A stretch of DNA of 32,651 nt from a virus. Its lineage: Duplodnaviria > Caudoviricetes. Where the stretch lies: IMG/VR virus record IMGVR_UViG_3300020045_010441, positions 1 through 32,651 of that record; one strand, given 5' to 3'. Every line of letters starts with the position of its first letter. The first letter of the stretch is position 1. Below, one piece after another: positions 1 to 32,651 of the stretch. The notes under the pieces were generated by a model that saw nothing but the letters and a program-made list of their open reading frames with translations, had not been told where the DNA came from and made no database searches. A program made the position numbers and the translations under genes.

Positions 1-339
1 AACTGCTGTGTTTACGTTTACTGCATAAGCGACTGGAGTATAGGCAAGCCTTGTGCCTGTAAAACTCCCAGAGTAAGCGCCGTTTTTATATGCAAAACAC
101 TCATAGCCTGTTGTAGCAAGATCAGCGTTGAGTGTTACGTCAAGAATGCAAAGATATTTCCCGGGTTTATTTGCTGTGAAGCGCCCGGTTGTTGTGTTGA
201 ATTGCCCCTCAAGGTCATTTGTTTTAGCGTTGAAAACTATTTCATCAGTGGCGCCAGCACCTACCGACTGATTGCTTGTGTCTCGATAGCCCTGAAGAAT
301 CGTTTGAATCGTAAGACCTGTGCTTTGAAAAAGCTGCAT
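1..339 (-). CDS. C1q-like domain virion protein (partial, runs off left edge; not in ORF track)
   Basis: Hand translation from ATG 339: MQLFQSTGLTIQTILQGYRDTSNQSVGAGATDEIVFNAKTNDLEGQFNTTTGRFTANKPGKYLCILDV..., open to base 1. FNxxTGxFTAxxPGxY is the C1q/TNF-like signature. GGGGGG SD at 343-348. Confidence 0.7.
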   Translation of the reverse strand, partial: MQLFQSTGLTIQTILQGYRDTSNQSVGAGATDEIVFNAKTNDLEGQFNTTTGRFTANKPGKYLCILDVTLNADLATTGYECFAYKNGAYSGSFTGTRLAYTPVAYAVNVNTAV

Positions 340-355
340 AAACCCCCCGAAGGTG

Positions 356-380
356 GGAGGGGGAAGCGATGCCCCCCTCC
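356..380. terminator. GC-rich stem-loop after the head operon (attenuator/terminator-like)
   Basis: GGAGGGGG (356-363) pairs with CCCCCTCC (373-380). It is intergenic, but no U-tract follows on the minus strand. Confidence 0.45.
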
Positions 381-394
381 AATGAAAAAGCTAA

Positions 395-838
395 TTAATA
401 ACCAAACGAAGTCTTGATGTCTTGAGTTGCTTTATACACAACCGAGATACCAAGTGACTTCACAGCAGCGTCAGCGCCGCCGCCAACTGCAACAAATTGG
501 TCATTTGCCAAAAGATTTAACAAACTATTCCCAGCAGAAACCTGCACAACGGTTTGAATGCCCGAAGTAGAAAATTCTTCCAGAGTTAAGGTTGTAAATC
601 CCGCAGTCAAAGTGGTAAAACCGGACCCAGCAATGAATCGGTTAATACCGAAATCAAGTGTTGGTGTTCCAGAAAGACCATGAGCAGACACTAAAATGCC
701 CGAAAGGGTAGAGGGAAACGGAATTGCTACAGCCGTTAAGGTTGTACCAGTTGTTGCCCCTACCGCAACAGCACCAAAAGCAGCGCGGGCAACTTTTAAT
801 TGCTCGCTTGCTCCTAAGTCCCTATTTACGATTGCCAT
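395..838 (-). CDS. putative capsid decoration/minor structural protein (paralogue 2)
   Basis: 147 aa, rich in small beta-forming residues, downstream of the capsid gene. Clearly paralogous to 851-1282 (MAIVNRDLxASEQxKV...KATQDIKTSFGY). Confidence 0.65.
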   Translation of the reverse strand: MAIVNRDLGASEQLKVARAAFGAVAVGATTGTTLTAVAIPFPSTLSGILVSAHGLSGTPTLDFGINRFIAGSGFTTLTAGFTTLTLEEFSTSGIQTVVQVSAGNSLLNLLANDQFVAVGGGADAAVKSLGISVVYKATQDIKTSFGY

Positions 839-850
839 TGAATCCCCCTA

Positions 851-1282
851 TTAATAACCAAATGAGGTTTTAATATCTTGAGTTGCCTTCAGCACGATAC
901 CAATATCAAGCGACTTCACAGCAGCATTTGAAGCGCCAGAAGTTGCACAGATAATGTCATTTGCTTGCAAGTTCAAGAGCGTGTTGCCGCTTGAAACTGA
1001 AACAACTGATTGAATGCCTGAAGTAGAAAACTCAACTGCGGTCAAAGTGGTGAAGCCAGCGGTGATCGTGGTAACACCTGTTCCTACGATAAATCGAAGA
1101 ATCGAAAAAGCGTAGGTTGGTGTTCCGGACAAGCCGTGAGCAGCAACAACAATGCCATCAAGGGTAGCGGGATACGGTACTGCTAGAACTGGCAATGTGA
1201 TGCCTGTAGCAGTTGCAGCGAATGAAGCGTTAAAAACTTTACGCTGTTCGCTGGCTTCTAAATCTCTGTTTACAATAGCCAT
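851..1282 (-). CDS. putative capsid decoration/minor structural protein (paralogue 1)
   Basis: 143 aa, AAGGAG SD, paralogous to 395-838. Confidence 0.65.
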   Translation of the reverse strand: MAIVNRDLEASEQRKVFNASFAATATGITLPVLAVPYPATLDGIVVAAHGLSGTPTYAFSILRFIVGTGVTTITAGFTTLTAVEFSTSGIQSVVSVSSGNTLLNLQANDIICATSGASNAAVKSLDIGIVLKATQDIKTSFGY

Positions 1283-1302
1283 TTGAAAACTCCTTTAAAT
1301 TG

Positions 1303-1758
1303 TTAGCTCAAGGTTGACGTATTGACGTCATTTGTAGCCTTGGCAAATTCTGATCGGAAATCATGCGCGAAGGCTTCAGCTTTATTTCTGAAATCTTTTG
1401 CGTCTGACTCTTTTCCTTTTTCGTAACTTTCCATTAATTCGTCTGCCAATCTATCTCTCACCCACAAATCGCACGACTTGATTTTTGCCATGATTGGTTC
1501 AATGCCCCAGTCAACGGCTTCAGTTCTAGGCGTCCAATCTTCAGTGAGTGAGAAGATATAATGTGGCGAGGAAATAGAGACATGAATAACAGCACTAGCC
1601 TTTGAATCGCTTCCACCAACTAAACTTTCATCAAGAGCAATTGGCGCATAGCGAAACCCCTGCCTAAAAACTTGAATTACTCCATTTTTTTTTGCAGCAA
1701 ACAACATTCTGTCGTGTGCTTTCAAGGCTTGGGTTATTCTTTCGACTCTATCCCTCAT
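1303..1758 (-). CDS. hypothetical phage protein following the capsid gene
   Basis: 151 aa, AGGAG SD, fills the gap between capsid and decoration genes. Confidence 0.8.
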   Translation of the reverse strand: MRDRVERITQALKAHDRMLFAAKKNGVIQVFRQGFRYAPIALDESLVGGSDSKASAVIHVSISSPHYIFSLTEDWTPRTEAVDWGIEPIMAKIKSCDLWVRDRLADELMESYEKGKESDAKDFRNKAEAFAHDFRSEFAKATNDVNTSTLS

Positions 1759-1772
1759 TTTCTTAACTCCTA

Positions 1773-2996
1773 TTATGGGCTAACGAAGTTCGTTAGTCGT
1801 GCGCAAGCTGCTGGGTGTTCGTTAAACAATTCAGCAAAGAATCGAATACGAACTTCCAACTGGTCCGCGCTGGTTTGCGCGATATACATAGAACCTGTTT
1901 CATCCGCAAATTCCATTTCGCTCAAGACGTACATTTTCAGTACTTCTGCGGGCAAGAAATAAAAATCACGGCTCATGTCTTTGTCTGGCACTACAGGAAT
2001 ACCGGAAAAATCCATGTAGAACTTGTCAGCCTTACCGAAAGTTCCGTCACCTTGAACTGTGTTGGAATAACGCTTGTCTGGTACTAACAATTTTTGGTAG
2101 CTGCGAAGCCCCAAGGTGTAATCAGTCCATACGGCGTTGTACTTAGCACCGCCACGACGTAAGCCTTCATTATACACGTTTTGCATTGTATCTAATGAAA
2201 GTTGAGCGCCCGAAGCGTCTAGATAGTTACCTTGGAAAGCAATTTGAACAGATCGGTCTACGCTGAAAACTGTGGAAGTTGCACCGTCAAGCTGTGTAGC
2301 AAGACCGGACATTTCAGAGTTTAACGAACCAGAACGAATCAAAACGTCACCAACTGCGGCTGTTACGTTAGAGTCAAGAGTCAGCGTTGCAGTTGTGCTG
2401 CTTGCTGTTCCTGAAGTGATTGCTGAAACCGTTACGCCTTGGGCTTTGTAAGCGCCAGCGGTCGTTACAATATCAAGAACCATTCCAACATCTACGAATC
2501 GCAAAGCAGCGTCAGAAGTTTGACGTCCTTTGATTACGATTGAATTGGTGCCGCTTGCTGCGGTGTTAATCAAAGCAAGGTCGCCAGTTCCATCCCAGCT
2601 TAATTGTCGGTTAACATCGCTGGACAAATCTTTGTAGCCCATTTCCAATTCGTAAGCAGCAGCGCGAACAAACGAACCAACGTCTGATTGCGAGGCTTTA
2701 ATCATGGGGCCCGAAACGCCAAAGCGTAAGTAGTTAAACTTTGCGGGAATGATTGCTTGAACCGTGGTTTGTCGACCAATGGTCGGCAATGTTCCACCGT
2801 CTGAAGTTGCACCGATACCAGGATTTCTGCGAGTACGAACTGGGCGAATAACTTGTTGCCCACTCCAGCCTTGCTTTACTTTCTCAGCAGCGCGGTAAAT
2901 AGGAATGTCTTCGTTGAGTTGGTCAACGATTGGACCTTGATAGTAGTTTTTTAGTGAGGCCAACCCGGAGGTTATGCCTTGAAATTGGTTTGCCAT
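1773..2996 (-). CDS. major capsid protein (HK97 fold)
   Basis: 407 aa directly after scaffold and portal. LKNYYQGPIVDQLN start, GIPVVPDKDM and C-terminal NEHPAACARLTN match phage capsid patterns. AAGGA SD. Confidence 0.88.
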   Translation of the reverse strand: MANQFQGITSGLASLKNYYQGPIVDQLNEDIPIYRAAEKVKQGWSGQQVIRPVRTRRNPGIGATSDGGTLPTIGRQTTVQAIIPAKFNYLRFGVSGPMIKASQSDVGSFVRAAAYELEMGYKDLSSDVNRQLSWDGTGDLALINTAASGTNSIVIKGRQTSDAALRFVDVGMVLDIVTTAGAYKAQGVTVSAITSGTASSTTATLTLDSNVTAAVGDVLIRSGSLNSEMSGLATQLDGATSTVFSVDRSVQIAFQGNYLDASGAQLSLDTMQNVYNEGLRRGGAKYNAVWTDYTLGLRSYQKLLVPDKRYSNTVQGDGTFGKADKFYMDFSGIPVVPDKDMSRDFYFLPAEVLKMYVLSEMEFADETGSMYIAQTSADQLEVRIRFFAELFNEHPAACARLTNFVSP

Positions 2997-3007
2997 TTTC
3001 TAATCCT

Positions 3008-3844
3008 TTAAGTTGAACGGCCCCTAAGATCATCAATCATAAAATTCTTAACGTCTTTGAGAGCCATTTTTGTTGGGGCTTGTCCAGGTACTCCACCGCC
3101 GCCAGCGATGTCTTTACCCTTCTCAGCCGCTTGTTTTTGCTGTTTTACTTGCTCTGCATAATGAGACTTGTACCGTTCCTGATTTCTGTCATTAACAGCG
3201 CTCCACAACTTATCCCAAACCTTATCATCAAGCTTCACGCCTTGCTTTAGTGCGATGTCAGCGCGAGCTAGCACCGTTTCTTCGTCAGCAAGTGGATATT
3301 TCTTAGATAAAGTCTTGAAAGTGGCATCAAGCTGCGCTTCGATTGCCGCAACTTCTTTTTCTTCAGCTTCTTTTTGAAACTTGGAAAGCTTACTTTCTAG
3401 TTGTTGGAATTTCTGCATGAAAGCTTGATCGGGTTCGGCTTTCTGCTCATTCTTCACAGCTTGTAGCGGTGTTTTCGACTGACTTAAAACCGCATCAAGT
3501 ACACCATGATACTTTTCTGGGTAAATCTTGCGAAATTCGTCTGCAAGTTGTGGGTTTTTGATTACGGACGAAAGGTCATGATTGAGGTTATCGACAAATT
3601 TTCGTTCCTCAGCCAAGGCTTGCGTCTTTTTGGTGTAATCACTTTGCATCATGAAAGAACGCTCGAAATCTTCGCGCGTCATTTCTTTGCCCTTATACAT
3701 TACCTTCTCAAGCTTATCCAATTCCGGTATTTCCGGGGTGCTGTCTTCTGCTTGATCGGGTGATTCTTGTTGACGAGCTTCCCCGCCAACGTCTTTTCCT
3801 TCCGCGAGGTCATTATTCATGGCCTCCATTGCTTTCTCGAACAT
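3008..3844 (-). CDS. capsid scaffolding protein
   Basis: Acidic N-terminus, scaffold-type motif QSDYTKKTQALAEERK, coiled-coil, immediately upstream of the capsid gene. AGGAG SD. Confidence 0.82.
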   Translation of the reverse strand: MFEKAMEAMNNDLAEGKDVGGEARQQESPDQAEDSTPEIPELDKLEKVMYKGKEMTREDFERSFMMQSDYTKKTQALAEERKFVDNLNHDLSSVIKNPQLADEFRKIYPEKYHGVLDAVLSQSKTPLQAVKNEQKAEPDQAFMQKFQQLESKLSKFQKEAEEKEVAAIEAQLDATFKTLSKKYPLADEETVLARADIALKQGVKLDDKVWDKLWSAVNDRNQERYKSHYAEQVKQQKQAAEKGKDIAGGGGVPGQAPTKMALKDVKNFMIDDLRGRST

Positions 3845-3890
3845 CTTAACTCCTGGGCCTCTTGTTATGAGGCAACATGGTTGGTTAAGA
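3844..3890 (-). promoter_or_regulatory. nested inverted repeat enclosing the scaffold SD and start (putative translational operator)
   Basis: Outer arms TCTTAAC 3844-3850 / GTTAAGA 3884-3890; inner arms GCCTC 3857-3861 / GAGGC 3869-3873. Confidence 0.45.
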
Positions 3891-3902
3891 GCTTTATTGC
3901 CC

Positions 3903-4364
3903 TTACTTTTTCATTCCTTCACGGACGCGCTCGCCCAATGAAAGAGATTTTTTACCTTTTGGTGAATTGTAACCTTTGAGCATTTCACTTTTGAATTGCT
4001 CTTGCATGGGGTCGCCAGCTTTTAATTGCTCTGGCAATCCCTTTTTCTTTGGTGCGTTTTTAGTTGCACCGGATAAGTCTGACTCTGTTTTCTCTTTGTC
4101 TTCGACATCGGGAGCAAGACCTAGCTTTATTGATAGAGCGTTTTCTTTCGATTCTTCGCTTTCTTCTTTGTCCTCGTGCTTAGCTTCACCTTCATCGCTT
4201 CCACCAAGCCCGATAGCAATAAGAATTTTCTTCTCAGCCGACTCTTCGTTAGGGGTTTCTTGCGCTTCATGCTCCGGGCTCCCTTCTTCTGGTCCAAATA
4301 GTTTTTGAACATCAATACCTTTTTTTAACTTCAATCTGTCCATTGCCGATTTCATTGCGCTCAT
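3903..4364 (-). CDS. acidic, probably disordered hypothetical protein between portal and scaffold
   Basis: 153 aa, E/K-rich (EGSPEHEAQETPNEESAE). Start overlaps the portal stop. Confidence 0.8.
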   Translation of the reverse strand: MSAMKSAMDRLKLKKGIDVQKLFGPEEGSPEHEAQETPNEESAEKKILIAIGLGGSDEGEAKHEDKEESEESKENALSIKLGLAPDVEDKEKTESDLSGATKNAPKKKGLPEQLKAGDPMQEQFKSEMLKGYNSPKGKKSLSLGERVREGMKK

Positions 4365-6433
4365 AATTGCCCGCCTCCCTGCGGTGGAATTGGATTTTGA
4401 TTAGGTTGTCTTATTTCTGGCTCTGCGTTTTCATCAATAGGCGTTGACCCTTCGGCCAAATGAGCTTGCGACTGCGCATTCATGTCACGCGCAACGGCTA
4501 ACTCTTGGTGCAAGCCTGGGTTTAATAGCTCAACCATTGCTTGCGTGTGTTGCTCGATGTTTTGAAGCAATACTTGTTTGGCAATGTCAGACATTGACAG
4601 AAACTTGTCGGATTTTCTAATTCTGTTTTTCTCTGTAATGTGAAGTTGGTGATTGTCTAGTTCATTAACCTCTGGGGGAATGCCTTGCTCAATCATATCC
4701 ATGTCACGCTGAATTTGCGACTGATCGACTGCTTCTTCTTCCCACATACCGCCCACATCGCCATATTCGAGCAGCGATAGCACCTTTTCTCTCACCTTGG
4801 GGTCTTGTGGATTTCCAAGTAAGCCTTGCCCATAGGTGTTTAGAATTTCTTGTCTGCGAAGCACCTTAGAACTTGGAACAGTTGAGCCACGGATAACAAT
4901 TACGTCATTGTTGCCCCGAATATCTGCGCCAGTGAAGCCCTTGACATTGTGTTCCATAGACTTGCCAGAGATTTTCAGAAGTCTTTCGTTCTTATAAAAG
5001 CGCTCAGTGTAAAGAAGAAGCAAGCGCCCGACTTGTGCCCAGGCGTACTCATTTGATTCGCTAACAACGCCAACGCGGGTTTCATCTTGCTCTTGAAGAA
5101 ACGCCATACCAGCATAGGGCATTGACGCGCTTGGCAATGTCCCCCTTGAAATCTCATTGATGCCAGCAATGTCATACATCATTGATTGAAGCTTTTCTTC
5201 TTCTTGGTAGGCATATTGAGGAATTACCGGAACAGTGACCGCTTGAGGCATCCCACCGCCAGGTACAGGGTTGTATTCAATGATCTCGCCACTCTGATCA
5301 TTCATTACTTCAGTTCCCATGCCATGACCTTTGGGCGCAATATACTTACCAGCCAGAAGCTTGTTCACCCAGTCGGCTCTCTTATTAATGACGCGGTTGT
5401 ACTGATCTTGAATAGGTCTCAAGTGAGTGATTACTGATTCAGAATTATACTTGCCGCCAATAATAACATCGTCAAACTTCACAAAAGGAATTTCCCCGGC
5501 GGGAAGCTCTTTGTTCATCAACAAAACGCCGTTTGCTGTAACAATTAACCGACCATTAGGATATTTTTCAGAAGGTCGCTCATAATAGGCTAACTCAATC
5601 GCTGAATTTTTCATCTGAGCAGTTGCACCGCTGCCAGCGCCGCCCGAAGTATTCATTGCATTGATTCGCATTTCATATTGCGTTGATAAAAGCCAGGGGC
5701 CTTCTTCTTTTACAAGAGCGCCTCGGTCGGGATAGTGTGAGCGAAAATAATCTAGCTTTCTTACCTTCGCCTGAACGAACCATTGGCATTCTTCAAATGT
5801 TTTTCCAAGTGGGTCTGCGTACATTTCAAAAGCCGACACAACATCGGCTCGAATATCACCTTCGCGTGTCAAATTTCCGGTAGAGGGGTCAAGAATTTGA
5901 CGGCCCATCATTGGGTCGAAGCTAATCTTCATGTAAGCATGACCGCATTGCTGTAACCACATATAAAGAAGCAAGCGTTTTTGATTAATTCGCTCCCGGT
6001 CCCAGTGCATATTTATTATTTGAAGAGAGAGCCTTGCCGCGTCTTTGTCTTCGGTCGCATTTGAGTTGGGCCGAACATCATAGCGAGGTGGGTTTTTCGC
6101 AAGACGCGCAAGGCGGTTTTGAACAGTTGGCAAAATCTTATTTACATGCAAACGATTTCTAGAAAGATACCTTGCCGCTGTGTTGTTCGGTCGAAACTGC
6201 TTTGTAGTTGTGTCATAAACGACCGAGTCGTACCCCAACAAATATGCCGTATTGGTCATCCAAATGCCCTCGGCGCTAACTCTTGCGCCAGAGCCTCGAA
6301 CGTCACTTATTTTCTGCTTAATGTAGCCAACCAAATCAATTTCATCTTTTGATTGATCATTTACGCTTTCAACTTTAGGTGCTCCGCTTTGAGCGCCCAT
6401 CATTCTGTCCATTACTCCATCGAACAGTCCCAT
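4361..6433 (-). CDS. portal protein (P22-like)
   Basis: 690 aa between the terminase nuclease gene and the scaffold. Motifs NKILPTVQNRLA, LRPIQDQYN, DIAGINEISRG. GAGG SD. Confidence 0.88.
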   Translation of the reverse strand: MGLFDGVMDRMMGAQSGAPKVESVNDQSKDEIDLVGYIKQKISDVRGSGARVSAEGIWMTNTAYLLGYDSVVYDTTTKQFRPNNTAARYLSRNRLHVNKILPTVQNRLARLAKNPPRYDVRPNSNATEDKDAARLSLQIINMHWDRERINQKRLLLYMWLQQCGHAYMKISFDPMMGRQILDPSTGNLTREGDIRADVVSAFEMYADPLGKTFEECQWFVQAKVRKLDYFRSHYPDRGALVKEEGPWLLSTQYEMRINAMNTSGGAGSGATAQMKNSAIELAYYERPSEKYPNGRLIVTANGVLLMNKELPAGEIPFVKFDDVIIGGKYNSESVITHLRPIQDQYNRVINKRADWVNKLLAGKYIAPKGHGMGTEVMNDQSGEIIEYNPVPGGGMPQAVTVPVIPQYAYQEEEKLQSMMYDIAGINEISRGTLPSASMPYAGMAFLQEQDETRVGVVSESNEYAWAQVGRLLLLYTERFYKNERLLKISGKSMEHNVKGFTGADIRGNNDVIVIRGSTVPSSKVLRRQEILNTYGQGLLGNPQDPKVREKVLSLLEYGDVGGMWEEEAVDQSQIQRDMDMIEQGIPPEVNELDNHQLHITEKNRIRKSDKFLSMSDIAKQVLLQNIEQHTQAMVELLNPGLHQELAVARDMNAQSQAHLAEGSTPIDENAEPEIRQPNQNPIPPQGGGQL

Positions 6434-6441
6434 TTTTTACC

Positions 6442-6651
6442 TCAAATCAAGTCTTGTAGTGCGCCCATGTCTTCTTGCATTTCTTCAATCGGCTTTTGTT
6501 GCTGCGGCTGAAAGGGTTTAATCACTTCAGCAACCTTGTAATCGTAATAATGACGGCTCATTAATTTATTGAGCAATCTTTGAATCTGAAAAAGAAAAAA
6601 GATTTGTTGAAAAACCAAGACGCCAGCTAGGACAAAAATAGCAAATTCCAT
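6442..6651 (-). CDS. small membrane-anchored hypothetical protein
   Basis: 69 aa with a hydrophobic N-terminal helix. Start overlaps the upstream TGA. Confidence 0.7.
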   Translation of the reverse strand: MEFAIFVLAGVLVFQQIFFLFQIQRLLNKLMSRHYYDYKVAEVIKPFQPQQQKPIEEMQEDMGALQDLI

Positions 6652-6956
6652 CAGTACACCTTTTCGCTTTCTAGTTTGTCCAAGTCTTCTTTTTCACCGT
6701 CTACATAGATTCTAACAGCGGGAATGCCGTCAGTGAAAGACCTGGAGTTAATGTCTGGAGTTAAGGCCATGTAATCTTCTTCCGCTAGTTCAACAAAAGT
6801 TTGACCCGATTCTCTTGCTGCTTCAATAATTTCTTGAGCTTTTTTCTTACCAACTGGGGCTTTCGTCTTGCGCTTCTTCTCTGGCAAACTTGTGGGCGTT
6901 TCGACGATACCAGGCTTCGTAGGCATCTGCATTGGCGGGAGTTGGTTCTTTATCAT
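6651..6956 (-). CDS. hypothetical protein (start uncertain; probably ATG 6956 rather than 7103)
   Basis: AAGGA precedes ATG 6956 (MIKNQLPP...). Its stop overlaps the next start. Overlaps the last 110 nt of the terminase nuclease gene. Confidence 0.55.
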   Translation of the reverse strand: MIKNQLPPMQMPTKPGIVETPTSLPEKKRKTKAPVGKKKAQEIIEAARESGQTFVELAEEDYMALTPDINSRSFTDGIPAVRIYVDGEKEDLDKLESEKVY

Positions 6957-7653
6957 CTTGATTTTCCTTTTCAGGGTAAGAAACAATTGATTCAATTTGT
7001 GACAGAGCGTCAATAAGATCATCGTGGGAGCCGCGAGGAAATTGAGAAAGCTCCATTTCAAGGTCCACAAGGCCCTGTGCAAGAAGTATTTGCCCCCATT
7101 CAAAGCGTGGGACCAATGTTCTAATGCGCATTTCTTTCGTTCTATCTGTGCCAGGGTGAACGTCCTTTAAAGGGATTACTGTTTGGCGCTTTCTCATTTC
7201 TTCACTTAAAAGGTAGATTAGCGCTTTTTGATATGCAACCGACTCGATACCTATTCCGAAGGGCCGATGCGCCGCGTTTAAGTTGAAAATCAAGTCAATG
7301 ATTTGAGTCGGGGTCATTCTTTTACGCAAAGCTGATCTAACGAACCAAGTCCCATTGCAATCTGCGTCTACAATGACAATTGCTGTGTAATCTGCACCAA
7401 CGTCTTGTGAAATAGCGGGGTCAATGAAGATAAACGTGCGACACCCGACCGGGACGTGGTGATAGTATTTAATCCAATCTTTCTTAAAAGTCTGTTCAGA
7501 GTCGGGAATGATCTCGTTTTGATATTGGTTGGCGTAAAGATAAGAGCCCATTGTTTTGTGAGCGCCCAAAAGAAATTCGTGAGTTAATTTTTCTGGAAAT
7601 AGCAGAGAGCCATCGTCACGAACTGCTTTTTCGTACACTATTGACCAAGACAA
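6847..7653 (-). CDS. terL: terminase large subunit, C-terminal part (lid segment plus RNase H-like nuclease)
   Basis: GSLLFPEK...YANQYQNE lid segment; nuclease motifs FIDPAIS, DYTAIV, IESVAYQKAL, KEMRI, FPRGSHDDLIDAL. Own TTG start with TAAGGA SD. Confidence 0.92.
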   Translation of the reverse strand: MSWSIVYEKAVRDDGSLLFPEKLTHEFLLGAHKTMGSYLYANQYQNEIIPDSEQTFKKDWIKYYHHVPVGCRTFIFIDPAISQDVGADYTAIVIVDADCNGTWFVRSALRKRMTPTQIIDLIFNLNAAHRPFGIGIESVAYQKALIYLLSEEMRKRQTVIPLKDVHPGTDRTKEMRIRTLVPRFEWGQILLAQGLVDLEMELSQFPRGSHDDLIDALSQIESIVSYPEKENQDDKEPTPANADAYEAWYRRNAHKFAREEAQDESPSW

Positions 7654-7654
7654 T

Positions 7655-7972
7655 TTATTTCCTTAGCAAGTAAATCGCAGCCAACAAAACAACAACGCCC
7701 CAAATGATTGCTGAAACATGACTTTTCTTTTTAAATTCAAGATCAATCATGTTTTCAATCCCATCTCTTTCGATTTCTAAGTTGCGAATTGCTTTTTCCA
7801 CGCCGTTCATTGGGACAATTTTTCCCTTAGACAATTTCCAAAAATGAGGTGGGACATTTTTAACCACTGAAAGGTCTGGGTTAACTACAACGCACGAATG
7901 CCCATGATATTTCTTGCCAGCATCGCCGTGAATTATTCTCGCATTGTTTCTTGTGAAAACTACGGTAATCAT
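7655..7972 (-). CDS. hypothetical tail-fibre-associated protein with C-terminal transmembrane helix
   Basis: 105 aa, abuts the fibre stop; ends in IIWGVVVLLAAIYLLRK. Confidence 0.7.
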   Translation of the reverse strand: MITVVFTRNNARIIHGDAGKKYHGHSCVVVNPDLSVVKNVPPHFWKLSKGKIVPMNGVEKAIRNLEIERDGIENMIDLEFKKKSHVSAIIWGVVVLLAAIYLLRK

Positions 7973-10900
7973 TTATGCCTTAAAAATAGTAAGCCAATGG
8001 TTCACGCCGCTATTCGATGAGCTTAGTGTTTGATTTGAGTTGGGCCTTATTGATAGTGTTTGCCCCGCCGTTAAGTACGCAGAGCCGTTTATTTGTGCAA
8101 ATTCATTACCATAAGTTGAACAGGTTTTGTATGCTGCCCCTTCTTTATACATAACAAGCCTGTCGCCCCAGGTCGTAGTGCATCTAGCTATTCCCATGAA
8201 AATCCAATTCCCGGTTGACGGTGCTTTGAAAATTGTCCCATTCCAAGAGCTTGTTGCGTCTTGCTCTGCCGTTGTCCATTCAACATTGGTCACAGCCGCA
8301 GTCAGTCCTATTCCTGTGTTTGTTGTGTAGTTTAAATAAGTCGACCTTTCAACCCACGAAGGATTAGCCGCAGCGCCACCGCTTGTTAAGATTTTCGTCG
8401 TGCTCGCATCAGGGGCTAGAACTACAGCAGTCACGCCAGAGCCAGAGAGTAAAACGCCGTATTGATTCGCTGCTGCTATTAAATTGCTTGTTGCATAGAC
8501 AGCGCTTGTTGCGCCATTGGCAAAAACAGCGCTTGTCGCTCCATTAGAAAATACGGAATATGTAGAGCCCTGGGAATAAACCGAAGACGTTGCGCCGTTA
8601 GCAAACACAGAACTAGTTGCCCCGATTGCATAACCAGTAATTGACCCAGTTGCTAGACCGATGTTGGGAGTCGTGAAAACAGGCGAGTTAAGCCTTGCCA
8701 CGTTACCAGTCCCAATGCCTGTACCAGTGTACTCATCAGAAGTTAAGTGGTAGTATTGCGCTGTAACACCCGACCCGGTGCCGCCCTGTAGCCCAGCCAA
8801 GTCACCATGTAACACAACCAAAGGTGTTTGAAATTGGGTGTTTCTAGTTGTCCCGTCGTAAGTAGTTGTGAGCGTTGTATTGTTGTTTGATGTCCCGAAG
8901 GTAATAGCGCCAAGCTTGTCAGTTGTGGCAATTGCGAAAGCGCCTTGCGTTGTTGTAAACGTGTTAGCTGCATAGTTCGGGCTTATCGAGGTGATTGCTG
9001 AAGACGTTGCGCCAAATAATTTAAACCACTTGTTATAGGTGACGCCAGTTTCATTAACATAAGTTGATAGCGTTGAGATTGTAACAACACTTGAAGAAGT
9101 GAAAGCTGTTATTTGATAAATACCTTGTGGCGTTTGCAAATAGCTCGCAACGGTATTTGTGGCTGAAGCATCGCCAGCAACAAAAGGCGTTGCACCTGTC
9201 ACAGTTGCAGTTCTACTTGTCCCTGTTCCTGTGGTTGTAACAGTTCCGGTCGCTGGTATTACTTGATAGATGTTTCTTGTAATTGTAGTGACTCGCCCGC
9301 CGCCTGTAGAGTTAACACCCGCATAGCTTGTAAAAATCCAAGAGCCAGCGTCAATTGAAGCTTTGCCCAGTGCTGTGTCATAAAGCCAAGCTGCTGCTGC
9401 AACGGTATTTGTTGCAAGTGATGTTGATGTTGTTTGCTCTGCGGTCGTGACAGGCGTTCTTGATAGGGTGTTGATTGCAAGAGCGTTATTTGTGCTGGTT
9501 GCCGTAATTGTCGGAGTTGCGTTGTAGAAATTAACGCCAGCCCCAGCCGACACAGTTGACGCCTGGTTGACCCACTTGGTGCCGTTCCATGCAAGTCTAT
9601 CGCCAAGCGTGGGAGTTGATGCGTCAACGTCAGAAAGCGAGGTCAAAGAAAGCGCTGGAGTTGGAAAAACGCTTTCACAAGCGCAGCCAATCTCTTGAAA
9701 TCCACTTGCCCCCTGTTTTACAATTACCCTAGCAACAAGTATCGCTGTTTCGTGATGCAAAATCTCTGGCAAATCTGCGGTCATAAACGGTTGAGCCGTT
9801 CTTGCTTCGCCAAGTGACGCATAAGCTTCTTGACCGTATATCATGAAGGGCTTTGCTGGGGTGTTCACCACTAAGTAAACCCAATAAACGCCGTACTCAC
9901 CAACTGCCAAGTTTGCAAGGCCAGTCGAAACATCATTATATTGAGAATTGGAAATCTGTGTTTCGCCAGGAACATAAACCCAAGCTGCGCCGTTGTAATA
10001 AACAGAAGTAAACGTGTCAACGCCACTTGTGTCGATTGCGGGAGTGGTGAAGCGGGTCAAGCCGTTCCAATAAATCCCGGCAGAAATCTCGAACTTTCTA
10101 GAAGCAAGCTCTGTTAGCTCTGCGGCGCTATCCATTTCCGGCGCGTTAGGCATAGTTTCTTCATTATATTGAATCATTAACCCAGCATGGTCGCCAACTG
10201 TGTGCTTAACTGTTTCATTTATGTAAAGCTCAGTGCCTATGCGATAAACAGTTGCCAGGTCTGTATATGTAAATGGGTTGGGGGCTTCGGTCGTAGAAGT
10301 TTCAACTTGGGGCGACCCAGAGTTGTAGTTGACGTAAATATAATTAAGGTCGCCGTCAACCATTGACAAATTTGTAACTGCTGCCCAATCAAAGAAAAAC
10401 AAAAGCCCCAGTGCATTGGCGGCGTTTCTAATTGCGCCCTGTCCAGCATCAACATCAACTGTCCCATCGCCATTATCTGTTATTGACCCGCCGTTCACCC
10501 ATCCGGTTGAGTGGAAAAATGTCTGCATATCTTGAGCAGTTGAATAAGTGGAGCCGGGCAATGCTGCGAGAATGATTTGCGTAGACCCAGCTTGACCAGT
10601 GAAAGTCACAGAAGCGGTTGCACCTGATGCGTAAACGGCGCTTGTGGCCCCCGAAGCATAGACAGCCGATGTTGCCCCGCTTGCATAGACTGCTGATGTT
10701 GCTCCTTGGGCGTACACAGAAGACGTTGCGCCTTGTGCGAAAACAGCAGACGCAACCGCCCCATCAAATGCCCCTACAAATGTTGTGCCTGTAACAAGCC
10801 CGCTAAATGTCCCGCCAGCAATAGGCATTTTCAATGAATCGAAATAAGACAAATAATTGAAAGCATCGCCGATTGACGTTGTGACCCCAATGGTCCCATT

Positions 10901-11278
10901 AACTACAGTGTAGCCAGCAAGAAGCTTTGAGATAACCGCAGAGTTGCCAAGCGTGACGTTGCCAGTTACTCCAATTGTAGCTTCGCCCCACATTGAAGAA
11001 CCAACTGCGATGTTTGAAACACCGCCAATAAAGATTCCACCTTGAGCAAGCGATGGAAGTGGTAACCCGCTAGGGTCAAAGCCAAACGTAACTTTCTGTG
11101 TTGCAAAATCACCTGTGATTGTCAGCGCAGAACTACCGCTTGTGAAGGTAACCGCTGCGGCTGGCATGGTGGCGCTTGGTGAAGTACCAAAGTCTGTCTG
11201 AATTGTAGCGATTGAATTTGAGATTGCTGGGTCTAGCCCTGGGTCACCGCTTGATAAAACTTTTATATTCAAACTCAT
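7973..11278 (-). CDS. tail fibre / receptor-binding protein with C1q-like tip
   Basis: 1101 aa, T/G/A/S-rich. Fibre motifs LTSLSDV..GDRLAWNGTKWVN and HGDLAGLQGG..YYHLT, two blocks of 9-aa repeats, C-terminal WNGTIFKAPSTGNWIF...YLTAGQTL. Confidence 0.85.
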   Translation of the reverse strand: MSLNIKVLSSGDPGLDPAISNSIATIQTDFGTSPSATMPAAAVTFTSGSSALTITGDFATQKVTFGFDPSGLPLPSLAQGGIFIGGVSNIAVGSSMWGEATIGVTGNVTLGNSAVISKLLAGYTVVNGTIGVTTSIGDAFNYLSYFDSLKMPIAGGTFSGLVTGTTFVGAFDGAVASAVFAQGATSSVYAQGATSAVYASGATSAVYASGATSAVYASGATASVTFTGQAGSTQIILAALPGSTYSTAQDMQTFFHSTGWVNGGSITDNGDGTVDVDAGQGAIRNAANALGLLFFFDWAAVTNLSMVDGDLNYIYVNYNSGSPQVETSTTEAPNPFTYTDLATVYRIGTELYINETVKHTVGDHAGLMIQYNEETMPNAPEMDSAAELTELASRKFEISAGIYWNGLTRFTTPAIDTSGVDTFTSVYYNGAAWVYVPGETQISNSQYNDVSTGLANLAVGEYGVYWVYLVVNTPAKPFMIYGQEAYASLGEARTAQPFMTADLPEILHHETAILVARVIVKQGASGFQEIGCACESVFPTPALSLTSLSDVDASTPTLGDRLAWNGTKWVNQASTVSAGAGVNFYNATPTITATSTNNALAINTLSRTPVTTAEQTTSTSLATNTVAAAAWLYDTALGKASIDAGSWIFTSYAGVNSTGGGRVTTITRNIYQVIPATGTVTTTGTGTSRTATVTGATPFVAGDASATNTVASYLQTPQGIYQITAFTSSSVVTISTLSTYVNETGVTYNKWFKLFGATSSAITSISPNYAANTFTTTQGAFAIATTDKLGAITFGTSNNNTTLTTTYDGTTRNTQFQTPLVVLHGDLAGLQGGTGSGVTAQYYHLTSDEYTGTGIGTGNVARLNSPVFTTPNIGLATGSITGYAIGATSSVFANGATSSVYSQGSTYSVFSNGATSAVFANGATSAVYATSNLIAAANQYGVLLSGSGVTAVVLAPDASTTKILTSGGAAANPSWVERSTYLNYTTNTGIGLTAAVTNVEWTTAEQDATSSWNGTIFKAPSTGNWIFMGIARCTTTWGDRLVMYKEGAAYKTCSTYGNEFAQINGSAYLTAGQTLSIRPNSNQTLSSSNSGVNHWLTIFKA
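8483..8636 (-). repeat. 9-aa (27-nt) imperfect tandem repeat, block 2 of the fibre
   Basis: YAIGATSSVFANGATSSVYSQGSTYSVFSNGATSAVFANGATSAVY (boundaries approximate). Confidence 0.85.
10615..10755 (-). repeat. 9-aa (27-nt) imperfect tandem repeat, block 1 of the fibre
   Basis: SAVFAQGATSSVYAQGATSAVYASGATSAVYASGATSAVYASGAT (boundaries approximate). Confidence 0.9.
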
Positions 11279-11520
11279 TTAAGCACCGCCCAAGCTACAA
11301 TTGAATGATCGGAACTGCTAGTCGATGAAATGTCAAAGCTTGCATGAAACACCCTTGCACTAAGAAAGCCTTGCGTTCCTCTTGCGTCTACGACTGAAAG
11401 AAACACCAAAGAGTCGTGAGCTAAGTCTTCGCAATAAACAACTGCCTCACCCGCGACAAGCTCCGCTGTGCCGCAAATGTAAGGCTTACTTTGCTGTGCA
11501 ACTGGCTTTTTCCAAAACAT
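11275..11520 (-). CDS. small beta-rich virion/fibre-associated protein (start corrected to ATG 11520)
   Basis: MFWKKP...GTAELVAGEAVV...SFDISSTSSSDHSIVAWAVLK. ATG overlaps the upstream TAA (TAATG); its stop overlaps the fibre start. Confidence 0.7.
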   Translation of the reverse strand: MFWKKPVAQQSKPYICGTAELVAGEAVVYCEDLAHDSLVFLSVVDARGTQGFLSARVFHASFDISSTSSSDHSIVAWAVLK

Positions 11521-11969
11521 TAAGTCAAAACCGTCCAGGTCCCAACGCTGGCAATTGCTTGCCATTGTGTTGACCCAACTGCGGCCAATGTTATTGCATT
11601 CCCAAGCGTTGTGCATCCTACCCAGCCGCCAAGAGTCGAGCCATCTGCGGCGTTTTGTATTGTTTGACTCGCGCCTGCGTTTATTTGCATTCCGTCTGCG
11701 TCCGTGACAGCAAACGTAAAGTTAAGACCAGACGATGCGCTTGGAAGCTTGTAAACGCACAATTGGGTTGCGCCTGTATTTGTTACCATTGCCCCAGACT
11801 GCGATGCGGCAAGTACAAGCTGGCTAGCTCCGGGAGTGATGCTATTTATTGCTGGAAAAACATTTGCAAGAGAATAAATCAGCGATGAGCCGTACTGCTG
11901 AATCAATGAAGTGCCCTGTTCAGCGCTAATCCCTTGTATTGTGCTCGAAACTTTTATGTTCAAGCCCAT
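11520..11969 (-). CDS. putative minor tail/fibre protein
   Basis: 149 aa; LPSASSGLNFTF...ITLAAVGSTQW resembles beta-sandwich virion domains. N-terminus resembles that of the long fibre. Confidence 0.72.
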   Translation of the reverse strand: MGLNIKVSSTIQGISAEQGTSLIQQYGSSLIYSLANVFPAINSITPGASQLVLAASQSGAMVTNTGATQLCVYKLPSASSGLNFTFAVTDADGMQINAGASQTIQNAADGSTLGGWVGCTTLGNAITLAAVGSTQWQAIASVGTWTVLT

Positions 11970-12259
11970 TATGTCCCCGCAGTCTTGCCGCGAATAATGT
12001 GAGCGATTGAAGTTGCTCCGGTTGAGGAAAGAAAAAATTCAACTGGCCCGCCGAAGGTTAGCGCTTCAGAACTTCCCAAGACATAACCTGTTCCTGCTGT
12101 TTGAGCAGAGCTACCAAGAATTTCAAGCGTGCCGCCCCCGGCATATTTCAACGTCAGGTTAGCAACGCCAACGCCCGCGGTAATTCCCGCCACATAACCG
12201 CCACTAGTGCCAATGTTTAGTCTTTCAGTTTGCAGAGTCCAAATATCGTCTGATCTCAA
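11969..12259 (-). CDS. small Gly/Thr-rich putative virion protein
   Basis: 96 aa, TTG start with AAGGGGG SD; stop overlaps the next ATG. Confidence 0.7.
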   Translation of the reverse strand: MRSDDIWTLQTERLNIGTSGGYVAGITAGVGVANLTLKYAGGGTLEILGSSAQTAGTGYVLGSSEALTFGGPVEFFLSSTGATSIAHIIRGKTAGT

Positions 12260-12295
12260 AATTTCCCCCTTGTGGTTTACAAGCCTAATCGTGTG

Positions 12296-13033
12296 TCAAA
12301 CATTTTTTAAATTCAACTTTTTCCTTTGTTCGTCCGAAATTTCAGACCTTATGATATGACCAATGCAGTCTGACGCACTGTACCTAGTCCCAACAATGAC
12401 CAATGAACCGTTCGGCTCAAGCAATGAAATACTCATCTTGTAATAGTTTATTACCTTTTCGCAGCCTTCTTTGGTCAATGAATTGTTTAAGCTGTTCAAA
12501 TCGTCGTGAATTATGACGTCATAGTGTTGGCCGACCTTAACAGTTCCAACGCCGCCGCAAGTGATAGTTGCTTCTTTGAGCGTCTTAGTCCTTTGGTTAA
12601 CAATGATCTCGCTCTCTGACCATGTTGTGGGGCTTTTAAAGTCACCAAATACTTCCGTGATCTCTGGATTTTCAAGGTGAGATCTAATCTCTCGAAGAAA
12701 GTTTTTAGAGTTGGTGTAAATCTCACTTGAAATTAATATTCGGATGTTGGGATTTCTCAAGATTAGCCAAATAGGATAAGCAACGCTGCAAATAGAGCTT
12801 TTAAGCGAGCCCCTTGGCATAACAACAAGCTTTCTGGGCGTGTTTGCTTCTAGCGCATCAATTACGCCGCTGTGTGTCCTTCGATTGATGTCTTTGAAGT
12901 TACACAAGACCCTTGCTGTGTAATAAAGCGAAGCTCTAAACTCATCACGCAACGCTTCGTTAACCAAATCAATCCGTTGCTTGGGGCTAAGGTCTTGAGA
13001 TAAGCCTTCTATTGTGTCGATTATGTCCACCAA
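12296..13033 (-). CDS. terL: terminase large subunit, N-terminal ATPase core (start uncertain: TTG 13033, GTG 13030 or TTG 13093)
   Basis: Walker A MPRGSLKSS, GVGTVKVGQHYD, Walker B YDVIIHDD, coupling motif VIVGTRY; stop follows about 28 codons later. Confidence 0.92.
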   Translation of the reverse strand: MVDIIDTIEGLSQDLSPKQRIDLVNEALRDEFRASLYYTARVLCNFKDINRRTHSGVIDALEANTPRKLVVMPRGSLKSSICSVAYPIWLILRNPNIRILISSEIYTNSKNFLREIRSHLENPEITEVFGDFKSPTTWSESEIIVNQRTKTLKEATITCGGVGTVKVGQHYDVIIHDDLNSLNNSLTKEGCEKVINYYKMSISLLEPNGSLVIVGTRYSASDCIGHIIRSEISDEQRKKLNLKNV

Positions 13034-13052
13034 ATAATTAAAGGGGTAAAAA

Positions 13053-13811
13053 TTGGAAAGATCAATCTCGGTTATTGTTGCAACGTACTGCAAAGAGAAT
13101 TTAGACTACTTGAAACTAACTTTAGAAAGTCTCAAAAGACAGGAAAAAGTAAAGCCGGAGGTGATACTTGTCTCAAGCGGTGATTTTCAACCTGATGTCG
13201 GCAATCTTTGTTATTTACATTTTCACAGCGATACTCGTTTACATTACGCTGAAGCGATAAACCGTGGCATTGAAATGTCAAAGGGCGATTACATTGTAAT
13301 CTCAAACGACGATTTGGTTTACACAAAGTATGCGCTTTATACAATGGCGGCTAGCATTCAAGGCGGTCATGCAATCTTAAATCCCTTGTCAAACTGTGAC
13401 AATATGTGGGCCTTTGTTACCCCATTTACTTTCGAGCATGAGGGTAAGACGATTGAAATGGACAAGCGCTTTTATCGCTGGGATGAATGGGCTCCCTACC
13501 ATGAATCAATGATGAATGCTGTTAGCCCTTTTAAGTATATGCTGATTGATAGAACCCTACAGGGTAATTGCTTCTATTGCACAATGATGCCAAGAATTAC
13601 CTGGGAGCTAGTTGGAAAGCTTGACGAGAAGTTGCGCACTGGCCTTGAAGATAAAGACTATTCTCGTAGGGCAATGCTCAAGGGAGTGAAAAGTTACATC
13701 GCTGCTCATTCATTGGTCTGGCATTTCGGCGGGGTATCAGCAGAGAAAGCAATGGACAATTTAACTAAAATGGAAAACCAAGCGTACTATGATTTGAAGT
13801 GGAATTATTAA
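13053..13811 (+). CDS. family 2 glycosyltransferase
   Basis: ISVIVATY, YAEAINRGIEMSKGDYIVISNDD (DxD-like), LDEKLRTGLEDKDYSRR, VWHFGG. TTG start with AAGGGG SD. Confidence 0.9.
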   Translation: MERSISVIVATYCKENLDYLKLTLESLKRQEKVKPEVILVSSGDFQPDVGNLCYLHFHSDTRLHYAEAINRGIEMSKGDYIVISNDDLVYTKYALYTMAASIQGGHAILNPLSNCDNMWAFVTPFTFEHEGKTIEMDKRFYRWDEWAPYHESMMNAVSPFKYMLIDRTLQGNCFYCTMMPRITWELVGKLDEKLRTGLEDKDYSRRAMLKGVKSYIAAHSLVWHFGGVSAEKAMDNLTKMENQAYYDLKWNY

Positions 13812-13818
13812 ACCAGCA

Positions 13819-13855
13819 ATGGGGGAGGGGAGCAGCGACTATCCCTTTCCCCCAT
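13819..13855. terminator. stem-loop at the convergence of GT2 and terS
   Basis: ATGGGGGAGGGGA ... TCCCTTTCCCCCAT inverted repeat lying between and overlapping the two convergent stops. Confidence 0.55.
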
Positions 13856-14369
13856 CACCGGAGGTTTTTTCTTCTTTGATCTCTCGAAGCCTTGCAAGGG
13901 CCTTCTTGTATTTGTCAGTATCGGGGTCAATAACATCTTCGACCTTCACTACATCTTTGACTTTTCCTATCATTCTATTCAAGAGAAATTCCATTTTCTT
14001 TTCGTCGCCCTTAGCCATAGCAACGTGCCAAATCTTAGCCATAGCAGTCTCAAGGGCAGTTGAGTCGGGGTCTTGATACAAGTCTCTGATTTCTTCTTTT
14101 GTCAAAGTTGAGAATTTTAGCGAGATTCTAGCAAACTCTTTTTGAGTCATGATTGTCGCAAGCTTGTCTGCAATTGGTATGCGTGGCCTACCTGGACCGC
14201 CCACATTGCCCTTAACAAATTTCCTATCCACCTTCTCAGTGAGTAGTGCCCTTCTCTCTGGCTGTTCCTTCTTAACTTCTTCGGGCTTTGGCTGTTCTAT
14301 CTGCGGCGCAGCTGGCAATTCAATAGGCAAGTTTTTAGGTTTTCTTTTGAACCAATCTAGAAATGACAT
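13839..14369 (-). CDS. terS: terminase small subunit (putative)
   Basis: KFVKGNVGGPGRP motif and AMAKGDEKKMEFLLNRMIGK helix, typical of DUF5681-like TerS. Lies upstream of the TerL ATPase gene. Confidence 0.7.
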   Translation of the reverse strand: MSFLDWFKRKPKNLPIELPAAPQIEQPKPEEVKKEQPERRALLTEKVDRKFVKGNVGGPGRPRIPIADKLATIMTQKEFARISLKFSTLTKEEIRDLYQDPDSTALETAMAKIWHVAMAKGDEKKMEFLLNRMIGKVKDVVKVEDVIDPDTDKYKKALARLREIKEEKTSGDGGKG

Positions 14370-14461
14370 AATGAGTTATTAATTGTGTTTTTTGTTTGAT
14401 TCATTCAGTTCCCTTCATGGATTATTGAATGCGATTTCTCAAGCCTAGCTATCTATTTAAT

Positions 14462-14998
14462 TTAATCAAGCTTTTTCGCTTCTGACTGTTCAAAAGCCTC
14501 GTTACAGTGTGGGCATACTAGGATTTTGACTTTGGTGTCTTTTGTTTTTTCATCTTTTGGTGCCAGCAGATTCTCTCGCTCTGTGTCGTCAAAGCCAGTT
14601 AAGTCCATGTCTATGTTTAACTCATCTAGCCGAAGAAGTGAGTTAGTTAGTTTTGGTAAATCCCAAGAGCCGCCTTGCTTATTTGCAGCTATCAGCGCAG
14701 CTTCATGACGCGCCTCATCCCACATTACGCCTCTGTAGGGGAAGCGTTCACCATTGAACAAAACATGGCCTATTTCAACGGTTCCGGTCTTGGTCTGCTC
14801 AACGTCTTGTTTAACAATTTCCCCATGCTCTATGGCCTTTTGGTGTTGATGTCCGGCCACTAGTTTTTCGTTAGCGAGATTGAAGACAATCCCATGAAGC
14901 GGGCCAAATTCTTCGAAGCTTGCCTTGAGCATTGCTAGCCGCTTGTCAGATATTTTTCTGGGATTTCTTTCGTGTGGCGTCATTTCTTCTAGCTTCAT
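14462..14998 (-). CDS. ParB/Srx-like N-terminal domain protein
   Basis: PHERNPRKIS...SFEEFG...LVAGHQH, ANKQGGSWD, C-terminal CPHC. Usual position upstream of terS. Confidence 0.8.
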   Translation of the reverse strand: MKLEEMTPHERNPRKISDKRLAMLKASFEEFGPLHGIVFNLANEKLVAGHQHQKAIEHGEIVKQDVEQTKTGTVEIGHVLFNGERFPYRGVMWDEARHEAALIAANKQGGSWDLPKLTNSLLRLDELNIDMDLTGFDDTERENLLAPKDEKTKDTKVKILVCPHCNEAFEQSEAKKLD

Positions 14999-15132
14999 GC
15001 TTCCCCCAAGCTGAATGAAAGTGTAATGAGTGGTAGTTCTAGCATCAGCGTGTGAAGCATTTGTTCCTTCACCACTAACACCCCCAGTCTGATTCTTCGA
15101 TGCAGCGCAATGTTCACGCTTATTATTATCAT
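14995..15132 (-). CDS. 45-aa small ORF coupled at both ends (not in ORF track)
   Basis: MIIISVNIALHRRIRLGVLVVKEQMLHTLMLELPLITLSFSLGEA*; ATGA overlaps with both neighbours. Confidence 0.4.
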   Translation of the reverse strand: MIIISVNIALHRRIRLGVLVVKEQMLHTLMLELPLITLSFSLGEA

Positions 15133-15923
15133 TTCTTTGAGCCTATTAAAACCATGACATGACCTTCGCAGTACTTAAAGTCGTATTTTGGGAAAAGCCT
15201 TTGCGCTTCCATGTTGAAATCTTTTGGGGTGAAAGTTTTAATGTGGCCGAGTTCTCTTGTTTCCCAGTTGGGCATTGACCCGGCAAAGTTGTATTTAGGT
15301 GTCGATAGAATAATCCACTCTGGCTCTGACTCTAGCTGCGCAGCGTAATGCGTCAAGTCCTCTGGGTTCCAAAGATGTTCGATTATTTCACAAGCGACGA
15401 AGATTGTCGGGCTTGTTGCGTTTTCTTGCCAATCGACTTTTTGTTTTATCTCATCAAGCCGATCATCTGAAAGATCAACGCTTTTATAGGTGAAGTCGCA
15501 ACCGCGTTCTTTTAGTCCAAGCGGTAAGTAGAAATTGCCAGCGCCAAGGTCAAAGATATGTGGCTTTATTTGCGCATTGTTGTAGCCTTGCACGATTTCT
15601 AAAATTGCATGGGAGCGAGGCCACGCAAGATCAAATTCTTGTGCGCCATTTAGGAATTTATAGCTTGTGTTTTTTGCGTAATCTTTGTTTGTGTAGAGTT
15701 GGCGATAAAGCGCCTTTCTCATTTCTGTAACTTCTTTTGGTTCATTGTCTCGATACCAGCCGGGGAGTTGATTCAGCATTTTGAAAGCAAAAGCAATTTC
15801 TTCGCTGTTAATCATCATATCAACGGCTTGAAGATAAACGTCTAGATTGAAAACCCTAGACCGACCTTTGTTTTCTGCTGTGTTTTGATCGAAAGTATCA
15901 AATGAGTATTTGTGTTCAAACAA
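15129..15923 (-). CDS. class I SAM-dependent methyltransferase (small-molecule/glycan type)
   Basis: IFDLGAGN motif I, YKSVDL, CEIIEHLWNP, IILSTP, GHIKTFT. No DPPY/NPPY or PC DNA-methylase motif. TTG start with GGGGA SD. Confidence 0.78.
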   Translation of the reverse strand: MFEHKYSFDTFDQNTAENKGRSRVFNLDVYLQAVDMMINSEEIAFAFKMLNQLPGWYRDNEPKEVTEMRKALYRQLYTNKDYAKNTSYKFLNGAQEFDLAWPRSHAILEIVQGYNNAQIKPHIFDLGAGNFYLPLGLKERGCDFTYKSVDLSDDRLDEIKQKVDWQENATSPTIFVACEIIEHLWNPEDLTHYAAQLESEPEWIILSTPKYNFAGSMPNWETRELGHIKTFTPKDFNMEAQRLFPKYDFKYCEGHVMVLIGSKK

Positions 15924-15936
15924 GAATCCCCCGATG

Positions 15937-16275
15937 TTAGTTATATTCTAAAAGAGTCGGGTGATATATTTCTGTGTCATTAATGACCCAGCCCGCCCTT
16001 TTCAGGAGTATCCTTACATGGGGTGATTTTTCAAGAAATTTTCTCAAGCCTTGATCGTGTATTTTTCTGTGACACCTAGCTGTGCAAAGTGGTAACAGAT
16101 TTTCTTCGAGGTCTACGCCGCCAGCGCCAACTGAAATAATGTGATGCGGCGAAACGCCAGACCATGACCCGCAATTTGCACAAGGCAGCTCTCTTATTCT
16201 TTGCAAAAGCTTTTTATCTTTGATTCTTTTTTTCTTCTGATGCGGCGTCATGCCTTTATTTTGAAACAATTCCAT
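15937..16275 (-). CDS. HNH-like / DUF968-like nuclease
   Basis: IRELPCANCG...SPHHI...GG...NLLPLCTARCHRKIH. Confidence 0.8.
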   Translation of the reverse strand: MELFQNKGMTPHQKKKRIKDKKLLQRIRELPCANCGSWSGVSPHHIISVGAGGVDLEENLLPLCTARCHRKIHDQGLRKFLEKSPHVRILLKRAGWVINDTEIYHPTLLEYN

Positions 16276-16283
16276 TTTTTCGA

Positions 16284-16961
16284 CTACTGCTTTAGGAATT
16301 TCTCGATCAACGGCCTAAATACTTCGTGAATATCGGGGCTTGAGCCTAAGTGGTAGCTTTCCCATGACTTCATGATATTCTTGGCCTTCAAATAAATGTC
16401 GCGAGCTTCTTTTGCTCTTGATGTTGGCTTGAAGTGAAGCGCCTGAAGAATTGCGCAAGTATGGTTTAAGTCGTTAGCGGTAGAGTTGGGGTCTTTGTCG
16501 AAAACTCTAAAGTATGAATCGCCGCAAAGAAATAAATCGCCGCAGCTTGAGGGGCTTTGCCCAAAAGCTCTTTTGTAAAAATTAATATGATTAGGGTTTG
16601 CCCAATCTTTGTTTTGATATTTCCACCAACGGTCCTTGTGGGCGTGGTATAGGTCCGAAAGTCTTGCATTCATTCCGTAAGCGCCCATTGCTAGAACGAT
16701 TGGTGTTTGTTGATCTCTTGAAAAATCATTGGGGTCATTCCATTGCGCCGGGTGTCTTCTGTAAATCCCAGGTTTTACTTCAAGAAAGTCTAGGGCTTTT
16801 TTGAAATCGAGGTAATTGTTTTTTGGGAAGTGATCGACATTGATACCATTTAGTCGGCAAAGCTGAAGCCCGAAATGATAGCGCCCCATGTTCGCTGCGC
16901 AGTCGCCAGCGTCCCCCGACTTAGTAACAAGCAAATCAAACTCATCCCAATAAAAGTTCAT
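16284..16961 (-). CDS. hypothetical helical protein with GDxGD / RRHP / SRDQ motifs
   Basis: 225 aa, GAGG SD; no function recognised. Confidence 0.75.
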   Translation of the reverse strand: MNFYWDEFDLLVTKSGDAGDCAANMGRYHFGLQLCRLNGINVDHFPKNNYLDFKKALDFLEVKPGIYRRHPAQWNDPNDFSRDQQTPIVLAMGAYGMNARLSDLYHAHKDRWWKYQNKDWANPNHINFYKRAFGQSPSSCGDLFLCGDSYFRVFDKDPNSTANDLNHTCAILQALHFKPTSRAKEARDIYLKAKNIMKSWESYHLGSSPDIHEVFRPLIEKFLKQ

Positions 16962-16978
16962 TTCGACCTCGAAGTTTT

Positions 16979-17653
16979 TTAAGCGGTGTGCGCAGATAGC
17001 GGGACAAACAAAGCAAGCTTGCCTTCCAGCACTACGCCACAGCCAATGGTGCCTTGATATGCTGATTTTTTTGAATAGTCAAATGCGTAGGCTTTTTGAT
17101 TTATTAAGCAACCAACATTCATTCCAAAGATATTATTTTCGCCGTGACTTAAATACTTTACTTGCGCGTGTGAATGAATATGACCATGCACTACATTACA
17201 CCTATGGTCCTGGATTGCTTTCATTGTGCCGTTAGCACCTGAGTATTCTTCGCCGTGAATATACTTAACATTATCAATCATGATCTCGTCGTGCCAGGTC
17301 CAGGTAGCTGGAGCGCCCAAGGCTTGTTGGTAGCTTGGTAAGAAATCAATCGGAAGGCCCGCTTCGTAGGCTCTGCGCCAAGGTCTAACTGTGTGGTTTG
17401 CCGTACACACTCGAACATTAGGAAAAACTGAAGATAGTCTTTTGATGAAATCTCTTGCAAGAGCCAACTCTTTTCCAGACGAAAAGCCATCGGGGTTTTT
17501 TGCATATTTTGACAGTGTGTGAAAGTCTACCTCGTCCCCTATGCAAACAACTGTGTCACACTTGTAATTTCGATAAACGAATTTCAGAAATGGAATTGCT
17601 TTTTCATGTTGAAATGGAGCTTGTAAGTCGGGAATTACCAGAACCCTAGCCAT
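16979..17653 (-). CDS. calcineurin-like metallophosphoesterase
   Basis: IPDLQAPF, IGDEVD, ANH, IHG, HGHIHSH, GCL motifs. Confidence 0.9.
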   Translation of the reverse strand: MARVLVIPDLQAPFQHEKAIPFLKFVYRNYKCDTVVCIGDEVDFHTLSKYAKNPDGFSSGKELALARDFIKRLSSVFPNVRVCTANHTVRPWRRAYEAGLPIDFLPSYQQALGAPATWTWHDEIMIDNVKYIHGEEYSGANGTMKAIQDHRCNVVHGHIHSHAQVKYLSHGENNIFGMNVGCLINQKAYAFDYSKKSAYQGTIGCGVVLEGKLALFVPLSAHTA

Positions 17654-17719
17654 GCTTTATTATTGTCTAGATTTTTAAATCTCGCAGTCTAGTTTTTGTT
17701 GTCCTGGTCTAAAGCCGAT

Positions 17720-18256
17720 TTAAAAAGCCGAAGGCGAACAGGTGTACTTGCCGCCAACGTAAGGCTGATTAGACCCCCCAATGATAACATCAACATGAGT
17801 TGCATAGGTGTTTGATTCTTTTATTCCCATTTCATCTTCAGACATTGGCGATATTCCACCAACGGCGCAAATATGAAACAAGTTTTCAAATGTTTGTGCA
17901 AGTCTTGTTGTGTACTCTAGTTCGGAAATAGAAATTGATTCGTCTGCGTTGAATAGTTCCGGCGCATTAGACAATAGCTCTTGCTGTGCTGCCCTAATCA
18001 TTTGATCGTATTTATTTGTTCCACCTTTTGAGCAGCAATTGTGCGAATCTTGCGAGCAGTCGGGCATTTGTGGAAGCGAGCAAACAAACGAAGGGCTTGG
18101 TGCTGGCGAAGCAACTGCTGTAGGGCTTGGCGCTGGAGTAGGTAGCGGTAAAATTGACGGCGATGGACTTGGTTTAGAAACAACTTGGTTGGGCGCTGTT
18201 ACGTCATGGCGACAGCCGAAAACAAAAAGCATCAAAACTATTATTTTAATCATCAT
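17720..18256 (-). CDS. lipoprotein with Pro/Ser linker and Cys-rich domain
   Basis: MMIKIIVLMLFVFG-C lipobox, PSPSPS..PTPAPSP linker, six further Cys. Confidence 0.75.
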   Translation of the reverse strand: MMIKIIVLMLFVFGCRHDVTAPNQVVSKPSPSPSILPLPTPAPSPTAVASPAPSPSFVCSLPQMPDCSQDSHNCCSKGGTNKYDQMIRAAQQELLSNAPELFNADESISISELEYTTRLAQTFENLFHICAVGGISPMSEDEMGIKESNTYATHVDVIIGGSNQPYVGGKYTCSPSAF

Positions 18257-18524
18257 CCCCCCGAATCTTCGCCCACTGCTCTAATGCTTCTCTAAATTCA
18301 TGAAACTCATATTCAAACTTCTTGCAAACATCAACCAGCACTTGCGCTTCAGCCAATGCATCGGCCCGACCAGCATTGAAGCCCAAAATATAACCGTCAT
18401 ATGCGCCAGCACTATATTCCGACAAGCTCATTCTCTGATAGCTGTTTCTGTTTCGCCAACACTCGGTCAATTTATTGGCAGCCTCGAAAACCAGCTTGTC
18501 TCGTCGTTTCATCCAGTCGCTCAT
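18246..18524 (-). CDS. hypothetical protein
   Basis: 92 aa, overlaps both neighbours. Confidence 0.7.
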   Translation of the reverse strand: MSDWMKRRDKLVFEAANKLTECWRNRNSYQRMSLSEYSAGAYDGYILGFNAGRADALAEAQVLVDVCKKFEYEFHEFREALEQWAKIRGDDD

Positions 18525-18754
18525 TAGTGCATCCCCGCTTTATTAAGCCAGTCCAGGTCTTTTGCTAGGGTTTCTCTGTGGAATAATCTAGCCGATTTTT
18601 CACCATAAAATTTGACTGCTAGTTTGGTGAACACAATGCTTTTTAATTTGCCGATGTCTCGTTCAATTATTTCAAGCATTTTAGGCTCATGCGCCCATGC
18701 ATGGACCATTTCTTCAAATTCTTTTTCGCTCATTTCTCTTGCTCCTTTAGCCAC
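18524..18754 (-). CDS. hypothetical protein (start may be ATG 18733)
   Basis: AAGGAG precedes the MSEKEF ATG, which overlaps the upstream TGA. Confidence 0.65.
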   Translation of the reverse strand: MAKGAREMSEKEFEEMVHAWAHEPKMLEIIERDIGKLKSIVFTKLAVKFYGEKSARLFHRETLAKDLDWLNKAGMH

Positions 18755-18996
18755 TCGTCGAAGCTACCCGCAACAAGCCCACCAATGACATTTTTTTCTT
18801 CATCTGAACATTCACGCATTGTTAAGGCATCGCGCATAGCCTTGGCGTGGGTCATTAACTGGTCGTAGGCTGACTTCTCAATAACGTGACACACTTCACG
18901 ATTGGTTCTTTTCTGTTCGTAGTCATAAGCCAAATCAAATTCATCATCGCCTGGTTCATAGAATCGCTCTACTATCCACCACTGTCTAGGCTTCAT
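18730..18996 (-). CDS. hypothetical protein
   Basis: 88 aa, MKPRQWWI...HVIEKSAYDQL; AAGGTG SD. Confidence 0.72.
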   Translation of the reverse strand: MKPRQWWIVERFYEPGDDEFDLAYDYEQKRTNREVCHVIEKSAYDQLMTHAKAMRDALTMRECSDEEKNVIGGLVAGSFDEWLKEQEK

Positions 18997-19065
18997 TCAC
19001 TTCACCTTTCGTTTCTTCTTTGGCGTGGGCTTCTTGGGCCTCAACTTATTCGGGCGAGGGGTCAT
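18997..19065 (-). CDS. 22-aa highly basic small ORF (not in ORF track)
   Basis: MTPRPNKLRPKKPTPKKKRKVK*; ATGA overlap upstream, TGA directly abuts the next ATG. Confidence 0.5.
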   Translation of the reverse strand: MTPRPNKLRPKKPTPKKKRKVK

Positions 19066-19340
19066 GGTTCAATGCTCTTTTCTCTAAGCTCGAGAAAATG
19101 ATAAATATCTTTTATAAAATCTTTGCCGTCTTTGCCCAATTTTCTTGAAATCTCGCAAATCTGTGGTTCGTAGCCAGCTAGTGGGCTATGTCTCGCAAAC
19201 CTACCGCCGCACACCACAAAGAGTTCCCGAGCAATTGAGTCAATCATTCCGGCTTGTTCTGTGGCATCTGCACAGGCAAATGCTTTAGCTAAAATTGGAT
19301 CTGTCATCCTACACCCCCGCCCCATTGGGCTAATCTTCAA
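19062..19340 (-). CDS. hypothetical protein
   Basis: 92 aa or shorter (alternative start MTDPIL). Confidence 0.6.
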   Translation of the reverse strand: MKISPMGRGCRMTDPILAKAFACADATEQAGMIDSIARELFVVCGGRFARHSPLAGYEPQICEISRKLGKDGKDFIKDIYHFLELREKSIEP

Positions 19341-19537
19341 CCTTTAAGATTCAGCGGTATTGGGCCGCCATTAGCGTAAACAGCTTTGTTTATTTCATCA
19401 ACCTGGCGCTGCTTTTGATTTCTTAGTTGTTCGAGTATAGAAATCACACGATGCCATGAAGCCCAGTCTAGCTTTTCTACTATCGACCAAATCTCAAGGG
19501 CAGCGTCAACTTCCTTCATATAAGTTTCTTTGTCCAC
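19337..19537 (-). CDS. hypothetical protein
   Basis: 66 aa, GTG start overlapping the upstream TAG, GGAGG SD. Confidence 0.7.
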   Translation of the reverse strand: MDKETYMKEVDAALEIWSIVEKLDWASWHRVISILEQLRNQKQRQVDEINKAVYANGGPIPLNLKG

Positions 19538-19890
19538 TATTCCTCCACTTCAAATGTTGGTTTCAGTTCTCTATGGCAGTCTTTGCATTTGAATATCGGC
19601 AAGAAGTGTTTCTCTGCCAGATACCAATTCTTGTGCTCGCAAGGCTTGGGCGCTTCGAGTGGCTCTGCATTGAATACTACTGCGCGACTGTTGTCGTGTG
19701 GTTTTTTTACGTCGGTCCAATATTTTGTAAAACCCGTAAGAATACCATCTTCAAAATACCCATAAACCACTGGCAGCGTCTTCAAGTGCTCGTCCAAGAT
19801 TCTCTGCGCTTCTGATGCGGCCCACTCACAAGACCATTCTGCTTGGTGAATTGCTCGCTCGAACATCTCTGGCTTAAATTGGAATTCCAT
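19537..19890 (-). CDS. hypothetical protein with C-terminal CxH...CxxC
   Basis: 117 aa, GAGG SD. Confidence 0.72.
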   Translation of the reverse strand: MEFQFKPEMFERAIHQAEWSCEWAASEAQRILDEHLKTLPVVYGYFEDGILTGFTKYWTDVKKPHDNSRAVVFNAEPLEAPKPCEHKNWYLAEKHFLPIFKCKDCHRELKPTFEVEE

Positions 19891-19896
19891 AACACC

Positions 19897-20106
19897 TCAA
19901 ACATTAACTTCATAATCGTTTCGCTTCACACAACAAACACGATGAAAAGGCCCCTCACTTAAAAACCTTTTCCCGCAGCGAAGGCAATCTCTTTTCTTCT
20001 TCACAATTGCAGACATCCCAATCCACCTTCGATACTTATTGATGTTTGAAAAGTGTTGCTCTCTTTTCGCCGCCCTTATTTCCCTAACAGTCTTTTCCCC
20101 CGCCAT
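19897..20106 (-). CDS. small zinc-ribbon protein
   Basis: RDCLRCGKRFLSEGPFHRVCC; GAGGGGGG SD. Confidence 0.72.
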   Translation of the reverse strand: MAGEKTVREIRAAKREQHFSNINKYRRWIGMSAIVKKKRDCLRCGKRFLSEGPFHRVCCVKRNDYEVNV

Positions 20107-20221
20107 GTTTCCCCCCTCGACTTAGCATCAAGTCAAACTGAAAACATAGAAGGGACATCAATGCAATTACAAAAAACCAAATTGCTGCAACAAGAAAAAG
20201 AATCGAGACAATGCTAGTCAT
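20084..20221 (-). CDS. 45-aa single-pass membrane peptide (not in ORF track)
   Basis: MTSIVSILFLVAAIWFFVIALMSLLCFQFDLMLSRGGKHGGGKDC*; fills the gap and overlaps both neighbours. Confidence 0.5.
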   Translation of the reverse strand: MTSIVSILFLVAAIWFFVIALMSLLCFQFDLMLSRGGKHGGGKDC

Positions 20222-20429
20222 AATCTTTTTCCATCGAAGCGCTCCAGACTGGATAAGTCCTTGGGGCCCAGCCGCCCATTGAGCAAAGACATCGAAACAC
20301 AGCCAAGTTGCCAGTGCTTTTTTCTTTCTTAAAAAGAAGTCCCTTCATGCACCAACAACAATTTGTTTTTTCAACCTTGATCGGCTCAACATCAGCTTTA
20401 AAAATTTCGTCTTGTGCTTCTGATGTCAT
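20214..20429 (-). CDS. small zinc-finger protein
   Basis: CCWC..G...FRCLC after the helicase-loader-like gene. Confidence 0.65.
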   Translation of the reverse strand: MTSEAQDEIFKADVEPIKVEKTNCCWCMKGLLFKKEKSTGNLAVFRCLCSMGGWAPRTYPVWSASMEKDYD

Positions 20430-20944
20430 CTAAGAAGCTTTCTTTCGGGAGCAGCAAGAGTGGGCTTGTAATCTTTCACGCCCATTTTGGAAAAAGTAAT
20501 TTGTGATTTTATTAACTCTCGCGCTTGCGCTTGAAAAATGTTCGGGTCAATCGAAGCTCCCATTTGCTGACAAAGCCTACTCCAGCCGCCATGCCTTTCC
20601 ACAACAAGCCAACCAAGTTCGCCAACGTACTCTTTCGCCTGGTCGTGCCCAATGTAACCGAATTTAGTTATTGCGCTTAGTAAAAGTGAAACGCTTTCTC
20701 TTGCCGCTATATCTGGGTCTATGCTGCCAGAATCAAGCGCTGCGCGAATATGCGCGGGAAGTGGTGGGCGAAAATGTTTTGGATTTCTTCGATAAGCCCC
20801 AAGCTCTCTAACAACCAAATCAAAGTCCAGGTCTTCAACGTCTTGAACGTACATTTCAAAAATCTCGTCTTTCATCTGCGTTTGATAGTATAGCGAAAGC
20901 TGAAGCCATAATTTTTTTACTTGTTGCTTTTGTTCTTTCGTCAT
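20426..20944 (-). CDS. replication protein P / G39P-like helicase loader or inhibitor
   Basis: MTKEQ..., YVQDVEDL, HFRPPLPAHIR, VERHGGWSRLC; coupled to the initiator gene. Confidence 0.6.
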   Translation of the reverse strand: MTKEQKQQVKKLWLQLSLYYQTQMKDEIFEMYVQDVEDLDFDLVVRELGAYRRNPKHFRPPLPAHIRAALDSGSIDPDIAARESVSLLLSAITKFGYIGHDQAKEYVGELGWLVVERHGGWSRLCQQMGASIDPNIFQAQARELIKSQITFSKMGVKDYKPTLAAPERKLLR

Positions 20945-21729
20945 ATCTCGCCATTTTCAATTTTTCTTAACTGTTCGCTGTAATGATCTTTGCGCTCAAA
21001 CTCTTTTGCGTCTTTCATGCTTATAGCTCGCCCCTTTTTCCATTGCGTGTGTAGAGATTCAGCGTTGCTTAGACATAAGCCTATATCGTGAGTCTTCGCC
21101 AAATAAAAGGGGTCATTGTGAGAAAGGTAAAATTTCACGATAGAAACACCATCGGCCCCTAATCGCTTGCCGATTTGGGAAATCTTTGAATTAACGGCTG
21201 CGTTGCGTAAAGGCTCTACTTTGTACCTTTGTAAGTACGCACTGCGATATGACTCCCAGATTTCTGCGTTCAAATTTTTGTCGGGTTTTAGTGGTTTTTC
21301 TGGAAAAGGAACTTCGTCTTTTTCGACCCCCTGGGAACTTCTTTTCTTTTCATTTCTATTCATTTCATTTCTATTCAATTCTAAGGGAGCCGATTTTTCA
21401 AACGTAAGTAGTTGTAATGATTGAAGCGAAAGTAGAGCTGTCTCTATACTCTCTGGGTACTGTCCTAAGAGTGTCCTAAGGGTCTTGGGGGTAGTCTCTA
21501 TTGACTCTCGCCCAACTTCACCACAACTCAGCAGTAACCCAAGGAAGAGCCACCGTATACTCAGGGGTAACTCTACCAGCTTATCATCCCAACAAAAGTT
21601 GTTAGAAATTAGCGTCTTTTTGTGACTCTTTTTTATATGCGGATTGTGCCTCTCGAAGTTCGTAACTGTGATTTTATAGAAAACGATTTCTTTCTTTGAC
21701 ATTCTATTTCCCCCATTTTGCGTTGACAA
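20941..21729 (-). CDS. phage replication initiator (O/DnaD-like); start may be ATG 21702
   Basis: N-terminal DDKLVELPLSIRWLFLGLL, low-complexity linker (NRNEMNRNE) with internal DNA repeats, C-terminal WESY..Y..KY domain. GGGG SD before MSKKEIV. Confidence 0.65.
   Translation of the reverse strand: MSTQNGGNRMSKKEIVFYKITVTNFERHNPHIKKSHKKTLISNNFCWDDKLVELPLSIRWLFLGLLLSCGEVGRESIETTPKTLRTLLGQYPESIETALLSLQSLQLLTFEKSAPLELNRNEMNRNEKKRSSQGVEKDEVPFPEKPLKPDKNLNAEIWESYRSAYLQRYKVEPLRNAAVNSKISQIGKRLGADGVSIVKFYLSHNDPFYLAKTHDIGLCLSNAESLHTQWKKGRAISMKDAKEFERKDHYSEQLRKIENGEI
21345..21571. repeat. iteron-like repeats and AT-rich tract inside the initiator (putative origin)
   Basis: TGTCCTAAG at 21461 and 21472; ACTCAG(CA/GG)GTAAC at 21526 and 21559; GTCTCTAT twice; TTTCATTTCTATTCA twice. 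Confidence 0.5.
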
Positions 21730-21756
21730 AACATAGGAAAAAAGAGAATGTCTTTT

Positions 21757-21775
21757 GACCTACGACCTACGACCT
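21757..21775. repeat. short tandem repeat (GACCTAC) x2.7
   Basis: GACCTACGACCTACGACCT in the gap upstream of the initiator gene. Confidence 0.8.
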
Positions 21776-21824
21776 GTAGTTTGTTTTTAGCAAAATCGAG
21801 AATAGACCTGAACGCCCGGCCTTA

Positions 21825-22031
21825 TCAACCGGGCAAATCTTTTTTAAGCAACAAGTCATCAATTTCTTTATTAATCGCTTTCATCATTTCAATAACTTTG
21901 TCACTCGCGTCACATTGATAAAGAGCGTTACTTGCTCCCTCAAGGTACACCAGTTGAAGAATTTGACGATAGGGCTCAAGCGCTGGCAGAACGAAAATCT
22001 TTGTCTCAATAGCTTCTTTACTTGAAATCAT
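21825..22031 (-). CDS. hypothetical protein
   Basis: 68 aa, GAGGTG SD. Confidence 0.7.
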   Translation of the reverse strand: MISSKEAIETKIFVLPALEPYRQILQLVYLEGASNALYQCDASDKVIEMMKAINKEIDDLLLKKDLPG

Positions 22032-22040
22032 TTTTCACCT

Positions 22041-22670
22041 CTAAAGTGGGGGAGCGTCTTCGTCACTGGGCCAATCATTCGACTGCGGTTGTGCAATCAT
22101 CTTTTTTCGATTGTCCATTAGCTCTTGCGTTAAGTAATCGTGTTTTCGAGACTTGTCTGCGAAGTTGGCGCAGTAAAATACTTTCTTCTTCTCTGAAAAT
22201 CTTAACTCCCCACCACAAGCTGAACAAATCTCTGCTTCACTTTGGGGTGCCAAGTTTTTGACTGGTCCCTTGACGCTATGCTCTTGCGTAGTAATTGACG
22301 GCTTTTGCGTGGGTTCTTGGGGAGCATCAACAATGCGGTCTGCTTCTTCTAACTCTAATGCGTAGGCTGTGCCGAAGCCAAGAAAGCCCAATGCGCGACC
22401 TATCGCACCCGACTCGCTTTTTTCTAAATAATCACCAAAGCCCGCCCTTGTTTCTGACTTGTGCGCAGTTGCTAAGATTCGACCCGATGCGTCCTTAATC
22501 ACGGCTCTCGAAATACTAGCGTCTTCTGAAATGTTCACAAATTCAGTTTCTATCGAATAGTCTGGGTGTTCTTCTCGAAACCACATCACTCGATGAGGGA
22601 CTTGCAAATACCACTTACCTTTTAGATTTAACAACGGAAGCTCTGTACCTTTTGATGTTTTAACCTTCAT
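22041..22670 (-). CDS. single-strand annealing protein (Rad52/Sak-like)
   Basis: KGKWYLQVPHRVMWFREEHP and EKSESGAIGRALGFLGFG; adjacent to Gp157. Confidence 0.72.
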   Translation of the reverse strand: MKVKTSKGTELPLLNLKGKWYLQVPHRVMWFREEHPDYSIETEFVNISEDASISRAVIKDASGRILATAHKSETRAGFGDYLEKSESGAIGRALGFLGFGTAYALELEEADRIVDAPQEPTQKPSITTQEHSVKGPVKNLAPQSEAEICSACGGELRFSEKKKVFYCANFADKSRKHDYLTQELMDNRKKMIAQPQSNDWPSDEDAPPL

Positions 22671-22671
22671 T

Positions 22672-23199
22672 TTATTTACCTTTCACTTTTGAATTAACAT
22701 AATCTCGAAGCGAAAACGAAGGCTCTAAACAAGCGCCAGCAACTTTCTCGCCCTTCTCTAGTGCTTCTCTAATCTTTGGCCGATCTGCTGTCACCACTAT
22801 TTCTGTTTTTTTCCACTCATCGGATAAAAATTTCTCATCAATGACAAGACTTGGCTTTGCTCTTACAAGCTTGAAGCGGTAATACTCGCCCAATAGTTCG
22901 TCGGTGTTCAGAGTGTGCATTGCAGCTTTCACCTCATCCCAAATTCTATCGTGCAACTTGTCCAGAGAATTGGCGGTGTCTCGGAGCGCTTTGTATTCTT
23001 CAGCCAGCTTGTCACTCATCGAGGAAACCAAGCCTAGCATTCTCTTTGCCTTGTCAGCATCGCGGGCAATGGCCTTGATTTTAGCATTGAGCAGAGCTTC
23101 TTTTTCAGGCGTCAATTCCCCGCCCTCTTGCTCCTGCGCTTCTTCGATATGCTTCAGAAACTCAACTAGGTCTGTGACGTTGTTTGTTAAATTACTCAT
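22672..23199 (-). CDS. Siphovirus Gp157-family (Gam-like) protein
   Basis: Long coiled coil followed by KPSLVIDEKFL..DRPKIREALEKGEKVAGACL. Confidence 0.82.
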   Translation of the reverse strand: MSNLTNNVTDLVEFLKHIEEAQEQEGGELTPEKEALLNAKIKAIARDADKAKRMLGLVSSMSDKLAEEYKALRDTANSLDKLHDRIWDEVKAAMHTLNTDELLGEYYRFKLVRAKPSLVIDEKFLSDEWKKTEIVVTADRPKIREALEKGEKVAGACLEPSFSLRDYVNSKVKGK

Positions 23200-23318
23200 T
23201 TTGGTACCTCATAATCTTTTGAATATTTGTCAGATAGTTCGCACAACCACTCGAAGGTGCAAAGCAAAAAGGTTAAAATAATTAAAAACGTGAAAAAATA
23301 ACAAATGAAGGTGAACAT
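23196..23318 (-). CDS. possible 40-aa hydrophobic small ORF (not in ORF track)
   Basis: MFTFICYFFTFLIILTFLLCTFEWLCELSDKYSKDYEVPK*; TGA overlaps the Gp157 ATG. Could instead be an AT-rich promoter spacer. Confidence 0.35.
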   Translation of the reverse strand: MFTFICYFFTFLIILTFLLCTFEWLCELSDKYSKDYEVPK

Positions 23319-23319
23319 T

Positions 23320-23535
23320 TTAATCACCATAGTCAGAAAGCGGGCATCTTTCGTCAATAAAGCCCTCGCCAGTTTGAGGGAAATCCCTTTTTAGCTGATA
23401 GTTTTGCAAAACTTCTTTTTTAATTTCAAACTGACCTTTATGGCAAGAATAGTGTGGCTGTAAGTCAACATAAGTAGCAACTGACTTAAATGGGCATTTG
23501 TAGCAGCTTTCAATAAGCATTTTTTTACGCTTCAT
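23320..23535 (-). CDS. small Cys-rich hypothetical protein
   Basis: IESCYKCPF...C...IDERCPL; AAGGAG SD. Confidence 0.75.
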   Translation of the reverse strand: MKRKKMLIESCYKCPFKSVATYVDLQPHYSCHKGQFEIKKEVLQNYQLKRDFPQTGEGFIDERCPLSDYGD

Positions 23536-23670
23536 TTCATCGCTCCTTGTTGTGTTTAGCTATTGCAACGGCAATGCCAGCCCCAAAGCGCATAAAATTG
23601 ACCTAAAAACTAAGAAGTGACCAAATTCGTCATATTGCGCGGCAATTGTCAGGCCTAAACTATTTATTTT

Positions 23671-23699
23671 TTGACAAAAAAAAACAATAGAATTATTGC
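23671..23699 (+). promoter_or_regulatory. possible sigma70 promoter at the divergence point
   Basis: Perfect TTGACA at 23671-23676; 17 nt later an imperfect TATTGC; AT-rich context. Confidence 0.35.
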
Positions 23700-24133
23700 T
23701 CTGTATCTTGAAATATATCAAAACAAAGACAAGAACGTACCATGTCTGGAACAGCATGAAGCAAAGATGTTTAAATCCCGCAGCATCTAATTATAAATAC
23801 TATGGTGGCCGAGGCATTACTGTTTGCAAGCGCTGGATAGAAAGCTTTGAGAATTTTAGGGGCGACATGGGCGAGGCTCCAGATGGAACGTGGATTGATA
23901 GAATAAACAATGATTGGAATTATCATCCTAAAAATTGCAAGTGGTCATCGCCATTAGAACAAAGCAAAAACAAGAGACCGCCAGCAGAAAGACTTGGCAG
24001 AAAACACAAAAGGCGACCCCAAAATGCCAGATGTTCAATCGAAGGTTGCGAAAGACCATTTTGTGCGAAAATGCTATGCAGAAAGCATTACAGCCACACG
24101 AAGACAAAAAAATACAAAAAACAAGCACAATAA
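23696..24133 (+). CDS. HNH endonuclease (YGGRGI type) with C-terminal Cys/His cluster; start uncertain
   Basis: WNSMKQRC, YGGRGITVCKRW, SFENF..DMG, IDRINND..Y.P.NCKW, CSIEGC...LCRKHY. Confidence 0.85.
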   Translation: MLCILKYIKTKTRTYHVWNSMKQRCLNPAASNYKYYGGRGITVCKRWIESFENFRGDMGEAPDGTWIDRINNDWNYHPKNCKWSSPLEQSKNKRPPAERLGRKHKRRPQNARCSIEGCERPFCAKMLCRKHYSHTKTKKYKKQAQ

Positions 24134-24184
24134 TTACAGTTTTGTGTTGCGTCATTGTGTGTTATTCTGCTTTTATAGGGGGAC

Positions 24185-24730
24185 ATGAGTAATGAAATCT
24201 TTACACAAATCAAAGAAGCACCGCAGAAAAAGCTTGAAAAAGCAGCGCCTTTATTCTGGTCAAGATTTGAAGTCGCTCATCACGTTGTTAAAAAAAATAA
24301 TCGAGAAATCCATGGTCGGGGGTCAAGAAAGTGGATTGGCAAAAGTCCAGGTCTCAGAATCGCCGAAGACTTACTCACTCTTAAATTACGAAATAGAGCC
24401 AGAGAACTTTTACTTTATAAGCCCCTCGACTGCCGACTGTGGGCAATGCTTCTCTTTTATTTCCCAAGAGAATTATTTTTGACTAAAAAAGGCGACATAA
24501 GTCTAAAACTTCCAGACCTTGATAACCTATTTTGCTTGCCTCTCGATTGCCTCCAAAAAAGCGGTATAATCAAAAATGACTCGCTTGTTTCTTCATTTGA
24601 TTTAAGTCGAAGGCTTATTTCACCAAGCGGGAAATGCGAGCTTGAAATTTTCTTGCTCCCTTTTGATGAGGTATTTGAGAATGACAAACGAACCAATCCT
24701 TCTAGCTCTGGGTCTTGTCTTACTTCGTGA
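24185..24730 (+). CDS. rusA: RusA-family Holliday junction resolvase
   Basis: PDLDNL...DCLQKSGIIKNDSLV; GGGGG SD. Confidence 0.78.
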   Translation: MSNEIFTQIKEAPQKKLEKAAPLFWSRFEVAHHVVKKNNREIHGRGSRKWIGKSPGLRIAEDLLTLKLRNRARELLLYKPLDCRLWAMLLFYFPRELFLTKKGDISLKLPDLDNLFCLPLDCLQKSGIIKNDSLVSSFDLSRRLISPSGKCELEIFLLPFDEVFENDKRTNPSSSGSCLTS

Positions 24731-24968
24731 AGTGGTAAGCTTCTTCACCAATCGGCATAGCAAGTTAATAGACACAGTTGCGCTTAACTCCCAAGAAATA
24801 TCAGAGCTAAAAGTTGAAATGAGAAACGTGTGCGAAGAATTAAAAAGCTTTCACGCAATAATGGAAGAAGTTGACTCACTAAGGCGAGACTTTGGTTACT
24901 GTCAGTTTAGGCATGGGAAAAGCCTAATTAAGAGCAATGCCCGCAATAATGCCGCCGAAAAAAATTAG
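24681..24968 (+). CDS. N-terminal transmembrane plus coiled-coil protein (start corrected to ATG 24681)
   Basis: GAGG SD before MTNEPILLALGLVLLREVVSFF; heptad-rich remainder. Confidence 0.65.
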   Translation: MTNEPILLALGLVLLREVVSFFTNRHSKLIDTVALNSQEISELKVEMRNVCEELKSFHAIMEEVDSLRRDFGYCQFRHGKSLIKSNARNNAAEKN

Positions 24969-25274
24969 CGTGTAGGTCTGCCACTCTGGAGTTTGCACCG
25001 TAGGCATTGGCCTTGAATAATTTGAATCTAAAAGTTTTTGGTATCTTTCCAAGTCATTTTGATAGCTGCGATAAGTGTCTTCTGGTACCAACACCCCAGA
25101 GAAAGGCGCAACTTGCCCAGCTTCAATGATCTCGCTTTTCTGAAAGCTTGCGGTCGCGCTCATTGGCAGCATTAACAACATCGCCAAGATTACGATTGCC
25201 AGAAAAATCAAACTGCGACAATTGGTCAAGTAAAATTCTTTTCTTCTCATCGTTTGCAAGCCTTCTATAGTCAC
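24924..25274 (-). CDS. secreted/membrane lysis-accessory protein (spanin-like position); start uncertain
   Basis: Signal peptide ...MLPMSATA, GQVAPFSGVLVP, C-terminal hydrophobic helix. Confidence 0.6.
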   Translation of the reverse strand: MTIEGLQTMRRKEFYLTNCRSLIFLAIVILAMLLMLPMSATASFQKSEIIEAGQVAPFSGVLVPEDTYRSYQNDLERYQKLLDSNYSRPMPTVQTPEWQTYTLIFFGGIIAGIALN

Positions 25275-25380
25275 GAACTGAAACTAACCCAAATATAGCG
25301 GCAAGAGCGCCAAGAATCAAAAAAATAATGTTTAAGCTATTTGCGGGGCCCATACTTCTTCGATGCAATGTTGACGCCAA
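25123..25380 (-). CDS. N-terminal transmembrane protein (i-spanin-like); start may be ATG 25353
   Basis: IIFLILGALAAIFGLVSV followed by a charged helix; overlaps the next gene extensively. Confidence 0.55.
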   Translation of the reverse strand: MASTLHRRSMGPANSLNIIFLILGALAAIFGLVSVRDYRRLANDEKKRILLDQLSQFDFSGNRNLGDVVNAANERDRKLSEKRDH

Positions 25381-25621
25381 AATAAATTGCTCCGAGAGAG
25401 CTTACTGAAGCAAGCACTGTTAGCGTGACTGAATCGCTTATTTTTGCGTTAGCAAATAGTATCGGTGTTCCGATGTTGATTAGTGCAAGCGCTGCTAGTG
25501 CAATGATTTTTCGGCCTCCCCGGAGCGTTCTCATCCCTTTATTATCGGCGTTATTTTCACAAATAGCACCGCGACTAGGGTCTAAAAAAGCGCCCTGTTT
25601 CCTTCGGCGTTTTGTTGTCAA
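25337..25621 (-). CDS. putative holin (two transmembrane helices); start uncertain
   Basis: GGRKIIALAALALINIG...VLASVSSLGAIYFGVNIASKK directly after the endolysin. Confidence 0.65.
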   Translation of the reverse strand: MTTKRRRKQGAFLDPSRGAICENNADNKGMRTLRGGRKIIALAALALINIGTPILFANAKISDSVTLTVLASVSSLGAIYFGVNIASKKYGPRK

Positions 25622-25985
25622 TATGCACCCACTCGGCTTTAGGTAAGTTTTCGCACCTGATTTCTAATTCTACTAGCTTCGGCTGTAAAACCTCACGGAT
25701 TAAATCGCATTTAATACCTTCAATTTTAAAATCAACTGCCCCGCCCCTAATATGCTGCGAATTAACCTTCCCACCAATTAGCGTGTTGTAAGGCTCGCAG
25801 CGTAACCATGAGTTTATGGTAATGGGCTTGTCGAAATAGCCTTTTATGATTTGAAGCTTCTTTGCAATGTCTTCGATGTTCTTTTTTTGTTCTGACGTTG
25901 GCCAAATGTGGACGCCCCACTTTGGATGCCAAAGAGCGTGGGCAAATGACCACTCTGTATTTGCAATCTTGTCGGTTAATTCCAC
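25575..25985 (-). CDS. endolysin, peptidase M15A family
   Basis: ITINSWLRC..YN..IGG..NSQHIRGGAVDF...WVHID zinc-peptidase motifs. Confidence 0.9.
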   Translation of the reverse strand: MELTDKIANTEWSFAHALWHPKWGVHIWPTSEQKKNIEDIAKKLQIIKGYFDKPITINSWLRCEPYNTLIGGKVNSQHIRGGAVDFKIEGIKCDLIREVLQPKLVELEIRCENLPKAEWVHIDNKTPKETGRFFRP

Positions 25986-27587
25986 TTATTTCTTCTTTGG
26001 CTTGGTTGGTTTTTTTGTTTCTTGTGGCCCATCCCATGCTTCCAAGTCCCTTTTTGCTTGTGCTGAAAGCTGGTCTAGTTTTCCAGGCTTCGACTTTGAC
26101 TTGATCGAATCAATTCTCTGCTCGACCAGCAGACCACTCTTTGTCATTGCCTCGGCGTTCTTCTTAATCCCAGCAATTGTTTCTTTCACGACGTTTGGGT
26201 CTCTTAGGTTTATGCCTGTTAATCCCCCAACGCTCTTGCCCCTATCATCCCTTAGAAGCATTTCTTCTAGCTCCCTGTCAGAAGGCAACACAAGGCTAAC
26301 GTCATGCCCAGCTTTTTTAAGCTTTTCATAAGCCGCAACCACTCTCTTGCTTGAAGTATTTCCAGGGGCTAAAATTCTAAGAAGCGGGTCATCCCCACCA
26401 GTGGGAAGTTGCAAATTAATCTTTGAGTTCTTTGGAATCAGCTCCATATAATCATCACGCGCAATTAAGTCAGAGCCAGTAGTGATCTCTGGCGCTTGAC
26501 CAGCATCTCGGTATTTCTGCAAGAGCTTTTTTGTTGCTCCAAATTTTGAGTCAGCCCATTGAAAAGGGTCAGAGCCAAATTGTAGCATTGGTTTTTCAGA
26601 CCCAATTTTGCCAGTAATCGGAGCGTTGTAATTCGGAAACGCAAAGGGAGCTTCTGACTTCCCAGACTTTCCAATGTGAGAAAGGTAAGGCTCTGGCCCA
26701 CCTTGAGCTTTGATGATTCGTTTTGTCATATTTGATTGGTCTTTGCCAAATCTATCCACAAGACTATTTAGGTTTTCCAAATCTTCGGCAGAATAAATTG
26801 CCATTTTGTCCAACTTTGCAACTTCAGGATGGAGTGATTTGAGGTCAATTTTTTTAGGGCCTTGGTCTTTGCCGATTCTGCCAATAACTTCGCCAGGCTT
26901 AACTCCTTGATTTTGTCGCCCAATCGCCGCGCCCATATCAGCATTTGCTTTATTAAGGCCAGCATATCTCTCGGCCATGTTAGTGAGTTGATCGGTTTTG
27001 CCCATTTTAATAATGTTATCAGGCGGCGGGGTGTTTATTTCTTTGAATTTTGCCCTAGCTTCTGCAAGCTGTTCCGGGGTTGTTTTAATATCAAAAACAT
27101 CGTCTGAAATTGTTTCAACCGGAGGCAGCTTTGCGCCCTTATCTACACCCGGAACTGCTGGCCTTTTCTTCCAACTTTCTTCATAGGCATTGTGTGCTGC
27201 TTCGGCTTTGTCTGATAAATAACCGCGCTTACCTGGGTCAAATTGAGCAACTTCACCACTCGGCTCTGCTTCACCCCACAAGCTCTTTGCTCTGTTTTTC
27301 AAAGCATCGCCCACTTTTGATTCTCTTGCCGCAGCAAGATCAACAACATTACTAGGCCCTTGCTTGATTGCGCCAGCCATTCCAGCAGCAAGTAAACCCA
27401 TTTCTTCTTGAGCCGGGGAAAGCATCATTTCAGGCTTAATGCCAAACGAAGCTTGCTGCTTGTATGACTCTGACTCTGGGTCTAGTTCTTGTTTTTCAAA
27501 AGGCGCAGAAAGTCTTTTTGAAATTTCCCGAAGCCTAGCTTGTCGCAATTCGTCGGTAGTTGTTTCTGGTTTTATGTCATCTCTCAT
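25986..27587 (-). CDS. probable ejection/internal virion protein containing a degenerate radical SAM-like segment
   Basis: 533 aa, no Cys, last gene of the ejection cluster. Contains SDPFQW..K...TKKLL...ITTGSDLIARDDY...LRILAPGNTSSKR...KLKKAG. Confidence 0.7.
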   Translation of the reverse strand: MRDDIKPETTTDELRQARLREISKRLSAPFEKQELDPESESYKQQASFGIKPEMMLSPAQEEMGLLAAGMAGAIKQGPSNVVDLAAARESKVGDALKNRAKSLWGEAEPSGEVAQFDPGKRGYLSDKAEAAHNAYEESWKKRPAVPGVDKGAKLPPVETISDDVFDIKTTPEQLAEARAKFKEINTPPPDNIIKMGKTDQLTNMAERYAGLNKANADMGAAIGRQNQGVKPGEVIGRIGKDQGPKKIDLKSLHPEVAKLDKMAIYSAEDLENLNSLVDRFGKDQSNMTKRIIKAQGGPEPYLSHIGKSGKSEAPFAFPNYNAPITGKIGSEKPMLQFGSDPFQWADSKFGATKKLLQKYRDAGQAPEITTGSDLIARDDYMELIPKNSKINLQLPTGGDDPLLRILAPGNTSSKRVVAAYEKLKKAGHDVSLVLPSDRELEEMLLRDDRGKSVGGLTGINLRDPNVVKETIAGIKKNAEAMTKSGLLVEQRIDSIKSKSKPGKLDQLSAQAKRDLEAWDGPQETKKPTKPKKK

Positions 27588-29307
27588 TTTTCACCCCCAG
27601 TAATCCCCCGGCGGCTCGCTCGCCCATTCTCACAAGCCCCCGACCAGTTGGAAACCCAACAAGATCAACTGCATTTGCATTTTCAAGACCTTGCCACGCC
27701 TCACTCGAAGAATACTTGGCAAACTGCGCTGCTCTTTTTAGTTCGTTAAACCAATGCCCAGCGCCAAGATAAGAACCAACTTCAATCCCTTGGGGTGTAC
27801 CACTTGGCCCAATCTTTTCGGGAATTGCGTTTTGTAGTGTTCTCAAGTTTCTTATTGTTTCAGGCGCGTCTTCACCTAAAACCAACTTCTGCGTTCTTGA
27901 GTCGAGGCCCTCTACAGACTTTAAAAACTTAGAAATAGAAGTTTTCTCGCCAACCCTAGACTGCGCTTGTATTTCTTTTAGCTTTAAGCTTTTCAAAATA
28001 TCAAATTCCTCTGGGAATTTCTCTTGCATGAATTTCAATGATTCGTAATCTTGTGTTTTAAACAGCTTCCCAGAAATTGCTTCGCTTGGAGTTTTTTCTA
28101 GCTTATCGAGAAATTTAGTTATTGATCGGGCCTTGCCCAGACCGCCACGCCTTGCTGTTTCCCCGATGTCTTGCATCAATGAGCCGTATTCTTTATTGGC
28201 AGACTTCAATTCACTAACCATATTTTTTGCTATCTTCGCGCCTTCGTTCGGCGTTCTAGCAGACTCGATTGCTGATCTCATTATTGAATTGCTCTCAAGT
28301 CTTTTTAGCTTTCCGTAAGCATCGCTTACAAGCTGGCGCTCTGGGCCAGTGTAGCCTTCAATTGATTTTCCAACGTAGGTTTTTAATCTTCTCAAGTCAT
28401 CAAGCGATTGCACGGCTTTCAAGTCGTTAGCAATTCCAGCCGCAAGCTGCCTTCCCCCGCCAGTGCTGAATTTTGCAAAGTCGTGGCCTAAGATATTATT
28501 TGAAACTCGCTCAAGACTTTTTGCGCCAATCGGTATTGCTTTGAAATCGCCAGCCATTGACTCATAGGCCATTTTTGCTGGAGCAAGCCTCTCGCCTATT
28601 TTGGCCGTAATCCCAGACTTAACAATGTCACCGACCTCACCGCGCTCTAGTCCTGTCGCACCTTTTGTTAGTCTCTCTGCGGCTTTTGTCATTGGGCCAT
28701 GAACTGCGCCAATTCTCGACCTAACGCCAGCGCCCGCAATGGTTGGCGACTGATAAAGCGAGCTTTCTAGCATTTGAATCTCTGGCTCTGCGCTCATCAT
28801 TCCAGGCGTTGCTTTTCCACCTAGCTTTTCAGCAGCGGCAGCAATAGCTTGCGAGTTAGGCTTTTGTTTTGCAGCAAGGAGCCCTCCCCATGCTTTGCCC
28901 GCGAGCTTTCCAATCCCCTCGCCCGCTGCCATTTCTGCGCCAGACTTTATCGGCTCAAGATAAACTTCTTCGCGCGTTTTTTCATCACCAAGAAGGCCCT
29001 CGCCAAATGTTTGAATTGATTTCCCAAGAGCGCCGCCAATCGCAGCGCCGGGCATTGCTCCGACTCCGATTGTGCCCATGCCCCCCAAGATACCGCCAGC
29101 CATACCGCCAGCAAGCGGCAAAGCCCGAAGCGTTCCGCGGACAAGCCCTTCGCCAGTGAAGGGCTCTCTTTGACTTTTTTGCTTTGTGGCCAGTGCTGCG
29201 TCAAGCTCTTGGTCGCTCATTTCATCAAGCGGCTTTCCGTACTTCTGTTTTTCTGCAAGCATCCTATCAAGCTCTGCGTCTGATAGCTGCGAATAGTCAC
29301 GCGCCAT
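27577..29307 (-). CDS. DNA ejection (injection) protein
   Basis: 576 aa, paired SDxELD N-terminal repeats, glycine-zipper hydrophobic segment, GPSGTP near the C-terminus. Confidence 0.7.
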   Translation of the reverse strand: MARDYSQLSDAELDRMLAEKQKYGKPLDEMSDQELDAALATKQKSQREPFTGEGLVRGTLRALPLAGGMAGGILGGMGTIGVGAMPGAAIGGALGKSIQTFGEGLLGDEKTREEVYLEPIKSGAEMAAGEGIGKLAGKAWGGLLAAKQKPNSQAIAAAAEKLGGKATPGMMSAEPEIQMLESSLYQSPTIAGAGVRSRIGAVHGPMTKAAERLTKGATGLERGEVGDIVKSGITAKIGERLAPAKMAYESMAGDFKAIPIGAKSLERVSNNILGHDFAKFSTGGGRQLAAGIANDLKAVQSLDDLRRLKTYVGKSIEGYTGPERQLVSDAYGKLKRLESNSIMRSAIESARTPNEGAKIAKNMVSELKSANKEYGSLMQDIGETARRGGLGKARSITKFLDKLEKTPSEAISGKLFKTQDYESLKFMQEKFPEEFDILKSLKLKEIQAQSRVGEKTSISKFLKSVEGLDSRTQKLVLGEDAPETIRNLRTLQNAIPEKIGPSGTPQGIEVGSYLGAGHWFNELKRAAQFAKYSSSEAWQGLENANAVDLVGFPTGRGLVRMGERAAGGLLGVKNER

Positions 29308-30131
29308 TAACCACCTCGAAGCATTTTAATTTTTTGCTCTCTTGTTGGCCCACCGCTTCTATTAATCAACCCGCGAGAAGGCGCAACTTCTTCAACTTCT
29401 AAATCGCTTTTGATATATTCTGGGTCAACGCCAGACTTGGTTGCTAGATTTGAATATCTCGCGTCAACTTGTTTTTTCAGCTTCTTTTGACTTTCATAAA
29501 TTGCTTTGGCTTGAGAAATAAATCCCGCTCTTTGTTGCTGGCTTAGTTTTTCGCCGTCCTTTGCTTTGTTATACAAAGCCCGAACTGTGTCAGGTACGCC
29601 CCTTGTATTTTCAGCAGAGGCATACTCACCCTCTCTTACTGTAGAGTTGGGGTCTTGGATTTTCATAAATCCGTAAATTAAGGACATATCAGCTTGCGGT
29701 CGCGCCGGGTCTTTTTCTGGTATTGCTGCGGTTTGTGCAATCTTGCCATAGGCCTCAGACAGTAAATTAAAATTCTTAACGACTGGCTGGTTTTCTTTTT
29801 CTTTTCTAAGACTCATGCCCGCAGCAACTGCGTCCCTCTCGTCTTTTTTTCTGTCTCTTTCCTCTCTGTATCCAATAAGTCCGCGCTTGTATTCTTGGTC
29901 AAATTCGCGCTTTTGTTTTGCAAGCGGTGTTTCTTCAAAAGAAACTTCCTCACCTTCGCCCGGTAATTCTTGAAGTCCCTTATCGGCAAGACTAGCTTGA
30001 TAAAGCTTTTTGTCCATTGCCTGTTTTTGAAGCTGTAATTCTCTGTCTTGTTTTAATTTCTTCGCATCAGAGTAAGAGCTAACACCTTGCTTTAGTCCCT
30101 CGCCTAGCGCTCCGAGTAGTCCGTAATCCAT
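29307..30131 (-). CDS. DNA ejection/internal virion protein
   Basis: GLLGALGEGLKQG start and DMSLIYGFMKIQDPNSTVREGEYA motif, typical of podophage ejection proteins. Confidence 0.7.
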   Translation of the reverse strand: MDYGLLGALGEGLKQGVSSYSDAKKLKQDRELQLQKQAMDKKLYQASLADKGLQELPGEGEEVSFEETPLAKQKREFDQEYKRGLIGYREERDRKKDERDAVAAGMSLRKEKENQPVVKNFNLLSEAYGKIAQTAAIPEKDPARPQADMSLIYGFMKIQDPNSTVREGEYASAENTRGVPDTVRALYNKAKDGEKLSQQQRAGFISQAKAIYESQKKLKKQVDARYSNLATKSGVDPEYIKSDLEVEEVAPSRGLINRSGGPTREQKIKMLRGG

Positions 30132-30139
30132 TATTCCCC

Positions 30140-30964
30140 CTAAGCTGGATGAGTTACATCATTATAAGCATATCGACCGCGATTGTAGTCCGCTGCTGGG
30201 TCGCCCATGCTTGCAGCGCCATAGCCGCCACGAGTATCACCAAAACCGCCCGCCATAATTTGCGGCGCTTCTGTTTGTTGTTGCTTCTGAAAACTGCGAC
30301 CGCCAACAAAAGAACCAACGCCAGCACCAACGCCGCCCAGAACTGCGCTCAATACAGCAGCGCGAGCAGCTTCAGCATTTGCTTCAGCCGTCATCAGCCT
30401 TTGCATATTTGCAGTTGCCACGTTTTGCATTGCATATTTAGCGGTAAAAGCTTTGTTCAAGACGTTGCCTTTTTGCATTGCTGCGTCAAGCCCCGATTGA
30501 GATTGAAGCCCCTGCAATCCACGCCCCAAAGCCACCTGTGCTCTACGCTGAATTGCTGCGTCCATTGGGTCTTGAGTTGGGAGCACTGGCCCGCCGCCGA
30601 TGATTCCCCGACCAGCTTCACCAACGCCACTCATCTTCTCAGCTTGCAATTGCTCTGGCGTCATTTGCCCGCGCTGTACCATTTCTTGAGCAAATTGTTT
30701 TGTGCCTGGGTCAATGTCTACAACGCCCTGTTTCGGAGCTTCACCCACAAGAGCATCTTCAGCTTGTTCAACAAGCCCAGCGACAGGATTGTCACCACTA
30801 ATTGCACCCGCAGTCATGCCAGCCATGCCAAGCACAGGGCTTGCTAGAAGTCCAAGGTTAGCAGAGGGGCTTGTCACTTGCCTTTGAATGTTTCTAGCTA
30901 AATTCTCTGGAGTCGGTAGCGAAGTTCTGCGCCTGATCTGGTCTGGGTTAATATCTTCAAACAT
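30140..30964 (-). CDS. Gly/Ala/Gln-rich ejection/pilot protein
   Basis: 274 aa with glycine-rich hydrophobic segments, in the ejection cluster. Confidence 0.65.
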   Translation of the reverse strand: MFEDINPDQIRRRTSLPTPENLARNIQRQVTSPSANLGLLASPVLGMAGMTAGAISGDNPVAGLVEQAEDALVGEAPKQGVVDIDPGTKQFAQEMVQRGQMTPEQLQAEKMSGVGEAGRGIIGGGPVLPTQDPMDAAIQRRAQVALGRGLQGLQSQSGLDAAMQKGNVLNKAFTAKYAMQNVATANMQRLMTAEANAEAARAAVLSAVLGGVGAGVGSFVGGRSFQKQQQTEAPQIMAGGFGDTRGGYGAASMGDPAADYNRGRYAYNDVTHPA

Positions 30965-31504
30965 TTATAATCCCCCCGCAAGCAACTTGCCGCCGATTGT
31001 ACCGATAGCGCCAAGCCCAGAGCCAATCGCAGCGTTTCTGCCTTGATAGTTTGCAAGCGCTCTATTATAAAGAATATCTTGAATTGCTTGCTGGCCCGCC
31101 TGAATATCAAGCCCAGCTTTTAAGGCTTGCTGGTCAAATTGGTCAGCAGCGCCGCCAAAGGATTGATTTATTTCTGCTCGCTTATTCTGCAACGCTTGTG
31201 CTGTTTGAGATTGCGCGTCTGCTTCAGCGCCTTGTCTTAAACCAGAATATAAAAGCCCGCGTCTATTTGCTGATGTTTTTATTTGACCCATTTGCCTTGC
31301 AAGCCCGACCTTTGCTTGTTGCTCAATCGGGTTAAAAGCTTGTTGCTCATAGCCGCCGATGTTAGCGCGAAATTGCTTTGCATAATCTTGTTGCTGCTTT
31401 GCCAAGTCTTCTTGTGTGGTGTCTACGCCGCCCGGAGCTTGAACTTGCCCGGGCTGGCTAACTGGCATTGTGGAAATTGGGTTATTCGGGTCTTGTGCTT
31501 TCAT
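30965..31504 (-). CDS. Gln/Ala-rich ejection/pilot protein
   Basis: ANRRGLLYSG motif and C-terminal glycine zipper; GAGGTG SD. Confidence 0.68.
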   Translation of the reverse strand: MKAQDPNNPISTMPVSQPGQVQAPGGVDTTQEDLAKQQQDYAKQFRANIGGYEQQAFNPIEQQAKVGLARQMGQIKTSANRRGLLYSGLRQGAEADAQSQTAQALQNKRAEINQSFGGAADQFDQQALKAGLDIQAGQQAIQDILYNRALANYQGRNAAIGSGLGAIGTIGGKLLAGGL

Positions 31505-31513
31505 AAAATCACC

Positions 31514-31849
31514 TCAATAAAATAAAATCTTTGCAGTTCCGACTTGCGAAGCTCTAAGCCAAATCACGGAGCTAGTTGTTGCTTGGTTCCCATCATAAAG
31601 TCCAAAATCAACGCTTGAGCCTACCTTGATATATCCATTAGGCAACCGCCCAAGACCATGAAACACAGCTTGTTCGGTGTCTGATCTCTGAAAATAAACT
31701 GTGACCTCAGTTGTTCTAATGTTTTGCCCAAATTCCACGTTGCCATTTAAAACGTCTGTGATGTTAGTCAGCCAAGAATTAATAAACCTTTTCACTTCTT
31801 CAAGCGTTGTTAAGTTCTGAATTTCTACTGCTCGCTTAATCTTTGCCAT
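31514..31849 (-). CDS. small tail-associated protein
   Basis: 111 aa, LNGNVEFGQNI and HGLGRLPNGY; start overlaps the upstream stop. Confidence 0.68.
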   Translation of the reverse strand: MAKIKRAVEIQNLTTLEEVKRFINSWLTNITDVLNGNVEFGQNIRTTEVTVYFQRSDTEQAVFHGLGRLPNGYIKVGSSVDFGLYDGNQATTSSVIWLRASQVGTAKILFY

Positions 31850-32651
31850 TATTCACTAACACTTTCCATGCGCTGAAAGCGATGCTCTAGGGTTATTCCA
31901 TGAAGCTTTAAGGTATCAACTGCAGAGTAATTGGTAATTTGCAAAGCCAAAGATGTTGCAGAAATTCCAAAGTCAATTCTCGACTGATAGGGGCTTTGAT
32001 ACATTGTGCGAGAAAGCGAAGCGCCTGAATTATAGTCAGAGAAAAACTCAATTGTTAGTGCGCCAGTTGAACCTGTCACTGGGTCAACATTTAGGAAAAG
32101 CCTTCGATATTGCTTTTGTACTGACTTTCCAAGCTCTGCGAAGAATCTTGTCTTGACTAGTGTTGTGATGCCTTGACCATTGTCGCCAGTGAAGCTTGCG
32201 CCGAAGTTGTGAATCATCCCAGAGTAATCAGCGTAAAATCCTGTTTTGTTTGTTAGCCTTCCGGTCGCATTGCCCAAAATGCCAGGATTGAAGCCCTTAA
32301 ATGTTGTGAAAGCATCGGCCAAATAGTCATAAACAACGGTAAAGTTGTTGATTGTCGAACCATCAACCGGAATGCCGAACCAAACTTCGTTTCTTTGTCT
32401 AAAATGAATCGCAGTTGCGTTTTGAATTGCTGCCGAAATGTTCATTCTATCAAAAATTGGTTGAATCTTGTTAGACATTATTTTTACGTTTGCGCCGTTG
32501 TAAATCGCAATGCCTTTTTCATCTAAGAAAAGACAGGTTTGCTCAAACACCACAACGGCCCGATTGCTCAAACATCCGTATTCTGCTGAAATCTCATCAA
32601 GGGTAAGGTTTTCAACCGAATCGCCCATGATTCTATGAAATGAGTGACGCT
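31849..32651 (-). CDS. tail stabilisation / nozzle protein (P22 gp10-like), C-terminal part
   Basis: Beta-propeller-like segments (GCLSNRAV, LFLDEKGIAIYNG, VVYDY, VKTRFF...KQYRRL). Frame stays open to the right edge (RHSFHRI before MGDS). Confidence 0.75.
   Translation of the reverse strand, partial: RHSFHRIMGDSVENLTLDEISAEYGCLSNRAVVVFEQTCLFLDEKGIAIYNGANVKIMSNKIQPIFDRMNISAAIQNATAIHFRQRNEVWFGIPVDGSTINNFTVVYDYLADAFTTFKGFNPGILGNATGRLTNKTGFYADYSGMIHNFGASFTGDNGQGITTLVKTRFFAELGKSVQKQYRRLFLNVDPVTGSTGALTIEFFSDYNSGASLSRTMYQSPYQSRIDFGISATSLALQITNYSAVDTLKLHGITLEHRFQRMESVSE

Follow-up and report, generated by a model that had tools for sequence, protein, structure and literature searches.

The window analysed here, a 32,651-nt stretch of DNA from a tailed virus (Caudoviricetes), raises the question of whether the large terminase subunit (TerL) can be encoded as two separate genes and, if so, whether the two products still form one packaging motor. 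In models of packaging, TerL is a single chain whose lid passes the effect of ATP hydrolysis on to the movement and cleavage of DNA. A sequence-only reading of the window had proposed a naturally two-gene TerL that is cut within the ATPase domain and leaves the lid on the nuclease chain, and structure models and alignments now agree with it. TerL is indeed encoded here as two genes with the cut inside the ATPase domain, and the split is real.

The two halves and the genes between them

The open reading frames of both halves, their motifs, their order and their strand are as that reading had described them:

12296..13030, minus strand: TerL-N, ATPase (ASCE) core of 244 aa with Walker A PRGSLKS (residues 72-78), a Walker B ending in D176-D177 and the coupling motif GTR (214-216), then the last helix and a short free tail; PHROG_38, E 2.9e-32
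7660..7665, minus strand: Shine-Dalgarno-like TAAGGA, 6 nt upstream of the TerL-C TTG, read from the sequence
6847..7653, minus strand: TerL-C, 268 aa from TTG 7653; PF17289, E 3.5e-6; residues 3-7 predicted last ATPase beta-strand, about 8-50 lid and linker, 51-228 RNase H/RuvC-like nuclease with acidic D78, E137 and D211/D212/D215

TerL-N stops at 12296; its longest reading frame begins at 13093, the database gene call (P0001) at GTG 13030, and an alternative TTG lies at 13033. As had been noted, TerL-C possesses its own start, the TTG standing one base past the TAA of the preceding 105-aa gene. The halves lie 4,642 nt apart. Between them they display an ASCE ATPase that carries both Walker motifs and the coupling motif, as well as an RNase H/RuvC-like nuclease with its acidic triad, and they occupy the position of a head module, with portal, scaffold and capsid genes downstream of TerL-C. 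A canonical one-chain TerL is absent from the locus: there is no single reading frame, since one ends at 12296 and another begins at 7653, and no single full match. The matches to PHROG_38 are collinear (N half 43-250 to 266-464; C half 3-238 to 468-715), and the profile of intact TerL is tiled by TerL-N at positions 9-224 and TerL-C at positions 226-462, in the collinear manner that had been expected. Among the 120 best homologues, P72, R73, G74, K77, D176, D177, T215 and R216 of TerL-N are invariant, as are the acidic residues and N42, Q43 and N46 of TerL-C; W3 is kept in 118/120. ATP-driven packaging and DNA cutting are the putative activities of the split TerL.

The five genes in the gap (96, 149, 81, 1101 and 105 aa) are coupled, as had been stated, through the junctions TAATG, TAATG, ATGA and TAA-ATG:

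11969..12259, minus strand: 96-aa small protein of family F0, the commonest gap occupant (57/69 split loci)
11520..11969, minus strand: 149-aa protein whose N-terminus (LNIKV) is like that of the 1101-aa protein, as seen in the sequence and in repeat family D12
11275..11520, minus strand: 81-aa protein with a K1-lyase C-terminal (tailspike-type) domain, PF24146, E 1.3e-11
7973..11278, minus strand: 1101-aa protein rich in Gly/Ala/Thr/Ser, with two runs of 9-residue repeats (27-nt repeats)
7655..7972, minus strand: 105-aa protein of family F3 with a C-terminal hydrophobic stretch, directly preceding TerL-C

Three neighbouring genes lie outside the gap:

4361..6433, minus strand: P22-like portal, PF16510, E 1.1e-24, as downstream context
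13053..13811, plus strand: glycosyltransferase, PF00535, back to back with TerL-N
13839..14369, minus strand: candidate small terminase, by position and N-terminal motif

The 96-aa gene starts 36 nt after TerL-N with its own AAGGGGG; its product matches unnamed viral clusters in the Atlas (0.95), and the Pfam and PHROG searches returned no family for it or for the 149-aa protein. The third gap gene is the 81-aa frame from the TAATG-coupled ATG at 11520 rather than the 113-aa mechanical ORF that encloses it, on which the PF24146 match was scored. For the 1101-aa protein there is no Pfam or PHROG family and the best Atlas score is 0.80; among the large gap proteins of relatives, 7/38 match tail, spike, head-decoration or virion-structural PHROGs. 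We take it for a probable fibre or decoration protein of the virion, and the label of a tail-fibre cassette that had been given to the gap genes is plausible. Family F3 occurs in 13/69 gaps, each time as the last gene, and 13 glycosyltransferase homologues were found within the gap in relatives. The product of 13839..14369 has no Pfam or PHROG family; its N-terminal motif, of the FxKGNxGGPGRP type, is one that we take to be small-terminase-like. Promoter and terminator scans came out close to chance (16 against 13.2 and 14 against 9.4, respectively).

One cut point across a clade

The expectation that relatives would share the breakpoint and differ in their inserts was borne out. Among 80 distinct loci with both halves, 69 (the window included) are cut at the same loop, a proportion that is not a population frequency because the loci were retrieved using split-half queries. 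A start codon lies just upstream of the conserved Trp in 68 of these 69, and their gaps range from -1 to 8,689 nt with a median of about 2.3 kb. In the metagenomes, the reading frame of 78/80 loci stops no more than 45 aa past the ATPase match, two leave the contig and none is fused. GenBank phage matches all fall below 60% identity, and the two regions examined carried an apparently one-chain TerL at the match. The scan of prokaryote genomes gave three loci in three unrelated MAGs, which are presumably binned phage contigs.

These relatives bear on whether the split might instead stem from faulty assembly, from decay of the gene or from an element in the DNA whose excision restores terL, a possibility that the linear, fragmentary state of the contig invites. 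The identical cut recurs in independent assemblies from three collections, and two of the five complete relatives carry direct terminal repeats. Both halves are under purifying selection in the relatives, pN lying far below pS in 20/20 close pairs. All five complete relatives contain exactly two half-matches and no intact terL, in line with the earlier expectation. Selection and the missing intact copy hold for the relatives and not for this contig, since the window has no close relative (nearest at most 60% identity) and its genome is about 85% complete. Excision is further opposed by near relatives that differ in gap content (L080 with 299 nt, L083 with 3,895 nt) and keep both halves, and by the 20 largest of 47 direct-repeat families, none of which has copies at both junctions. 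We regard assembly error, decay and excision as extremely improbable.

The halves belong to one TerL clade, as had been supposed; support for the split clade is 100/100 and 100/99. The N and C trees are congruent (r 0.53, 0/2000 permutations, starred clades without conflict), which is also expected because the halves are physically linked. Trees were built without L056, L123, L085 and L142 (partial or intein-bearing) and L057 and L081 (near duplicates); their one-chain rows were a chosen subset of 36, and the clade-support trees took 40/99 rows. The clade is not purely split, because the one-chain protein P0249 nests within it in all four free trees. AU tests did not reject its placement outside (p 0.884, 0.529, 0.351), and P0249 may be either a re-fusion or an early one-chain sister.

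The two chains could still be rejoined after transcription, either in the RNA (through a group I/II intron spliced in cis or in trans, or through ribosomal bypass) or by a split intein. The precise collinearity of the halves would suit RNA rejoining, and mirusvirus terminase genes provide a trans-spliced precedent, which relies however on spliceosomal sites (accessible text of PMC12768974). Rfam gave no match in the window and eight further loci, and hence no group I/II intron RNA at the junction; the bases past the stop codon are unconserved (63 loci), as are the 120 nt before the conserved Trp except for the start codon (62 loci). The gap, at -1 to 8,689 nt, is full of coupled genes, and TerL-C retains its own start. 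Such rejoining therefore appears highly improbable. In favour of protein trans-splicing, inteins do enter this gene: the eight best long homologues are ATPase halves whose large insertion bears the accessions PF14890 and PF14528, names that we take to be intein-type. Those insertions, however, lie within TerL-N, and the proteins end 1-26 residues past the ATPase match without a nuclease. The chain ends are too short for intein halves, because the tail past E230 is 1-31 aa long and the lead ahead of Trp3 is 0-19 aa long; both are unconserved, and the intein end motif was found in 0/120. A split intein is strongly disfavoured, with a probability that we put close to nil. At the level of sequence, rejoining of the chains would be excluded solely by absent signals.

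Predicted fold of the two-chain subunit

The position of the cut can be read from the model of one-chain P0249, in which the break region (231-245) is a loop with confidence lowest at 233-236, followed by a strand at 246-250. The cut is accordingly predicted to fall in a surface loop, after the last helix of the ATPase core and before its last strand. Solved ATPase domains of T4 and P74-26 align through P0249 residue 292, and the TerL-C model (residues 1-225) aligns with D6E TerL 190-415 (Z 15.1, rmsd 3.0, 200 aligned); in the sequence comparison, the TerL-C profile found no match among the sequences of solved structures. By structure alignment, TerL-C carries about 50 residues of what is the ATPase domain in the solved structures.

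When TerL-C is modelled alone, residues 3-7 form no strand. In the modelled complex they contact TerL-N 66-70, beside the Walker A strand, and R73 contacts Q43/Y44. The complex scores 0.89 against 0.36 for the best of three controls; the mark for this score was reached by 116/157 solved pairs and 2/215 mismatched pairs. Runs share at least 90% of contacts, with partner pLDDT of at least 77. The co-folding that had been foreseen thus gains the agreement of the heterodimer model, whose score may reflect likeness to solved one-chain TerL and so speaks of fit rather than binding. On these models, a 1:1 two-chain motor subunit is likely.

We consider it highly probable that two separately started genes, divided by one fixed cut throughout a large clade of phages that, like this one, are uncultured, yield products that reassemble 1:1 without being rejoined, a strand of TerL-C being predicted to complete the ATPase sheet. 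TerL-C would donate the last ATPase strand and the lid: its first strand is predicted to fill the sheet beside the Walker A strand, and the conserved NQY segment of the lid to contact the P-loop arginine R73. The motor subunit would then be a TerL-N/TerL-C heterodimer. Since the lid, hinge and nuclease would remain covalently linked, the coupling of ATP hydrolysis to the nuclease probably survives. The split may have arisen through a single event in the ancestor of the clade, and the gap would afterwards have become a site in which accessory and virion-surface genes of the late operon could settle.

In a looser partnership, the ring that translocates DNA would consist of TerL-N, and TerL-C would be a nuclease that binds it loosely or in sub-stoichiometric amounts and is regulated on its own. 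Genes and starts are separate and up to 8.7 kb apart, and the Arthrobacter cluster AY phages discussed below, cut at the domain boundary, indicate that the nuclease can be a free chain. Against this stand the roughly 50 ATPase-domain residues on TerL-C, the near invariance of its first strand and of the NQY-N lid motif, as expected of an obligate interface, and the finding that subdomain II of T4 gp17 regulates ATP hydrolysis (PMC3074133, as far as its accessible text goes). This arrangement seems very unlikely. The earlier idea of adjusting the amounts of ATPase and nuclease independently also fares poorly: each ATPase core is predicted to need the strand and lid of the nuclease chain, which implies 1:1 pairing and makes separate tuning unlikely.

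As to what keeps the split across hundreds of phages, one could speculate about assembly gating, in which the ATPase core has no activity before the nuclease chain binds and supplies the last beta-strand and lid, or about hiding the whole TerL from terminase-sensing host receptors. We hold this to be rather doubtful; a search for literature on escape from Avs3-type sensing found no paper. If gating were true, motor and nuclease would each be harmless before they come together, and P0249 would serve as a re-fusion control provided by nature.

Known two-piece terminases and other enzymes

The two halves share fold and motifs with the one-chain TerLs of PhiV-1 (PDB 8dgc), T4 (gp17), P74-26, D6E and HK97, which differ in carrying ASCE core, lid, linker and nuclease in a single polypeptide (accessible part of PMC5727402). 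The two-gene principle itself is not new, because it is already annotated in cultured Arthrobacter phages at different cut points; the sequence-only reading, in its background on TerL interruptions, had overlooked these actinophages, in one of which five genes separate the halves. KellEzio and Kitkat (cluster AT, Kelleziovirus) are the closest parallels: their TerL is annotated as an ATPase gene (gp4, 260 aa) and a nuclease gene (gp10 or gp11, 328 aa) that are separated by five or six others, a split noted in one sentence of the accessible text of PMC5513430. In KellEzio, as in the window, both halves match PHROG_38 and the nuclease gene carries the lid, in KellEzio from profile position 246 on. 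KellEzio differs in lineage, its score on the clade ATPase profile being about 10 bits where full-length members reach 287-391, and in its gap, 1.8 kb with a resolvase and small genes compared with the F0 and fibre-like cargo of the window. By eye, its gp4 keeps the last ATPase strand; the cut lies one strand later and therefore no strand donation is needed.

Cluster AY (BillyTP and BlueShadow) also comprises cultured phages with a two-gene TerL (accessible portions of PMC11920828 and PMC12820723). Its genes belong to the PHROG_9 family, are adjacent and overlap, and the cut coincides with the domain boundary, gp2 retaining the lid and gp3 beginning 14 residues ahead of its first catalytic Asp. 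The window has neither adjacent genes nor a cut between ATPase and nuclease. Mirusvirus and alloherpesvirus terminases likewise have halves far apart, but these are joined in RNA via spliceosomal sites near Walker B into a one-chain product (PMC12768974, same portion). Beyond terminases, Aeh1 nrdA, gp43A/B of phages 25 and 44RR and the T4 gene 60 region illustrate essential enzymes that reassemble from two polypeptides and work, according to the accessible part of PMC2988022; they differ in being other enzymes, with a homing endonuclease or short spacer at the split. Among the 54 gap proteins scanned here, no homing endonuclease family was detected.

The portions of PMC11946847, PMC7824862 and PMC4837284 covered here do not mention a split TerL. 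A fixed cut within the ATPase with predicted strand donation, a clade of this size and a gap of variable cargo were not found in print by a literature search that was mostly at listing level. Such a clade tells the dispensable covalent link, between core and lid, from the retained one, between lid and nuclease. It also offers a two-part reagent: mixing the chains would titrate ATPase activity, ring formation and stoichiometry, with the in-clade one-chain relative as control. Annotation and TerL-based phylogeny are affected as well, in that such phages look truncated.

The half-length families PHROG 4758 and 5573 also appear in the PHROG search of the window.

A terminase subunit encoded by two genes

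The window belongs to a podovirus-like phage; the contig is about 85% complete and has its late genes on the minus strand. Its large terminase subunit (TerL) is distributed over two of these, separated by a gap that contains, among others, a member of the gene family F0:

12296-13030, minus strand: TerL-N, the ATPase-core gene (244 aa)
11969-12259, minus strand: the F0 gene (96 aa)
6847-7653, minus strand: TerL-C, the lid and nuclease gene (268 aa)

Walker A, Walker B and coupling motifs of a terminase are all found in the ORF that ends at 12296, whose stop comes 28 residues past the GTR; the ORF at 6847-7653 begins with MSWSIVYEKA, encodes the nuclease and has a TAAGGA 6 nt upstream of its TTG start. 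The 4,642-nt gap holds five same-strand genes (96, 149, 81, 1101 and 105 aa), whose four junctions are overlaps or abutting stop-start pairs. Motifs, stop, restart and intervening genes are all as the sequence-only reading had described them, and its proposal of one TerL divided in two is borne out by alignment: the halves are collinear with intact TerL, matching positions 266-464 and 468-715 of PHROG_38, and positions 9-224 and then 226-462 of a profile of 79 one-chain relatives.

Extent and shared history of the split clade

Homologues of TerL-N are 211-261 aa long (best 120 of 775) and those of TerL-C 257-286 aa (best 120 of 1,152), in searches that are blind to most full-length proteins. 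Longer proteins were therefore searched separately, giving 98 matches. The best eight are ATPase halves that contain a large insertion and still end 1-26 residues past the ATPase match, and 89 of the remaining 90 have both halves in one chain. Except for P0249, a one-chain TerL, these one-chain matches reach at most 247 bits on the clade ATPase profile, versus 287-391 for full-length split members. Insertions in split ATPase halves (L085:8663-10471 and P0241-P0248) are large and carry intein-type Pfam accessions; of their two sites, one is near Walker A and the other near Walker B.

Of the fetched loci, 80 distinct ones have both halves. The split falls at the same loop in 69 of them, counting the window, and the other 11, which are more distant, are one-chain; this ratio is not a frequency, since the loci were obtained with split-half queries. 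The same breakpoint thus recurs with variable inserts, a pattern that the sequence-only reading had proposed to look for: gap length has a median of about 2.3 kb and a range of -1 to 8,689 nt, and in 68 of the 69 a start codon immediately precedes the conserved Trp of TerL-C. A set of 80 metagenome loci overlaps the fetched one in some of its contigs; in it the ATPase frame stops within 45 residues in 78 and runs off the contig in two, and none is fused. An intact terL elsewhere, which would have undercut the two-gene reading, is absent from five of five complete relatives, with exactly two half-matches each. One split member (L045:9971-11454) has no insert, its stop and start overlapping by one base. 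PHROG 4758 and 5573, two TerL families of half length (243 and 250 positions), match the halves with comparable boundaries.

The two halves also have a common history. Trees built from 99 rows unite the 63 split rows with P0249 in a single clade for each half (SH-aLRT 99 and 100), with support of 100/100 and 100/99 in 40-row trees, so that an origin from unrelated TerL clades finds no support. The two trees are congruent (r 0.53, 0/2000 permutations), which physical linkage alone would also produce; 12 of 15 and 14 of 18 starred clades are recovered between them and none conflict. For both halves pN lies far below pS in 20 of 20 close pairs (dN/dS 0.014/0.42 and 0.007/0.13 in the least saturated), and catalytic residues are conserved in 120 of 120 top homologues. 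The window copy has no relative above 60% identity; what supports it is that its frames are open and its motifs intact. P0249, 508 aa from a single 2.1-kb contig, has a loop of 14 residues at the cut and nests within the split clade in the trees of both halves. It may be a re-fusion or an early sister, AU tests not rejecting a position outside the clade (p 0.884, 0.529, 0.351).

Position of the cut and fit of the two chains

The P0249 model (mean pLDDT 90.6) places a coupling-motif strand at 204-214, a helix at 222-230, a loop at 231-245 and a strand at 246-250, the counterpart of WSIVY in the window. It resembles solved terminases, and the ATPase domains of T4 and P74-26 align with it through its residue 292 (2o0h: Z 20.3, rmsd 2.8, 235 aligned). 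In the alignment of the TerL-C model to D6E, residue 1 corresponds to D6E residue 190 (Z 15.1, rmsd 3.0, 200 aligned), whereas nuclease-only crystals start at about residue 50 of the model; in D6E TerL, Y213 and R224 belong to the lid and 230-241 to the linker (PMC5727402). The nuclease gene therefore encodes some 50 residues of the ATPase domain.

When TerL-C is folded by itself, its residues 3-7 form no strand. In the two-chain model these contact TerL-N 66-70, the strand entering Walker A, and TerL-N P72/R73 contact TerL-C Q43/Y44; runs share at least 90% of contacts, with partner pLDDT of at least 77. The score is 0.89 versus 0.36 for the best control, against a mark reached by 116 of 157 solved pairs and 2 of 215 mismatched pairs and only roughly applicable here, own alignments having been supplied. 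Since split-gene halves tend to pass through likeness to solved structures, the model points to fit, not binding.

Rejoining of the halves at the RNA or protein level is disfavoured by sequence comparison. Rfam gave no matches in the window and eight loci, no base conservation follows the TerL-N stop in 63 loci, and within 120 nt upstream of the TerL-C Trp the start codon alone is conserved (62 loci). TerL-N tails (1-31 aa) and TerL-C leads (0-19 aa) lack the intein end motif, and no direct repeats flank the gap among the 20 largest families shown, of 47. Mirusvirus terminases are described as trans-spliced (PMC12768974), and other split phage enzymes as reassembling into active complexes (PMC2988022).

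The split is real and conserved, and it very probably gives a packaging subunit made of two chains. TerL-C would give the last ATPase strand and the lid to TerL-N, and the resulting 1:1 heterodimer would replace one TerL subunit. In T4 gp17 a lid-hinge-nuclease track communicates the state of the ATPase to the nuclease (PMC3074133); here it would be kept within one chain, which may be why the cut is tolerated. The earlier suggestion that ATPase and nuclease levels could be set separately sits poorly with such a 1:1 heterodimer and one-chain track. With this clade, whether the core must be covalently joined to the lid becomes directly testable.

That TerL can be encoded by two genes is known already. 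In cluster AY Arthrobacter phages it is in print (PMC11920828, PMC12820723), and in BillyTP of that cluster the genes overlap and the cut lies at the domain boundary. A closer parallel is the Arthrobacter phage KellEzio (cluster AT), whose split is mentioned in a single sentence of PMC5513430; five genes separate its ATPase and nuclease genes and, as in the window, the halves match PHROG_38 and the nuclease gene carries the lid. The split works like the KellEzio arrangement, although KellEzio is of a different lineage and cut one strand later (by eye). Because such phages are cultured, a dispersed two-gene TerL is compatible with growth. The literature search, mostly at listing level and with supplements and subscription papers outside its scope, found neither this clade nor a strand-donating split described. 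In GenBank MW202554 (L242:3929-6466), two genes ahead of the portal are labelled "terminase large subunit" (551 and 229 aa), with one gene between them.

Contents of the gap

The gaps of the 69 split loci hold 284 genes, 277 of them same-strand and 134 singletons, and gap size varies widely between close relatives. F0, a 100-aa family, is more constant than every other gap gene (present in 57 of 69 gaps, frequently as two copies); the 105-aa family occurs in 13. Genes at 13053-13811 and 15129-15923, outside the gap here, have homologues inside that of relatives (13 and 19 gap genes). The TerL-N and glycosyltransferase starts lie back to back at 13030-13053, about 20 nt apart on opposite strands; the glycosyltransferase sits between a candidate terS and TerL-N, and in relatives its family is in the gap on the same strand.

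Seven of 38 large gap proteins of relatives match tail, spike, head-decoration or virion-structural PHROGs. Since the 1101-aa protein has no family match, its earlier label as a tail fibre is a guess; a virion-surface protein is a fair reading. The 149-aa and 1101-aa proteins share the start M-G/S-LNIKV (11948-11970 and 11257-11279, 87% identical over 23 nt), possibly a common attachment peptide. Right after the capsid module, 395-838 and 851-1282 are tandem paralogous genes (143-147 aa) with the N-terminus MAIVNRDL.
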